From Candidatus Hydrogenedentota bacterium (GTDB lineage Bacteria; Hydrogenedentota; Hydrogenedentia; Hydrogenedentales; SLHB01): DNA of 64,000 bases. Below the pieces are notes generated by a model, which was given only the letters and a program-made list of their open reading frames with translations, searched no databases and was not told the DNA's origin. Position 1 is the stretch's first letter. Each line of letters starts with the position of its first letter. A program made the position numbers and the translations under genes. The stretch is from the NCBI GenBank assembly GCA_963668025.2, contig CAXXTH010000021.1, forward strand, positions 32,001-96,000, given 5' to 3'. Shown here one piece after another: positions 1-64,000 of the stretch.

Positions 1-2
1 TG

Positions 3-131
3 CGCGCGGATGGAGTGAATGAACCGTGGCGGGAAACCGCCGCGGCATGGTATGAGCAATATGCCGGTGCGCGCTATGGCCCCCAGCCAGAAAGCGCCGT
101 CCTGGAGCGTCTTTTGTTGCAAAAACATTAA
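3..131 (+). CDS. 3' end of a gene truncated by the window edge (possibly a DUF4129-like C-terminus)
   Basis: Open frame RADGVNEPWRETAAAWYEQYAGARYGPQPESAVLERLLLQKH* ends at TAA 129-131. The Y..ARYG ending resembles DUF4129 tails. Confidence 0.45.
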   Translation, partial: RADGVNEPWRETAAAWYEQYAGARYGPQPESAVLERLLLQKH

Positions 132-150
132 TATTTAAATATTATAATTT

Positions 151-226
151 TCTCACGCAAAGCCGCAAAGGCGCAAAGAAACCTCGTCATGCTCCCCCCT
201 TTGCGCCTTTGCGCCTTTGCGTGAGA
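151..226. repeat. GxxExxY-associated palindrome R1
   Basis: TCTCACGCAAAGCCGCAAAGGCGCAAAG-AAACCTCGTCATGCTCCCCC-CTTTGCGCCTTTGCGCCTTTGCGTGAGA: triple 8-bp unit, loop, inverted copy. Confidence 0.95.
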
Positions 227-586
227 AATTCCTCCTGCAATCCATTCACCACCCGCTGTATCCCGTCCTTGATAAGCTCTTCTCCGAAATTCACCAATAA
301 GCCAAGCCGTTTATCCGTCAAACGGAGATAGGTGAGGAGTTGTTTGGCATGGACCGGTGCGATTTTCTCCACGGACTTCAGTTCAATGATGAGCGTATCT
401 TCTACGATGAGATCGGCGCGGAAACCTTCCTCGAATTGCTGGACCTCCCAGATAATAGGGACAGCAGCCTGCCGGTGTACTCGTAGTCCTCGATTCTCCA
501 ATTCATGCACCAACACGGCCTGGTCCAAGCCTGGTGTGAATATAGTAACAGGCGTCCACGACCGATTTGGCGATCTCGTTTTCAGT
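187..586 (-). pseudogene. GxxExxY protein copy 1 (PD-(D/E)xK-like), IS-disrupted and frameshifted
   Basis: FRADLIVEDTLIIELKSVE...QLLTYL...GLLVNFG motifs. Near-identical to 5217-5599 but with a 23-bp deletion removing the LLESVYE codons. Its ATG is displaced to 3273-3275 by the IS200 insertion. Confidence 0.9.
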
Positions 587-591
587 GCGAC

Positions 592-2616
592 CTAGCCCAT
601 TTTCCGCAGTTGAGGCAAAGGAGGTTGGCGTTTTCTAGGAAAATTGGAGATTTCGGCGGGTTTTCGCCACTACATTTGGGATCGACTTTGGTTTATTGGG
701 CAGGGGAAGGTCGAGTTTCTGGAGTAGGAGCGCGAGGCGCTGCTCGGGCTTGCTGACGGTGCGCAGGCGTAACTCTGTGCCTTGGCCGGTAGGCAAGACC
801 ACGTCCAAGGAACGGACTTCGGCCATCTCTTCGAGGAGTTTTCGGGGCGCGGCGCCGAGGCCGGCGCCGTCCATCCATTGCTGGAGAGTCCGCCACATCA
901 CGAGGGCAAGGAAGCACACGAGGATGTGTGCTTGGGTCCGGCGTTCTCTGTGATGGAAGATGGGCCTGAGGCCGAGGTCGTGCTTGCTGATGCGAAAGCT
1001 GTCCTCGATCTGCGTGAGGCCGATGTAGGCTTTCCAGAGTTGCTTTGGGTCGTGGTTCTGGAGGTTGGTGCGCAGCAGGTAGCAGCCGTCGGTAAGTTCG
1101 GCCCATTCGCGATGGGCGGGGTCTTGGGTGATGGCGATGGCGAGGCGCTTGCCGCTTTTGTGTTTGGGGTCGTCTTGTTCGCGGATGGCCACTTGGAAGA
1201 AGCGGGCGGCGCGGGAGTACTTCTGGAAGCACCGGCCCACGTGGCGTTCAGCGGCGCCGCGGTCGCGCAGGGCGCGTGTGCCGGCGTCGATGCGCGCTTT
1301 GAGCCGGTTGAGTTCAGCCTCGAGCTTCACGCGCTGTTTCTCGCGTATGGCCCGTTCTTTTTCGATGCGGCCGCGCGAGCGACAGAGCACGAAGGTCTCG
1401 TCTTCGTCCTCGGGCGAGGGGCGGAGTTTCACCTCCACCTCGGGCTCCACTTGCTCCCAACCCTGTTCCAAGAGGTCACGCTCGAACTGTTTGAGCATGC
1501 TTTTGGGCGTGCCCACGAGATAGCTCGCCTTGGCCTCGCGCAGCATCTCGAGGTTGTCCTCGCTCACCATGCCGCGGTCCATGACCCACGTGCGGCGCTC
1601 GTGGCCGTACTTCGTGCGCATGGCCTCCACCATCTCCTCCACCGTGGTCACGTCCCTGCGGTTGCCGTCGAAGACCTCGTAGGCCAGGGGAAGTCCCTCC
1701 GGCGTGGCCACCAGCGCAATGCAGACCTGCACGCAATCGGGCCGCTTGTCCCGGGAGTAGCCTCGTTTCGCTTGAGGGTTGTCCCCCGCCTGCCCCTCGA
1801 AGTACGTCGACGTGATGTCGTAGAGCAGGATGTCGAAGGTGGCGCCAAACAGCTCGCCATAGACCTTCTGGAAGTGACCGAAGAGCGCGTCCTTGTGGGG
1901 CAGCAGCGCGTCGAGAGCCCGGTACAGACGGTCCTCATTCACCTTCTCCGGCGCCACGTCGAGGATATCCTCCAAGGCCGTCTTGCCATACCACGACTCG
2001 GCGATGTGCAACTCCGACGACGGCGCGCAGAACCGCGCCAACGTGAGGATACAAGCCATTACGCCCCACGGGATCTCCTCGCGGCCTGGCGCCATGGCTT
2101 CGTCGAAAAACGTATCCAGCTTAAGCCGCCGCCACAACGCCAGCCCCAAGTAGACCTCGCCGAAACGGTGTAACCGTTCCACCCGCACCCGAGACGTGTC
2201 CACCGTCGCCCACGCCGGCGGTTCCGGCTCGACTTCGAGCAAGTCCCGCTGATGCACCCGGCCATCGAGGATCTCCCCGATGTGCTCCCAGCCCACCCGC
2301 GCTTCCTCATCCAGGCCCGGCAGCTTCCCGATGGTGGCCACCGTCCGCTGGCGCGGCCCATTCGCCGTGCGCACCGACTCCACGAGCGACCAATACTCGT
2401 AGGTCACGCCATCGAAGGTCTTCCGATTCGGCTTGAGAAACACGATGCCAGAGCCTCCCAACTGGCACTCATGATCTCACGCGCTGGCCCGCGTAACAAG
2501 GGGGTTTTCGCCACTACACGGAAATCCTACCAGCACGCAAGACCAACAAAGGACTTACAGCCGAAAAGACGCTCAAAACCAGAAAAAAGACGGCCTTACT
2601 GCGGAAAATGGGCTAG
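592..2616 (-). mobile_element. IS1634-family insertion sequence
   Basis: Perfect 19-bp inverted ends CTAGCCCATTTTCCGCAGT (592-610) and ACTGCGGAAAATGGGCTAG (2598-2616); the CTAG may be a duplicated target. Encloses one transposase. Confidence 0.9.
635..2443 (-). CDS. IS1634-family DDE transposase
   Basis: YWSLVESVRT..GPRQR N-terminus, LLYDITSTYFEG, GYSRDKRPDC, VMDRGM, IEDSFR..K.DL.LRPIFH...RTQAHILVCFLAL. Likely GTG start at 2443. Confidence 0.92.
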   Translation of the reverse strand: MFLKPNRKTFDGVTYEYWSLVESVRTANGPRQRTVATIGKLPGLDEEARVGWEHIGEILDGRVHQRDLLEVEPEPPAWATVDTSRVRVERLHRFGEVYLGLALWRRLKLDTFFDEAMAPGREEIPWGVMACILTLARFCAPSSELHIAESWYGKTALEDILDVAPEKVNEDRLYRALDALLPHKDALFGHFQKVYGELFGATFDILLYDITSTYFEGQAGDNPQAKRGYSRDKRPDCVQVCIALVATPEGLPLAYEVFDGNRRDVTTVEEMVEAMRTKYGHERRTWVMDRGMVSEDNLEMLREAKASYLVGTPKSMLKQFERDLLEQGWEQVEPEVEVKLRPSPEDEDETFVLCRSRGRIEKERAIREKQRVKLEAELNRLKARIDAGTRALRDRGAAERHVGRCFQKYSRAARFFQVAIREQDDPKHKSGKRLAIAITQDPAHREWAELTDGCYLLRTNLQNHDPKQLWKAYIGLTQIEDSFRISKHDLGLRPIFHHRERRTQAHILVCFLALVMWRTLQQWMDGAGLGAAPRKLLEEMAEVRSLDVVLPTGQGTELRLRTVSKPEQRLALLLQKLDLPLPNKPKSIPNVVAKTRRNLQFS

Positions 2617-2725
2617 AAACCCACGTCCTTTGGACGTGGTCATAGGGCCTTTGGCTCAGCCTGTTTGAGCCCATCGGCATCCCCTACACTCGTGTTGTTC
2701 CGCAACACCGAGGAAGGAGATGCCA

Positions 2726-3160
2726 ATGAGTCGTTTCCGCAAATTATCACATGCGATATGGTATTGCCAATATCACATGGTATGGGTGCCCAAATACCGC
2801 TACCGGGTTTTGACGGGACCGGTGGGCAAGGAGGTCTACACCTGTATCCAAATGTTCTGTGGGCAGCAAGGATGCGAGGTGCTCGAATTGAATGTACAGC
2901 CCGAGCACGTGCATTTGCTTGTGATGGTTCCGCCAAAGGTGTCGATATCGGATCTGGCGGGCATTTTGAAGGGGCGTACGGCGATCCGGATATTCAAGCA
3001 GTTTCCGCATTTGAAAAAGAAGCCCTATTGGGGCAATCATTTCTGGGCACCTGGATATTGCGTGGATACCGTGGGGCTTAACGAAGAAATGATCCGCAAG
3101 TACGTGAAGTTCCAGGAAGAAGCGGAACGTCACGATGAACAGCTAAAATTGAAGTACTGA
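2726..3160 (+). CDS. tnpA: IS200/IS605 Y1 (HUH) transposase
   Basis: YHMVWVPKYR, EHVHLL (HUH), LKGRT, FWAPGYCVDTVG and IRKYVKFQE (catalytic Tyr). RBS AGGAAGGA upstream. Confidence 0.95.
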   Translation: MSRFRKLSHAIWYCQYHMVWVPKYRYRVLTGPVGKEVYTCIQMFCGQQGCEVLELNVQPEHVHLLVMVPPKVSISDLAGILKGRTAIRIFKQFPHLKKKPYWGNHFWAPGYCVDTVGLNEEMIRKYVKFQEEAERHDEQLKLKY

Positions 3161-3299
3161 ACCAAGCGGTGTTGCGGAACACAACCCACGCTTGCATCCT
3201 TTGGGTGCAAGCACTCAGCCACTCTCTGAGTGGCCAAAGCAAAGCCACGTCCTCTGGGCGTGGTTTTTTACTCATGCCGTCTCTCCCGATACTTTTTTA

Positions 3300-3375
3300 T
3301 CTCACGCAAAGGCGCAAAGGCGCAAAGAAACCTCGTCATGCTCCCCCCTTTGCGCCTTAGCGCCTTTGCGTGAGA
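3300..3375. repeat. GxxExxY-associated palindrome R2
   Basis: Same arms and same 20-nt loop as R1, in the same orientation. Confidence 0.95.
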
Positions 3376-3388
3376 AATTCTTTTCGTA

Positions 3389-5053
3389 TCAATTAGCCGG
3401 GATAGCTCCCGACTTTTTTAGCTCTTCTATTTGTTGATCTGGAGGCAATACAAAAGAAAAATCAAAGTTTAGTTCAGCAATTTGTCCATTCCGCAGAGTC
3501 ACGCGCTGGCAAATCGGTTCCGGATCATAAGTAACTCCTGGGATTGTGCATCCAAGTCCACAACTACAGAAACCAATCACATCGTACTCTCCAGGAGGCA
3601 AATTCAGGATCTCGTACTGGTTTTCGCCGACGGGACACCATGTTCTAGCGACGAGTCCATTATCATTCCCGTTGCCTGCCGATTCTGTATTGTCTACCCA
3701 AATGGTTGGCGCTGTACCGGCTTTATAGACTCGGACGATATAGGAGAAATCACTTACTTTAGTATAAGTGCCCCGGATGCCACATGAGCCCATGATGTCT
3801 ATGTTCGCTCGCACCGTTTCTCCCGGCGGCACATTGACTATCATACAGTTTACAGATGTCGTTTGTGCAACGACGTGAACATCCGAGAACGTGTATTCCG
3901 CTTGAACCTGGTACAAAGCAGCAGACAGATTCTCTATAGTAAAGGAGCCATCTGTTAATATGTTGGGATTTGCTATTCTTTTACTACGGACATTGCCATC
4001 GGGATCAAGCTGCGTTATCGAGACCTTCACATGCTTCGCTAGAGGTATTCCGTCTTTTACCGCATCGTCCTTGAGCGGAACTCCATTCATGGTGACATAA
4101 CCTTCGATGCGTCCAAATCCATCCAGGTAGATAATGCCCAGGTCGGTGTCTTCGCCGGAGGTTATCGTGATGTCCGGCAGTTCCTGGGTCACATAGCCAA
4201 ATGATGCGACGGATATCTTCGCCACGCCGGGCTCCAGATGGGTGATCTGAAAACGCCCGTCCCCCAAGTCACACTTGGGTACGCCCGTTGAACCATCCGC
4301 GCCATCGTTTCGAGTTAATTCCAGCACGCACGAATGAAAATCGTCGAAAGGTTTCTTGGAGTAACTCTTGCACACCTGCCCCGAGATACTACCCAGTTTG
4401 ATCACATGCACTTGCAGCTTTTTGTTGCTGGGCTCCATTCCTGTGAGATGGCCCTCTTGGTATTCCTCGTGGGTGAAGCTCAACGCGAGTTTGCCCTCCG
4501 GCAGACCAATCAAGCGAAAATCGCCTTTGGCATTGGTGGTGGTTTTCGCGAATATCCCGTTGGCGCCGCCGACGAGCGCCACTTGGACGCCTTCGACGGG
4601 GGCATCGGATATAGAGTCCTTCACATTCCCTGCGATAACGCTCTTTTCCGGATTGGGAATGCGCACGTTTACGTTCTCGATAGGCTCGTTTTCCCGCAAC
4701 GTACAGGCACGGTTTTGGGCGGGCAGCCGGTACAAGGTGGTGTCTTGCATGCAAGACACATAGAACAGATATCTCCCAGGGGCGATATCATGAATGCTGA
4801 ACCGGCCTTCAGGATCGCACTGGACAGGGATAGAGGCTTGCACGCCCTCGGAACTGGCGAGTTCCACCCAGACGCCCTCGATCGCTTTACCCGAGGTATC
4901 CGTCACCTGGCCCGTCACCCAGGTATCGTCTGGCGTCTCTGGCGAAGCCGTAACTTGCGCGGCTTGCAAGGCTTCATGCGGTGTACAGACCAAGAACACC
5001 AAAAGCCCGGCCGCCGCCCCAATAGCCAGCATGGATGCAATACGTAATCGCAT
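3389..5053 (-). CDS. Membrane-anchored or secreted protein with repeated carboxypeptidase-regulatory-like beta-sandwich domains
   Basis: N-terminal hydrophobic segment, then repeats of G.V.D..G.P(I/V)EGV.V...T...G.F.(I/L)..L..G.Y. Start taken at ATG 5053 because the longer ORF runs through palindrome R3. Confidence 0.8.
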   Translation of the reverse strand: MRLRIASMLAIGAAAGLLVFLVCTPHEALQAAQVTASPETPDDTWVTGQVTDTSGKAIEGVWVELASSEGVQASIPVQCDPEGRFSIHDIAPGRYLFYVSCMQDTTLYRLPAQNRACTLRENEPIENVNVRIPNPEKSVIAGNVKDSISDAPVEGVQVALVGGANGIFAKTTTNAKGDFRLIGLPEGKLALSFTHEEYQEGHLTGMEPSNKKLQVHVIKLGSISGQVCKSYSKKPFDDFHSCVLELTRNDGADGSTGVPKCDLGDGRFQITHLEPGVAKISVASFGYVTQELPDITITSGEDTDLGIIYLDGFGRIEGYVTMNGVPLKDDAVKDGIPLAKHVKVSITQLDPDGNVRSKRIANPNILTDGSFTIENLSAALYQVQAEYTFSDVHVVAQTTSVNCMIVNVPPGETVRANIDIMGSCGIRGTYTKVSDFSYIVRVYKAGTAPTIWVDNTESAGNGNDNGLVARTWCPVGENQYEILNLPPGEYDVIGFCSCGLGCTIPGVTYDPEPICQRVTLRNGQIAELNFDFSFVLPPDQQIEELKKSGAIPAN

Positions 5054-5140
5054 GGCTTGCCCTTTCTGTACCGGTAAAATTCCGTTTGCCAGCGTAAGGT
5101 GACGTCTTGATGATGCACAGGGATTGGCCGGTTTTTTTAG

Positions 5141-5214
5141 CTCACGCAAAGGCGCAAAGGCGCAAAGAAACCTCGTCATGCTCCCCCCTTTGCGCCTTTG
5201 CGCCTTTGCGTGAG
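5141..5214. repeat. GxxExxY-associated palindrome R3
   Basis: Perfect arms CTCACGCAAAGGCGCAAAGGCGCAAAG and inverse, same loop. Confidence 0.95.
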
Positions 5215-5216
5215 AC

Positions 5217-5599
5217 TTACTCCTGCAATCCATTCACCACCCGCTTTATCCCGTCCTTGATAAGCTCTGCCCCGAAATTCACCAATAAGCCAAGCCGTTT
5301 ATCCGTCAAACGGAGATAGGTGAGGAGTTGTTTGGCATGGACCGGCGCGATTTTTTCCACGGACTTCAGTTCAATGATGAGCGTATCTTCGACGATGAGA
5401 TCGGCGCGGAAACCTTCCTCGAATTGCTGGCCCTCCCAGATAATAGGGACAGCAGCCTGCCGGTACACTCGTAGTCCTCGGTTCTCCAATTCATGCGCCA
5501 AACGGCCTCGTAGACCGACTCCAACAGGCCTGGTCCAAGCCTGGTATGAATATAGTAGCAGGCGTCCACGACCGATTTGGCTATTTCATTTTCAGTCAT
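5217..5599 (-). pseudogene. GxxExxY protein copy 2, frameshifted
   Basis: MTENEIAKSVVDACYYIHTRLGPGLLESVYEAV in one frame and AHELENRGL...VVNGLQE* in another. One base is missing near 5500 relative to copy 1 (CAAACGG vs CAACACGG); a sequencing error cannot be excluded. Confidence 0.88.
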
Positions 5600-5622
5600 G
5601 CCGTCTCTCCCTGTTTTTTTAG

Positions 5623-5696
5623 CTCACGCAAAGGCGCTAAGGCGCAAAGAAACCTCGTCATCCTCCCCCCTTTGCGCCTTAGCGCCTTTGCGTGAG
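5623..5696. repeat. GxxExxY-associated palindrome R4
   Basis: Same element, with a compensatory change in both arms (GGCGCTAAGG / CCTTAGCGCC). Confidence 0.95.
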
Positions 5697-5877
5697 AAAT
5701 TCTTTCACCACCCGCTGTATCCTGTCTCTAGTAAGAGCCTCTTTATGGTCCGCAGCTCTGGAGCTTCCGTTTCGGATTTATCTCACCCTCCACTGGCCGA
5801 ACTTGACACAACCCCTTATATCGTTTAATATATTGGACACATACACTAGACGTCAAGTAGAAAGTGAGGTTGTGCAG

Positions 5878-6786
5878 ATGTTTGATGAGCGCCGCCTGTT
5901 TCGATCTCCGGGAGTGCTGGCCGGTATTTTGCTTGCGTTACTCGTAGTTTTGGCGGTATTGCTCTTTTTTGTATTTCCTCCGAAGAGCAATGATGTCGAC
6001 TTCACTTATATAGACACCTCGACGGAGGATTCATCATCTCTTCCCCTTGCAGACACTGAAACCGCTCGCGCCGTTTCCACGGCCGAGCGGTTTCCTGCAT
6101 GTGACGGGCTCCTGGCGGAGTACAAACAGGACGCCGAACGTTTTCTCGCGGATGTGGCGGCCTACCGCCAGTCGATGCCGGTGTATGAACAGTACATGCG
6201 ATTGCTGGAAGGCACCATCGCTCCCCTACAGACTAGAGGTGAACAATGTTTGGAAGAGTTGCGTAGAGCGGGAATGGAGCCCAAAGGCAGGGATTTTGCA
6301 GATGTAGAAGTACCTGTCATCAAGGCCTTCACGTATACCTTTAGCGATTTCTCCTTGGAGTTTTTGAAAGACGCTTCGTGCCGAAGGCTGAACGTCAAAG
6401 AAAAAGACCTAAGTGGATTATCGAATTTGATACAGAATCCCATTATTCAAAAGATCACTATAAATGCCGCTTGTCCGTTCACGGCGGGAACACCAGAGTA
6501 CAAGAAGTTCTATGCCAGATACGAACTGATATTAGTGAAGTTCACGCGTATGTGTACCCCAGCAGTATCGGCGCTGCCTCCCTATCTGGAAGAGCGAAGG
6601 CAGAAGCTGCTCAAACGGCGGGAGGCGTTGATTGTGTTCGCTCCGTTCCAGGAAGAAATGCTTCCGGAACCGGTGGATCCGTATAGCCGAAAGATCGAAG
6701 AAATCAGTCAAGGCTTGCCCGAGCGCGATGTACCACTGATCGTGATACGCTATAATATGAAATGGATATACCAGCGTTTGTTTTAG
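5878..6786 (+). CDS. Hypothetical protein with single N-terminal TM helix
   Basis: ATG after GAGGT; TM segment GVLAGILLALLVVLAVLLFFVF; TTGACA-17-TAATAT upstream (5803-5831). Family not recognised. Confidence 0.7.
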   Translation: MFDERRLFRSPGVLAGILLALLVVLAVLLFFVFPPKSNDVDFTYIDTSTEDSSSLPLADTETARAVSTAERFPACDGLLAEYKQDAERFLADVAAYRQSMPVYEQYMRLLEGTIAPLQTRGEQCLEELRRAGMEPKGRDFADVEVPVIKAFTYTFSDFSLEFLKDASCRRLNVKEKDLSGLSNLIQNPIIQKITINAACPFTAGTPEYKKFYARYELILVKFTRMCTPAVSALPPYLEERRQKLLKRREALIVFAPFQEEMLPEPVDPYSRKIEEISQGLPERDVPLIVIRYNMKWIYQRLF

Positions 6787-6889
6787 GCAATGGTTGATCA
6801 TCCGGATCTTGCACCACGAAAAACACAGCGTGGAATAGCCGCGTTTTTTTACCGCGAATGAACGCGAATGAACGCGAATATATCCTCTA

Positions 6890-6938
6890 AATAGTAGCAG
6901 GCGTCCACAACCGATTTGGCTATTTCACTTTCGGTCAT
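6890..6938 (-). pseudogene. 5' remnant of a third GxxExxY copy
   Basis: Encodes MTESEIAKSVVDACYY, matching the N-terminus of copy 2, then breaks off. Confidence 0.85.
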
Positions 6939-6963
6939 GATTTCTCGCCCAGCGGCTTTTTTA

Positions 6964-7030
6964 TCCCGAGCAAAGATGCGAAGGCGCAAAGAAGACTCGT
7001 CATACCCCCCCTTTTTGCGGCTTTGCGTGA
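6964..7030. repeat. Degenerate palindrome R5
   Basis: GCAAAGATGCGAAGGCGCAAAG-AAGACTCGTCATACCCCCC-...GCGGCTTTGCGTGA; the loop is homologous to R1-R4. Confidence 0.8.
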
Positions 7031-7231
7031 AACAAAAACAACTGGTAAAACCGCTTCCCATAGCATGGCGGAGAGAGCCACACAACGGGAAGCATGAAAA
7101 AACGCATGTCGTACCATTCATCCTTTTTTTCGATACGCTTGCCCTCTATTCCGGCTCTTTGAATTGTATCTCGCATCTGGAAGCCCGATCATGATAAAAT
7201 CATTCTTCCACCCGGGCCGGAGTATTTTCAA

Positions 7232-8065
7232 ATGAAGGAATTAAGGGCATTAGTGTATGAAGCGCTGGCTGAAGATATCGGCCAGGGCGATGTGACGACG
7301 GAAGCGATTATCCCATCGGATTCGCGCTGCCAAGCTTGGCTGATCGCCAAGCAAGACGGCGTATTGAGCGGGATGAAGGTGTTCCGCCTGGTTTTCGAGC
7401 TTCTCGATGCGGCGATTCGCGACTGGGAAGCGCTGTCTGACGGGGCATCTTTTACCAAGGGTCAGAAAATCGTAGGATTCGAGGGGAAGACGCGCGCCGT
7501 TCTTACAGGCGAGCGCCTTGCGTTGAATTTCGCGCAGCACTTGTCTGGTGTCGCGACTACGGCCGCCCAATACATGAAGGCTATTGAAGGATTGCCTGTC
7601 CGGGTATGCGATACGCGTAAAACCATGCCTTTGATGCGTAAACTCGAGAAGGACGCCGTCCGACATGGCGGCGCGACGAACCACCGGTATGCGCTGTTTG
7701 ATGGCGTGCTCATTAAGGAAAACCATATCACGGCGGCAGGCGGCATCAGGCCCGCCCTCGAGCGCGCGATTAATGGCACGCATCATTTGATGAAAGTCGG
7801 CATCGAGGTCACCAACCTGGCTGAATTCCGTGAAGCGGTGGATGCGGAAGCGGACGCCATTCTCTTGGACAATATGAGCCTGGAAGATATGCATGCGGCG
7901 GCCGAAATGGTCAAAGGCCGCAAAATTATCCTCGAGGCGAGCGGCAATGTCACTCTCGGAAATGTGCGCGCGGTGGCGGAGACAGGCGTCCATCTCATTT
8001 CCATCGGTGCGCTGACCCATTCGGCCCCTGCGGTCGATTTCTCTTTGATGATTCGGAATGCCTGA
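7232..8065 (+). CDS. nadC: Nicotinate-nucleotide pyrophosphorylase (quinolinate PRTase)
   Basis: ALAEDIGQGDVTT, ERLALN, DTRKT, NHR..L.D.VLIKENH, ILLDNM, EASGNVT, ISIGALTHS. Confidence 0.97.
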   Translation: MKELRALVYEALAEDIGQGDVTTEAIIPSDSRCQAWLIAKQDGVLSGMKVFRLVFELLDAAIRDWEALSDGASFTKGQKIVGFEGKTRAVLTGERLALNFAQHLSGVATTAAQYMKAIEGLPVRVCDTRKTMPLMRKLEKDAVRHGGATNHRYALFDGVLIKENHITAAGGIRPALERAINGTHHLMKVGIEVTNLAEFREAVDAEADAILLDNMSLEDMHAAAEMVKGRKIILEASGNVTLGNVRAVAETGVHLISIGALTHSAPAVDFSLMIRNA

Positions 8066-8813
8066 GCCCATTCTGCACGATACGCTCAATCCGGCCCCCT
8101 TGGCCACCGCCATAGCCGGTTCGCGCGTGTTAGTGTATGATACGGTTGATTCGACCAACGAATGCGCGTTGCGCATCGGCGGCGATGGAACGGCCATTGT
8201 CGCGGAACGGCAGACGGCGGGCCGGGGCCGGCGCGGGCGTTCATGGGAAAGCGCGGCAGGGCTGGGTTTGTGGTTCAGTGTCGCCTTCGAGCTGCCCACG
8301 GAAGGCTTGCCCTTTGGAGCGCCCTTGGCGGTATGCGCCGCCCTTCGGGGACTGCTGGCGGGCACGGACCTTGCCCCTCGAGTCAAATGGCCCAATGATG
8401 TGCTGTTGAATGGTAAAAAAATCTGCGGCATGCTCGTGGAGACCCGCCAAGGCCGGATTGCCTTGGGCATCGGGATCAATGTCCATCATGCGAAAGAGGA
8501 TTTCCCGGTAGGCTTGCGGGAGGTGGCGACTTCCCTTGCCATCGAGGCGGGCCAGCATTTCGTACGGGGTGCGGTGCTCCGCGCGGTGTTAGGCGAGTTG
8601 GACAAGCGGGTGGCGGTGCTTCGCGCGGGCGGCGTCAGCGCCATTTGGCGCGAGTGGGCGGATGCTTGCGGTATGAAAGGGCGGCTGGTGCGCTGTGACG
8701 AGATGCAAGGCCGTGTCGCGGCTATCGAGGAAAGCGGGGCCTTGCTGCTAGAAACCGCGCAAGGAATGCGGCCCGTGCCATTCGGCGCGTCAGTGGAAGT
8801 ATTGGAAACATAA
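8058..8813 (+). CDS. birA: Biotin--[acetyl-CoA-carboxylase] ligase (no HTH)
   Basis: DSTN, QTAGRGRRGRSW, KWPNDV, KICGML, GIGINV. Confidence 0.95.
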   Translation: MPEPILHDTLNPAPLATAIAGSRVLVYDTVDSTNECALRIGGDGTAIVAERQTAGRGRRGRSWESAAGLGLWFSVAFELPTEGLPFGAPLAVCAALRGLLAGTDLAPRVKWPNDVLLNGKKICGMLVETRQGRIALGIGINVHHAKEDFPVGLREVATSLAIEAGQHFVRGAVLRAVLGELDKRVAVLRAGGVSAIWREWADACGMKGRLVRCDEMQGRVAAIEESGALLLETAQGMRPVPFGASVEVLET

Positions 8814-8868
8814 TATGCCGGGAAGCGCGTTTGGTGGCGGCGCTTCTAATGAATAGGGAGTATGGGCG

Positions 8869-9645
8869 ATGTTGCTGGTGATGGATGTGGGCAATTCGCA
8901 CACCGTGCTGGGCCTGTATGAAGGCGAGGCCATCCTGGGCCATTGGCGCATCGTCACGAGCAGCCACCGTACATCCGACGAATTGCGCATCTTGCTGCTG
9001 GGCCTCATGCAGCAGGAGAACATTGAACGGACGCGCATTCGCGGCTGCTGCATTTCCAGCGTCGTGCCTGCGTTTAATCAAGCCATCGAACAAGCCTCCC
9101 ACGACGCCTTTGGCATCGAACCGCTATTCATCGGGCCAGGTGTGAAAACAGGCCTTGTCATTCAAGTGGAAAATCCCAAAGAAGTAGGCGCGGACCGTAT
9201 CGCCAATGCCGTGGGGGCCATGGCGGCATATTCCGGCGCGCTGATCGTCGTCGATTTCGGTACGGCCACCACGTTTGACGCCATCACATCGAGAGGCGAG
9301 TTTCGCGGCGGGGTCATCGTCCCGGGCGTGCAAATTTCCGCCGATGCGCTCTTCGAGCGCTGCGCCAAACTGCCCCACGTGGATATTTGCGCGCCGCCGC
9401 AGGTGATCGGCCGCGACACCATCTCGAATATCCGCTCGGGCCTGACCTATGGCTACGCCGACTTGGTGGACGGCCTTATCGCGCGTATCGCGGATGAAAT
9501 GGGCGAACCCACGACGGTTGTCGCCACCGGTGGTTTATCGGAGTTGATCGCGAAGATCGCCAAGCGGATCGAACACTTGGATCCGCTCTTGACTCTGACC
9601 GGTTTGAAACTTATTTTTGAGAGAAACATGAAGGAACGCGCATGA
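8869..9645 (+). CDS. coaX: Type III pantothenate kinase
   Basis: DVGNS, SSVVP, EVGADR, VVDFGTATTFD, VATGG. Confidence 0.96.
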   Translation: MLLVMDVGNSHTVLGLYEGEAILGHWRIVTSSHRTSDELRILLLGLMQQENIERTRIRGCCISSVVPAFNQAIEQASHDAFGIEPLFIGPGVKTGLVIQVENPKEVGADRIANAVGAMAAYSGALIVVDFGTATTFDAITSRGEFRGGVIVPGVQISADALFERCAKLPHVDICAPPQVIGRDTISNIRSGLTYGYADLVDGLIARIADEMGEPTTVVATGGLSELIAKIAKRIEHLDPLLTLTGLKLIFERNMKERA

Positions 9646-12173
9646 AGCGCTGGATGGCCATAGCGGCGCTGTTGGCGGCGGCATGCTGGACGGGATGCAG
9701 TCCCGCGCCCACGAACGCGCCTGCCCCCGTGGAGCCGGAAACAGCCCCCGCGTCGGCGGAAAGTGCCTCTCCCGCCGCCCCGGAACCCCCCAAAGATGCG
9801 TTCTCCGCCACGGGCGGCATCGAGCTGGCGTTCTATGATGACCGCCCCACGGCGGGTGAAGCGCCGAAAACCTTCACCATTGCGGCCCCGAATGTCGCGT
9901 TTGATTCCAAAGGCATGGCTTCGTTCAAGAAAGCCGAAGCGGTTCTGTATGGACGCGATGGGGCGGAATTCCACCTAAGCGCTGGGGCGGGGGAATTCGA
10001 CAAAGTTACCGGCCAGGCGAAGCTTGCGGAAGGCGTTGTCATGTCCTCCGGCGCGTTGAAAATCGAACTGCAAGACGTGGTTTGGGATAATACGCAGCGC
10101 CAGGCGCGCTCGGATAACCCCGTGGTGATCACCATGGGCGCGACGCGGTTGCAAGCGGCGATATTCTGTTTCACCCCTGAAGGGCAATTGCTCGATATCT
10201 CCGGTGTCGAGGGCGTTGTCGATCTGGCTGGCATGGAAGCGGTTGGCGCGGGGAAAGCGGCGGACGCGGCCAGCGAGACGCCGCCCGAGCCAGATAAAAA
10301 GCCGGAGCCGGAGCCGGAACAAAAAACGCCAGCGCTTTCGCCAGAAGAAGCGCAGAAAGCATTCGCCAATGCAAAATTTAGCCGCATGGTGTTGTCCAAA
10401 GCGCCGGAACTGCGCATGGCGGCCATGCGCCTCGAATACATCCGTGGCGGAGTGTCTATCCAATTGGCCTCCGAGGAGTCCGGCGTTGAACCCGTCAGCA
10501 TAGAAGCGAAAGATGTCGCGTTTGATTATGCGCAGAATGCCGGAGCGTCCATGCCCGCCTTGGTGCGGCTCGATGGCGGCGTGAAGGTCAATGGCCCTAC
10601 TGGGGCTATCGAATCGGCGAAGGCGGAGCTGGATTTGCAGGCAAAGCGCTTCCGGTTCGAAGGCGGCGTGTCGGGCGCATCACCCGGCGTCGAGTCGTTT
10701 CGCGCCTCCAACCTCACGTACCAGCCGGGCCGTGTGGCGCTCGATGGCGGCGTGGACCTGAAGAGCGGCGAAATGGCGGTTCAGGCGTCCGCCGTGGCGC
10801 TCGATGGAGAAAAAGACGTGTTGTCGGCCACGGGCAAAGTGCGCATTGACAGCCCGCAAGGGCTGGTTCTCGCGGGAGAAGCCGAACGGGATGGAAAGCA
10901 GCGCGCCATGACTTTCAAGGGCGGCGTGTCGCTGGATGGCCCCGAGGGCAAGGTCAGTGCTGGTTCCGCCCTTATTGATGACGCCAGCGGCACGATGACC
11001 TTCACGGGAAACGTGCAAGGCAGCATGGGCGAGATTAAGGATTTCCGCGCTTCGCGCATTGTGCGCAACACCAAGACGGGCGATGCGGATATCACGGATT
11101 TGACTGTGCGTGAAATGGCGCTGGGTAGCGGCGACCCCGCCCAATCTCCCGGCGGCATGAGTTTCAACAAAATTTCCATCGAGAAGGCCCCGAAGGTTTC
11201 CGTCAAATCGGGCAGCGTCGAACGCATCATGGGCGGCGTGGATTTTAGCCTGCAATCCGCGAAACCCGGCGAAGCGCCCATGCATGTCTTGGCGGACCAA
11301 GCGGAATTTCTATATACCACCCAAGGCGGGAAAATGCCGGACAAGGTGGTCCTTACTGGCAATGTGCTTGTCGATGGCCCCATGGGGAGCATCCACTCGA
11401 AAAAGGGCGAACTCGAGACGGCCTCGAAGCGTTTCGTGTTTTCGGGGAACGTCGCCGGTTCGGCGGGGCCCGTGGGCGATTTTAAGGCCGATACCCTCAC
11501 ATACGATACCGCGCAAGCCGTTCTCGATGGGCATGTGGATGTGGCGCATCCGGATGGCCATATTCGGGCGGACAAAGGCGTGTTGAACACCACGACCGGG
11601 GATCTGGAGTTTTCGGGGAATCTGAAAGCCGATACGCCGCAAGCCCAGGGCGTATCCGCCAGCAGGCTGGTGTATAACCAAAAAACGAAAGCGTTCACGC
11701 TGTATGAGTCCCAAACGCAGACCGTGCAGCTCGAACGTAAGAAGCCGCTCGATTCGCCGGAGCTCCGAACGGCGGATGTCCGGGATTGGCCTGGCTGGCT
11801 GGCGAAAATGCGCGGACAAGCCGCTCAGGACGCCCCCTCGCCCGGCAAACGGCTCATGTCTCTTTTGCCTCCCGATTTTGCCGCCGCATTGGGGCGTTTG
11901 TCCGCGGGAAAAACGCCGAACGGCAGTGTGCAGGGCGAAATCACGAAGGCAGTAAACGCCATATTGGCGCAACGTGATTTTTACGACGCGCCGTCCTGGC
12001 AGGGCATGGGGCTCGAACCGGAGGCGCAGGAATTGCTGGCCAAAGATAGGGCTTCCTTATCTAGCAAAGACATTCTCCGGCTGAATCGGCTGCTCTTGGA
12101 GGCGGCGTATCCAGCGGAACTCACACGGGCCTCACAGAGGCCCCCCGAAGCGGGTGCGGAAGAACATGGATGA
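9642..12173 (+). CDS. Large lipoprotein with LptC-like and multiple LptA/OstA-like beta-jellyroll repeats
   Basis: Lipobox-like signal (..CWTGC), repeated L.G(G/N)V.(V/I)..P.G.I.A..A strands, and position directly before lptB. Confidence 0.7.
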   Translation: MKRWMAIAALLAAACWTGCSPAPTNAPAPVEPETAPASAESASPAAPEPPKDAFSATGGIELAFYDDRPTAGEAPKTFTIAAPNVAFDSKGMASFKKAEAVLYGRDGAEFHLSAGAGEFDKVTGQAKLAEGVVMSSGALKIELQDVVWDNTQRQARSDNPVVITMGATRLQAAIFCFTPEGQLLDISGVEGVVDLAGMEAVGAGKAADAASETPPEPDKKPEPEPEQKTPALSPEEAQKAFANAKFSRMVLSKAPELRMAAMRLEYIRGGVSIQLASEESGVEPVSIEAKDVAFDYAQNAGASMPALVRLDGGVKVNGPTGAIESAKAELDLQAKRFRFEGGVSGASPGVESFRASNLTYQPGRVALDGGVDLKSGEMAVQASAVALDGEKDVLSATGKVRIDSPQGLVLAGEAERDGKQRAMTFKGGVSLDGPEGKVSAGSALIDDASGTMTFTGNVQGSMGEIKDFRASRIVRNTKTGDADITDLTVREMALGSGDPAQSPGGMSFNKISIEKAPKVSVKSGSVERIMGGVDFSLQSAKPGEAPMHVLADQAEFLYTTQGGKMPDKVVLTGNVLVDGPMGSIHSKKGELETASKRFVFSGNVAGSAGPVGDFKADTLTYDTAQAVLDGHVDVAHPDGHIRADKGVLNTTTGDLEFSGNLKADTPQAQGVSASRLVYNQKTKAFTLYESQTQTVQLERKKPLDSPELRTADVRDWPGWLAKMRGQAAQDAPSPGKRLMSLLPPDFAAALGRLSAGKTPNGSVQGEITKAVNAILAQRDFYDAPSWQGMGLEPEAQELLAKDRASLSSKDILRLNRLLLEAAYPAELTRASQRPPEAGAEEHG

Positions 12174-12984
12174 ACTGCCTACCATAACCGGCAATGAAGA
12201 GCGGGCGGCATTGCTCGCGCGCGGCGTCCGTGAAACGGAAGGCCCGCCATTGCTGCGTATTGATAACGTGATCAAGCAATTCAAGCGCCGGGTCGTAGTG
12301 AACGAAGTGACGGTCGAACTGCGTGCGGGCGAGATCGTGGGATTGCTCGGGCCGAATGGCGCAGGCAAAACGACCACATTCCGCATAGCCGTAGGCATGT
12401 TGCGGCCTACGAGCGGCATTGTGTGGTTCGATGGGCGCGATATCACGCATTTGCCCATGTATAAACGGGCGCGGGCGGGCATCGCGTATCTGCCGCAAGA
12501 ACCGTCCGTATTCCGCAAGCTCACCGTACGCCAGAATCTTCTTGCCGTGCTCGAATATTTGCCCATGTCGCGGCAAGCGCGCCGCGACCGGGCCAGCGCC
12601 TTACTCGAAGAGTTCGGCATTCAGCATGTAGCCGAAAGCCCAGCCTATACCCTCTCGGGCGGTGAACGCCGCCGCACCGAGATCTGCCGCGCCCTAGTGA
12701 CCGATCCAAAGGCGTTCTTGCTCGATGAGCCTTTCGCGGGCATTGATCCCATCGCCGTGGCGGATTTGCAAGATATGGTGGCCTCGCTCAAAGACAGGGG
12801 CATTGGCGTCTTGGTGACGGACCACAATGTGCGCGAGACCCTCGCCATCACGGACCGCGCGTATATTTTAAGCGAAGGGAAAGTGGTCGTAGCGGGCACG
12901 CCCCGGGAGATCGCGGAAAATCCCATCGCCAAACGGACCTACCTAGGCGAGAAGTTTCGCATGGATTTCGATGAGGCGTCCTAG
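12166..12984 (+). CDS. lptB: LPS export ABC transporter ATPase
   Basis: GLLGPNGAGKTT, YLPQEPSVFRKLTV, LSGGERRR, LLDEPFAGIDPIAV, TDHNVRETL. Confidence 0.97.
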   Translation: MDELPTITGNEERAALLARGVRETEGPPLLRIDNVIKQFKRRVVVNEVTVELRAGEIVGLLGPNGAGKTTTFRIAVGMLRPTSGIVWFDGRDITHLPMYKRARAGIAYLPQEPSVFRKLTVRQNLLAVLEYLPMSRQARRDRASALLEEFGIQHVAESPAYTLSGGERRRTEICRALVTDPKAFLLDEPFAGIDPIAVADLQDMVASLKDRGIGVLVTDHNVRETLAITDRAYILSEGKVVVAGTPREIAENPIAKRTYLGEKFRMDFDEAS

Positions 12985-13081
12985 ATGATCGGGCAGAGCG
13001 GACCGATCCGTCGGAGCTTCGATCATCCATTGCGCAAAACCGCCTATATTTTGAAGCTGTTTCCGTGCGTTGTCTTGGTTC

Positions 13082-13110
13082 TTGACACCCCGTTAGGCAT
13101 ATGCTATCAT
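13082..13110 (+). promoter_or_regulatory. Sigma-70-type promoter of the tRNA cluster
   Basis: TTGACA-17 bp-TATCAT with extended TG. Confidence 0.75.
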
Positions 13111-13123
13111 CCGCACTCGCTGA

Positions 13124-13198
<75 letters not shown>

Positions 13199-13251
13199 TT
13201 TTTTTGTTTTAGACGGCTTTGAGGCAGAATTTGTCAAAAGCCTGGGACATG

Positions 13252-13327
13252 GGGCGGCTAGCTCAGGTGGTAGAGCAGGGGACTCTTAATCCCAAGGTCG
13301 GGGGTTCGAATCCCTCGCCGCCCACCA
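13252..13327 (+). tRNA. tRNA-Lys(CTT)
   Basis: Acceptor GGGCGGC/GCCGCCC, loop CTCTTAA, GTTCGAATC, CCA. Confidence 0.96.
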
Positions 13328-13439
13328 GTTTTGTTCGTATTTCCGGCAAGGCCGGTGAACGGCCGGGCGGAAGCCTATTTCACGGAGCCAGGCTCCGCCC
13401 GCACCCGCATCAGCCAATACTCCGATTCTGAACCAAGCC

Positions 13440-13524
13440 GGGCGAGTGGCGGAATTGGCAGACGCGCTGGACTTAGGATCCAGTATCGCAAGGTGTGCGG
13501 GTTCGAGTCCCGCCTCGCCCACCA
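13440..13524 (+). tRNA. tRNA-Leu(TAG)
   Basis: Acceptor GGGCGAG/CTCGCCC, CTGGA-CTTAGGA-TCCAG, long variable arm, CCA. Confidence 0.96.
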
Positions 13525-13600
13525 AAAGATTTCGATGGCGGCTGCGTATGTGTGGAAAGCCGCCAAGCTGAGGCCAACCTAATCGAAAGAGATGCTAGCG

Positions 13601-15082
13601 ATGGCTGACAACGAAAACAACGAAGCAACCGCCAATGGCGCCGCCGCAACCGATGCGGCCAATCACAAACATGAGCATGGCCATGGCCATGCGCATGGCC
13701 ACGAGCACGAAGAAGAAAAAGAAGTCTTCGTCGAGGCTCCTGTGTTCAATATCGAGTACAAGGGTGAATGCGCCTATGAAGTAGGCGTCACCATTGCCGC
13801 TACGAACAAACAAAAGCAATCGGATGAACTCATCAATGAGTTGAAAGATGAAGCCGAAGTGCCGGGATTCCGCAGAGGCCGCGCCCCGCGCAAGCTCATC
13901 GAACGCAAGTTCGCCCATGCCGTCCGCAGTGAAGTGGAGAATAAGCTCGTCAGCGCCGCGTTCCGCAAGCTGGTTAAAGACGAAAAACTCCACCCTATCG
14001 CCATGCCCGATATTGATGGCCTCGAGGCCGACAAAGAACGCAAGCAAGAAGATCCGCTCGTGTTCACCTTCAAGTTCGAAGTCTCGCCCCGAGTCGAGCT
14101 CGGCAAATACCGCGGCATCGAAGTGGAGCGTCCGGTCTTGGAAGTGGATGAAAGCGAAATAGACGCCCGCATCGAAGAGCTTCGCGCCCGGCATGCGGTC
14201 TTCGATACGCTGGAAGGCGGCATCGCCGCCGATGGCGATCAAGTCGTGATCGACTTTACAGGCAAAATCAATGGCGAGGAATTCCAAGGCGGTTCCGCCA
14301 AGAGCTATCCGTACATTCTCGGAACGGGCCGCCTTATGCCCGAGTTCGAGAAGGTGTTGCTGGGCAGTTCTCCTGGCGATGAACTCTCTTGCGAAGTGAC
14401 ATTCCCTGGCGATTATTTCGCGGAGCAGTTGCGCGGCAAGCAAGCTGCTTTCTCCATTTCAGTGAAAGAAGTCAAGCGCCGCACCTTGCCGGAATTGGAT
14501 GATAAATTCGCCAAAGAAGCGGGATATGAAGACGCCGCCGATATGCGCGTAAAGATCGCCGAAGCCATGCGCAAATCGGCGGATGACTTTGGCAAGCAGA
14601 TCGCCGAAGAACGCGCCATGAATGCCATCATCGAGGACAGCACCTTCGAAATCCCGAAGAGCCTTATCAAGTCTTCCACCGATGAATACTATCGTAACGC
14701 CATCCGGCGCATGCTGCATGCCCGCGTGCCCATGGAGCAGATCCGCGCTCAAGAAGCAGAGCTGCTTAAAGAATCCGAGGCGGACGCCATTCGTGACATT
14801 AAGCGGGTGGTCGCGCTAAGTGAAATCAGTGAAGCGGAAGGCATCGAAGTCACCGATGAAGACTTCGAGCAAGAAATGTTGTCTTCAGCCCAGCGCATGG
14901 GCGTTGATATGAATGTGCTTGGCAACTATATCAACGAGGATGAAGAGCGCCGTAACACCTACGAAGACCGTATTCACCGGGCTAAGGCGATGAAGCTGAT
15001 CCTGGACAACGCGGTGATTACCGAAAAGAAGGTATCGCGCGAGGAACTCGAGAAGGACGCCGAGGCGGAAAGCAAGGACTGA
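13601..15082 (+). CDS. tig: Trigger factor with His-rich N-terminal extension
   Basis: [10 protein letters not shown] ribosome-binding motif, FKBP domain ([10 protein letters not shown]...FPGDY..EQLRGK), and position before clpP. Confidence 0.95.
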
Positions 15083-15086
15083 GCCC

Positions 15087-15674
15087 GTGGTAACCATATA
15101 CGAGCAGACCAGCCGGGGCGAACGCCCCTATGATATATACTCGAGGCTCCTGAGCGATCGGATTGTCTTCCTGGGCATGCCCATTGATGACATGGTGGCG
15201 AATTACACCATCGCCCAGCTCTTGTACCTCGAATCGGAAGATCCCGATAAAGATATCCATTTGTACATTAACACCCCCGGCGGCAGTGTCACCGCCGGGC
15301 TGGCTATTTATGACACGATGCAGTTCATCAAGCCCGATGTCGCCACGTTATGCGTTGGCCAAGCAGCCAGCATGGGCGCGGTGCTCATGAGCGCGGGGGC
15401 CAAAGGCAAACGTTATGCTTTGCCCTATTCCCGCTTTCTCCTCCACCAGCTCGCCACTGGCGGGCTTCATGGCCCAGCTTCGGATATCGACATCCAAGCC
15501 CGGGAAATTGTGCGCATAGGGGATATTATTGACGAGATACTCGTCCGCCATACCGGCCAGTCACTTGAAGTGCTTCGCCGGGATAGCGACCGGGACTTTT
15601 TTATGGATGCGCATGAAGCGCTGGAATATGGGCTAGTGGACGAAATACTCCACCGGCAGCAGATGGTTAAATAA
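15087..15674 (+). CDS. clpP: ATP-dependent Clp protease proteolytic subunit
   Basis: [26 protein letters not shown] and RD catalytic motifs. Confidence 0.97.
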
Positions 15675-15958
15675 CGGAAAAAGAATTACTTAGTTAAGCG
15701 GGCATACGTATTCTGGCTCCAGCGCGAAACGCTGGCGGGAACCTGCCGCTTCAAAAATGGCATCAACAACAGGTGAGTGGCGTGGCTGTCATGTAGCTCA
15801 CCGCGCTCCATGGTTTATTCCAGTGTGGTGCAGTTGAATAGGCCTCACATGTGGCGAAAAACCACTTTTATTTGCCGGAAAAGCGGGATGCCGTGGTATA
15901 ATAACACCGGTGCGTGCATGGTGCGGTTTACACCGTCTTGGGCGGAAAAAGTAAACTA

Positions 15959-15987
15959 TTGACAAACCGCGCGACAAATGATATAAC
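15959..15987 (+). promoter_or_regulatory. Sigma-70-type promoter for clpX
   Basis: TTGACA-17 bp-TATAAC with extended TG. Confidence 0.65.
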
Positions 15988-16019
15988 GCTCACTGGCAGT
16001 TTACCGAAGGGAGGTTTAG

Positions 16020-17300
16020 ATGTCTCCACCTCGTTCTCGCGGAGAGGTCCACACCTGCTCGTTCTGTGGCAAGCGTCAGGAAGAAGTCGACAAACTCATT
16101 GCGGGCCCAGATGTTAATATCTGCGATGAATGTGTCGCCCTCTGTGCCGAAATTGTAGCGGAAGATCGGGCAAAAAAAGGCGTTTCCCATAGTCTACGAG
16201 TTCCGAAACCCGTGGAAATTAAAAGTTTCCTCGATCAGTTCGTCATCGGGCAGGAAAGGGCGAAACGCATCTTGTCCGTGGCGGTCCACAACCACTATAA
16301 ACGCATATCCGCGGGTGGGGAAGTGGACGGAGTCGAAATTCAGAAGTCCAATGTTTTGCTGATTGGGCCTTCGGGCTGCGGCAAGACGCTCTTGGCGGAG
16401 ACTTTGGCCAAGCTGTTGGATGTGCCCTTTGCGGTGGTGGATGCGACAACGCTCACCGAAGCAGGGTACGTGGGCGATGATGTCGAGAATGTCATCCTGA
16501 AGCTCCTGCAATCGGCGGAGTTCGATTCCGCTCGCGCGGAAATGGGCATCGTCTACATCGACGAGATCGACAAGATCGCCCGCAAGAGCGACAGCCCGTC
16601 CATCACGCGCGATGTATCGGGCGAAGGCGTGCAGCAAGCCCTGCTGAAGCTGCTCGAGGGCACCGTCGCCAATGTGCCGCCACAGGGCGGGCGCAAGCAT
16701 CCGCAGCAAGAATGCATTCAAGTGGACACGACGAACATCCTGTTTATCTGCGGCGGGGCGTTCAACGGGCTCGATAAGATCATCGAAAAGCGCGCCCGCA
16801 AGAGCGTCATCGGGTTTAATGCGGATATTCAATCCAAGAAAGAACGCCGCATCGGCGAATTGCTCGAGATGATCGAGCCGGAGGATCTGATCAAGTTTGG
16901 CATGATCCCCGAATTTTCGGGCCGCCTTCCCATCATCGCCACGCTGAACGAGCTGGACCGGGAAGATTTGATACGCATTTTGCTTGAACCGCGCAATGCG
17001 ATTGTGCGGCAATACGAGAAGCTCTTCGAAATGGAAGGGGTGAAGCTGCATTTCCAGGATGAAGCCATCGAGGCCGTGGCGGACAGCGCGATTTCGAAAG
17101 ATACGGGCGCACGCGGGCTTCGGGCGATTCTCGAGGAAGTCATGCTGGACATCATGTTTGATGTGCCCTCCCATGAGGATTTGCGCGAATGCGTGATTAC
17201 CCAAGGGGTGATCCAGAAAAAAGAAGAGCCGTTGTTGGTTTTCAAACGCAGCCAGGCCGAACCCACGGAGGGGGAGAAGGGGCGTTCCGCATTAGCTTGA
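16020..17300 (+). CDS. clpX: ATP-dependent Clp protease ATPase subunit
   Basis: CSFCGK zinc finger, [28 protein letters not shown] loop. Confidence 0.98.
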
Positions 17301-17360
17301 CCCCACGGCTGGCCTAAACAGTCTAAAGCCCTCGATCAGGCGCAAGAGGGGTTTCCGAGA

Positions 17361-17392
17361 AAGCCGGAAGGGCGCCGCCCTTCCGGCCTTCT
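17361..17392 (+). terminator. Hairpin after clpX (terminator or processing stem)
   Basis: GCCGGAAGGGC-GCC-GCCCTTCCGGC followed by CTTCTT. Confidence 0.55.
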
Positions 17393-17444
17393 TATGCGCT
17401 CCGAATGACGGAGCCTAGCCTGCGCCGCACAAATGAGGTGTGTG

Positions 17445-19805
17445 ATGAAACGTAAACCCGTGGTTGACCGTTTGCCGCTGCTTCCGCTGAAGGATGTAGT
17501 GGTGTTTCCGCGCATGGTGATGCCGCTGCTCGTGGGCCGCCCCGCATCCATTGCCGCGGTCGAAGAAGCGCTGGCTTCTGATCGGCCGCTCTTTCTATGC
17601 GCCCAGCGAGACCCACAGGATGATTTGCCGGGACAAGATGACCTGTACGGCATAGGGATCGCCGCAAGCATTTTGCAAACCTTGCGCATACCGGATAACA
17701 CCCTCAAGGTGGTGGTCGAGGGCATGAAGCGGGGCTCCCTGCAAAAACTATCCAATGAAAATGATCATGCCGAGGCGGAAGTGATTCCCCTTGAAGATAC
17801 GCCGCTCAATGGCGATGAAGGCCTCGCCCTGATGCGTACGGCGCTGGGGCAGTTCGAAGAATACGTCCGGCTGGGCCAGCGCGTTTCTCCCGAGATCGTT
17901 GCGTCCCTGCGCGATGTGGAAGAAGCAGGCGTCCTGGCGGATCTGATGGCCGCCTATCTTCCCGTGCCGTTTGCGGAACGCCAGGCGCTACTGGAGATCC
18001 TTTCGCAGCGCCAGCGCCTGGAAGGCATTACCGCCATCCTCATGCGGGAGAATGAACTGCTCGACATGGAGCGCAAGGTGCGCGACCGGGTGCGTGATCA
18101 GATTGACCGGAGCCAGCGCGAGCATTTCCTGCATGAACAGCTCAAGGCGATTCATCAAGAACTGGGTTCACGGGACGAGGGGCTCGACGACTCGAACGAA
18201 TTGCGCACGCTTGTCGAAAAAACGCGCATGCCCAAAGAAGTGCGGGAAAAAGCCGAACGCGAGCTGGCCCGCTACGAGCGCATGCCTCCCATGAGCCCCG
18301 AAGGCACCGTCATTCGGACCTACCTCGAATGGCTCATCGACATGCCATGGAAAAAACGCAGCCGCGATATCATTGATCTTCCCATGGCCCAGCGCGTGCT
18401 CGATGAAGACCACTACGGCCTGCAAAAAATAAAGGAGCGCATTATCGAGTTTCTCGCGGTGCGCAAGCTGAGCAAGAGCACGAAAGGCCCCGTATTGTGC
18501 TTGGTGGGGCCGCCAGGCGTCGGCAAGACCAGTCTGGGCAAATCCATTGCACGGGCCATGGGCCGCCATTTCGTGCGGGTCTCGCTCGGGGGCGTGCGCG
18601 ACGAGGCGGAAATTCGGGGCCACCGGCGCACCTACATTGGCGCGCTGCCGGGCCGTATCATACAGAGCATCAAGCGCGTAGGCGTCAAAAATCCTGTTTT
18701 CATGCTGGACGAGATCGATAAAATGAGCATGGATTACCGGGGAGACCCCTCGTCGGCGCTGCTCGAAGTGCTCGATCCGGAGCAGAATAGCGCCTTCAGC
18801 GATCATTATCTTGAAGTGGATTTCGACCTGCACGAGGTGTTCTTTATCACCACGGCGAACAGCGAATACGATATCCCGATGCCCCTGCACGACCGGATGG
18901 AGATCGTGCGCCTATCCGGCTACACGGCCTTCGAGAAAGAGCAAATCGCCAAGGGATTCCTTGTCCCGAAGCAGATGAAAGAGGCCGGGCTCACCAATAA
19001 AATGCTCTCGTTCAAGCCGGATGGCCTCGACCGCCTAATCCAGCGCTATACGCGCGAGGCGGGCGTGCGCGAGCTTGAACGCCAAATCGCCCATGTTTGC
19101 CGCAAGGCCGCCCGGCGAATCCTCGAACGCAAGCAAAAGGGCGCGATTGTCATCAACGCCGAAATGGCGAGTGAATTGCTCGGGCCGGAAGAATACTCGG
19201 ATATGCGCGCCGATGAGAACCCCCAGATTGGCCTAGCGGTCGGTTTGGCGTGGACATGGGCGGGCGGCGATATCTTGAATATCGAGACAAGCATCATGAA
19301 AGGCAAAGGCGAGCTGACGTTGACGGGCCAGCTAGGCGATGTCATGAAAGAATCCGCCCAAGCCGCCCATACCTATTTGCGCGCCCATATGACCGAGTTG
19401 CACCTGCCCCCGCGTTTTTATCAGATGCTCGATGTGCATGTCCATCTGCCGGAAGGCTCGATTCCAAAAGACGGCCCTTCGGCGGGCGTGGCCCTTGCCG
19501 TAAGCATGCTTTCCGCTCTCCGCCAAATGCCTCCCCGGGCAGGCTTGGCCATGACAGGCGAATTGACCCTTCGCGGCCGCGTATTACCCGTGGGGGCCAT
19601 CAAGGAAAAAGTCCTCGCGGCCCATCGCGCTGGCATCCGGATGGTCATTTTGCCCAAGGAGAATGAAAAAGATCTCCATGAAGTGCCGGACGAAGTTAAA
19701 AAGGAGCTAGACATTAAACTGGTGAGTTCCGTGGATGAAGTATTTGCTTTGGCATTTCCCCGCCCGCGTTCGCCGCGTAAGAAAACGGCAAGGGGCCGCA
19801 AATGA
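17445..19805 (+). CDS. lon: Lon protease
   Basis: LPLLPLKDVVVFP, GPPGVGKTS, IRGHRRTYIGALPG, PKDGPSAG, IKEK. Confidence 0.98.
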   Translation: MKRKPVVDRLPLLPLKDVVVFPRMVMPLLVGRPASIAAVEEALASDRPLFLCAQRDPQDDLPGQDDLYGIGIAASILQTLRIPDNTLKVVVEGMKRGSLQKLSNENDHAEAEVIPLEDTPLNGDEGLALMRTALGQFEEYVRLGQRVSPEIVASLRDVEEAGVLADLMAAYLPVPFAERQALLEILSQRQRLEGITAILMRENELLDMERKVRDRVRDQIDRSQREHFLHEQLKAIHQELGSRDEGLDDSNELRTLVEKTRMPKEVREKAERELARYERMPPMSPEGTVIRTYLEWLIDMPWKKRSRDIIDLPMAQRVLDEDHYGLQKIKERIIEFLAVRKLSKSTKGPVLCLVGPPGVGKTSLGKSIARAMGRHFVRVSLGGVRDEAEIRGHRRTYIGALPGRIIQSIKRVGVKNPVFMLDEIDKMSMDYRGDPSSALLEVLDPEQNSAFSDHYLEVDFDLHEVFFITTANSEYDIPMPLHDRMEIVRLSGYTAFEKEQIAKGFLVPKQMKEAGLTNKMLSFKPDGLDRLIQRYTREAGVRELERQIAHVCRKAARRILERKQKGAIVINAEMASELLGPEEYSDMRADENPQIGLAVGLAWTWAGGDILNIETSIMKGKGELTLTGQLGDVMKESAQAAHTYLRAHMTELHLPPRFYQMLDVHVHLPEGSIPKDGPSAGVALAVSMLSALRQMPPRAGLAMTGELTLRGRVLPVGAIKEKVLAAHRAGIRMVILPKENEKDLHEVPDEVKKELDIKLVSSVDEVFALAFPRPRSPRKKTARGRK

Positions 19806-20383
19806 GGGCTGTATCCGCGCGTTTTGTGAAGAGCGCTATGCTCCCGCAAGATTTCCCGCGAGAAGGCTATCCCGAGATCGCCTTCGCGGGGCGCAGCAAT
19901 GTAGGCAAATCTTCATTGCTGAATAGCTTGCTCGGGCGCAAAGGCCTCGCAAAAACGAGCAAGACGCCCGGTAAAACGCGCACGGTGAATTTTTTCGCCG
20001 TGAATGAACGGTTCTATTTTGTCGATTTGCCCGGCTACGGCTACGCCCGTGTCGCCCGTTCGCTCAAGGAAACATGGGGGCGCATGATTACATCCTATGT
20101 GGCGGAGCGTGAAGCGTTGCGCCTGGTGGTGCAATTAATCGACGCACGCCATCCGCCTACGCCCAATGATCACGAATTGCTCGCACTGCTCGATGAAGCC
20201 CGTGTGCCGACGCTTTTGGTGGCGACCAAATTCGACAAACTGAAGCAATCGGAACGCCATCATACGCTCAAGGTGATCCAGAAAGAATTGGAACTAGATG
20301 AAGAAGCAGCCTTGATTCCTTGCTCGTCGGTTACCGGCGAAGGCATCAAGGAATTGTGGAGCTTCATCGAGGATCAACTCTAG
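19802..20383 (+). CDS. engB: Ribosome biogenesis GTPase YihA/YsxC
   Basis: GRSNVGKSS, PGKT, DLPGYGY, TKFDK. Confidence 0.96.
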   Translation: MRAVSARFVKSAMLPQDFPREGYPEIAFAGRSNVGKSSLLNSLLGRKGLAKTSKTPGKTRTVNFFAVNERFYFVDLPGYGYARVARSLKETWGRMITSYVAEREALRLVVQLIDARHPPTPNDHELLALLDEARVPTLLVATKFDKLKQSERHHTLKVIQKELELDEEAALIPCSSVTGEGIKELWSFIEDQL

Positions 20384-20903
20384 GCAGCCTTTTTTGTAGT
20401 GGAAACGCTACAATCCCTGCTCGATCCATCACCCGAAAGGAAATAAGGCCGGAGCAGAAAAAAGGGGCAATGTTTCCGAAATATTTGGCGGAATGCGTTG
20501 TATAGTATTCAACATACTACCACTAAGGAGGCGCGTCAAAATAACTTGACTATTTTTTCGCATTCAACGCAATTTTCATGGCGATAGGAATTACCGCTTC
20601 CTTTCCGAGTGGTGGGAGAAAATCGGTAAGTTATTTTGACGCGACTCTTAAGCCAATCCCGTGAAAGCGTGAATCTTGCTTGCTCGATGGTAGGTATATT
20701 GTAGCTCTTAGTGGTATGCAAATAGATAATTCGTAATTTTTTTGACAATGCGGTTCTTAAGCGCGGGTAGGAACAATGCCAGTTACCCGGAAATACGGAT
20801 GGCATTGTTGTTTGACATGAAAATCCGCGCGACGTACCATACTGGCGTTTGCTGGGCGTTATGCTGCTCGAGAGGTGGGCGCGGCGTGACGGGAGTGGGA
20901 AGC

Positions 20904-20935
20904 GCCCCCTTAGTCAGCAAGAGGGGGCTTTTTTT
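20904..20935 (+). terminator. Intrinsic terminator-like hairpin just upstream of lpxA
   Basis: GCCCCCT-11 nt-AGGGGGC followed by T7. Confidence 0.6.
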
Positions 20936-20952
20936 CTGAGGTCGGATTCTAA

Positions 20953-21741
20953 ATGAATATTCATCCAAGCGCGATCGTGCATCCAGACGCTGAATTGGCG
21001 GAGGGTGTGGAAATCCAGCCGTATTCGATCATCGGACCCCATGTCCGCATTGGCCGAGGCACTCGAGTGGGCCCCCATTGCGTAATCGATGGGCGCACGG
21101 AAATCGGTGAGAACAACGAATTTTTTAGTGGCGCCCAGATAGGCATTCTTTCCCAAGACAAGAAACACAAGCTAGGGCTCATTGGCCGGACGGCCATCGG
21201 CAACGGCAACCAGTTCCGGGAGCATGTCACCATCAGCGCAAGCACCATGGAGAGCTTCGATGATGACCACCGGGTCACCTCGATAGGCGATGACTGCTTG
21301 CTTATGGCGTATTGCCATGTCGCCCATGACTGCCATTTAGGTAATACCATTGTCATGGCGAGCGGCGCGATGATCTCGGGCCATGTGGATGTGGAAGACT
21401 ACGCCATTTTGAGCGGCAAGTGCGGCATCCATCAGGAATGCGTCATTGGCAAGTTCGCCTTTGTAGGCGGCATGACGCGCGTGGTGAAGGATGTGCCTCC
21501 GTTCTTGCTCGTCGAGGGCAATCCCGCGCGCTGTTGCGGCCCGAATTCCGTGGGACTGCGCCGTGCGGGCTTTACGCAGGAAGCCCGTGGCCGCATTAAA
21601 GAAATGTACCGCATTGTGTACCGCTCGGGCCTGAACACGACGCAAGCGTTGCACGAAATCGAGGCGCGTGTGTTGGAAAGTGAAGAGCGGACCCATTTTG
21701 TCGAGTTTATCCGCAAATCGATTCGGGGTATTACGCAGTAA
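20953..21741 (+). CDS. lpxA: Acyl-ACP--UDP-N-acetylglucosamine O-acyltransferase
   Basis: IHPSAIVHP hexapeptide repeats, MAYCHVAHDC, KDVPPF, N.VGLRRAGF. Confidence 0.95.
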   Translation: MNIHPSAIVHPDAELAEGVEIQPYSIIGPHVRIGRGTRVGPHCVIDGRTEIGENNEFFSGAQIGILSQDKKHKLGLIGRTAIGNGNQFREHVTISASTMESFDDDHRVTSIGDDCLLMAYCHVAHDCHLGNTIVMASGAMISGHVDVEDYAILSGKCGIHQECVIGKFAFVGGMTRVVKDVPPFLLVEGNPARCCGPNSVGLRRAGFTQEARGRIKEMYRIVYRSGLNTTQALHEIEARVLESEERTHFVEFIRKSIRGITQ

Positions 21742-21773
21742 CCTGGCGTGGCGCCACCAAAGGGAGTTTCATT

Positions 21774-22730
21774 ATGCCGTCCGTTCGGATGGGCGTCATC
21801 GGCGTAGGCCATCTCGGCTACCATCATGCCCGGTTATACGCCGCCATTGAAGGCGCGGAACTCGTAGGCGTTATGGACCCAGACGCCGAACGTGCGCAAG
21901 AAGTGGCCAGCGAATTCTGCCCTGGCCGGGGATTCTCGAGCGTGGACGCTCTTCTTGAAGCGGGCATTGACGCCGCTTCCGTAGCCGCGCCCACGACGGC
22001 GCACCCGGAGATGACGCTTCAGTTATTGGATGCCGGCGTGGATGTGCTCGTCGAAAAGCCTATCGCGGCCACTATAGCCGAGGCGCGTATGATGGTCGAG
22101 CGGGCGAACGCCTTGGGCAGGCTGCTGCAAGTGGGGCATATCGAGCGGTTCAACGCCGCCGTGATCGCACTGCTTGAGGCTGTTAAGCGCCCGCGATTTA
22201 TCGAGTGCCACCGCCTGAGCACCTACCCCATGCGCAGCACGGATGTGAGCGTCGTGCTCGATTTGATGATCCATGACCTTGAGATCCTGAGGGCGATTGA
22301 GAAATCCCCCGTCGCCTCGCTGGATGCGGCGGGAGTGGCGGTGTTTTCCGAAACGGAAGATATCGCCAACGCGCGCATCCGGTTTGAATCAGGCTGCGTC
22401 GCCAATATCACCTCGAGCCGCGTCTCCATGGATAAAATGCGTAAAATCCGTATCTTCGAGGAAGACGCCTATGTGTCCACGGATTATAGCGAGCAGGAAG
22501 TGCGGGTGTTTCGTAAAAAGAGCGGTCCTCTTCATCCCGGCGCACTGCCCATGGACCGTATCAGCGTCGATACGCTGCCTGTCGAACGGGTCGAGCCGTT
22601 AAGGCTTGAGCTCGAGTCATTCGTTTCTTGTGTGCGGGAACGCAAGCGCCCCGTCGTAGACGGAGAAGATGCGCTTGCCGCACTGGTGTTGGCCCAGCAA
22701 ATCTTAGATTTTATCCATGCGCATGCATGA
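21774..22730 (+). CDS. Gfo/Idh/MocA oxidoreductase, probable UDP-GlcNAc 3-dehydrogenase (GnnA-like)
   Basis: GVIGVGHLG, VEKP, QVGHIERFN, VVLDLMIHD; lies between lpxA and lpxB. Confidence 0.85.
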   Translation: MPSVRMGVIGVGHLGYHHARLYAAIEGAELVGVMDPDAERAQEVASEFCPGRGFSSVDALLEAGIDAASVAAPTTAHPEMTLQLLDAGVDVLVEKPIAATIAEARMMVERANALGRLLQVGHIERFNAAVIALLEAVKRPRFIECHRLSTYPMRSTDVSVVLDLMIHDLEILRAIEKSPVASLDAAGVAVFSETEDIANARIRFESGCVANITSSRVSMDKMRKIRIFEEDAYVSTDYSEQEVRVFRKKSGPLHPGALPMDRISVDTLPVERVEPLRLELESFVSCVRERKRPVVDGEDALAALVLAQQILDFIHAHA

Positions 22731-22738
22731 CACTTCCC

Positions 22739-22786
22739 GTGGCATGGCCGTCCCGGCCATGCGCATGGGCGGGACGCTCATGCCAC
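22739..22786. repeat. REP doublet
   Basis: GTGGCATGGCCGTCCCGGCCATG-CG-CATGGGCGGGACGCTCATGCCAC. Confidence 0.9.
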
Positions 22787-22910
22787 GAAATCCAAATAGG
22801 TGAAACGGACAGGGGTGGCATTGTGGAATGAATGAGCGTGAATACATCGTATTGGTATGCAGGCACTTGCACACATCTCTTTTATCCGGCGCTCAGGGGT
22901 AGGTGGCGAA

Positions 22911-24017
22911 TTGCAAATTTTCTTTGTAGCGGGAGAGTCTTCCGGCGACACCCACGGCGCGCATTTGGTGAGCGCCTTGCGCGAAGCCTGTCCAGGCCTG
23001 GAATGCGAAGGCTTGGGCGGCGTCCAGATGGAAGCGGCAGGGATGAAGCTCCGCTATGATTTAGCAGGGCGCGCCATCATGGGGTTCACGGAGGTTATCC
23101 GTTCCCTTGGTTTTCTCCGCCGTTTGTTTCACGACACCGTCGCGCGCCTAAAGGAAATGCGCCCCGACTGCCTGGTCTTGATCGATTACCCCGGTTTCAA
23201 CATCCGCCTTGCCAAGCAGGCCAAAGCTATGGGCATTCCGGTTGTGTATTATATTAGCCCGCAGATTTGGGCGTGGAAGAAAGGGCGCATTCACACGCTG
23301 GCGGCGGTGGTCGAGAAGATGCTCGTGATTTTGCCGTTCGAGCAGGCGCTCTATCAGAAAGTGGGCGTCGATTGCACCTATGTAGGCCATCCCCTGTTTG
23401 ATCACCTGCCATCCGTCCCACGGAGCGGGCGCTTGCGTGGCGGCATGGTCATCGGCTTGCTTCCAGGCAGCCGGGAACAGGAGATCGCACGCATTTTACC
23501 CTTGCTGCTGGAGGTGGCGGCGGGTATTGCCAAACAGCACCCTGATGCCCGGTTTATCGCGCCGTGCGTCGATGCCACTCGGGAAGCGCAAATCAAGGCC
23601 ATCGCGGCCGATTTTCCCGTCGAGACCTGTATTGGCGGCGCGTATGATGTCCTGGACGCCGCCCGTTTCTGCTTGGTGGCCAGCGGCACGGCGACCCTCG
23701 AGACCTGCCTGTTCGGTGTTCCGATGGTGATTGTGTACCGCATTTCGCCGCTGAGTTACTGGCTTGCCCGCATGCTGGTGGATATTAAATACATCGGTAT
23801 CGTGAATATCCTGGCGGGCAAATGTATTGTCCCCGAATTTGTACAGCATGGCGCATGCGTCCAAAACGTGCTGCCCGCCGCGCTCGAGTTGATCGAGGAA
23901 ACCCCCGCCCGGGCGCATATGCTCGATGAATTGGCAATGGTCAAGGCATCCCTGGGCGGGCCAGGCGCATCGGCCCGCGCGTCGGCGGAAGTGCTGAAGG
24001 TTATACAAGAAAGCTGA
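22911..24017 (+). CDS. lpxB: Lipid-A-disaccharide synthase
   Basis: AGESSGD, IDYPGFN, YISPQIWAW, ILPFE, YVGHP, LLPGSR..E, SGTATLE. Probable TTG start. Confidence 0.96.
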   Translation: MQIFFVAGESSGDTHGAHLVSALREACPGLECEGLGGVQMEAAGMKLRYDLAGRAIMGFTEVIRSLGFLRRLFHDTVARLKEMRPDCLVLIDYPGFNIRLAKQAKAMGIPVVYYISPQIWAWKKGRIHTLAAVVEKMLVILPFEQALYQKVGVDCTYVGHPLFDHLPSVPRSGRLRGGMVIGLLPGSREQEIARILPLLLEVAAGIAKQHPDARFIAPCVDATREAQIKAIAADFPVETCIGGAYDVLDAARFCLVASGTATLETCLFGVPMVIVYRISPLSYWLARMLVDIKYIGIVNILAGKCIVPEFVQHGACVQNVLPAALELIEETPARAHMLDELAMVKASLGGPGASARASAEVLKVIQES

Positions 24018-24034
24018 CAGGCGCTACTATTCTT

Positions 24035-24082
24035 GTGGCATGGCCGTCCCGGCCATGTGCATGGGCAGGACGCCCATGCCAC
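24035..24082. repeat. REP doublet
   Basis: GTGGCATGGCCGTCCCGGCCATG-TG-CATGGGCAGGACGCCCATGCCAC. Confidence 0.9.
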
Positions 24083-24150
24083 TCTAGTCTTGCCTCCTAT
24101 CCGGCGAATTAAGCAGTTCGCACTGATGGCCGCCCGCATGGCACAATGGA

Positions 24151-27100
24151 ATGATGAAACAGCTTAGAATCTATCTATTAATAACTGTCGCGGCGCTGTG
24201 TTCGCCTTTGCCAGGCGCTGCCCAAACACCTGACGATCCCGTGGAATTATGGCGGCATGCCACCATCTACCGCGACGAATGGGGCGCGCCGCATGTGTAC
24301 GGCGAAACCGTGCGCGCCATGGCGTTCGCCTTCGGCTACGCCCAGGCGCAAGACCATTTACGCGAGATGCTGCTGGCGTACCGCATGGCCGATGGCCGGC
24401 TCGCGGAGGCGTTGGGGCCGGAACAAGCGCCTTCTGATGAATTCGCGCTGCGCATGGGCCATGCCGAATTGGCCGCGAAAGCCTACGCCAGCGCCGATCC
24501 CGTGACACGCGATCTTTGCGAAGGTTTCGCGGTGGGCGTCAATGCCTATTTGGTGGAGCATCAAGAACAAGCCCCGGAATGGGCGGACGGCATGAAGCCT
24601 GAAGATATTCTGGCGTTGATGCATTGTTATCTCATGTCATTTGCCCCCTTCGATCTGCCAGACGCCTACCACCGCCCGCCTGCCGCCCGGTCGGCCAATA
24701 CCTGGGCCATCGCACCCCAGCATACCCCGGACGGCAAGGCGCTGCTGGTCATCAATCCGCATACGGACTATTTCGGGCTGTTTCAATGGTATGAAGCGCA
24801 CTTGTCCGCGCCAGGATATGAGATATCGGGGGCTACGCTCTTCGGTCTTCCCGTGATTCTTCAAGGATATAACAATGTGCTGGGCTGGGGGCTCTCCCCC
24901 AATGCGCCCGATACCGCCGATGTATACATGGAAACACCGCCACAACTGCAAGTGGACCCGAAATCGTTGTCGCCGGAGAATATGGACCAGGTCTTGGCGG
25001 TGCAGCTTGCCAACATCCCCGAATCCAAGATCTATTATGTAAGCGGCGCGGAAGGGCTTCAAAAACGCTCGGTCTCCTACCGGATTAATCCGCGCGGCCC
25101 CGTGGTGGCGTGGGTGAACGGCAAGGCCCAAACGCTTCGGGCTGGGGGCTATCGGGAATTCGGCGCTATCAAGCAATTCTACGAAATGGGGGCCGCCCAG
25201 GGGCTTGATGCATTCCAACAGGCTATGGCCATGCAGCAAATCCCCTGTTTCCATGTGGTGTACGCCGACCGCGACGGCAATATCTATTATCTGTATAACG
25301 CCTTGGTGGGAATCAAGGATACTTCGAATCCCCAGCCTGTACAGGAAGGGGCCCATCCCACCGAGCCCATCATCATCCGTGACTGGACCAAGCCCGTACC
25401 CGGTGGGGATCCTGATTTTGACTGGCATGGCATGCTCCCATTCGCCCAACTCCCATCGTTGTTGAATCCGCCCGCGGGGTATGTCCAGGCCTGTGGCGCG
25501 CCGCCATGGCAGGTATCGCCCGGAGCGCCCCTCGACCTCAGCCAATGGCCTTCATCCATTGGCGAAGAACCGGACACCTTTCGCGCACGCCGCGTGCGCC
25601 AGCTTTTAGGATTCGGCGCACGGTCATTCACCGATATGCAGTCCATGGTATTCGATGTCGTGGCCCCCTTTGCGCTCGATGCCGTGCCGCATTTGCTCGA
25701 TATCGCCGAACAGCACCCGGACTGGGTTTCATCCGGGCACCCGGATCTGCCAGTCGGACTTGATGTGCTCCGCAATTGGAATAAGGTGGCCGAGCCCAAT
25801 AGCCCCGGCATGACGTTCTTCCATCTGTGGTGGGCGGCATATAAAAAGCTTGCGCCCGGGATTTCCGATGATACGGTGCTGGGCAACGCCTTCCTCGCGG
25901 ACCAGCAAAACCCGCTTTTAGCCATCCAAGCCGCGTCGCAGGCGTCGTTGCTCTTGCGCAATGAATACCAATCGCTCACGGTGGCCTGGGGCGATGTCCA
26001 TGTCGCCCAGCGGGGAGGGCAAATTGTGCCGGTGGCGGGCGCATCGAGTGGCCAGCCCATTTTTGTGTCGTCCGATGACACCTTCAAATCCAGCCGGTGG
26101 TTCGCCACGTATGGTTACGCGTATGCCAGCGTGGTCCAGTTTGGAGATCAGCCACACGCCGTGAGCATGGTTCCTTTTGGCGCATCCGAAGACCCGGAGT
26201 CGCCGCACTATGCCGATCAACTGCCTTTCCTCGTTGAACGCCGGTTCAAGCCGGTGTATACGGCTGAAATGGATGTGTTGCAACATGCCCGGAGCGCGTT
26301 TGGGCGGGTGCTGCAATTGCGCGCCGCAGGCGTGCCGGGACGGTTCCTCGTGCGTGCGGAGGACTCCGTGGAGGCTTCGATTAGCGTGTCGGCCCAGCCG
26401 CCCGCGCCGATTCCCGAAAGCCTTGCGCCTTATTCCTTATTTATACGGGCGGAGCAGAAGCCTGCTGATGTGGCCGCGTCCATTGATATTGAATTGTCCG
26501 TGCCGCCGGAAGCGTGTCCGGAAGAGGCCTTTTCCCGCCTCATGGTATACGGATATGAATCTGGCGCTGGATGGCAGCCGCTTCAGAACCAGCGGGCCAA
26601 TCCGCAAAACCGCAGCCTCGTAGCCAAAGATCGCGGCCTGCGTACATACGCCGTTTTAGGCCCATCGGCGTCTGCGCCCGCGCTGGCCGCTCCACGCGCG
26701 GGAAACGCGGCGGCTCTGGCGAAACGCTTGGTGCCTGGCCAGCCGCTGGTTCCCAACACGGCAGAGCCGGAGAATGCCGCGCCTGTGCCAGGTGAGGAAG
26801 CGCCCCCGCAACCATCAACAGCCCAGCCGCCTGTTCCCGCAGCTCCGGCTATACCCGGCGCTACCTCACCGGATGCCGTTCCCGAGGCGCCCGGTGCTCC
26901 AGTGGCTCCAGCCGAGACTGCCGTTCCAGGTGCTCCTGCGGCTGCTGAAGCAGCTACACCGGATGCGGGGGAATCCGCCATTCCCAAAACAGATAACAAG
27001 GTGGCGGTTGCATGGGGCAGGAGCCTTGAATTGCGTCCTGCCGGTGAAGGCAGCCGCATCCAGATCATTGCAGAGAAAAACATGGGCGCACGGCTCGCAC

Positions 27101-27408
27101 GCCTCGATACGCCGCCCGGAACTCTTCCGGAGGGAATGGCGGTCATTGGCGGAATAGCGGAGTTGGAATGCACCTCGCCAAGTGATGTTTCACAAGTGAA
27201 CGTGTCGCTGGCCATACCGCCCGGCGCATGCCCGAAAGAGCAATATGGCAGCCTGAAGTTATACGCTTACAGCACGGATTCGGGGTGGGTGGAATTGCCA
27301 GGCCAGGAATGCGATGCGGAGGCGGGCATTTTGCGCGTGACCGATACCGCGCCGAAAACATACGCTATATTGGGTCCATCATCTTTGGCGGGCGCTCCCA
27401 CGGAATAA
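24151..27408 (+). CDS. Secreted penicillin-acylase (Ntn hydrolase, S45) family protein with duplicated C-terminal domain
   Basis: Signal peptide, IYRDEWGAPHVY, FGYAQAQD, NPH, WYEAHL, G.S.DP.SPHY.DQ; two homologous ~120-aa C-terminal domains separated by a Pro/Ala linker. Confidence 0.88.
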   Translation: MMKQLRIYLLITVAALCSPLPGAAQTPDDPVELWRHATIYRDEWGAPHVYGETVRAMAFAFGYAQAQDHLREMLLAYRMADGRLAEALGPEQAPSDEFALRMGHAELAAKAYASADPVTRDLCEGFAVGVNAYLVEHQEQAPEWADGMKPEDILALMHCYLMSFAPFDLPDAYHRPPAARSANTWAIAPQHTPDGKALLVINPHTDYFGLFQWYEAHLSAPGYEISGATLFGLPVILQGYNNVLGWGLSPNAPDTADVYMETPPQLQVDPKSLSPENMDQVLAVQLANIPESKIYYVSGAEGLQKRSVSYRINPRGPVVAWVNGKAQTLRAGGYREFGAIKQFYEMGAAQGLDAFQQAMAMQQIPCFHVVYADRDGNIYYLYNALVGIKDTSNPQPVQEGAHPTEPIIIRDWTKPVPGGDPDFDWHGMLPFAQLPSLLNPPAGYVQACGAPPWQVSPGAPLDLSQWPSSIGEEPDTFRARRVRQLLGFGARSFTDMQSMVFDVVAPFALDAVPHLLDIAEQHPDWVSSGHPDLPVGLDVLRNWNKVAEPNSPGMTFFHLWWAAYKKLAPGISDDTVLGNAFLADQQNPLLAIQAASQASLLLRNEYQSLTVAWGDVHVAQRGGQIVPVAGASSGQPIFVSSDDTFKSSRWFATYGYAYASVVQFGDQPHAVSMVPFGASEDPESPHYADQLPFLVERRFKPVYTAEMDVLQHARSAFGRVLQLRAAGVPGRFLVRAEDSVEASISVSAQPPAPIPESLAPYSLFIRAEQKPADVAASIDIELSVPPEACPEEAFSRLMVYGYESGAGWQPLQNQRANPQNRSLVAKDRGLRTYAVLGPSASAPALAAPRAGNAAALAKRLVPGQPLVPNTAEPENAAPVPGEEAPPQPSTAQPPVPAAPAIPGATSPDAVPEAPGAPVAPAETAVPGAPAAAEAATPDAGESAIPKTDNKVAVAWGRSLELRPAGEGSRIQIIAEKNMGARLARLDTPPGTLPEGMAVIGGIAELECTSPSDVSQVNVSLAIPPGACPKEQYGSLKLYAYSTDSGWVELPGQECDAEAGILRVTDTAPKTYAILGPSSLAGAPTE

Positions 27409-27423
27409 AGTATATGCCTATCC

Positions 27424-27446
27424 GTAGCATGGGCGTCCCGCCCATG
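27424..27446 (+). repeat. Single REP
   Basis: GTAGCATGGGCGTCCCGCCCATG between convergent genes. Confidence 0.8.
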
Positions 27447-27470
27447 TCCCGGTCCGGTTCCCGTGTAACG

Positions 27471-28496
27471 TTATAGAATCAGCATCACATCGCCGTAGGA
27501 ATAAAAGCGAAACTCTTCGCGTACGGCGTACCGGTACGCCTCGATGACGAATTCCGTGCCTGCGAATGCGCATACCAGGGCGAGCAGGCTCGAACGGGGC
27601 ACGTGGAAATTCGTCTGGAGCGCGTCCACGCCATGAAAGGCGTATGGCGGGTAAATGAACCGGTTTGTGGTTCCAGAACCCGCTTGGAATCCGGTTTCTC
27701 CTTGGCATTGGGTCTCGAGGACGCGCGTACACGTGGTGCCCACGGCAACGATGCGGCCGCCATGGGCGCGGGTGTTATTCAGGAGAGTGGCGGTTTCGCC
27801 GGACATCTCGAATACTTCCGGCTCGAGCTGGTGCGTCTCGATAGTGTCTTCCATCAAAGGCCGGAAGGTGCCGTATCCCACATGCAGCGTCAGGAAGGCC
27901 TTGCGGACGCCTTTCTGTTCAATGCCATCAAACACCTGTGGCGTAAAATGCAGCCCCGCCGTCGGCGCGGCCACGGCCCCTTGCGTTTTTGCATATATGG
28001 TTTGATAGCGCTCAGTGTCACGCGCATCGGCGTGTTTGCGATGAATATATGGCGGCAAAGGCACTTCACCCGCCGCTTCGAGCCGCGCCAGCATATCGGG
28101 ATGATTAAATTGCACGCGCCGCCGCCCTCCGGGAAGCACATCGGCCATAATGGCGGATATGCCTTGGGCAAAATGCACCGGCGTTCCGGGCCGCACGCGC
28201 GCGGAAGGTTTCGCCAAGGCTTCCCACACCCCCGGCGCTTCTTCCCGAAGCAGGAACACCTCGATTTCGCCCCCAGTTTCTTTGCGGCCATGCAGCCGCG
28301 CGCGAATGACGCGGGTGTCATTGAGGACGATGCAGTCGCCTGTCCGCAAATACGACGGCATATTGCGGAATACATCGGCCCGTATCGTGCCGGATGCGCG
28401 GTCCAGCACCAGCATGCGCGCCGCATCGCGCGGCTCGCATGGCTCTTGCGCGATCAAGCGCTCCGGGAGTTCATAATCAAGTTCAGACGTTCTCAT
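27471..28496 (-). CDS. queA: S-adenosylmethionine:tRNA ribosyltransferase-isomerase
   Basis: DYELPERLIAQ, NDTRVIRARL, PLPPYI, YQTIYA, AAPTAGLHF, VGTT, TNFH, FYSYGD. Confidence 0.97.
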   Translation of the reverse strand: MRTSELDYELPERLIAQEPCEPRDAARMLVLDRASGTIRADVFRNMPSYLRTGDCIVLNDTRVIRARLHGRKETGGEIEVFLLREEAPGVWEALAKPSARVRPGTPVHFAQGISAIMADVLPGGRRRVQFNHPDMLARLEAAGEVPLPPYIHRKHADARDTERYQTIYAKTQGAVAAPTAGLHFTPQVFDGIEQKGVRKAFLTLHVGYGTFRPLMEDTIETHQLEPEVFEMSGETATLLNNTRAHGGRIVAVGTTCTRVLETQCQGETGFQAGSGTTNRFIYPPYAFHGVDALQTNFHVPRSSLLALVCAFAGTEFVIEAYRYAVREEFRFYSYGDVMLIL

Positions 28497-28681
28497 GGCG
28501 GGATACGATATCATCCGCAGGCGGTTTCTGCAATGATACGGCAAGGATAATCACACAAAACAATATCCCAAGTTGGCCTCAAGTGGTTTCATACGGTGTA
28601 ACTGCAACCACGCTCCGGATTTCATACCACGAAATACACGAAATTTAGTAACACTTTAGCGGACTGAAGCAAGAGCTGCTT

Positions 28682-28838
28682 TTTTTGACATGATTTACAA
28701 GATGGACAAGATTGGACAAGACCGCCAGGGTTATTTGCAGATTTGAAAATTACTCTGAAAAGTGTCCGGGCGCATTCTTTTGTGTAGCAAAATTGCCATC
28801 AAAAAATCTTGTCTCATCTTGTAAATCATGTCTAAAAA
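28682..28838. repeat. Tandem-unit palindrome variant (ACAAGAT type)
   Basis: TTGACATGATTTACAAGATGGACAAGATT ... AATCTTGTCTCATCTTGTAAATCATGTCTAAAAA. A half-site ACCACGAAATACACGAAAT lies at 28626-28644. Confidence 0.8.
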
Positions 28839-29042
28839 TGAATGCCTCCATCATAGGCGGTTTATTATGTATTCTCAGTTCAAAGACCGTCCCGATGTTT
28901 TTACTTCAGTCGGCTAAAGTGTTACGAGATATCAATGCTTTATGAATGTGGGTAAAATTCCAAAGAAACTCATTCATCCTAAACATAACCATCTGCGTGT
29001 CAAAAATATGTCAAATTCGAGTAATCTGTATTATGCTATTAG

Positions 29043-29996
29043 TTAATAGAGAGTAATGCTGTTAGGATTAATATTTTTCTCAATTCCAGGGTGCAACCAG
29101 AATTTTATACATGATCTCTTAAATCTATCTATAATTGGACTGCCTGCCAAACCTTCCCAATTATATTTATCGAACTCTCCCTTGTCCATATAAATGATAA
29201 CCCCATTATTTGAAGAGTCTTTCCCATATGAGTCTGTGAATGTGCATTCCTTATAGTACTGAAACTGGGAAACATATCCCGATGCAAAAAACGTTTGACC
29301 CATATTAACAAAATCGTGAATGGTTTCCTTCACACACATCTCAATTGTCAATTCTGTTGTTGGTTTCTGAGTCACCTCCAGTACACCATTATGGAAAAGT
29401 ATCTCGTATTCCTTATCGTCTGGAAGAACTGTTTTGCTGAGCATCTTTACTTCTTCTTCATCGGTGAATGATTTCGTTTCTCCCGTGTCAAATAAGGTTG
29501 ACGGATTTTTCAAACCTGAAAAGTGGATCCATCGAATATCATCGATGTCATACGGCTTAACGAATTCGAGGTAGGTTCCCGTTAAACCATCTTTGGTGAT
29601 TCCAGAGTATACGAGTTTCTCTCTCGTATGGATCTGGGCATTATCACCATTCCATGTTGAATAGCCACTCAATTCACCTCTCACTTCGTAAATCACTCCC
29701 TTCTTCAAAGACTTCCATTGATCGGGATTTTCAGCAGCCTTCGGACTTTGTGCTTGTGCTACTTTTTTACTACTGTGTTTCTCTTCTGAACTAATGGCAG
29801 AACCAATCATACCGACTAAAAATATCGCTCCGAAAAAGATACAGATAGCTTTAACTAAGTCCTTACTATGTTTTTGTTTATGTGGTTTCAAGATAGTCAA
29901 TGGCTGTCCACAATGATTGCAACTTCCCTTCATGCCTGCATATTCATCAGGCACTATCAATTCTTTTCCACAGTGGTGGCACTTTTGCTTAATCAT
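29043..29996 (-). CDS. AT-rich hypothetical membrane protein with N-terminal zinc ribbon
   Basis: CHHC...CNHC, one TM helix, then a soluble domain. Visibly lower GC than the flanks. Confidence 0.75.
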   Translation of the reverse strand: MIKQKCHHCGKELIVPDEYAGMKGSCNHCGQPLTILKPHKQKHSKDLVKAICIFFGAIFLVGMIGSAISSEEKHSSKKVAQAQSPKAAENPDQWKSLKKGVIYEVRGELSGYSTWNGDNAQIHTREKLVYSGITKDGLTGTYLEFVKPYDIDDIRWIHFSGLKNPSTLFDTGETKSFTDEEEVKMLSKTVLPDDKEYEILFHNGVLEVTQKPTTELTIEMCVKETIHDFVNMGQTFFASGYVSQFQYYKECTFTDSYGKDSSNNGVIIYMDKGEFDKYNWEGLAGSPIIDRFKRSCIKFWLHPGIEKNINPNSITLY

Positions 29997-30153
29997 GGTT
30001 TTTTCCCTTCGAGTTTACTTACCTCCGTTACGGAGTATTGCAACACCCCAATTCAATAAAAGCAATACTCGAAACAATTTATGACAAATTAATGAAAATA
30101 AACAGTGTGAGGCAAGATATAATAGGTAAGCTGTTGAGCATTCCATGGGCTCC

Positions 30154-31206
30154 TCATCCGTATTTATAACGCGCCGCGCATGAGCCTTCGCCCGACACCA
30201 TGCAGGGGCCCAGAGGATTGCGCGGCGTACAGGGCTTGCCGAAGAGCGGGCATTCGGGCGGATGAATCAGGCCCTTGAGCACTTCGCCACATCGGCATCC
30301 CGGCAGATGAATGGGCTCCAGCTCTGGCAAGCGGTAACGCAAGGCTGCATCGAATGCATGCAGTTCTGGCCGGAAACGCAGGCCGCTGCCGGGGATGGTT
30401 CCCAGGCCGCGCCATTCGGCGTCCGCCGGCTCGAAGGCCCGCATCAAAACGTCCCACGCGCGGCGGTTGCCCCTCGGCTTGACGGCGCGCGTATATTGGA
30501 CGAACGACCCCGTCCGCTCCTCGAGCAAGCACTCGAGCAGCATGGCGATGCCCTCGAGCACGTCGGAAGGCTCGAATCCCGTGGCCACGCAAGGGATGCC
30601 GTTGCGCTTGGCAAGATTTTCATACGCCTCTGGCCCGAGGATCACCGTTACATGCCCCGGCGTGAGGAAGGCGCTGATATGGGAAGCGCCCTCTAAAACC
30701 GCTTCCATGGCGGGCAGAATGAGCTTGTGCGAGGCGTAGATCGAGAAATTCGTGATGCCTCGTTCCTGGGCCTGGAGCGCGGTGGCCGCCACGCCCGGCG
30801 AGGTCGTCTCGAATCCCACGCCGAGAAACGCCACTTCCCGCTCGGGATTGGCCTCGGCGAGGGCGAGGGCGTCGAGCGGCGAATAAACGACCCGTACATC
30901 CGCACCGTTGGTGCGTTCGTGTTCGAGCGAGGAGGTAACGCCTGGTACGCGGAGCATGTCGCCGAAGGTGGCGATGATCAGGCCGGGGATCCGGGCAAGA
31001 AGCAGCATGCGCTCGATATCACGTTGTGAGGTGACGCAGACCGGGCAGCCGGGGCCGGACACCAATTCAACGTTTTCCGGCATGAGCGTGCGCAGGCCCC
31101 CGCGTCCGATGGCATGGGTGTGGGTGCCGCAGACCTCCATCAGGCGGACGTGGCGGCTAATAGCTTCCGCCGCACGGCGCAGGCGGTTCAGCGGCGGTTC
31201 AGGCAT
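30154..31206 (-). CDS. hypD: Hydrogenase maturation protein HypD
   Basis: MEVCGTHTH, GPGCPVC, GFETT, PGHV, C-terminal 4Fe-4S Cys cluster with GPCMVSGEGSC. Confidence 0.97.
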   Translation of the reverse strand: MPEPPLNRLRRAAEAISRHVRLMEVCGTHTHAIGRGGLRTLMPENVELVSGPGCPVCVTSQRDIERMLLLARIPGLIIATFGDMLRVPGVTSSLEHERTNGADVRVVYSPLDALALAEANPEREVAFLGVGFETTSPGVAATALQAQERGITNFSIYASHKLILPAMEAVLEGASHISAFLTPGHVTVILGPEAYENLAKRNGIPCVATGFEPSDVLEGIAMLLECLLEERTGSFVQYTRAVKPRGNRRAWDVLMRAFEPADAEWRGLGTIPGSGLRFRPELHAFDAALRYRLPELEPIHLPGCRCGEVLKGLIHPPECPLFGKPCTPRNPLGPCMVSGEGSCAARYKYG

Positions 31207-31435
31207 CGGCGTTTTCCGTATCCATGCGATGGACATCCGCAAACAGCCGGAGCGTTTCCTCGGCGTCCTCGGGGGCGAGCTTCTCGATGGCGAACCCGGC
31301 ATGGACCAGCACCCAATCGCCCACCTCGGGGGCGTCAATGAGGCTCAAGTCCGCCTCGATGACATTGCCCTCGAGCTCGATGCGGCCGCGCATGCCGTTC
31401 ATTTGTGTGATGCGCGCGGGTATGGCTAAACACAT
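31199..31435 (-). CDS. hypC: Hydrogenase assembly chaperone HypC
   Basis: MCLAIP, VGDWVLVHAGFA. Confidence 0.96.
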   Translation of the reverse strand: MCLAIPARITQMNGMRGRIELEGNVIEADLSLIDAPEVGDWVLVHAGFAIEKLAPEDAEETLRLFADVHRMDTENADA

Positions 31436-33732
31436 TGCAGCCTCCTGGCGGCCACCGCCGCTTGTCCCAAGCAAATGCCCCCATCGCCCGCAGGCGTATC
31501 GGTATTCAAGAGTATCTCGAAACTGTCTTCCGCCAGCAGCGGCATGAGCCGTTCCGTAAGGAAGGCGTTGGCGAAGACGCCGCCCGACAATACGGTGGCC
31601 GAGATGCCGGTATTGTCGCGCACCCGGCGGCAGATGTCCAGCGCCAGCCGGGCGGCTGAATTATGGAATCGCGCCGCACAAATGCTTGGCTCCACCCCCC
31701 GCCGCAGGTCGTTCACTATACCTATTACTATGTCCGCGCCATGGACCACCCAAGCGCCCGCCTCATCGCGGCTGGTTTCCACGGGATACCAGCCCGTCTC
31801 GTCCGGCTCTTCACTGGCCAGCGCTTCGAGTTCCATGGGGGCCTGGGCATGGTAGGTGTTCATATGACAAACACCCAGAAGCGCGCTTGCGGCGTCGAAC
31901 AGGCGGCCCATGCTCGAGGTGAACGGGCAATTCACGGTGCGCGCCAGCAGGCTGCCCACGATGTTCATTTCTTCTTGGGCAAACCCCGGCATTAGCTCCA
32001 CGGCCATCAGTTCCGCCTGGCGGCCAAAGGCGGCTTTCAGGTATACATACGCCATGCGTGCGGGGCGTTTCGATGCGGCGTCGCCGCCAGGCTGAGGCAT
32101 AGGCTGTAGATACCCCACGCGTTTGAAGCCAGCCAGGTCGCACATGAGGAATTCCCCACCCCAAGGCTTGTCGTCCTCGCCCCAGCCCATGCCGTCGAAA
32201 GATACGCCTATCACCTTGTCCGTCCGCCCGGTTTCGGCGAGGACCGACGCCACATGGGCGTGGTGATGCTGCACCTGGATAAGCGTCAGGCCGGATTCGC
32301 GGGCATAACTGGTCGAGAGATAGCTCGGATGCAGGTCGCAGGCCACCGCGCCAGGCTCGACATCGAGAATGTCCTTCAGGTGGGCGATAGCCTGAAGGAA
32401 GGCCTCGTAGGCGGGCACATTCTCCATATCGCCGATATGATGGCTAAGGTAGGCCTGCCCTTCCCGCGTCACGCAGACCACATTGTTCAATTCCGCGCCC
32501 ACGGCCAGGATCTCACATGGGCCAGTCTTCACCGGCAGCGCCACTGGAAAAGGCGCATACCCCCTCGACCGGCGCAAAAAGCGCATCTTGCCCGAGATGA
32601 TGCGGCCTACCGAGTCATCGGTGCGGATGTGGATGCCCCGGTCATGGAGCAGGAAAGCGTCCGCCAGGCCGCCCAAGCGTTCTTTCGCTTCCGTGTTCTC
32701 GTGGGCGATAGGTTCTTGGCTCATATTGCCGCTCGTCATGACCAGCGCCAGGTACGGCCCTTCGAGCAGCAGATGGTGCAGCGGCGTGTACGGGAGCATG
32801 ACCCCAAACGTGTTGCTGCGCGGCGCGGCTTCCTCGGCAATGGCGTGAAAAGGCCGTTTCGGCAGCAGCAAGATGGGCCGCTCGCGCCCCTCGAGGATTT
32901 CCCGCGCGCCCCATGGAAGCTCACAGAACCGTGAAACCGCCTCGATGTTCCGCGCCATCAGCGCGAAGGGCTTCATGTCTCGGTGCTTACGCCGCCGCAG
33001 CATGCGCACGGCCTCGGCGTTCGATGCGTCGCACGCCAGGTGGAAGCCGCCTAATCCCTTGATGGCGAGGATTTCCCCGGCGGCCAGGCGTTCGATGGCC
33101 GCTCCGATGGGATTCGAGGGGGCTAGATCATTGCTGTAGCCATCTTGCATGAACACGCGTGGCCCGCACACGGGACAGCAGGTGGGTTCGGCGTGAAAGC
33201 GGCGGTTGGCGGGGTCTTCATATTCGGCGTGGCAGGCCGGGCACATCTCGAAGGCGGCCATGGTGGTGCGGGCGCGGTCGTATGGGACGCCTTGGATAAT
33301 GGTATAGCGAGGGCCGCAATTGGTGCAGTTAATAAAAGGATAGCGGAAGCGGCGGTTGGCGGGCTCGCGCATCTCGCGCAGGCAGTCCGGGCACACCGCC
33401 AAGTCAGGTGGGATCAGCACCGTGCGCCCGCCCGCCTGGACGCTCGTGAGTATCGAGAAGCCTTCCGCGCCGGTAGGCTCGAGGGGCGACGCCTCTACTC
33501 CTTGGAGCCATGCCATCGGGGGAGGGGCCGTTTGAAGCTCGTGGAGAAAGGCTTGGATATGGGCGGTTTCGCCCTCGAGTTCGATGGCCACGCCCCGAGG
33601 TTCATTGCGTACGAAGCCCGAAAGCCGCAGCCGCGTGGCCAGCCCGTAGACAAAGGGCCGGAACCCCACGCCCTGCACTGCACCCCGCACCTGTACGCGC
33701 ATCCGCTCGATGGCCATGCCGGCTCCCTGCAT
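31426..33732 (-). CDS. hypF: Carbamoyltransferase HypF
   Basis: VQGVGFRPF, two zinc fingers, KGLGGFHL, QHHHAH, DG.G.G.D, TSSMGRLFDA, LSGGVF.N. Confidence 0.97.
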   Translation of the reverse strand: MQGAGMAIERMRVQVRGAVQGVGFRPFVYGLATRLRLSGFVRNEPRGVAIELEGETAHIQAFLHELQTAPPPMAWLQGVEASPLEPTGAEGFSILTSVQAGGRTVLIPPDLAVCPDCLREMREPANRRFRYPFINCTNCGPRYTIIQGVPYDRARTTMAAFEMCPACHAEYEDPANRRFHAEPTCCPVCGPRVFMQDGYSNDLAPSNPIGAAIERLAAGEILAIKGLGGFHLACDASNAEAVRMLRRRKHRDMKPFALMARNIEAVSRFCELPWGAREILEGRERPILLLPKRPFHAIAEEAAPRSNTFGVMLPYTPLHHLLLEGPYLALVMTSGNMSQEPIAHENTEAKERLGGLADAFLLHDRGIHIRTDDSVGRIISGKMRFLRRSRGYAPFPVALPVKTGPCEILAVGAELNNVVCVTREGQAYLSHHIGDMENVPAYEAFLQAIAHLKDILDVEPGAVACDLHPSYLSTSYARESGLTLIQVQHHHAHVASVLAETGRTDKVIGVSFDGMGWGEDDKPWGGEFLMCDLAGFKRVGYLQPMPQPGGDAASKRPARMAYVYLKAAFGRQAELMAVELMPGFAQEEMNIVGSLLARTVNCPFTSSMGRLFDAASALLGVCHMNTYHAQAPMELEALASEEPDETGWYPVETSRDEAGAWVVHGADIVIGIVNDLRRGVEPSICAARFHNSAARLALDICRRVRDNTGISATVLSGGVFANAFLTERLMPLLAEDSFEILLNTDTPAGDGGICLGQAAVAARRLQCV

Positions 33733-33803
33733 TCTCTCTTCACCCAAACCTGCAAGGGAACCAGTTTCGCTTACAGGGTATTAAAGATTCAATCCGCACC
33801 TCG

Positions 33804-33993
33804 GATTTTTCACCACGGGGACACGGGGAACACGGGGGAGCGCATGCCGCGCTTTTCACTAAATGGCCATTTAGATGTGGGCAGGCCTTTTTCAACATGT
33901 TGCATAGGAAATATAAACGACATTTTCTTGGCATTTGGTTATTAGCCGCCATATCGATCCCCGTGGCTTCCCGTGTCCCCGTGGTGAAAAATC
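33804..33993. repeat. Tandem-unit palindrome variant (CACGGGG type)
   Basis: GATTTTTCACCACGGGGACACGGGGAACACGGGG ... CCCCGTGGCTTCCCGTGTCCCCGTGGTGAAAAATC. Confidence 0.88.
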
Positions 33994-34023
33994 TGGATCT
34001 TGGGTTGCAGTATAACTTCGGAA

Positions 34024-34063
34024 TTGACCTAAAGCGGCTGCCAAGTGCATACTATAACTGCAC
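34024..34063 (+). promoter_or_regulatory. TA promoter with operator palindrome
   Basis: TTGACC at -35; GTGCA-N9-TGCAC (34045-34063) overlaps the -10 region. Confidence 0.55.
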
Positions 34064-34084
34064 ACAATGAGTGGAGGTGCGAAA

Positions 34085-34330
34085 ATGAAAGCGACTATTT
34101 TGGACATGAGACGGAATCCCAAGAAGATCCTCGACGCGATTGCCCGTAGCGAAACAGTCACGCTTACCAACCGGGGCAAGCAGGTGGCCCAGATCGAACC
34201 GATCCGGGACGGCCAACGTCCTAGCGCCTCCGAGCACGAAGCTTTCGGCATGTGGGCTGGCCGCTCTGAGCTGGATGATCCTTCGGCCTATGTTCGCGAA
34301 CTCCGAAAGGGACGTTTCGGTGCTCTTTGA
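34085..34330 (+). CDS. Phd/YefM-type antitoxin
   Basis: MKATILDMRRN...ETVTLTNRGKQVAQI; overlaps the PIN toxin gene. Confidence 0.85.
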   Translation: MKATILDMRRNPKKILDAIARSETVTLTNRGKQVAQIEPIRDGQRPSASEHEAFGMWAGRSELDDPSAYVRELRKGRFGAL

Positions 34331-34697
34331 TACGGATGTGATCATTTGGATCTTACGTGGAAACAAGCGCGCGGCCAAGGAAATCGACCAGGCGGATCAG
34401 TTGGAGCTATCGGTGGTGAGCTACATGGAACTGCTGCAAGGCGTTCGCGATAAGAAAGATTTGCGCTTGACGAAAGCCTTTCTGGCCGCTCTGGGTTTCC
34501 AGATACTCCCGCTATCGGAGAATATCGGCCACCGCGCCTCGATCTACTTGGAGGAGTATGGCCTGAAGACAAACCTGGGCGTTCCCGATGCATTGATCGC
34601 CGCCACGGCCGTGGAAAACGGCCGCATACTTTGCTCGGGAAACGCCAAGGATTATAAGGCCATCGCCGAAATCGCGTTGAAAGTGTTTAGTCCATAA
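34320..34697 (+). CDS. vapC: VapC-type PIN-domain toxin
   Basis: LFDTDV, S..SYMEL, DALIAATA. GTG start. Confidence 0.92.
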   Translation: MLFDTDVIIWILRGNKRAAKEIDQADQLELSVVSYMELLQGVRDKKDLRLTKAFLAALGFQILPLSENIGHRASIYLEEYGLKTNLGVPDALIAATAVENGRILCSGNAKDYKAIAEIALKVFSP

Positions 34698-34933
34698 CTC
34701 TTTTAAGCGGCTCTGGCAACCCTTCCGGACAAAAAAGGAAAAACGATTCCATACTCCCCATTCATGACACAGGCCTCGGAGCCGGCCTGGCATCGAGCAG
34801 CTTGGAGCTGGCTTGAATTTGACATCTAAGAGCGGGTGTGCCTAGAATGTACATTATACTTTACCCGGAGGAAGTCCGTTAAAGCTGAAAGCGGACCAAA
34901 ACAGAGTCAAGAACAAAAGGAGGCCAATACCTC

Positions 34934-35287
34934 ATGTTTGAGATTCTCGCGTTGGTTCTGCTCTCCCAGCAGCCGATTCACCCAGTTGTCGAGGGGACGG
35001 CTTCGTATTACACGGTGGAGAGCAGCAGCCGGGTGACAGCATCGGGAGAGATGCTGCACGACGAGGCCTTGACGTGCGCAATGCCGGATGGCGAATTCGG
35101 CACCTACTACCTGGTTGTGGCCAGCAATGGCAACTCGGTGGTAGTGCGTTTGAACGACCGCGGGCCATTCAAGCAAGGGCGGGTGATCGATCTCTCGTAT
35201 GCCGCCATGCGCGAATTGTGCCCACGGTCCACCACCGTCAAGGTAAAAGTGTATAAGCTTGGAAAAGACGCGGCTTCGCCTCCATAA
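34934..35287 (+). CDS. rlpA: RlpA-like double-psi beta-barrel protein
   Basis: GTASYY, TASGE, NDRGPF, RVIDLSYAA. TTGACA-18-TAGAAT upstream. Confidence 0.88.
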   Translation: MFEILALVLLSQQPIHPVVEGTASYYTVESSSRVTASGEMLHDEALTCAMPDGEFGTYYLVVASNGNSVVVRLNDRGPFKQGRVIDLSYAAMRELCPRSTTVKVKVYKLGKDAASPP

Positions 35288-35352
35288 CGGAGGAGGGGCG
35301 CAATTACACCCTTGCGGGCGGCGACGGCGGTATGCTGGCGCCGCCCATTGTG

Positions 35353-35415
35353 TTTGGGGTTTAGGGTCTAGGGATCGGATCATGAACCCTATACCCTGAA
35401 CCCTATACCCTAGGG
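35353..35415. repeat. Inverted heptamer repeat
   Basis: TTTGGGG-TTTAGGG-TCTAGGG ... CCCTATA-CCCTGAA-CCCTATA-CCCTAGG. Confidence 0.7.
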
Positions 35416-35673
35416 TTTGGGGGGCCGACAGGAGCGGAAGGCGCGTGCAATTGCATTTGCAAAAAATGAAAGCTCCTCTAGGTAGTTCCTGCTTAGAATG
35501 GGTGGTTTTGAAGATTAAGCAGCTCCACAGTTTTCATTCTTAACGTGGAGATACTGAAACGGCCACACGATCATCATGTGAAAACTCCACTATGCGGCGC
35601 TTCAAGTTGATATGTACATTCGCAAGCGTTGTTTCAGGTGGCGCATAGAAAGAAGAATGGCTTTCCCTTTCTC

Positions 35674-35696
35674 GTGGCATGGGCGTCCCGCCCATG
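35674..35696 (+). repeat. REP with degenerate partner
   Basis: GTGGCATGGGCGTCCCGCCCATG. Confidence 0.8.
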
Positions 35697-35724
35697 CGCA
35701 TGGAGGGCGCCATCGTGCGCTGCT

Positions 35725-36291
35725 CTAATGAATCAGCGAGATGTCGTTCCCGAAGGAACCATTGCTGGAATGGAGCTGCTGGTGCAGTTCCGTGTGGCGT
35801 TGCATGGCAAGGGACATGAAATCCTCGGCAAGGTTGGCGTCTCCTGGAAAACTAGTTACGGTGCAACCGTAGCCGCGCGCCATTTGCTCCAGATCCTGTG
35901 CGAGGCGGGCCAGCGCATTTTGTGCGCCGTCGCCGGTGGTCTCGACAAAAAGGATGGCCAAGCTAGAATTGCTCAGTTTGAAGACTTGATCGGTCGTGCG
36001 CAATTCATCCGTAAGGCGTTGCCCTAAGCGGGGAAGAATGGCGTCATTTTCTTCCGGGAAATACAATGTAACCAAGGAAGTAGCCGAGGGGAATCGTATG
36101 GAACGGTCGATTTCTTCGCGCACCCGGGCATGCAAGTAGTTTTCCGTACGCAATCCCGTCGTTGGATCGCGATGAGCAAGCTTCTCCAAGAGACTACATC
36201 GGCGCTCCAGATCCATCCGCCGAGTTGTCTCTTCGCGCAAGCGAACCTGAAGCTTCTCAATCTGCTCCTTCAACTTCGCGATCTCATCCAT
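35725..36291 (-). CDS. Coiled-coil plus degenerate GGDEF-domain protein
   Basis: LAHRDPTTGL, EEIDRSIR and LRTTD motifs are present, but SNSSL replaces GGDEF. Confidence 0.8.
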   Translation of the reverse strand: MDEIAKLKEQIEKLQVRLREETTRRMDLERRCSLLEKLAHRDPTTGLRTENYLHARVREEIDRSIRFPSATSLVTLYFPEENDAILPRLGQRLTDELRTTDQVFKLSNSSLAILFVETTGDGAQNALARLAQDLEQMARGYGCTVTSFPGDANLAEDFMSLAMQRHTELHQQLHSSNGSFGNDISLIH

Positions 36292-36639
36292 GCATATTCT
36301 CCCCTCTCGCTGTTGAATTACAAGACGCAAGACATGTGCCAATAATAACTAGGATGGTTGCGTGCGGCAACGCGTTGAAATATAATAAGTTGTGTGATTT
36401 TATCCTGGGCAGGCCCATTATTAAAAAGAATGCACTTGGACGCAAGATAATCACAGATGACAAACTCTTGCCGTTTGCCTCGTTTTATTAATCGTACATT
36501 TCTTGACTTAGCTTCTTCACTTTCATACTATGTTATTGCCACTTATGATAAATAGATCGCATTATCATGCGAATATGGGCCGGGACGCCTATACTCCGTG
36601 TAAAAAACGGAGGCGCTGTAGTTTCGGCGGAGCCGAATC

Positions 36640-38319
36640 ATGGAACAAGCAGTACATGTAACCGAGACTTCCCGAATTTTGATCGTGGAGGACGAATCCT
36701 CGCTTCGGGAGATCGCCGTGGCGATTCTCTCGAGGGGTGGGTATGAATGCCACTGCGCATGCACCGTAGCAGAAGGCCGGCAAATCTTCGAGAAGGGGCG
36801 CTTTGCCTGCGCCTTAGTCGATTTGGGCTTACCAGACGGCCATGGAAAAGATCTGATCGCCCAGTACGCCAAAGAAGATCCCTTGCTGGTTTCCATTGTC
36901 CTAACGGGCAATCAGAGCGCCGCAGCTATCATTGATAGCATGAGGGCGGGCGCTTTTGATTATTTGATTAAGCCCGTGGATGCTGTCACGTTGAAAACCG
37001 CTGTGGGCCGGGCCGTAGCCCATTATAGCGTCAAACTCGAGCGAGCGGAATTATTCCGGCTGCTGTATGAGGAGCGGGAGCAGTTACGCAGCCGCGTGGA
37101 TGCAGCTACCGCGGATATCCGCCAATATGCGGCAGCCTGCGAATGCAGTAATTCCCGGCTACGCTCGCTTTTACATCTGACCCAGGTCTCTGCCCGCTCT
37201 TATTCTGAAGAAACGTTGATACGCCGGGTGTTTGGCGAGGTTCGGGAACATCTTCCCGTGCGTGGAATCATCGTGAGCAATCCGTCGGCGCGCCAAGTCT
37301 TCATGCTCTATATCCAGGAACCGGAACTAGAGGAGCCGGTTTTTTTGGAAGGGGAAACGCTCACGGATGGCAGCGAATGTAATGCATTTATCGTGGAAGC
37401 TGAATCGGCTGAGGTGTTTCAAGATTGGGTTAAGCAGCACACTCGAATGGATACGGATACCCTGGCGCTGCTGGTATTCACCCAGCAGTTTTGGAACCAG
37501 CCATCATGCGCCATCGGATTTTTCTTGGAAAAACAAGTGAATCCCAATTCATCGGATCGGGAATTCCTGGATATGTGCGCTTACTTGCTTGTCCTCGAGT
37601 GGGAGCGCAGCAAATTGTTGTTTCACGTGGCCCATCAAGCGAGTCTTGGCAATATAGCGGTCGAATTGGTGCGTAATTTTATCCAGCCCCTCACGGCCAT
37701 ACGCACCGCCGCCGATTTTCTTGAAGAGACCATTGTGGATGAAGATTCAAGCCAAGGGGTGTTGGTGATACGGGAAAACGTCGAGCGCCTCCACCTTCAA
37801 ACCCAGGAATTCCGAAAGCTTGCTTTCGTGAGGCCGGATTCCGTGGCTACGGTGCGGCTCGAAGAATATGTGAGCCGAGCGGTGGATTTACTTTCCGTAG
37901 CCATACGAAGCCGGAATGTGCAGGTTATTATGGATATCCAATCGCCAGGCGAATGCGTGCTGCTCAATGGCACGGCGCTGGCGCGCACCTTCCTCGATTT
38001 GATTCTAGGCGCGTTGCGCGCGGTGGAAGTGGGCGGCCATGTTTGGATCACCTTGCGGGAGATGGATGCCGAGCATGTGGCCTTCGAATTGCGCCATGAC
38101 GGCCCCCGCCGGGGGGTTTTCATGGATTCGATCACTTCCATGGTGGCGGCCAGCGTTCCCGGCGAAAAAGCGCAAGTCGAATTGCAGTTTGCGGAACGCA
38201 CGGTCCATAGCTGTGGCGGAAGCCTCAGCGTGGAGCTTGATGATTCGGGTTCGGGCATCTTGCGTATTGTGCTGCCAAGCAACGCCACTCGATTCGCGCC
38301 AGTAGAGAGAAAGACTTGA
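36640..38319 (+). CDS. Receiver domain + GAF-like region + degenerate HisKA/HATPase
   Basis: Intact REC (IVEDE, LVDLGLPDG, LTG, KP). ASLGNIAVELVRNFIQPLTAI resembles an H-box without His. Confidence 0.82.
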   Translation: MEQAVHVTETSRILIVEDESSLREIAVAILSRGGYECHCACTVAEGRQIFEKGRFACALVDLGLPDGHGKDLIAQYAKEDPLLVSIVLTGNQSAAAIIDSMRAGAFDYLIKPVDAVTLKTAVGRAVAHYSVKLERAELFRLLYEEREQLRSRVDAATADIRQYAAACECSNSRLRSLLHLTQVSARSYSEETLIRRVFGEVREHLPVRGIIVSNPSARQVFMLYIQEPELEEPVFLEGETLTDGSECNAFIVEAESAEVFQDWVKQHTRMDTDTLALLVFTQQFWNQPSCAIGFFLEKQVNPNSSDREFLDMCAYLLVLEWERSKLLFHVAHQASLGNIAVELVRNFIQPLTAIRTAADFLEETIVDEDSSQGVLVIRENVERLHLQTQEFRKLAFVRPDSVATVRLEEYVSRAVDLLSVAIRSRNVQVIMDIQSPGECVLLNGTALARTFLDLILGALRAVEVGGHVWITLREMDAEHVAFELRHDGPRRGVFMDSITSMVAASVPGEKAQVELQFAERTVHSCGGSLSVELDDSGSGILRIVLPSNATRFAPVERKT

Positions 38320-39818
38320 TGGCGGCGGGAATCGAGAAGCCTGGATTGCCCCAAGAGCAAGCCACCGCGCTTCGCAAGACGATAGTGGTGATTGATACGG
38401 ATCCGGGCGTTCGCTGGGCGCTTGAAAAAGGCCTGTCCCATTCTGGGTATATTGTCCGGGTGGTGAACAATGCGGGCGATGTTCTACGTTTGGCGCATGA
38501 AGAGGACGTGGCCGCCATAATAATGGAGTTTCTTCCCGAGGCGGGACTCGGCGGCGAGGTGCTGTCCAATCTAGTGCAGGCCCCTTGCGCCCCGAAAGTG
38601 ATCTGTGTTTCCATCTATTCTGATCCGCGGACAGTAATCGATTGCGTACGGCTGGGGGCCACAGACTTTTTACCCAAGCCTTTTGGTTTAGCCGAATTGC
38701 GCGCGGTTTTGTCGCGCGTTTTAGCTTCAGAACACGAGCAGCGCAATATGCGCCGCCCGGACCGGTCCGTTCCGGATGAATCCAGCCCCTCGTTGCTGAT
38801 TGGCGTGAGCCATGCCATGCAGGAATTGCGCACCACTATCCAGCATGTGGCCCGGACGGACCTCAACTGCCTTTTGCGCGGCGAAAGCGGAACGGGCAAA
38901 GATATGGTGGCCCGTGAAATTCACCGCCTTTCTATCCGGCGCGACAAACCGTTCATTAAAGTGAATTGCACGGCCCTTCCGGAACAGCTTCTCGAAAGTG
39001 AACTGTTTGGATATGAGAAAGGCGCCTTCACTGGCGCCCTCTCATCGAAACCAGGCCGCTTTGAATTGGCCAACCGGGGCATCATTTTCCTCGATGAAAT
39101 CGGCGATATGCAGCCCAGCTTGCAAGCAAAACTCCTTCAGGTCATCGAACACAAAGAATTCACCAAACTCGGCGGGCGCAAGCACATCCATGTCGATGTG
39201 CAGATCATCGCCGCCACGAATGCGGATTTGGAAAAACACACCCGCACGGGCGAATTCCGGGATGATTTGTATTTCCGGTTGAATGAAGTCTGTATTTGGG
39301 TTCCTTCTCTCGAAGAGCGAAAAGAAGACATTCCCCTTCTGGTCCGCCATTTTCTGCAAAAGCATGGGCGCTTCTCAGGGGATGCGGAATTCGAGATCAC
39401 GGGTGAAGACATCGCCGCATTAACGGAACACGATTGGCCCGGCAATGTGCGTGAACTCGAAAGCACGATCAAGCGTTGGCTGGCGTTAGGCCAGAAGGTT
39501 CTTCCCGTCGCCAACCGTAGGACGGCTCCCCGCATGGACCTGGGCGTAGCGTCCGCCGGTCCCCGGCCATCCAGCCAATGGGCGCCTGCTCCGCCGCTCG
39601 CTCCATCTTCGCCAGAGCCTCCCACATTTACGGATGTTCAGCCGCGGACTGCTGGGAGCGAGCCTGTTTCCGAGTCTTCCGAAAGAGAACTGGAGCACAT
39701 TCTGGAAGTGCTAAATCAATGCAAGTGGAATCGGCGCAAGGCGGCTGATATGCTAGGCATGAGCTACCAAACGCTGCGGCGCCGAATTGAACGTCATGGG
39801 CTGGATGGGTTGCGTTAA
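38316..39818 (+). CDS. Sigma-54-dependent enhancer-binding protein with atypical receiver
   Basis: GESGTGK, ESELFGYEKGAFTGA, FLDEIG, FRDDLYFRL, WPGNVREL, Fis-type HTH. Confidence 0.95.
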   Translation: MMAAGIEKPGLPQEQATALRKTIVVIDTDPGVRWALEKGLSHSGYIVRVVNNAGDVLRLAHEEDVAAIIMEFLPEAGLGGEVLSNLVQAPCAPKVICVSIYSDPRTVIDCVRLGATDFLPKPFGLAELRAVLSRVLASEHEQRNMRRPDRSVPDESSPSLLIGVSHAMQELRTTIQHVARTDLNCLLRGESGTGKDMVAREIHRLSIRRDKPFIKVNCTALPEQLLESELFGYEKGAFTGALSSKPGRFELANRGIIFLDEIGDMQPSLQAKLLQVIEHKEFTKLGGRKHIHVDVQIIAATNADLEKHTRTGEFRDDLYFRLNEVCIWVPSLEERKEDIPLLVRHFLQKHGRFSGDAEFEITGEDIAALTEHDWPGNVRELESTIKRWLALGQKVLPVANRRTAPRMDLGVASAGPRPSSQWAPAPPLAPSSPEPPTFTDVQPRTAGSEPVSESSERELEHILEVLNQCKWNRRKAADMLGMSYQTLRRRIERHGLDGLR

Positions 39819-40006
39819 GAAAAAAACATGCGCGAGGCGGCTGATAGGATTGGAGGAGCTATGATCAAAAGAATAGCAAATGAGAGCATTGTGTATTCAT
39901 AATTGACAAACATCCGTAGAGTAAACAATGATCACTTGTATGGCGGATAAGTAGTGGATCGAATGCAAGGCCTTGTTTTATAAAGAGTTAAGAGGTATAT
40001 TCTTTA

Positions 40007-40023
40007 TTGGCATGTAATGTGCT
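40007..40023 (+). promoter_or_regulatory. Sigma-54 (-24/-12) promoter
   Basis: TTGGCATGTAATGTGCT (GG-N10-GC) with an AT-rich tract upstream, between the EBP gene and the PEP-CTERM gene. Confidence 0.75.
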
Positions 40024-40116
40024 GTTATTTTACTTGATAAAAAGGTCAGGTAAATGCGCCAGTATCGGCCCACAGAGGTCACTTATCCGGGAAACCGGCT
40101 TGGAGGAGAGCGTACG

Positions 40117-40938
40117 ATGGGATGGAAAAAGGTATTGGGGGTTGCGCTCGTGGTGGCAGGTTTGAGCTTGCCCGCAGCCGCATATTATGTCGAGCCGCAA
40201 GATGTCACTCCATCGAGTGATTACCAGGAGTCGCCTCTTTACCAGATTTATAACGAGCTGTATGGCACCAGCTACACCAGCAGCGCGGAACTTGCAGCCG
40301 CCACGCAAGAAAACTGGGAAGTATTTGATACAGCCGATTTGGGCGACTATGACTCCATTACGCTGGAAGCGGTATGGCGCAATGCCTATATGCAAGAGAA
40401 TGTAGGCATTTACACGACATCGAGCGATGGCACGGTCACGTATAGCAGCGAATTGCTCCAAGTTGATGGCATTGATCCGTCAACGGCATACGCCAGTGCG
40501 GATCCGGCGGATCTGCGTGGCCTTGGCATTACGGCGACCATCGATCCGGATGGTACGTTTGGATTCTATGACGATCCGGCTTTGTCCGATGGGTCAACTC
40601 CTCCGTGGGGCACACTGCATTCGGAAGCGAGCTTAAATTATTTTGATGCCGAAGGCACCACGGATTCGCCTTATCCGCCATATAGCGGAACGCTGTCGGA
40701 CTATCCGAACATGCTTTGGGAAACACATTTCTTGATTCTCGATACGCCCTATGATGATACCTATTTGGTATGCATTGAAGACTTGCCGTATGGGCACGTA
40801 TCGAGCCAAGCGGACTACAACGATTTCTTGTTCACGGTGACCATTAATCGTACGGTAGTTCCTGAACCGGCATCTATGGCCCTGTTGGGATTGGGCATTG
40901 TGGGTTTGGTGGTGCGCCGAATCCGCAAGCGTGCGTGA
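40117..40938 (+). CDS. PEP-CTERM sorting-domain protein
   Basis: Signal peptide; C-terminal VPEPASMALLGLGIVGLVVRRIRKRA; EDL...DYND (DUF4114-like) motif. Confidence 0.93.
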   Translation: MGWKKVLGVALVVAGLSLPAAAYYVEPQDVTPSSDYQESPLYQIYNELYGTSYTSSAELAAATQENWEVFDTADLGDYDSITLEAVWRNAYMQENVGIYTTSSDGTVTYSSELLQVDGIDPSTAYASADPADLRGLGITATIDPDGTFGFYDDPALSDGSTPPWGTLHSEASLNYFDAEGTTDSPYPPYSGTLSDYPNMLWETHFLILDTPYDDTYLVCIEDLPYGHVSSQADYNDFLFTVTINRTVVPEPASMALLGLGIVGLVVRRIRKRA

Positions 40939-41012
40939 GCTTCTCCTCCAAAGAGCTTCACGGCTGAATGAGCTGCGGCCGCCTTGGGCGGCCGCAAGCG
41001 TTTTTAGACGGT

Positions 41013-41750
41013 TTACACGGAAGGCTGGACGTTTTCCAGCGGCGGATGATTGCCCCGCACGATTTGCCGGACTCCACAAGGGGCTGCCCATTTCACGCCG
41101 TTGTAGATGACCTTCAAGATCGTTTCATCGTGATAAATGGGAAGCGTCTCATGGCCCGGCCGGAAGTAGAAGACCTTGCCCTGGCCCCGATGCCAGCAGC
41201 AGCCGCTTCGGAACACTTCACCCCCTTCGAACCAACTGATGAACACCAATTGATCGGGCTGGGGGATATCAAAGTGTTCGCCATACATTTCCGTGTGGGG
41301 CAGCTCGAAGTATTCCGGCAGGCCGTCCGCGATGGGGTGCGCCGGATCCACGACCCACAGGCGCTCTTTTTCTCCTATCTCACGCCATTTTAGATCGCAG
41401 CCGGTGCCCATGAGTTTCTTAAAAACCTTGGAGAAATGCCCGCTGTGGAGCACGATGACGCCCATGCCCTGCATTATCCGCTGAAATACGCGCTCGACAT
41501 GCTCGTCACTCACGAGATGGTGCGCCATATGGCCCCACCACGTCAGGACATCCGTATTGTTCAGGATGTCGTCGCTTAATCCTTGTTCCGCGTCATCCAG
41601 TTCTGATACATGGACCGACGCGATACCTTCCTGCTTTTCAAGAAACTGGGCGATTTGGCGTCCCATGCCCTGGGGATATAGCGCTTTCGCTTTTTCGTTT
41701 GTTTTCTCGTGTACGCCTTCATTCCATATAGTTACTCGAATGCCGCTCAT
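41013..41750 (-). CDS. thuA: ThuA-domain protein (trehalose utilization family)
   Basis: VTIWNE..HE, DVLTWWGH.AH, VLHSGHFSK, EMYGE.FDIP.PD, FYFRPGHET. Confidence 0.9.
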   Translation of the reverse strand: MSGIRVTIWNEGVHEKTNEKAKALYPQGMGRQIAQFLEKQEGIASVHVSELDDAEQGLSDDILNNTDVLTWWGHMAHHLVSDEHVERVFQRIMQGMGVIVLHSGHFSKVFKKLMGTGCDLKWREIGEKERLWVVDPAHPIADGLPEYFELPHTEMYGEHFDIPQPDQLVFISWFEGGEVFRSGCCWHRGQGKVFYFRPGHETLPIYHDETILKVIYNGVKWAAPCGVRQIVRGNHPPLENVQPSV

Positions 41751-41796
41751 GTTTGGCCCTTTCTGTTCTGATGGATTTATTGATAAGGGATATGTT

Positions 41797-42645
41797 TCAT
41801 TTTCCGTTCACCGCTTTTTTCAACCATTGCAGCGCTCCTGGCGCATTTTGCCAGCCCGAAAGGCCCTTTTCCACATAAAGAATGGCTTCGTCTTCGCCAG
41901 AAGGAGCATAGCGAAATGGGAGTTCTGCTGGCATTGGCTTATGCCCGGCCAGCAGCGGAGGTATGTAAGGGTTATAATCTAGCGCCAAATGGAGTGATTG
42001 AAGAGCGGTTTCTCCCTCAGGAGCTTTAACAAAGTCCAGCAGCGCCCTCGAGTAGAACCACCAGGCGGAATGATCTCGTTTGTATTTTTTGTATACTTCC
42101 TCAGCGTCTTTATACCGTTTTAAATCGAGCAGATAGGGGAGCAGGATGTAACGAATGCCCATATTGTCTCCCGTGCATAGTCGCAAGATATCGTGATAAC
42201 TAGCGATGGCCTGTTCATGCATGCCCAATTCCACATAACACTCAGCCATGCCTGCATATGCGCGCATGAAGGGCCGTGTCTCAAAGATCTCCCAAAAGTG
42301 GCCCGCCCCATTTTCGAAAATATCATTGCCTAGCGCAATTCTCGCTACAAGATAGCCACGTGTAAAATAATCAAGAGCATCTTCCGCGTATTTGGCTTCA
42401 AATTGGGCTAGGATGCCAAACGCATCGGCACAAAACGGATAGATCTCCAAGGCTTGTTTAGCCAAGGAAACACGTTTCCGTTTGCTGGATGTTTCATATG
42501 CTTCCTGAATGAGCAGTTCCGCTAGAAATTCAGGCGTATCATCGAAAGAATCGCATTCACTCGAGTCTTCTCTGTTGGGAAAGGGGAGTATCGTATGCCC
42601 ATTTTTCGCATCGGTATCGGTTGGTGTCTTTTTCTTTTTCGCCAT
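41797..42645 (-). CDS. TPR/ST7-like hypothetical protein
   Basis: AKQALEI.P.CADA, FW...ETRPFMRA, DNMGIRY, N.Y.P..L. Confidence 0.7.
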   Translation of the reverse strand: MAKKKKTPTDTDAKNGHTILPFPNREDSSECDSFDDTPEFLAELLIQEAYETSSKRKRVSLAKQALEIYPFCADAFGILAQFEAKYAEDALDYFTRGYLVARIALGNDIFENGAGHFWEIFETRPFMRAYAGMAECYVELGMHEQAIASYHDILRLCTGDNMGIRYILLPYLLDLKRYKDAEEVYKKYKRDHSAWWFYSRALLDFVKAPEGETALQSLHLALDYNPYIPPLLAGHKPMPAELPFRYAPSGEDEAILYVEKGLSGWQNAPGALQWLKKAVNGK

Positions 42646-42785
42646 GCTTGCATCTCCCTTATCGTGTTTTTAAGAGCAAGGTCTTTGGTGTTCTTGCTTC
42701 TATGTTTATTCCCCGCTATGCTGCTACTCAAGATACCATACCATCTTGATGAGAGGGAAAAACATCCTGAAGAAAGGGGATTAAG

Positions 42786-44765
42786 ATGTTCATGCGATCG
42801 CAGGGAATCATAGCAGCTTGCTGTATTTTGATGATCTTAACTGGCTGCGCCACGCGGCGCGCGGCGGAACAGCCGAAGGCAATGGAGGTAAAAATGCCGG
42901 AACCCGTACGTTCAGAATGGGTGTTGTTGCCCGAACCGAAACAGTTGGAATTCACCGGCGGATGGCTGGCCGTCAAGCCCAGCCAGACTGCGGTGGAAGC
43001 GGACGCCACGAAACGGTTGATCGCCGATGCCCTCGTCCTCGTGTCGGGCTCGGCCAGGACGGATGCCGTTATCTTCGGGGTGCCCATGCAAGATGCCTTT
43101 AAGGTGGACCCTGCGGCTGTACCGCAGCCGGAAGGCTATACGCTAGACATCAGCGCGAAAAGCATTGCCATCACGGCCCATGATGAAGCGGGGGCATTTC
43201 ATGCCGCCCAGACGCTTACCCAGCTTGCCCGGCAGGCCGCGGGCAAAAAGTATCTGCCTTGCCTGCGCATCAGCGATTGGCCCGATTTTCCCCATCGCGG
43301 CGTTATGCTCGATATCGCGCGCGACAAAGTGCCCGAGATGGACACCTTGTATGCCTTCGTGGACCAGATGGCCGAATGGAAGCTGAATGAGCTTCAGCTC
43401 TACACCGAGCATACCTTTGCATATAAGGGACATCATGTGGTGTGGGAAAACGCCTCGCCCATGACGCCCCAGCAGATCCATGCGTTGGATGTCTATTGCC
43501 GCGAGCATTTTATCGAGCTAGTGCCGAACCAAAACTCTTTTGGCCATATGGGGCGCTGGCTTTCCCATCCGGAATATGCGTATTTAGGTGAAATGACGGA
43601 TGGCGGCGATGACCTGTGCCCCGTGGAGCCGCGCTGCATTACATTTTTGAACGAACTATATGATCAGTTGCTGCCCTGTTTTTCGAGTGGACAGGTCAAT
43701 GTGGGTTGCGACGAGACGTGGAGCCTGGGCAAGGGCCGCAGCGCCACCGCCGTGAATGAAAAAGGCGAAGGCCGGGTGTATCTCGATTTTCTGCTCCAGA
43801 TCCACCAGTTGGTGTCCGCTCACGGAAAGCGTATGCAGTTCTGGGGAGATATCATCAACAAGCATCCGGAGCTGATCCCGGAATTGCCCAAAGACATGAT
43901 CGCCATCGAGTGGGGGTATGACGCGGATCATCCGTTCGAACGCAATTGTGCGCGTTACGCCGCGGCGGGCGTGCCATTTTATGTTGCGCCGGGCACATCG
44001 AGCTGGTGCTCGCTGTTGGGCCGGACCGAGAATTCTCTTGAGAACTTGCGCAATGCCGCAATCAATGGAAAAGCCAATGGGGCTATCGGCTACTTAATCA
44101 CGGATTGGGGCGATCTGGGACATTGGCAGTTCCTGCCGGTGTCGTATGGCCCCATGGCGTACGGCGCGGCGGCGTGCTGGGCGTATGACGCGAATCAGGA
44201 TCTAGACTTGGCGCACGCGCTGGATGTCCATGTCTTCCGGGATCAAGCGGGCGTCATGGGCAAGCTCGCTCTCGATCTCGGGAATGGGTACAAAAAAACA
44301 GGCGTCGAGATAGGTAATAATACTGTTTTGCATGCGTTGATCAGCCGGTTCGCCGAAAAGCCTATTAGCGATTCCTGGATTAAGAAAACGACTGTGGCGG
44401 GTCTCGAACAAGCGGATGAGGCGTTAGCGCAATTGATCGCGCAATTGCAGGATGCGCGGATGGACCGGCCGGACGCGGCGTTGATCGTGGATGAATTTCG
44501 TTGCGACGCGGCATTGGCGCGATTCGCATGCCATTTCGGGATTGCGCGGCTAAATGCGGGCGATGTGGGGGCGTCTGGGCTTCCCCTCGAGGCGCGCCGG
44601 CCGTTAGCGGATGAATTGGCCGTTATTTTGCCCGAATACCGGCAGTTGTGGATGGCGCGCAACCGTTCTGGCGGGCTTAAAGACAGCACCGCCGCACTTG
44701 ATGCGCTATTGGTCACGCTGCGCCAAGCGCCCCCGGCAGCCGAAGCCGCTCAACCAGCAAGCTAA
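42786..44765 (+). CDS. GH20-family beta-N-acetylhexosaminidase, lipoprotein
   Basis: Lipobox LTGC, PEGYTL, I.DWPDF..RG.MLD, GCDE catalytic pair, TDWGD.GH. Confidence 0.88.
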   Translation: MFMRSQGIIAACCILMILTGCATRRAAEQPKAMEVKMPEPVRSEWVLLPEPKQLEFTGGWLAVKPSQTAVEADATKRLIADALVLVSGSARTDAVIFGVPMQDAFKVDPAAVPQPEGYTLDISAKSIAITAHDEAGAFHAAQTLTQLARQAAGKKYLPCLRISDWPDFPHRGVMLDIARDKVPEMDTLYAFVDQMAEWKLNELQLYTEHTFAYKGHHVVWENASPMTPQQIHALDVYCREHFIELVPNQNSFGHMGRWLSHPEYAYLGEMTDGGDDLCPVEPRCITFLNELYDQLLPCFSSGQVNVGCDETWSLGKGRSATAVNEKGEGRVYLDFLLQIHQLVSAHGKRMQFWGDIINKHPELIPELPKDMIAIEWGYDADHPFERNCARYAAAGVPFYVAPGTSSWCSLLGRTENSLENLRNAAINGKANGAIGYLITDWGDLGHWQFLPVSYGPMAYGAAACWAYDANQDLDLAHALDVHVFRDQAGVMGKLALDLGNGYKKTGVEIGNNTVLHALISRFAEKPISDSWIKKTTVAGLEQADEALAQLIAQLQDARMDRPDAALIVDEFRCDAALARFACHFGIARLNAGDVGASGLPLEARRPLADELAVILPEYRQLWMARNRSGGLKDSTAALDALLVTLRQAPPAAEAAQPAS

Positions 44766-44854
44766 TCCCACACAACGAATGCGCCATTGTGGTGCGTGAA
44801 AAGGTGAGGTACAGTATAGGCGAGTCTGGTGCGGCTCGATGAAAGGCTTAGGCC

Positions 44855-45580
44855 ATGCTGCTCCAAGATCTGGCGGCGCGGATCCGCGCCCAGCGCGAAA
44901 AGCGCGGGCTGAAACAGCAGGATATCGCTAACGCGTTGAACATCAGCCCGCAAGCGGTGTCGAAGTGGGAGCGCGGTGAAAATGCGCCCGACATCGCCAT
45001 CCTTGCGCCGCTGGCGCAATTGCTGGGCGTGTCGGTGGATTGGCTGTTGTCGGCGCGGGAGGCTGGGATGGATGTCTTCGAGGCCACCGTGTTCGCATCG
45101 AGCGTGATGGGTGCCTATAAGCGTTCGCTCGAAATGGCGCCCTATGACTTTGCCGCGTGGGTGAATGGTTTTTTCTATACGCTAACGGAGGCGGTGTTGC
45201 GGGCGGGCGGCGTGCCCATCAAGTATGTGGGCGACGGTTTCTTGTGTTTCTTCGCAGGCGCGGGCCATGCGGACCGGGCCGTGCAAGCCGCGAAGCGGGC
45301 GAGGGCGCTGGTCTCGGAGGATCTCCGGGCCGGGCTTAGCGCGGGGCCGGTTTATCTGGGGTCCGTGGGCCATCCCGATTACGCCCGGCCGGACATCATG
45401 GGAGAAGTGGTGAACATCGCTTTTCTCACGATGGGCTGGGCCGAGGCGCACGGGAAGAGTGGTGTTGCCGCCACGGAGGCGGTGTTGAATGCGCTCGATG
45501 CGCCCGTGGGAACGGGTGAAGCAGAGGAAGTGAATTTTAAAGGCATCGCCAAGCCCGTGCGGGTGGTGGAGATAGTATAA
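44855..45580 (+). CDS. XRE HTH regulator fused to a degenerate class III nucleotide-cyclase domain
   Basis: ISPQAVSKWERG..PD HTH, IKYVGDG, RAGLSAGPV..G.VG, DIMGEVVNIA. Confidence 0.85.
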   Translation: MLLQDLAARIRAQREKRGLKQQDIANALNISPQAVSKWERGENAPDIAILAPLAQLLGVSVDWLLSAREAGMDVFEATVFASSVMGAYKRSLEMAPYDFAAWVNGFFYTLTEAVLRAGGVPIKYVGDGFLCFFAGAGHADRAVQAAKRARALVSEDLRAGLSAGPVYLGSVGHPDYARPDIMGEVVNIAFLTMGWAEAHGKSGVAATEAVLNALDAPVGTGEAEEVNFKGIAKPVRVVEIV

Positions 45581-45581
45581 A

Positions 45582-45746
45582 TTCACCACAGAGGCCACAG
45601 AGGGCCACAGAGAAAGCGTATGTATGATCTTGAGTGATACGTTTACATGAACATGATGTGTTATTGAGTATACGAACTATTTTGCGTATGAAGAATTTGT
45701 TTCTGGGTTTTAGTAATTCTCTGTGTATCTCTGCGGTCTCTGTGGT
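45582..45746. repeat. Tandem-unit palindrome (CACAGAG type) upstream of intact GxxExxY
   Basis: TTCACCACAGAGGCCACAGAGGGCCACAGAG ... CTCTGTGTATCTCTGCGGTCTCTGTGGT. Confidence 0.9.
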
Positions 45747-45771
45747 TCAACAATATGGAGCAACTGATTTT

Positions 45772-46146
45772 ATGCATGTGAATGAGATTTCCGGCCAGAT
45801 TGTGGATGCCGCTATTCATATGCACCAGACGCTTGGGCCTGGACTGCTTGAAAAAACTTACCAGGCATGCTTGGCGCATGAATTGCGTAAACGTAGCCTG
45901 CATGTTGAGACAGAAAAAGAAGCGCCTTTAGTTTATGATGGCCAGCACGTCGATGTGGGATTCAGGATCGATATGCTGGTTGCTGATGAAGTGATCGTAG
46001 AATTGAAATCTGTTGAGCATGTCTTGCCGATCCATGAGGCTCAAATACTCACGTACTTGAAACTCATGAAAAAACGGATTGGTTTGTTATTAAACTTCAA
46101 TGAACTCCGAATGAAAGATGGCATTCATCGGTTTATTAACGGTTAG
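45772..46146 (+). CDS. GxxExxY protein (intact)
   Basis: LGPGLLEKTY, FRIDMLV..EVIVELKS, QILTYL, GLLLNF. RBS GGAG upstream. Confidence 0.93.
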   Translation: MHVNEISGQIVDAAIHMHQTLGPGLLEKTYQACLAHELRKRSLHVETEKEAPLVYDGQHVDVGFRIDMLVADEVIVELKSVEHVLPIHEAQILTYLKLMKKRIGLLLNFNELRMKDGIHRFING

Positions 46147-46152
46147 TTTTTC

Positions 46153-46228
46153 CACCACAGAGGCCACGGAGATGCACAGAGACGATATACAATTCGATTT
46201 CTCTGTGTCCCTTGTGGTCTCTGTGGTG
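46153..46228. repeat. Tandem-unit palindrome (CACAGAG type) downstream of GxxExxY
   Basis: CACCACAGAGGCCACGGAGATGCACAGAG-19 nt-CTCTGTGTCCCTTGTGGTCTCTGTGGTG. Confidence 0.9.
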
Positions 46229-46265
46229 AACAAAATCAAACAAACCATAACAGGAGAATATACTT

Positions 46266-47708
46266 ATGGCGACAGTTACAGAAAAACAATTGGCTTACAA
46301 GGTGGCGGACATGGGCCTTGCCGCTTGGGGCCGCAAAGAGATCGACATGGCCGAGAAGGAAATGCCCGGCCTGATGGTGATCCGCGAACGCTATGCGCCG
46401 AAACAGCCTCTCAAGGGCGTGCGCGTGTCGGGTTCACTCCACATGACCATCCAGACGGCCGTGCTCATCGAGACGCTCAAGGCGTTGGGCGCGGATGTGC
46501 GCTGGGCGAGCTGCAATATCTACTCGACCCAGGACCATGCCGCCGCCGCCATCGCGGAGGCGGGCATTCCAGTTTTCGCGTGGAAAGGCGAGACGCTCGA
46601 GGATTACTGGTGGTGTACACTTCAGGCCCTGACGTGGCCCGACGGCAAAGGCCCGCAGCTTATCGTGGACGACGGCGGCGACGCGACGCTGCTCATCCAC
46701 CGGGGCTTCGACTTCGAGGAGCATTTCTCGGCGAAAGGCGTGCTGCCAGCGGTCTCCACGGAAAACAAGGAGATCACCATCATCGACACGCTGTTGCACG
46801 AGGTACACGGCGAGACGCCCGCGAAATGGCATGAGTACATGAAGGACTGGGTGGGCGTGTCGGAAGAGACCACGACGGGCGTACACCGGCTGTACCATTG
46901 GATGAAGGAAGGCAAGCTCCGCACGCGCGCCATCAACGTGAACGATTCGGTGACGAAGTCGAAGTTCGACAACATTTACGGCTGCCGCGAATCGCTGGCC
47001 GATGGCATCAAGCGTGCGACGGACGTGATGATGGCGGGCAAAGTCGTGGTCGTGGCGGGTTATGGCGATGTGGGCAAAGGCTGCGCGCAAGCCATGAAAG
47101 GCCTCGGCTCACGCGTGCTCATCACTGAAATCGACCCCATCTGCGCCCTTCAGGCATGCATGGAAGGATACGAGGTGGTCACTATGGAAGCGGCCGCGTC
47201 CGTGGGCGATATTTTCGTGACCACGACGGGCTGCTGTGATGTGATTCGCGGCGAGCATTTCGTCAAGATGAAGGACGAGGCGATTGTCTGCAACATCGGC
47301 CACTTCGACTCGGAAGTGGACATCAACTGGCTCGAAACGAATCCCGATGTCGAGGAGATGAACATCAAGCCGCAAGTGGACAAGTTCATCTTCAAGTCCA
47401 CGGGCAGGAGCATCATCATGCTGGCGCGTGGCCGCCTGGTGAACCTCGGCTGCGCCACGGGCCACCCGTCGTTTGTCATGTCCAACTCGTTCTCGAACCA
47501 GACACTCGCCGCCATCTCGCTCTGGACCGAGACAAGCAAATACGAGATCGGCAAGGTGTATACGCTGCCGAAGATTTTGGATGAGGAAGTGGCGCGGTTG
47601 CACCTCGGCAAGCTGGGCGCTAAGCTCGAATGCTTATCCGATGCCCAGTCGAAGTATTTGGGCGTGCCTGTTGATGGGCCGTATAAACCGGATCACTACC
47701 GCTACTAA
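46266..47708 (+). CDS. ahcY: Adenosylhomocysteinase
   Basis: [56 protein letters not shown]. Confidence 0.98.
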
Positions 47709-47723
47709 GGCATTAGACATGGC

Positions 47724-47758
47724 GGGAGCCTCTTCTTACTTTTAAGAAGAAGCTCCCG
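47724..47758. terminator. Hairpin between convergent ahcY and purD
   Basis: CGGGAGC..CTTCTTA-CTTT-TAAGAAG.AGCTCCCG. Confidence 0.6.
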
Positions 47759-47766
47759 TACGTTGA

Positions 47767-49047
47767 TTATAGGCCTAGATGCTTGAGCGCTTTGCTGCCG
47801 ATATCGTTGCGATAGTGGGCATCTTCGAAGTGGATGCATCGCACGGCGGCATACGCGGCGTCAATCGCCTTGGGAATTGTTTCACCACAAGCGGTGACAT
47901 TGAGGACGCGGCCGCCGTTGGTCACGACACGCCCGTTATCCCAGGCCGTGCCCGCATGGAACACCATAGCAGCACCCTCCCGCTGGGCGTCATCGAGCCC
48001 TTCGATGGGCTTGCCTTTTTGGTATGGGCCTGGATAACCGCCGGAGGCCATGACGACCGTGACACAGGCGTCTTGCGTCCATTCGATCTGGATCTGGTCC
48101 AGGGAGCCATTGGTGCAGGCGACGAAAACGGGGATGATATCGGACTTCATTCGGGGCAGGACGACTTGGGTCTCGGGATCGCCGAACCGGCAATTGAACT
48201 CGATGACTTTTGGGCCGTTCACAGTCATCATGAGCCCGGCGTACAACACGCCTGCATACGGAGCTCCTTCCGAGGCCATGGCGTCAACGGTTGGTTGCAA
48301 GATGGTGCGCTGGATTTCGGCGCACCATTCAGGCGTGACGACCGGCGCGGGCGAATAGGCCCCCATGCCACCCGTGTTCGGGCCTTCATCGCCATCGAAT
48401 ACGGGCTTATGGTCTTGGCTGGTGGCCATGGGCACCACGGTACGGCCATCGGTGAAGGCCAGTATGGACGCTTCTTCCCCTTCGAGATATTCCTCGATGA
48501 TGATGCGCGAGCCTGCTTCGCCGAATGCTCGGTCGAGCATGGCCTGGCAGATCGCGTTCACGGCGGCATTCACATCACGCGCCACGGTGACGCCTTTGCC
48601 CGCGGCCAGTCCATCGGCCTTGACGACCACGGGCGCCCCGCGATCTTTCACATAGGCGATAGCCTCTTCCGCGTCCGAGAATTCCGCATAGGCCCCGGTG
48701 GGGATGCCATATTTCATCATCAGGCGTTTGGCGAATGATTTGCTCGATTCGAGCTGGGCGGCGGCGGCGCGGGGGCCGAAAACCATGAGCCCTTCTTCGT
48801 GGAACCGGTCAACGATGCCGTGGGCCAAGGGGTCTTCCGGCCCTACGATGACTAAGCCAATCTGCTTATCCCGTGTAAACTGAACGAGCCCATCAAAGTC
48901 TTGGGTGCTGATGGCGATGCATTCTGCTTGCTGGGCAATGCCCGCATTGCCCGGGGCGCAATAGACTTTGCCCACCATAGGGCTTTGGGCGATTTTCCAC
49001 ACGAGGGCATACTCGCGCCCGCCACTTCCGATCACTAAAACGTCCAC
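47767..49047 (-). CDS. purD: Phosphoribosylamine--glycine ligase
   Basis: GSGGRE, APGNAG, KADGLAAGKGV, GPNTGGMG, EFNCRFGDPE, GGRVL. Confidence 0.98.
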   Translation of the reverse strand: MDVLVIGSGGREYALVWKIAQSPMVGKVYCAPGNAGIAQQAECIAISTQDFDGLVQFTRDKQIGLVIVGPEDPLAHGIVDRFHEEGLMVFGPRAAAAQLESSKSFAKRLMMKYGIPTGAYAEFSDAEEAIAYVKDRGAPVVVKADGLAAGKGVTVARDVNAAVNAICQAMLDRAFGEAGSRIIIEEYLEGEEASILAFTDGRTVVPMATSQDHKPVFDGDEGPNTGGMGAYSPAPVVTPEWCAEIQRTILQPTVDAMASEGAPYAGVLYAGLMMTVNGPKVIEFNCRFGDPETQVVLPRMKSDIIPVFVACTNGSLDQIQIEWTQDACVTVVMASGGYPGPYQKGKPIEGLDDAQREGAAMVFHAGTAWDNGRVVTNGGRVLNVTACGETIPKAIDAAYAAVRCIHFEDAHYRNDIGSKALKHLGL

Positions 49048-49101
49048 CGAAACCTCCTCGAATGCCGCATCTGCTTTTTGAGTCCAGGCCGGCTAAGCCT
49101 G

Positions 49102-49701
49102 TTATGCGCGCGCCAGCGCTAAATAATCCGCGATTACTTGGTCATAATGGGCCGTGCATGCGAATGCTTCCTGCGCCAGCAAAAAACGCGTGGGGTAGGT
49201 CACCGCGCCATTATGCGCGCGCATCTCGTGCATGATGGCGCTGTACCGTTCTGGATTGACGACCACCGTGACATACCGGAAATTTTTCGCGGCGGACCGA
49301 AGCATGGTCGCGCCGCCGATGTCGATTTGCTCGATGACTTCATCCATGGTAATGCCCGGCTGTTGGACAAGGGATTCGACGGGATGGAGATTCACCACGA
49401 CCAAGTCTATCCATTTATAGTCGTCCGCTTGAAGCTGCTCGCAATGGATCTTGTTGTCGCGGATGCCGAGGAGGCCGGCATGGACCTTTGGATGCAACGA
49501 TTTAACCCGGCCATCCATCATTTCTTGTACGCCAGTAAAATCGGCGATGCTCACGGCGTGGACGCCCGCCTCGTGCAACACTTTAAGCGTGCCTGCGGTG
49601 CTGATGATCTCGACGCCATATTCAGCCAGCAATTTCGCGAGTTCCACGATGCCGGTTTTATCATGACAGCTAATGATGGCGCGGCTGATGGTTCTCATCA
49701 T
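49102..49701 (-). CDS. purH: IMP cyclohydrolase (MGS-like) domain of PurH only
   Basis: RAIISCHDKTG, STAGT, GRVKSLHPKVHAG, IDIGG.TMLRSAAKN. Ends at TAHYD.VIADYL, with no AICAR transformylase domain. Confidence 0.85.
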   Translation of the reverse strand: MMRTISRAIISCHDKTGIVELAKLLAEYGVEIISTAGTLKVLHEAGVHAVSIADFTGVQEMMDGRVKSLHPKVHAGLLGIRDNKIHCEQLQADDYKWIDLVVVNLHPVESLVQQPGITMDEVIEQIDIGGATMLRSAAKNFRYVTVVVNPERYSAIMHEMRAHNGAVTYPTRFLLAQEAFACTAHYDQVIADYLALARA

Positions 49702-49914
49702 TGTGCCTCCTGCAATCCTGCGCAAACGCCTGTCCGCTCCACTAGCGGGCCAACTATCATAGCGCGTTTCGATCCAAAAATGAACTTAAAATCTTTCTCT
49801 CAAGAACCGGGTGGTTGACCTGCCAAGATGGGGCCACTACACTATCGAGCGGGCGCTGGCCTCTGGTGAGGCTGGAGTGCAGCATGTGTGTGATTCGCGG
49901 AAGGAGAGCATTCC

Positions 49915-50796
49915 ATGTATGTGTCGATTCGTGATTGCATGGTGGCGGGGGAGGAGTTTTCGAGCCCCGTCGAGGGCATGCGCCGGTTGGGCATTGAAGC
50001 GGTCGAACTCGAACTGCGCCCGGATTATTCGGTGTACGCCATGGATTCGCGGGAGCTGGTGTCCCTGAACACGGATGCAGACGCCAAAGCGTATAAGAAG
50101 CACCTGGACAGCCTCGGGATTCGGGGTTGCTGTTTGTTGACGTTTTATGATTTCACCGTGGATGATGTCGAGAAAGGCATCGCGTTTTTGGCGCGGGCGG
50201 TCGAACTGGCGGATATGCTGGGTATGGCGAGCATTCGGGTGGATCCGGCCATGCGGCGCGAGCGCGAATTGGATTTTGAAACGCGGGTGCGGCTGTTCGC
50301 CCAGGCATGGGGAGGAGCCATCGAACGCACGGCGGGTACGAAGGTGGCCCTTGGCATCGAGAATCATGGATTTCAAGGCAACAATCTGGCCTTCCAACTA
50401 AACATATACAAGCTCATCAACTCGGAGCGTATGGGCTCGACGATGGATACGGGCAATTTCTATTGGCGCGGGTATCCATTATCTGAAATATATGGCATTT
50501 TGAATATTCTCGCGCCATATGCGAAGCACACCCATCTGAAGAACATCAAGTATCCGGTGGAAACACGTGAAACGATCCGGGAGGCGGGATGGGAGTATAT
50601 GGCCTACGTCGCGCCGCTGGATGAAGGCGATATCGAGCACGCAAAGGTGGCGCGGCTGCTTGCCGACGCGGGATACCAGGGCGATCTATGCATCGAAGAC
50701 GAATCGCTCGGTAAATTCGCCCCTGGAGAAGAACGCATTGCCGTGCTCGAACGCGATGTCGCCCATGTGAAAGGGATCATCGCGGCAATAGGCTGA
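49915..50796 (+). CDS. Sugar phosphate isomerase/epimerase (xylose isomerase-like TIM barrel)
   Basis: IENHG, DTGN, HLKN, GY.G.L.IE. Confidence 0.88.
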   Translation: MYVSIRDCMVAGEEFSSPVEGMRRLGIEAVELELRPDYSVYAMDSRELVSLNTDADAKAYKKHLDSLGIRGCCLLTFYDFTVDDVEKGIAFLARAVELADMLGMASIRVDPAMRRERELDFETRVRLFAQAWGGAIERTAGTKVALGIENHGFQGNNLAFQLNIYKLINSERMGSTMDTGNFYWRGYPLSEIYGILNILAPYAKHTHLKNIKYPVETRETIREAGWEYMAYVAPLDEGDIEHAKVARLLADAGYQGDLCIEDESLGKFAPGEERIAVLERDVAHVKGIIAAIG

Positions 50797-50799
50797 GCC

Positions 50800-51003
50800 C
50801 CGAATCACCGGATAAGAGAAAAGAGAGATGCACTTTCCGTGGCATGGCCGTCCCGGCCATGCGCATGGGCGAGACGACCATGCCACGGGATCTCACCACA
50901 TAGGTAAAATGGATAATGACTGCATCGTGAGATGAATGAGCGTGAATGTATGTGGTATTTGTATGCACACGCCTACACACACCGTATTTCCCCGGTGATT
51001 AGG
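50800..51003. mobile_element. MITE-like unit containing a REP doublet
   Basis: Ends CCGAATCACCGG / CCGGTGATTAGG; REP doublet at 50839-50886; body homologous to 22731-22899. Confidence 0.6.
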
Positions 51004-51056
51004 ATTGAGTGGAGTCTATGCAGGGCCAGGTGTCAGCATAACATCCGGCAGGTTTT

Positions 51057-51455
51057 TCAGAAATCTTCGAGCGATTCCTGCCGGTGTAGGCCTACGCTAT
51101 CCGCGATTTCCTGTTCAGCTTTGTCGGTATCAGGCGCATTGTATAGCACCAGTTTGTGTAAATGCGCGAGGCTGTCGGGGTCCGTTTCCGTGAACTCGAT
51201 GGCGATTCCCGCCGCATCCGAACGGACGACCTTGCCTTGGGCTTCCGCACGAATGGATTCCGCGCCGCCCTCGAGTAGCAAGAGTACTTGGCATGTGGAG
51301 CCTATGGGAGCTAGTGTATCCGTAGCCAGAAATACTCCCTTTATGCTGATGTCCCGGAGGGTGCCTAGGATGGGATTTCCGGTTCCTGCAGTTAGGCGCA
51401 CTTCGATGTGCACCGGAGAGCGGGAGAACTCCCGCCGGTTTGCATTTGCGTCCAT
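51057..51455 (-). CDS. PilZ-domain protein
   Basis: RREFSR (RxxxR) and DISIKG (DxSxxG). Confidence 0.88.
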   Translation of the reverse strand: MDANANRREFSRSPVHIEVRLTAGTGNPILGTLRDISIKGVFLATDTLAPIGSTCQVLLLLEGGAESIRAEAQGKVVRSDAAGIAIEFTETDPDSLAHLHKLVLYNAPDTDKAEQEIADSVGLHRQESLEDF

Positions 51456-51642
51456 ATCCGCTGCCTCCCCTGTATATAAGCCGCCCAAGCTAACTCTATT
51501 CTAACACGGCGTCCTCACTATCCCAAAGAGCGAAATCACCGGGGCAATCGTATTAAAAAGTCGCACTTTTCTTTCTCGTCAGAGTATTAGTGTTTGTTTG
51601 TCAGAACATATCTGAAATGTCACTTTCCATATTCCGGAGAAT

Positions 51643-51708
51643 GAGCCACAAAAGGCGCAAAAGATACAAAAATGAATAGGCTCTTGCGTCTTTTGTGCTT
51701 CTTGAGGC
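51643..51708. repeat. Tandem-unit palindrome variant (CACAAAAG type), degenerate
   Basis: GCCACAAAAGGCGCAAAAGATACAAAA ... CTTGCGTCTTTTGTGCTTCTTGAGGC. Confidence 0.7.
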
Positions 51709-51767
51709 CAATTCGGGTTGTTTTTTATGTGATCACTTTAGCGAAATCACATCCAGAAGAGTGCGCT

Positions 51768-52487
51768 TTATGCCCGCTGGCGCGCCAAAAAACGCTCGAC
51801 GAAAGGTGTCGCTGGCGCATGCTGCAATTCGTCTGGCGCGCCAATCTGATGGCATTGGCCGTCTTGAAGCACGGCGATGCGATGGGCCAGCTCGATGGCC
51901 TCTTCCTGATCATGCGTGACATACACGGCGGTGAACCCGAGGCGCCGTTGAAGCTCCGCGAGCTGGGCGCGAGTGCTATACCGCAATTCGGCGTCAAGAT
52001 TGCTCAGCGGTTCATCCAGCAGCAATATCTCCGGCCGGACCGCCAGCGCCCGAGCCAGCGCGACGCGTTGCTGCTGGCCTCCGCTCAATTCGGACACTTG
52101 GCGTTCGCCCATGCCCTCGAGCTGCACCAAGGCCAGGGCCTCTTCGACTCGAGTGGCAATCTCGCGCCGGGGGACGCCCCGGGCGCGCGGGCCATACGCC
52201 ACATTGCCAAAGACATCCAGATGGGGGAAAAGGGCGTAATTTTGAAACACCAGCGCAGCATTGCGGCGTTCCGGGGGCAGATGCGTCACCTCATGGCCAT
52301 TTATCCAGACCGAGCCTTCCGAGGGCCTTTCGAGTCCCGCAGCCACGCGCAAGGTAGTGGTTTTGCCGCAGCCGCTTGGGCCAAGAATCGCGAAAAACTC
52401 ACCTTGCTCGATGGAGCAGGTGAAATCGCGAATCCCGCCGCCACCGGCGTACATGCAGGTGATCCCGTTAAAACGCAGGCTGCTCAT
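51768..52487 (-). CDS. ABC transporter ATPase (FbpC/PotA-like)
   Basis: [46 protein letters not shown]. Confidence 0.92.
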   Translation of the reverse strand: MSSLRFNGITCMYAGGGGIRDFTCSIEQGEFFAILGPSGCGKTTTLRVAAGLERPSEGSVWINGHEVTHLPPERRNAALVFQNYALFPHLDVFGNVAYGPRARGVPRREIATRVEEALALVQLEGMGERQVSELSGGQQQRVALARALAVRPEILLLDEPLSNLDAELRYSTRAQLAELQRRLGFTAVYVTHDQEEAIELAHRIAVLQDGQCHQIGAPDELQHAPATPFVERFLARQRA

Positions 52488-53476
52488 GGGGCTTGGTATA
52501 CCTCCTTCACCCAGCGTTCGCACCATTCCTGTTCATGTGCGGCGAAGGCGTTCCAATCGATTTGCATAGGCTCGAGGGGAAGGGAGGCCGCCGGAGGCAG
52601 GGTGGCGGGGTCGAGATCCTTACGCACGGGGATTTTTGCATACGCGTGGGCCTGGTGGGCCAGCGATTCGGGTGATGTCACGAACTCGTAAAATTTTCGC
52701 GCCCAATCCGGATGTGGCGCTCCTTTGAGGATAGCGATGCCCTCGAGTATGGATGGCGCTCCGGGCGGCACGATACAGTCGAAGGGATATTGGTTGCGTT
52801 CGCGCTGAAGCGTGACATCCGGCGCGAGCCATACGGTCACCAGTTCGCCGCGCCGCTTGATATGGTCAAACAGGAATTGGGGCGATTCTTCATACGATTC
52901 CGTATGGGCATGGAGTTTTCTAAGCCATTCCAGTCCGGCGTCGACGGAAGGCTGTCGCATGATCATGGCATAGAGGAAGGTGCGCAATGTCCCAGAAGAC
53001 ATGGGTTTGCGGAGGGTGAGCTTGCCTTGCCATTTGGGTTCGATTAGCTCATCCCATGTCTGCGGAGCGGTCTGCTTGGTATATACCGTGTTATTGAACA
53101 ATATGGCTAAGGGAGAACGGAAGATGGCGTACCAGCGGTCCTCGGGATCCCGGCAATCCGCATCAACGGCATTTGCCCAAGTGGGGCGGTAGGAATCGAG
53201 GAGCCCATCGCTGGCGGCCTGGATAAACATGCTCAAGGGAGCGCCCCACCAGATATCGCCTTGGGGGCGGGCCGATTCCGCTTTCACCCGGGCGTACACA
53301 TCCTGAGCGCCCATGTCGAGCACCTGGACATCCACTTCTGGGTAGGCCGCTTCAAAGCGGGCCTCGTAGTCGCCCAAGACTTCTGGGCCGTGCGGACTAT
53401 AGATTACAACGGTGTCACGCGGGGCGGAACACCCCGCAAGCATGCCCAGCAGCCAAATCCACTTCAAAAAGCGCAT
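52484..53476 (-). CDS. ABC substrate-binding lipoprotein (Fe3+/thiamine/phosphonate class)
   Basis: Lipobox LAGC, E..RPQGD.WWG, PQTWDEL..PKW.G. Confidence 0.88.
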   Translation of the reverse strand: MRFLKWIWLLGMLAGCSAPRDTVVIYSPHGPEVLGDYEARFEAAYPEVDVQVLDMGAQDVYARVKAESARPQGDIWWGAPLSMFIQAASDGLLDSYRPTWANAVDADCRDPEDRWYAIFRSPLAILFNNTVYTKQTAPQTWDELIEPKWQGKLTLRKPMSSGTLRTFLYAMIMRQPSVDAGLEWLRKLHAHTESYEESPQFLFDHIKRRGELVTVWLAPDVTLQRERNQYPFDCIVPPGAPSILEGIAILKGAPHPDWARKFYEFVTSPESLAHQAHAYAKIPVRKDLDPATLPPAASLPLEPMQIDWNAFAAHEQEWCERWVKEVYQAP

Positions 53477-53636
53477 TACAGGCCTCCTGTTGATGCGCCC
53501 ATTGTGTCACAAGCAATGGTTTGTGGCAAGAAGAGGGCCTTGAAATGTGAATCCATTGCCCAAACATGCTATACTCCGCTCTTATGTGCGTGAATCGCCC
53601 GAAATTCAGGAAAGCCGTAAACTTGAGGATTACAGG

Positions 53637-54617
53637 ATGATACGTTCGCGCATCATTGGCACGGGTAGCTATCTTCCCGAAAAGGTTCTCACGAATCATG
53701 ATCTGGAGAAGCTGACCGATACGAATGACGAATGGATTCGGCAACGGACGGGGATCGAGCAACGCCATGTAGTCGCTGAGGGCGAAGGCACCTCGGATTT
53801 GGGCGCGCGCGCCGCATTGCGGGCTATCGAATCGGCGGGCATCAAGCCGTCGGATATCGATTTGGTGGTTTGCAGCACCATGACGCCCGACTATGTGTTT
53901 CCCTCGGCGTCTTGCCTGATCCAGCATAAAATTGGCGCTCATCATGCGGCCGCGGTTGATGTGCAAGCGGCATGTACGGGCTTCATTTATGGCTTATCCG
54001 TGACGGACGCCTTTATCCGGGCCGGAATATATAAGACCATCCTGCTGGTGGGCGCGGATATCATGTCCAACCGGTTGATTTGGGAGAACCGTGACACGGC
54101 GGTGTTGTTTGGCGATGGCGCGGGGGCCGTGGTCGTGCGTGGAGAAAAAAGCCCGCATGGCGTGTTATCGACGTTTCTTGCCGCGGATGGCGGCCACCTC
54201 GATATGTTTTATGTGCCATCAGGAGGCTCGAAAAACATTCTTCGCCCCGAGACGATAGCGAAGATGGACCTTTCCATTATTATGAAGGGCCGGGAATTAT
54301 TTAAAAAGGCGGTCAGTTCGTTTTCGGAAGCCGCTCAAAAGGCGCTCGAAGCAACGGGCATGTCTATTGAGGATGTAGACCTTATTGTGCCGCACCAGGC
54401 CAACACACGCATAATTTATAGTTTTTCTGATAAACTAGGCGTGCCGCGCGAGAAGGTATTCGTGAATATTCAGAAAGTAGGCAACACCGTGGCCGCCACC
54501 ATTCCCATTGCGCTAGACGACGCAGTTCGCGCAGGCAGTCTCAAGCAAGGGAATATCGCCTTGCTGCTGGCCTTTGGCGCGGGGCTCACATGGGGCTCGG
54601 CCATGGTGCGATGGTAG
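53637..54617 (+). CDS. fabH: Beta-ketoacyl-ACP synthase III
   Basis: GTGSYLP, WI..RTGI..R, AACTGF, LFGDGAGA, PHQAN, GNT, FGAGLTWG. Confidence 0.97.
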   Translation: MIRSRIIGTGSYLPEKVLTNHDLEKLTDTNDEWIRQRTGIEQRHVVAEGEGTSDLGARAALRAIESAGIKPSDIDLVVCSTMTPDYVFPSASCLIQHKIGAHHAAAVDVQAACTGFIYGLSVTDAFIRAGIYKTILLVGADIMSNRLIWENRDTAVLFGDGAGAVVVRGEKSPHGVLSTFLAADGGHLDMFYVPSGGSKNILRPETIAKMDLSIIMKGRELFKKAVSSFSEAAQKALEATGMSIEDVDLIVPHQANTRIIYSFSDKLGVPREKVFVNIQKVGNTVAATIPIALDDAVRAGSLKQGNIALLLAFGAGLTWGSAMVRW

Positions 54618-54702
54618 AGCCCGCCTCGGCCGCCCTCTAGAACGCGGCGGCCCCGGCATAATGGGCCTTCAGGCCCGAGAAGGAAAGTGGAGAGCCAGGT
54701 AC

Positions 54703-56067
54703 TTGAGCACAATTGCATTGAAAGCGCTGGGGAACGGACCCGAAATTGGAGCAAATAGCTATTTAGTCACATCAGAAGCAGGCCAAGTGCTGCTCGATTG
54801 CGGCCTGCATCCCAAAAAAGATGGGCTGGAGGCCCTTCCCGCTCTAGGCCAGTTAGATGCGCCGCCCCTCGCTGTTATCGTGTCTCATGCTCATATTGAC
54901 CACTGTGGCGCGGTGCCGCGCTTGCTTAAAGCCTTTCCCTCGACCGAGTGTTATGCCACCCAGCCCACGCTGAGCATCATGGACCGCATGCTGCACAACA
55001 GCGTTTCGGTGATGGGAACGTTAGCGTTGGAGCGTGGTATTTCTGGTTATCCGCTTTATTCGCATGGCGATGTGGAAAACGCCTTGAGGCGGGCATATGG
55101 GCTGGGCATGGGGCATGAGTTCTCTTTATCATGGGAAAGCCCCATTCGTGCGGCTTTCCATCCAAACGGCCATGTGCTGGGAAGCGCAAGCATTTTGTTG
55201 CGGATACCTGGCCACACGCTGTTGTATTCGGGCGATGTCTGCGTGTCGGAGCAGGAACTCATGGGTGGGTTGTCGCCTCTGAGTGATGCGGGCGTGGACA
55301 CCTTGATGATCGAATGCACTCGAGGCTCCCATGTGGAAGGGCCGCACATCACGCTGCAAGCGGAAGTGCGCAAACTCTGTAAAGAGATAAAGGCCGTGCT
55401 GCTTCAAGGCGGCGTGGCGCTTGTGCCGTCATTCGCCCTCGGGCGCACCCAGGAAATCCTCAATATCCTCGCCCGGCTGCAAGAAAATGGGAAACTGCCG
55501 GATGTGCCTATCTACGCTTCGGGCCTCGGGCGGGCTGTCTACGAAGTATATTCAAAGTACACGGAATACCTTAAACCTACGGCGGAACTACGCCCCCTCC
55601 AAGGATTCAAGCGCATCGGCGATGTCTGGGAACGCAATGTACGGCGGGATTTATTAAAATCGCCGTGTATTATCGTGGCCACCTCGGGCATGATGATGGA
55701 AAACACGCCTTCGGCCATGCTCGCCCAGGATCTGGTGCGGAATGAACGCCATGGCATTTTCTTCGTAGGCTACCTTGATCCGGACACCTTAGGCCACAAG
55801 CTCCTGCATGCCAAGAAGGGGGAACAGCTTACCTTTGAAGTGAGCGGGCAGCCCATCGAGATTGTGCTCGAAAACAGGCAGCGCTTTCATTTTAGCGCCC
55901 ACGCCCACCGGGAGCATTTAAGGTGGATCATTGAAAAAGTGAATCCCCGCAACGTGGTCTTTGTTCATGGTGACAAAGACGCTATTCAATGGATGTATGA
56001 CAATTGCCCGGGCCATATGCGCAAGTTCATCCCGGCGCCTGGTGAAGAGCTGCTTATCGATGTCTGA
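54703..56067 (+). CDS. MBL-fold metallo-hydrolase / beta-CASP RNase
   Basis: EIGANSY, LLDCG, SHAHIDH, GHVLG, YSGD, FALGRTQE, FSAHA, FVHG. Confidence 0.9.
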   Translation: MSTIALKALGNGPEIGANSYLVTSEAGQVLLDCGLHPKKDGLEALPALGQLDAPPLAVIVSHAHIDHCGAVPRLLKAFPSTECYATQPTLSIMDRMLHNSVSVMGTLALERGISGYPLYSHGDVENALRRAYGLGMGHEFSLSWESPIRAAFHPNGHVLGSASILLRIPGHTLLYSGDVCVSEQELMGGLSPLSDAGVDTLMIECTRGSHVEGPHITLQAEVRKLCKEIKAVLLQGGVALVPSFALGRTQEILNILARLQENGKLPDVPIYASGLGRAVYEVYSKYTEYLKPTAELRPLQGFKRIGDVWERNVRRDLLKSPCIIVATSGMMMENTPSAMLAQDLVRNERHGIFFVGYLDPDTLGHKLLHAKKGEQLTFEVSGQPIEIVLENRQRFHFSAHAHREHLRWIIEKVNPRNVVFVHGDKDAIQWMYDNCPGHMRKFIPAPGEELLIDV

Positions 56068-57040
56068 AGTTCCTAACCGGCCATCCTATGTTCCTCATCG
56101 TTTGGGGGTTGCGCACTGGATAATTGCTTCTATGTGCATTGCCCTCGGCCGGTTAACCGTGTTTTTTCCTTTGCCGGCATGCCGCTGGCTGGGCAGATTC
56201 CTCGGCGGATTGTCGTATTGGATTATCCCGCGTATCCGGAGTGTTGCGCTATCCAATCTTGATCTAGCTTATGGCGAGTCCTTGCCTCGTGCGGATAAGG
56301 TGCGTATCGCAAAGAGCGCGGCGCGGAATGCGGGGATTGTGGGGGGGGAGTTTACCCGGATCGCTTTGTTGGAAGAGGATTTTGTCAATCGGCATGTGCG
56401 GTTCAAGGGGCTAGAGTATATCGAACCGGAACGGGGCTGCGTGCTCATGGGCGCTCATTTAGGCAATTGGGAATGGATGGCCCCAGCGATGCGCATCAAA
56501 CACCCCAAAATGGCCGAGATAGTCCGCCCCATGGACGAGCCGCGTTTGCGAGTGTTTGTTGATCGGACGCGCACCTCAACCGGCATGCTTACGATTCCAA
56601 AAGCGGGAGCGGGGCGTGAGATTGTTCGTTTGCTTCGGGAAGGATATGCAATTGGCATCCTGATCGATCAAAGCCCCCGCGAGAATGGCGTACCCGTGTG
56701 TTTCTTCGGACAGCCCTGTTGGGGAACGATTGCCCCCGTGATGGCCGCCGTCCGCGCCCATGCCCCTATTATACCCATTTCCATGATTCGTGAGCCTGGC
56801 GGCGACTATACGATTGAGCTGCATCCGCCCGTGGCAATGGTGCGGACCCACGATCTGCGCCATGACATCGTCGAAAACTCCCAGCGCTGCCAAGATGTGA
56901 TTGAAGGCATGGTCCGGAAGCATCCCGAGCAATGGCTCTGGCTGCACCGCCGATGGAAGCCGCGTCCCTTGCTCGAAGCGGAATGGGCGAACCGCATCCA
57001 AAAAGACCGTCCGGTTAAAAACGAATCTCTTCCTGAATGA
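56060..57040 (+). CDS. lpxL: Lipid A acyltransferase (LpxL/HtrB family)
   Basis: HLGNWE, ILIDQ, FFG, PEQWLWLHRRWK. Confidence 0.88.
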   Translation: MSEVPNRPSYVPHRLGVAHWIIASMCIALGRLTVFFPLPACRWLGRFLGGLSYWIIPRIRSVALSNLDLAYGESLPRADKVRIAKSAARNAGIVGGEFTRIALLEEDFVNRHVRFKGLEYIEPERGCVLMGAHLGNWEWMAPAMRIKHPKMAEIVRPMDEPRLRVFVDRTRTSTGMLTIPKAGAGREIVRLLREGYAIGILIDQSPRENGVPVCFFGQPCWGTIAPVMAAVRAHAPIIPISMIREPGGDYTIELHPPVAMVRTHDLRHDIVENSQRCQDVIEGMVRKHPEQWLWLHRRWKPRPLLEAEWANRIQKDRPVKNESLPE

Positions 57041-57289
57041 AGGGAAGAGATGGCGTATTCATGCCGGCTTCCTCATGAAGATATCCTGTCTTTTTGAAAT
57101 GTCTGTTCATATCTCGTATTCTTGAAAAAACGTGAAAGACAAAGAAAGCGGTGCTGGAGTATAGCGCGGCGATATGGGCGGTCAAATTCATTTCTAAGGA
57201 TAGCTTACATATCAGCCGGATATTGAGTTTTCTGAGGAGTGATCGCAGGGGTAGCGGACGCAGGCATATTACAAAGGGAGGCTCTCGCC

Positions 57290-59071
57290 ATGAAATCGAA
57301 ACGCTCGTGTTTGTATCTTTCTTCAGCTCTTCAAAAATGCCTCATATGCTTGATATTCATCTCTTTAGGCCTATTGGCGGAGGCTGCGCCGCAGACACTT
57401 TCTGCGGGCGGCAAATCGGCCGCCAGCAAGGGAGCTGGCGTCACCATCATCATGCATGGATGGAATGTGGCGTCGGGCGAGCCTTCCTGGACGGAGGTGA
57501 TGCAAGATGCGATTGTGGCGCAATTGGGCGGTGAAGGAAAGACGGGTAAAATCACCGTGACCGGCACGGAAGGACATCTCACGGCGGCATGCAGCCCGTG
57601 GAGTTTCGAGCTGGATACGGCCACAAGCGGGGAAATTGTCATCCGTGTGGATTGGACGGCCGTCGCGAACCATCTATTGGCGGGTGTCACCGCGCAAGAA
57701 ACCGCCGCAGTGTTAGCGCCTGTGATCATGCAAGAGCAGAACGGCCAGCATCCGCTGGCTGAATTGCCTATTCATTTGATTGGGCATAGCCGGGGCGGCG
57801 GCATGGTGTATGAGCTTGCCCGCCTGCTGGGGCTTCAAGGGATTCAGGTGGAACAGGTGACTTCGCTGGATCCGCATCCGCTTACCACGGAAGATCCGCA
57901 AGGTCTGCCGTCTCCTTTGGGGCCGGGCAGCACGATTGATACGCCCATAAAAGTGTATGAAAACATCCTTTTCGCCGATAACTACTGGCAAAACATTTCC
58001 TATCCGGAAGGACACTATGTGAGCGGGGCGTACAACAGAGAATGGACAAGCCTTTCCGGAGGCTACCACAATCATGCCAGTTCGATATACCAAGACATTG
58101 CGGATCATCTGAATATCTACTTGATGTATTTGGGCACTATTGACGCCAGCAGCCCCATTTCCGACGGAGAGGCGGAGCTTGGAGCCACGGAGCGGGAAGC
58201 CTGGTTCAATGCCTACGAAAACAGCGGGCAATCGACGGGCTTTTTTTACAGCTTCATACGCGGCAATTATAACTGGTCAAGCGCCGATACGCCGGTTGAC
58301 GGCGGGAACCAGGTCCGGGATGGATACAACGTTGCTCCGATGCTGGGTGGAGACGGGGCGCGAAGCGCACTCACTTGGACCAATGCGGTATGGCCTAATG
58401 TGGTTTCGCTGGATGTGCTGCGGAATGGCGCGCCGATAGCTAATGGCGCGCAGCCCATCGCAGCGGGTGAAGCGCTCGAATTATCGTATGTTTACCTGGA
58501 TTATGATAGCGCTTCCGATATCACCTTCTATGTAGACGAAGACCGGAATCCGTATAACGGCAATTTTGCAGCTACGATTGCAAGCCAAAATCATACGGCA
58601 ACTGGGGCCAGTTTCGTGCGGAGCGCAGTTCGCTGGGATGTGGAGGCGCTTGCTCCGATTACGGATTACCATGTATGCGCCGCGATCACGGATGGGGAGA
58701 GAGCCCGTTATGTATATGCGCCGCAGGTATTTCAGGAGGCCGTAGGCCATACGTTGGAGTTATCGGCTACCGAAGGGGGCACTATTTCTCCGGAGCCGGG
58801 TTCCCATGTCTATGTGGAAGGCTCGGAGATAACGCTTACAGCCAATCCTGAGGATGGCTGGCGATTTGTCGAGTGGCAGGGCGGCGTATCTGGAACGGAC
58901 GCCAGCATCACGGTGGTTTGCAACAGCGATATGGCCATCACCGCCGTGTTTGAACTGGAGAGCCTAGGCTTTCCGCTGGGCTGGGGCGCGCTGAGCGGCA
59001 TTATGCTTATTACAGTCTTGGCGGCCACAGGCCTAAAGAGGGCATATTCCCGTAGTGCGAATCGTTATTAG
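57290..59071 (+). CDS. Surface alpha/beta hydrolase with InlB-B-repeat-like domain and C-terminal TM anchor
   Basis: IIMHGW, IGHSRGG, VTSLDPH; LTANP..GW.F..W.G...ITAVF repeat; TM helix with basic tail. Confidence 0.78.
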   Translation: MKSKRSCLYLSSALQKCLICLIFISLGLLAEAAPQTLSAGGKSAASKGAGVTIIMHGWNVASGEPSWTEVMQDAIVAQLGGEGKTGKITVTGTEGHLTAACSPWSFELDTATSGEIVIRVDWTAVANHLLAGVTAQETAAVLAPVIMQEQNGQHPLAELPIHLIGHSRGGGMVYELARLLGLQGIQVEQVTSLDPHPLTTEDPQGLPSPLGPGSTIDTPIKVYENILFADNYWQNISYPEGHYVSGAYNREWTSLSGGYHNHASSIYQDIADHLNIYLMYLGTIDASSPISDGEAELGATEREAWFNAYENSGQSTGFFYSFIRGNYNWSSADTPVDGGNQVRDGYNVAPMLGGDGARSALTWTNAVWPNVVSLDVLRNGAPIANGAQPIAAGEALELSYVYLDYDSASDITFYVDEDRNPYNGNFAATIASQNHTATGASFVRSAVRWDVEALAPITDYHVCAAITDGERARYVYAPQVFQEAVGHTLELSATEGGTISPEPGSHVYVEGSEITLTANPEDGWRFVEWQGGVSGTDASITVVCNSDMAITAVFELESLGFPLGWGALSGIMLITVLAATGLKRAYSRSANRY

Positions 59072-59153
59072 GGGCGGTTTCCGACAGACCTAGCATTATT
59101 CCGATGACCGGCGCTGGCCACACGCGGCGGGTGTTGGTGGATACTGGCGACGA

Positions 59154-60170
59154 TCAGTCGGAGTTTGTGAAGCGCATGAAGGATTCGAGCATCGCGGAGA
59201 GCCCTTTGCTCTCTTCTTCACTGATAAGCTCCGGGCGGCCGGCGGGTTCGTCGAATGCGCCTGACGAGACGGATGCTTCTTCATGGGCCAAGCCCGTGGA
59301 ATCTCCGCTCATGCCCCGCCGAATCGACATGGCCTCTTCGCGGCGGACCCGGGCTTCGGCTAAATCGGACAGGGCCTGTTCGAGTTTGGCGCGTAATGCA
59401 TCGCGTTCCGCTTCGATTGCGCGCGCCATTTCGCGAATCTCTTCGATTTGTTCTTCCGCCATAGCCAAGGCCGTTTCGATGTTTTGAGATAATGAATCAA
59501 GCTGGATTGGCGTAAATGGGGGTGGTATTTCCGCCGCCTCTGCCGCTGGGCGGCCATTCCAGCTTGCTTCCTGAGGCGAGTCAAGCGGATGGAGCGGTTC
59601 CTGTTCTGTTTCTGATGAGATTTCTTTCCATGCGGCTGGCTGCTGCCCGGGCTGCGCGGAAGCGGCTGCTTCGTATGGCTGCCGGGCACCCAGGGGTTGA
59701 TTCCGAATATCGTCTTCAATATCCGGCATGGTATCTTCAGGCCCCAACACCACGGTGTTGCCCATCGGAGTTGTCGGGGAAGCACTGGCTGCTGGCGGGA
59801 TTTCATCGGCGCGTGGCGCCAGCGGCGCTTCGTGCTCGGGATCGAGGTCCGGTTCACCCAACCAGCTCTCGTATGTGAATCCATCCGAGGCGGGAAGAGC
59901 TTCCTTGGCCTCTTCACGGCCCTTATCCCAAGGCCCCCATGACAGATCGGAGGCGTCTTGCTCTTCGGGCGGCAATATATCGAAGTTGTCCGCAGGTGAA
60001 AATGGAGGCGTTGGAATATGCGCTTTTGCTATGGGTGCAAGCGGTTCTTCGCTTATTGGCACAGGAATGATGCGTTTGCAGTTTTTGCACCAGGCATGGC
60101 TTGCGCCATGGCCTGCAGCAACACGCTGCAATGAATCACAATAGGGGCATTTAAATTCTATCATGCTCAC
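59154..60170 (-). CDS. Hypothetical protein: zinc ribbon, acidic Pro-rich linker, C-terminal coiled coil
   Basis: FKCPYC...CKNC at the N-terminus and a heptad-rich C-terminus. Confidence 0.7.
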   Translation of the reverse strand: MSMIEFKCPYCDSLQRVAAGHGASHAWCKNCKRIIPVPISEEPLAPIAKAHIPTPPFSPADNFDILPPEEQDASDLSWGPWDKGREEAKEALPASDGFTYESWLGEPDLDPEHEAPLAPRADEIPPAASASPTTPMGNTVVLGPEDTMPDIEDDIRNQPLGARQPYEAAASAQPGQQPAAWKEISSETEQEPLHPLDSPQEASWNGRPAAEAAEIPPPFTPIQLDSLSQNIETALAMAEEQIEEIREMARAIEAERDALRAKLEQALSDLAEARVRREEAMSIRRGMSGDSTGLAHEEASVSSGAFDEPAGRPELISEEESKGLSAMLESFMRFTNSD

Positions 60171-60271
60171 GGGTGCGCCAAGCCCTTCTCCCCACCACTA
60201 ACCGCCACAGATGTATCGCCGGGAGTATACCACACCTAAGCGGTCTTGAAGAAGCAAACAAACGCCCAATT

Positions 60272-61903
60272 TTACGCCACTTTTCCTGTAAACCGCTTCG
60301 CCCCGGCGAATGTCATGCCCGTTAAAGCCATAAGGAACACGCTATAAGCAAAAGCAGAGCCGATATTCGCGCCGCGCAACTCCATATTGATCCGCACGGC
60401 GATAGGGATGTTTGCGGGCCGGTACAGCAAAATGGACGACACGAATTCACCAAGGCTCGTGGCGAAAACCAGGGAAGCGGCCGCCAGCAGCGCGGGAGCC
60501 AGCATTGGAGCCGCAACGGTCCAAAATACGCGCCAAGGCCCCGCGCCTAATGTGCGGCCTGCTTCGATAAGCCCGGCGTCAAACGGTTCGATGGCCGCCG
60601 TGGCCATGCGGGTGAACAGCGGCGCGCTCCGCACGAAGTAGGCCAGCGGCAGCAGCCATATAATCGTGTTTCGCGGCATCCAAGGGTCATTAAAGGATAT
60701 CAGCAATGTCATGGCCACTACCGTGCCTGGAAGCGCCCATGGAATTGCCGCCAGCAGGGAGAGCCAGCGCCAGCCCATGCGCTTGCGTCCAATGAGATAG
60801 CCTGCGGGCAGTCCGGCGAGCACGGCAAGGAACGCGCCAGCGCCGCTCATCCACAGGCTGTTGCGTATGGGAGCCAGTGCGCGCGGATCTCGAAAGATGT
60901 CGATGTAGTTGGCGAATGTAAATGCAGCCGGGATGAGCTCGGTCCGCCAGCGCGCATGATCCACAAAAGACATCCAGATAATAACGATATGGGGGATGAG
61001 CAGCACGAATAGGACGGCGCCCGCCGCAAATGCGGCCAGGGTGCGCGCTGCTTCCGAACGCATTGCACGGGGAGCTCCTTTCGATGCCTGGCCAAATGGT
61101 TTGGAGCGGGTGCGGAATAACAGGATTCCTAGCAACGACATCAGCGCCAGCGCCAGCGTAAGCGTGAGGGCCTCCCGTTCATTGAATTGGGTGTTTGCCT
61201 CGTATATGCGCACGCTGAGCATGGGAAAATCATGGCCGAACAGCAGTGGGGCGCTAAATGAGGCCGTGGACGACATGAACGTTAGCAAGGATGCTCCCGC
61301 GAGGGAAGGACGCAGCAGCGGCAGTGTGACCGTGTAAAAGACACGCCAGCGTGACGCCCCTAAATTCCGCGCCGCCTCCGCCAGCGAGGCATCAATCCCT
61401 CCAAGGGCGGGACTCACCATGGCGTAGAAAAATACATAAAACGAATAGGTGTGAATCAACAAAATGGCCAAAGGCCCTTGTGGATAGGCGTCGCGCCAGC
61501 CCATGCACCGCTCTAGGAATACGGGAATAAGCCCATCGCGCCCGATGAGAAAATAGAACGCGACAACGCCTACGAGGGGCGGCAATGTAAACGGCAGGTA
61601 GGCCAATACCGCCAGCAGCCTGCTTCCAGGAAAAGCATACCGATTGAGAAAGAGGGCCAATCCCGTGCCTGCAACGCCTGAGGAAGCCACGGATGCGAGG
61701 GAGATCAACAAGGTGTTGCGGATAGGTGCGTAGCCCTCGTCGCCGGTGAGCACGCCCATATCCCACAAAAATGCCGCACGCCACAATAACCGCAGGCAAG
61801 GATAGGCGACCGCTATCCCCAAGAGGAGCAAGCATAACGCCCAAGCCCAATAGTCCGCCGGACGAGAGCGAAACGTAGTTGCCGGAATAGCTTGCTTATT
61901 CAC
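60272..61903 (-). CDS. ABC transporter permease with two TM domains (FbpB-like)
   Basis: Two EAA loops (EAARNLGA, EAGRTLGA) and many TM segments. Confidence 0.92.
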   Translation of the reverse strand: MNKQAIPATTFRSRPADYWAWALCLLLLGIAVAYPCLRLLWRAAFLWDMGVLTGDEGYAPIRNTLLISLASVASSGVAGTGLALFLNRYAFPGSRLLAVLAYLPFTLPPLVGVVAFYFLIGRDGLIPVFLERCMGWRDAYPQGPLAILLIHTYSFYVFFYAMVSPALGGIDASLAEAARNLGASRWRVFYTVTLPLLRPSLAGASLLTFMSSTASFSAPLLFGHDFPMLSVRIYEANTQFNEREALTLTLALALMSLLGILLFRTRSKPFGQASKGAPRAMRSEAARTLAAFAAGAVLFVLLIPHIVIIWMSFVDHARWRTELIPAAFTFANYIDIFRDPRALAPIRNSLWMSGAGAFLAVLAGLPAGYLIGRKRMGWRWLSLLAAIPWALPGTVVAMTLLISFNDPWMPRNTIIWLLPLAYFVRSAPLFTRMATAAIEPFDAGLIEAGRTLGAGPWRVFWTVAAPMLAPALLAAASLVFATSLGEFVSSILLYRPANIPIAVRINMELRGANIGSAFAYSVFLMALTGMTFAGAKRFTGKVA

Positions 61904-62258
61904 CTAATTCCAACGCAGCAGCCGGGGCTTCACAGAAATCCATTATGGCTTCCCGGTCAGTCTCATCGATTTTAGTATATAAAATAGCCACTTTAAACCG
62001 GTCTTCGCCGAATTCATGGGGTTCGCAGCGCACGACGATGCCCTCGCACTCGACACGGCGCTCGATGGGTTTGGGCAAATTGAGCGCCATGCCCACCTTG
62101 GTCATGAGCGGCACGGGCTTGATCGTATGGCATAAGACCCCGTTCGCACTGATGTTGTCGATGTGATTCAACACACCTGGCCCATCGTGCTCCAGGACGC
62201 CCGTAATCCCCCGCTTGCTTCTCGCGTACTGCCTTCGGTCATGCTCCATCGTCCGCAT
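61896..62258 (-). CDS. PilZ-domain protein
   Basis: RRQYAR and NISANG motifs. Confidence 0.85.
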   Translation of the reverse strand: MRTMEHDRRQYARSKRGITGVLEHDGPGVLNHIDNISANGVLCHTIKPVPLMTKVGMALNLPKPIERRVECEGIVVRCEPHEFGEDRFKVAILYTKIDETDREAIMDFCEAPAAALELGE

Positions 62259-62445
62259 CACGGTTCCCTCCACTTGCGCATAACACCCTGTATGTCGCAA
62301 CCATCCTATCTCAGTTGGAGCGCAAATGCAATGGGATGTGTGCTTTACATGGCGCGGGGATGTGTATTCAACTGGAATGGGCATGCCTGGGCGATTCTGA
62401 ATGTTTCTCTATATTACATTCTTATTTCCATGGAGGAACGAAGAG

Positions 62446-62988
62446 ATGGATTATCTATTTCGTGGTGTTTGCCTTGCCTTGTTGTGCGGTCTGGCGTCCT
62501 GTGCGCCAAGAAGCTCACCTGCCGTGCAAGCCAATGCGCCTCAAGATATTAGCGATAATGGCAACCATAAGGAGGATTCCCCGGACATGGCGCGCAAAAT
62601 CGAGAAAACCGATGCGGAATGGAAAGAAGAACTCACTCCCGAACAGTATCATGTCTTGCGGGAGAAAGGTACGGAAGCACCCTTTAGCGGCAAGTACTAC
62701 CGGGAATCCGAGCCAGGCGAGTACTTGTGTGCGGCGTGCGGTGCGAAATTATTTGCTTCCGATGCGAAATTCGATGCGGGATGTGGCTGGCCCAGTTTTT
62801 CGCGGCCTGTCGAGGAATCGAATCTGGAAGCCCATGAAGACCGGAGCCATGGCATGGTGCGCACGGAAGTGCTTTGCGCTCGATGCGGCGGGCATTTGGG
62901 CCATGTTTTCGAGGATGGCCCCGCGCCAACCGGGTTGCGGTATTGCATCAATTCGGCGGCAATCACCCACCAAAAGGCGCAGGAGTAG
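62446..62988 (+). CDS. msrB: Peptide-methionine (R)-S-oxide reductase
   Basis: [41 protein letters not shown]; N-terminal lipoprotein-like signal. Confidence 0.95.
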
Positions 62989-63106
62989 CTCATCAAATCA
63001 TTTGGATTATCAATTCAGGATAGCTTTGATTGGAGAGAAATACTTCCTGACGTGGGCGTTGATCACAACCCAATGGAATGGCATAGCGCCATTCATTCTT
63101 GTTTAC

Positions 63107-63215
63107 CTTTGCGTTCTTTGCGGTTTTGCGTGCGTATAAATTAGTTGGGCGTACTGGCGGTGGCGTGTGGAATCTATAATAATGTATTTCACGCAAAGCC
63201 GCGAAGCCGCAAAGA
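63107..63215. repeat. Two outward-facing arms of the CGCAAAG palindrome family
   Basis: CTTTGCGTTCTTTGCGGTTTTGCGTG ... TTCACGCAAAGCCGCGAAGCCGCAAAG. Confidence 0.75.
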
Positions 63216-63577
63216 ATACAAGGTTCTACATGCGGCATATCAGTAATCAAAAAGCTGGATTTTAAGGCCACCCTATGCAGGAGAGAAGATATTGACTACA
63301 AGAAGCCGAGTGAATATCCCCTGGCTCTGACGAAGGAAGGTTGCTATTCGTTCCGTTTTGGAGCGTGGGGGGTGGAGTGGATTATTTTCCCAAAAATAGG
63401 TTCATTTTCTTCTGTGAGGATTCTGATAATTTCCCGCTTTTGCAATACGCAATATTTAGTGCGGCATCTCCTAAAAAAACTCTTTGAACCCCCATATGTT
63501 GTGCAAGCGAGGGTATTTGGTGTTTGCTCATGATGCGCTAACTCGTTGCGGCAGAAGAAGAAGGATATAGAAAGGGC

Positions 63578-63641
63578 TTGACGTGCGTGGCGGGGCGTGG
63601 TATATTTGGGTTGTTCGGTGGGGAAATGTGGTACGAAGTGG
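63578..63641 (+). promoter_or_regulatory. dcw promoter with MraZ operator repeats
   Basis: TTGACG-17-TATATT; GTGG at 63618, 63628 and 63638 (10-bp period). Confidence 0.8.
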
Positions 63642-63662
63642 CGTTGCGGAAGGAGGAACGGG

Positions 63663-64000
63663 GTGTATTACGGCGAGTCCATCACCAAGCTGGACGACAA
63701 GGGCCGTATCACTGTTCCTGTCCGTGTTCGTGAAACGATGAATGTGTTGGGCCATGCCCTATGGTACATGACTCGGGGCTTTGATGGCTGCATTTTTTTG
63801 TTTCACCAGGAAGAATGGAACAAGATCCGCAAGCAAGCCAGCCAATATTCCTCGATGGACGCTAAAGCGCTTGATTTTCGCCGTCTGTTTTTCAGCAGTG
63901 TGTGCGATGTCAGGCCTGATGCGCAAGGGAGGATGCCGGTGCCGCAGCATTTGCGCGAGCACGCGGGCCTTGATAAGGAAGCGGTGTTAATCGGGGTGGA
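63663..64000 (+). CDS. mraZ: Division/cell wall cluster repressor MraZ (truncated by window end)
   Basis: GTG start after AGGAGG; YYGESITKLDDKGRI, TRGFDGC, FRRLFF, DAQGR. Confidence 0.95.
   Translation, partial: MYYGESITKLDDKGRITVPVRVRETMNVLGHALWYMTRGFDGCIFLFHQEEWNKIRKQASQYSSMDAKALDFRRLFFSSVCDVRPDAQGRMPVPQHLREHAGLDKEAVLIGV

Follow-up and report, generated by a model that had tools for sequence, protein, structure and literature searches.

In the reading that we favour as the probable one, a 241-aa protein encoded upstream of the adenosylhomocysteinase gene ahcY in the window (the whole analysed stretch of 64,000 nucleotides) is a dedicated, autoregulated one-component regulator of ahcY, which senses its ligand by a pseudo-cyclase domain, acts probably as a repressor and responds most likely to S-adenosylhomocysteine (SAH). 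The fold, the lost catalytic residues, the synteny with ahcY, the operator and the co-occurrence of operator and regulator were all established by computation.

Domain structure and fold of the regulator

The regulator ORF (44855..45580, + strand) codes for 241 amino acids, in which an XRE helix-turn-helix and a class III cyclase fold are joined in one chain. The XRE/cI-type helix-turn-helix domain (44855..45052, + strand; residues 1-66) matched the Pfam family HTH_3 (PF01381) over residues 10-64 with a score of 63 bits (cut-off 23; E 2.7e-17). The P22 C2 repressor was matched by the family profile with an E value of 2.1e-15, and the 434 repressor was also matched. The helix-turn-helix segment Q33-N43 is almost invariant across the regulator family.

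The class III cyclase-like (pseudo-cyclase) domain comprises residues 73-241 (45071..45580, + strand, including the stop codon). When compared with the Pfam family Guanylate_cyc (PF00211), residues 77-230 scored 20.8 bits, the gathering score being 21.9; the relatives L021, L022 and L024 scored 27-29 bits. A profile built from 37 family members matched solved class III cyclases (2w01, E 1.8e-16; 3r5g, E 3.1e-16). The AlphaFold2 model of the regulator had a mean pLDDT of 92.2, and a Foldseek search with this model matched Cya2, OaPAC, CyaC and CyaB with E values of about 1e-12 and TM values of 0.6-0.8 on target. The best 50 Foldseek matches were class III cyclases throughout (E 1.5e-12 to 4e-10). 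The class III cyclase fold of the C-terminal domain, with its beta-alpha-beta-beta-alpha-beta core, is real, and the fusion of a helix-turn-helix to such a fold, proposed in the initial annotation of this DNA, was confirmed by the HTH_3, 2w01 and Foldseek matches. By tblastn, the regulator is a single-copy gene in the genome of the window.

The protein was predicted to form a homodimer with an ipSAE of 0.69, compared with 0.00 for the best of three controls; among solved proteins, 20 of the 30 known as pairs and 1 of the 23 known as single chains reach the ipSAE mark. At least 97% of the contacts agreed between the runs, the partner pLDDT was at least 85, and the predicted interface is made up of residues 88-112, 121-126 and 165-187 of the cyclase-like domain. 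Because class III cyclase dimers have been solved, passing this mark may reflect the likeness of the domain to class III cyclases.

Linkage to ahcY and other methyl-cycle genes

The presumed target gene, ahcY (46266..47708, + strand), codes for a long-type adenosylhomocysteinase of 480 aa (TIGR00936, 631.5 bits; cut-off 497.6) and is the sole copy in the genome of the window. In 19 of 26 genome loci, ahcY was located directly 3' of the regulator on the same strand, with gaps of 20-310 nt. These ahcY-linked loci belong to Hydrogenedentota, Sumerlaeota, Latescibacterota, Gemmatimonadota and Armatimonadota. Among the 69 metagenome loci that were counted, i.e. those with at least 300 nt of downstream sequence, ahcY was adjacent in 44 and further on in three more. 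At the level of clusters (90% identity, 81 in total), 49 had ahcY adjacent, three had it further on, six had purA, one metE and one a homocysteine methyltransferase gene; the rest had other neighbours (13 of the 81, without linkage) or no room downstream (eight). The gene orders regulator-ahcY-metF (locus L017), metK-regulator-ahcY (L055) and regulator-metE (L024) were also found. A search for homologues next to methyl-cycle genes, suggested in the initial annotation, thus returned mostly ahcY, and also metK, metF, metE and homocysteine methyltransferase. In genome G004, ahcY lies at the end of a contig, after metK; a search for ahcY in genome G005 (1.3 Mb) found none.

The initial annotation had seen neither a SahR-type protein nor an SAH or SAM riboswitch, and this was borne out. 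No ArsR, methyltransferase or TetR domain was detected in the regulator protein (Pfam, E<=0.01), and an Rfam search of 44000-48000 gave no relevant match at E<=1, riboswitches included. Similarly, no riboswitch or other Rfam family reached the gathering score in 15 related loci. Control of ahcY by a riboswitch or another structured RNA was rejected because there was no relevant Rfam match in the window region or in the related loci.

Operator and putative promoter

The motif that the initial annotation proposed to search for upstream of orthologues was found in the form of a conserved two-box operator, which also occurs in trans before ahcY. The main operator, O1 (CAACGAATGCGCCATTG; 44773..44789, + strand), is an imperfect 17-bp palindrome with CAAYGA half-sites; its consensus across orthologues is TCAAC-N5-CGTCATTG. 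The weaker upstream box O2 (CAACC...; 44751..44767, + strand), whose consensus is TcAACc-N4-CGtnAgt, has a fixed offset of 22 bp, or two helical turns, upstream of O1 (58 distinct sites). In the window the left half of O2 is good and the right half weak, and the box overlaps the stop codon of a GH20 gene. The operator is kept about 50-90 nt 5' of the regulator start codon across orthologues.

When the 6.15 Mb genome of the window (G000) was scanned with a matrix derived from 17 further loci, the window's own site being left out, O1 was the top site (26.3 bits; runner-up 19.9). An operator of at least 14 bits was present in 27 of 34 ahcY-linked, five of eight purA-linked and three of 16 otherwise-placed loci, and the two-box layout was still visible in most loci below 14 bits. 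Regulator and ahcY are located apart in two genomes, G001 and G002, yet a two-box operator and a -10 element precede the long-type ahcY; these trans operators lie ~135-175 nt upstream and score 18.1 bits (G001) and 15.6 bits (G002). The short-type ahcY copies of the same two genomes had no operator upstream. No site of at least 10 bits was found upstream of ahcY in G003. No operator was found in the loci of a Hydrogenedentota-type subclade (L048, L050, L074, L075). As a negative control, four same-family genomes (95-99% complete) in which the regulator is absent at E<=1e-30 had no site before ahcY, whereas a fifth, G092, has the operator and a C-terminal remnant of the regulator there. That the regulator acts on ahcY is, in our judgement, very likely.

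A scan of the window genome for a wider regulon singled out the site before the regulator alone. There were 107 genome matches of at least 13 bits, nine of them under a short open frame and without the two-box layout. The strict pattern CAACNNNNNCGTCATTG had 0-7 matches in each of 54 same-family genomes except G089, where a repeated element brought the number to 32. One match adjoined every regulator that was cross-checked by coordinates. As a guide to further targets the pattern was rejected, being too frequent in coding DNA. A terminator scan gave four weak matches, which is no excess over shuffled sequence (mean 3.0), and none between the genes.

O1 overlaps the -35 of the regulator's putative promoter (44787..44815, + strand), which consists of a -35 TTGTGG (44787-44792), a 17-bp spacer and a -10 TACAGT (44810-44815). 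This promoter is deduced from the columns TTGnCn-17 bp-TAnnnT, which are kept across 58 sites; it matches 7 of 12 consensus positions, and no promoter was called by a strict sigma-70-like consensus scan of 44600-47900.

In the mechanism that we propose, the N-terminal cI/XRE-type helix-turn-helix would read the 17-bp imperfect palindrome O1, and the class III cyclase fold would serve as dimerisation and sensor module. Two pockets would form at a head-to-tail dimer interface, like in true cyclases, with the adenine- and ribose-reading residues Lys123, Asp180 and Asn187 retained in them. The dimer, probably as two dimers on O1 and O2, would block the -35 and repress the regulator-ahcY operon. 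Binding of an adenosyl metabolite, most likely SAH, in the interface pocket would shift the geometry of the two helix-turn-helix heads so that the DNA is released, and ahcY output would rise once its substrate builds up.

The sign of regulation was inferred, and we consider a repressor the more probable choice. The opposite sign is unlikely but deserves serious consideration: the protein would bind at about -42 and -64 and, with its ligand, recruit RNA polymerase in the class II manner. O1 is centred ~42 bp upstream of the inferred start, across the -35, with O2 two turns further. Class II activators, phage cI at PRM among them, classically bind near -42. The window's -35 agrees with the consensus at only three of six positions, and the strict scan called no promoter. 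However, the conserved TTGnCn-17 bp-TAnnnT promoter appears competent alone, genome G092 has kept operator, promoter and ahcY with only a C-terminal remnant of the regulator, and in 23 of 53 same-family genomes the regulator is absent at E<=1e-30. These three points argue against activation.

Residues of the cyclase-like domain

The canonical cyclase positions were assigned in the regulator from what we take to be established for class III cyclases, and were compared with HMM alignments to solved cyclases. At the position of the first metal Asp the regulator has Ser83 (in VFASSVMGAY), and at that of the catalytic (transition-state) Arg it has Leu191 (in VVNIAFL). The two residues replaced are required for catalysis in class III cyclases. 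Lys123 and Asp127 (PIKYVGDGF), His173, Asp180 (RPDIMG) and Asn187 (VVNIAFL) are kept. Both losses had been recognised in the initial annotation, and all motifs quoted there are present. Its description of KYVGD as adenine-specifying holds for the Lys; the Asp of this motif is the second metal Asp.

Conservation was counted in 104 family sequences from the loci, in which the genome and metagenome sets overlap (94 different proteins) and kin are not independent. Asp180 and His173 were present in all 104 and Lys123 in 99. Position 191 was Leu in 97 and Arg in one, and position 83 was Ser in 62, Gly in 20, Asp in 11, Thr in eight and Ala in two. Position 229, which we assume to align with the phosphate-binding Lys of cyclases, is variable, and the GHPDY loop (residues 172-176) is invariant and family-specific. 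Judging from these residues, cyclase chemistry has probably been lost in the window's regulator and production of a cyclic nucleotide is not expected.

ATP is an unlikely ligand because the residues that hold the metal and the triphosphate in true cyclases are not conserved. We regard an adenine nucleoside derivative that lacks a triphosphate as the likely kind of ligand; SAH, as the particular compound, is inferred and remains a tentative choice. The initial annotation had suggested a new type of regulator sensing SAH, adenosine or ATP. The methyl-cycle linkage and the operator agree with the regulatory role in this suggestion; among its ligands ATP is unlikely, and part of the family falls outside the methyl cycle, as described below.

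The purA-linked clade and the identity of the ligand

In a quick IQ-TREE tree of the family, a nested, monophyletic clade of 12 rows (SH-aLRT 99) has purA directly downstream, with gaps of 6-35 nt. The nine loci (six clusters) concerned precede purA and no methyl-cycle gene, so a reading by SAH only falls short of the whole family; with this derived clade included, the family extends beyond strictly methyl-cycle targets. The clade has the pocket signature Pro127/Ser187 in 12 of 12 members, and all other 92 of 92 sequences have Asp127/Asn187. The adenine-reading Lys123 and Asp180 are common to purA-linked and other members.

These data bear on a further possibility, which we consider improbable but worth weighing, namely that regulator and operator are as described and the ligand is adenosine, adenine or an adenine nucleotide, the family guarding the adenylate pool. 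It would account for the direct linkage to purA, for the shared Lys123 and Asp180, and for the pairing of targets, as ahcY yields adenosine that can be salvaged and purA serves the de novo synthesis of AMP. On the other hand, the two groups differ at exactly two pocket positions, a split that a change of ligand fits better than one shared ligand. Moreover, the other partners (metK, metF, metE and homocysteine methyltransferase) belong to the SahR core regulon as given in PMC4239095, and are not purine genes.

The favoured reading of an SAH-responsive ahcY regulator can be extended to the whole family only tentatively. The pseudo-cyclase may be a pure adenosyl-metabolite sensor in a one-component family spread over several candidate phyla, with residues 127 and 187 setting specificity: Asp127/Asn187 for SAH and ahcY (in some lineages also metK, metF and metE), Pro127/Ser187 for an adenine compound of the purine pathway and purA. 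The intact distant relatives P0132 (46% identical) and P0136 (43% identical), which keep all six canonical cyclase residues, could represent active HTH-cyclase ancestors.

There is only a slight chance that the cyclase-like domain is ligand-free and merely holds the dimer together, the protein binding DNA constitutively or under some other control. The invariant residues Asn104, Thr111, Gly172, His173, Tyr176 and Asp180 fall inside the predicted dimer interface, and because of this location the pocket residues could be kept for structure alone. However, the adenine-specifying Lys123 and Asp180 are kept while the catalytic residues drift, and the switch from Asp127/Asn187 to Pro127/Ser187 goes with a change of target gene, a coupling not expected of a domain whose role is purely structural. 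It is very improbable that the protein is an active cyclase, for adenylate or guanylate, linked to a helix-turn-helix: the fold is intact, Lys123, Asp127, Asp180 and Asn187 are there and P0132 and P0136 are complete, but Ser83 and Leu191 take the place of two catalytic residues and an Arg at position 191 occurs in just one of the 104 sequences. Least credible of all is the chance presence beside ahcY of an XRE protein of phage or toxin-antitoxin type. The best partial NCBIfam matches are to phage repressors and antitoxins, all far below their own cut-offs, but the ahcY synteny across several phyla, the operator before ahcY in trans and the single-copy state of the regulator all speak against it.

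Comparison with known regulators

Control of the methyl cycle is known for MetJ, MetR, SahR, McbR and riboswitches, almost all in well-studied phyla. The SAH riboswitch (RF01057) and the SAM/SAH riboswitches are RNA elements, and McbR is a TetR-type, SAH-responsive protein. The task proposed here, the induction of ahcY or methyl-cycle genes by rising SAH, is that of the SAH riboswitch and McbR, and the logic of raising ahcY as its substrate accumulates is known for SahR and the SAH riboswitch. SahR, an SAH-responsive repressor of Alpha-, Delta- and some Gammaproteobacteria, combines an ArsR-type helix-turn-helix with a SAM-methyltransferase-like domain. Like SahR, the present regulator is encoded beside ahcY and is predicted from its sequence context to be autoregulated via a palindromic operator. 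Its partners (ahcY, metK, metF, metE, homocysteine methyltransferase) resemble the SahR regulon, which according to PMC4239095 consists of sahR, ahcY, metH, metF, metK and sometimes metE. In contrast, it has an XRE/cI-type DNA-binding domain and a class III cyclase-fold sensor, its operator is of 17 bp with CAAYGA half-sites whereas the SahR palindrome is of 20 bp, and the host phyla differ. The regulator is an analogue of SahR, not a homologue.

With the class III cyclases Cya2 (2w01), CyaB (3r5g), CyaC (1wc0) and OaPAC (4yus) it shares the fold of the catalytic domain, the face used in the predicted dimer, the Lys/Asp adenine pair and the Asn. Unlike these enzymes, the window's protein lacks the first metal Asp and the transition-state Arg, is fused to a helix-turn-helix and carries the GHPDY loop. 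XRE-family one-component regulators with C-terminal sensors, such as the XRE-cupin regulators, are known. The N-terminal HTH_3 agrees with that group, and so do, by prediction, a dimer that binds a palindrome close to the promoter of its own gene and metabolic targets encoded nearby, but the sensor is a pseudo-cyclase. Degenerate GGDEF and EAL domains that have turned into receptors offer a parallel.

A full-text search of a limited library turned up no publication that describes an XRE-cyclase regulator or the control of ahcY in these phyla. If our reading is right, this would be, to our knowledge, the first transcription factor to sense its ligand with a dead class III cyclase fold, and a protein regulator of ahcY would be added for Hydrogenedentota-type bacteria, Sumerlaeota, Latescibacterota, Gemmatimonadota, Zixibacteria and related uncultured lineages. 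The ahcY/purA split with its two-residue signature would offer a direct way to test how the pocket recognises its ligand, and the compact protein with its defined 17-bp operator might be developed into a biosensor for SAH or another adenosyl metabolite.

The GxxExxY insertion

In the window, regulator and ahcY are separated by an inserted GxxExxY (PD-(D/E)XK) unit of 685 bp (45581..46265, + strand). It contains a GxxExxY/PDDEXK_3 ORF (45634..46146, + strand; TIGR04256, E 3.5e-42) with a likely start at ATG 45772. The statement in the initial annotation that the regulator directly precedes ahcY once this unit is removed agrees with the TIGR04256 ORF lying between the two genes and with the gaps of the ahcY-linked relatives given above. 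The unit is flanked by inverted CACAGAG-type repeats (45584-45614/45717-45746 and 46147-46182/46200-46234), the G+C content falls to 0.46-0.49 within it, and it is multi-copy, with 15 tblastn matches in the genome. The insertion may uncouple ahcY from the regulated promoter in the window. Among 14 listed runs there was no RNA run containing the sequence. Comparison of contigs from four runs revealed no joint skipping the unit. One 5277-nt contig of X1, possibly the source sample, spans the regulator, the insert and the start of ahcY with zero differences.

Gene order at the locus

The regulator gene (window 44855-45580, + strand), encoding 241 aa, is the first of three consecutive genes. It is followed on the same strand by a GxxExxY/PD-(D/E)XK ORF (listed as 45634-46146, likely start ATG 45772; TIGR04256, E 3.5e-42) and by an unambiguous ahcY (46266-47708; TIGR00936, 631.5 bits). 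Upstream of the regulator, a GH20 hexosaminidase gene ends at 44765. The 685-bp insert between regulator and ahcY (45581-46265) has a lower G+C (0.46-0.49), and inverted CACAGAG-type repeats of roughly 20-36 nt flank its GxxExxY gene in two pairs. The window's own genome (G000) contained 15 tblastn matches to the GxxExxY protein and 24 CACAGAG-N2-6-CACAGAG pairs; the segment looks like a multi-copy inserted unit. In the ahcY-linked genome loci about 20-310 nt separate the two genes. With the GxxExxY unit set aside, the regulator precedes ahcY, as the initial annotation had stated, and a terminator scan detected no terminator-like site between the regulator, GxxExxY and ahcY genes. Downstream, 47767-49725 (- strand) carries purD and a 207-aa ORF that, judged by eye, resembles the N-terminal part of PurH only, both convergent to ahcY; these neighbours may or may not be related to the purA link of other loci described below.

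The regulator contains a degenerate class III cyclase domain

Pfam searches of the regulator detected an HTH_3 domain (E 2.7e-17). The class III cyclase domain PF00211 scored 20.8 bits, slightly short of its gathering score (21.9). NCBIfam returned phage-repressor and antitoxin HTH matches only, all sub-threshold. An alignment of 37 family members was used for profile searches and for AlphaFold2. The profile matched solved class III cyclases (2w01, E 1.8e-16; 3r5g, E 3.1e-16; and others), and its N-terminal 66 residues matched the P22 C2 and 434 repressors. The predicted model had a mean pLDDT of 92.2 and a pTM of 0.83, and its top 50 Foldseek matches in the PDB were all class III cyclases (best E 1.5e-12). 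The proposed fusion of an HTH to a class III cyclase domain was borne out by these searches; the protein has a genuine cyclase fold that is CATALYTICALLY degenerate.

Canonical cyclase positions were taken from HMM alignments of the profile with solved cyclases, and residues were counted in 104 family sequences translated from the fetched loci; L026, L051 and L115 were left out, since their translated sequences were short or contained X or stop codons. We take Ser83 and Asp127 to occupy the first and second metal Asp positions, Lys123 and Asp180 the adenine-specifying positions, Asn187 that of the ribose-contacting Asn and Leu191 that of the transition-state Arg; position 229 presumably aligns with a phosphate-binding Lys. 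Asp180 and His173 were invariant (104/104) and Lys123 was present in 99/104. Position 83 was Ser in 62 sequences, Gly in 20, Asp in 11, Thr in 8 and Ala in 2, position 191 was Leu in 97/104 and Arg in 1/104, and position 229 was variable. Since the adenosine-reading residues are kept and the others drift, the adenosine-reading parts appear to be under selection and the Mg-triphosphate-holding parts not. Both the loss of the first metal Asp and catalytic Arg and the retention of the adenine-specifying site, initially read from the single sequence, held in these alignments. Lacking two defining residues, the regulator is not expected to be a functional cyclase. Two distant HTH-cyclase relatives, P0132 and P0136 (46% and 43% identical), have all six canonical residues when aligned with the family (FTDI/FSDI, KYIGD, D, VNLAAR/VNLASR) and, judged by these motifs, may be active HTH-linked cyclases.

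When two regulator copies were folded with two SAH molecules present (the ligand was unscored, so the result has no bearing on SAH), the predicted dimer gave an ipSAE of 0.69 versus 0.00 for the best of three controls. In the calibration this mark was reached by 20/30 proteins solved as pairs and 1/23 solved as single chains, counts which are approximate here, since a custom alignment and a ligand were used. The runs agreed in at least 97% of contacts, with a partner pLDDT of at least 85. The predicted interface (residues 88-112, 121-126 and 165-187) includes the family-invariant Asn104, Thr111, Gly172-His173, Tyr176 and Asp180, and lies on the same face as that on which the active sites of true class III cyclases form. 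Because class III cyclase dimers have already been solved, the pass may stem from likeness to them.

Distribution of the regulator and linkage to methyl-cycle genes

A word-indexed search found 1183 near-length relatives at E<=1e-3; the best 120 were 61-72% identical and, where named, were assigned to Hydrogenedentes/Hydrogenedentota, Sumerlaeota or Omnitrophica. An exhaustive search of representatives gave 58 clusters at E<=1e-30 and 41943 matches at E<=1e-3, which appear to be mostly HTH-only, as the matches listed included multi-repeat ones. At E<=1e-30 the regulator was patchy in the window's phylum (34/135 genomes including G000) and occurred in 30/53 genomes of its family, G000 not counted.

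Using tblastn with the window's ahcY, this gene was found immediately downstream on the same strand in 19/26 genome loci; of the other seven, one (L024) had metE directly downstream and six had unrelated neighbours. Among 80 metagenome loci, 69 had at least 300 nt downstream: ahcY was adjacent in 44, further on in 3 (one copy 43% identical) and lacking in 22. Pfam analysis of these 22 detected purA directly downstream in 9 and unrelated genes in 12; in L101 a homocysteine S-methyltransferase gene lies two genes downstream of the regulator. Since the two sets overlap and contain near-copies, loci were collapsed at 90% identity. The resulting 81 clusters had ahcY adjacent (49) or further on (3), purA (6), metE (1), homocysteine methyltransferase (1), another context (13) or no room downstream (8). 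Spot checks of ahcY-linked loci showed the orders regulator-ahcY-metF (L017) and metK-regulator-ahcY (L055). The expectation that homologues neighbour methyl-cycle genes was thus confirmed, for ahcY and also for metK, metF and metE.

In the related locus L054 the gene directly 3' of ahcY (5790-7607) encodes an FHA-GAF protein that includes a true class III cyclase domain (PF00211, 91 bits). Four loci (L003, L004, L010 and L014) are titled 'uncultured Nitrospiraceae'; their regulators nest in otherwise Hydrogenedentota clades of the tree, so these titles may be unreliable.

A conserved operator overlaps a putative promoter

A search upstream of orthologues, as initially suggested, revealed a motif at a fixed place before the regulator genes of ahcY-linked loci. 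Its two-box consensus (58 distinct sites) is TcAACc-N4-CGtnAgt and, at an offset of 22 bp, the main box TCAAC-N5-CGTCATTG, after which TAnnnT is conserved. With half-sites CAAYGA, the main box forms an imperfect palindrome of 17 bp, a size that fits a cI/P22 C2-type dimer. A TTGnCn hexamer starts with the last three bases of the main box and is spaced exactly 17 bp from TAnnnT, so that the main box reaches into a plausible -35. In the window the upstream box O2 lies at 44751-44767, the main box O1 (CAACGAATGCGCCATTG) at 44773-44789, the putative -35 (TTGTGG) at 44787-44792, the putative -10 (TACAGT) at 44810-44815 and the regulator start codon at 44855. A strict consensus promoter scan did not call this promoter, which therefore remains putative. 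The computations show an HTH-pseudo-cyclase protein whose gene has a conserved operator at the -35 of this putative promoter.

A weight matrix was built from 17 sites of other loci, excluding the window's own site and those of L001 and L014, which did not fit the 17-mer pattern. When both strands of G000 (6,145,620 bases) were scanned, O1 was the top match (26.3 bits; second best 19.9). There were 107 matches of at least 13 bits, and the two-box layout was absent at the few of these under short open frames. The regulon in the window's organism thus looks like one operon.

In two genomes, G001 and G002, the regulator lies apart from ahcY, and each genome has two ahcY genes (L030 and L031 in G001, L032 and L029 in G002), one long-type (475-481 aa open frame) and one short-type (425-429 aa). 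The two-box operator with a -10 was found at about 135 and 175 nt upstream of the long-type copies (18.1 and 15.6 bits), and no match of at least 10 bits was found for the short-type copies. There was no operator match of at least 10 bits before ahcY in G003; in G004 ahcY lies behind metK, cut by the contig end, and in the 1.3-Mb G005 no ahcY was found. As negative control, four genomes of the same family (95-99% complete) without the regulator at E<=1e-30 were scanned. No site preceded ahcY in any of them; the best matches (9.0, none, 14.7 and 11.4 bits) were all away from the ahcY upstream region. With a threshold of at least 14 bits within 200 nt upstream, the operator was present in 27/34 ahcY-linked, 5/8 purA-linked and 3/16 otherwise-placed metagenome loci, and most linked loci below this threshold still had a -10 and a pair of CAAC boxes with the 22-bp spacing. 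Operator, regulator and ahcY thus co-occur in cis and in trans.

A fifth genome of the same family in this control, G092 (L121 = G092:C174:1-2111, about 611-954), has retained ahcY together with the operator (19.1 bits) and the -10, with only the last ~60 regulator codons directly before ahcY. It is a natural truncation, by internal or N-terminal deletion. In G089 the 17-mer CAACCTACCCGTCATTG occurs in 32 places (e.g. C18:4683-4699), in many cases within some 20-45 nt of the end of a contig; since G089 lacks the regulator, this repeated element is unrelated to the operator.

Mode of action and ligand

The regulator dimer, probably as a pair of dimers bound to O1 and O2 at a distance of two turns, would block the -35. 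The interface pocket would take up an adenosyl ligand that shifts the subunits, and hence the HTH spacing, and this ligand-driven shift would release the operon. Activation is the alternative, and the operator position at -42 speaks for it. Repression is favoured by a core promoter that looks self-sufficient and by the truncation in G092, and on balance the regulator is probably a repressor.

The regulator would work like SahR. Its domains differ, so it is not a member of the SahR family, and a full-text literature search found no paper on an XRE-cyclase-type regulator; neither XRE nor cyclase occurs in PMC4239095. As to the initial claim of a new regulator type, what is new is the sensor domain, of a type not known to have been used in this way. 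The kind itself is known, the protein being a candidate one-component metabolite-responsive regulator.

The purA-linked regulators suggest that specificity can change. They grouped in one clade of 12 rows, with support 99, in a quickly computed maximum-likelihood tree (94 different sequences among 104 rows; SH-aLRT). This clade (9 purA, 2 with no room downstream, 1 other) branches from within the ahcY-linked family. The regulator lies 6-35 nt before purA (adenylosuccinate synthetase) in L086, L088, L089, L090, L094-L097 and L103, and the operator is of the same type as in the ahcY-linked loci. All 12 sequences have Gly83, Pro127 and Ser187; the remaining 92/92 have Asp127 and Asn187. A switch of target gene is thus accompanied by substitutions at two positions of the pocket, with the adenine-reading pair unaltered, and we infer that the ligand may have changed within one chemical class.

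Of the ligands initially proposed (SAH, adenosine or ATP), ATP is disfavoured by the loss of the metal and phosphate residues. The partner genes ahcY, metK, metF and metE parallel those of the SahR regulon described in PMC4239095. On these two grounds SAH is tentatively the best single guess, ahead of adenosine and SAM. It was kept for the ahcY group, rather than merging this with the purA group under adenosine, mainly because of the two-position change in the pocket.
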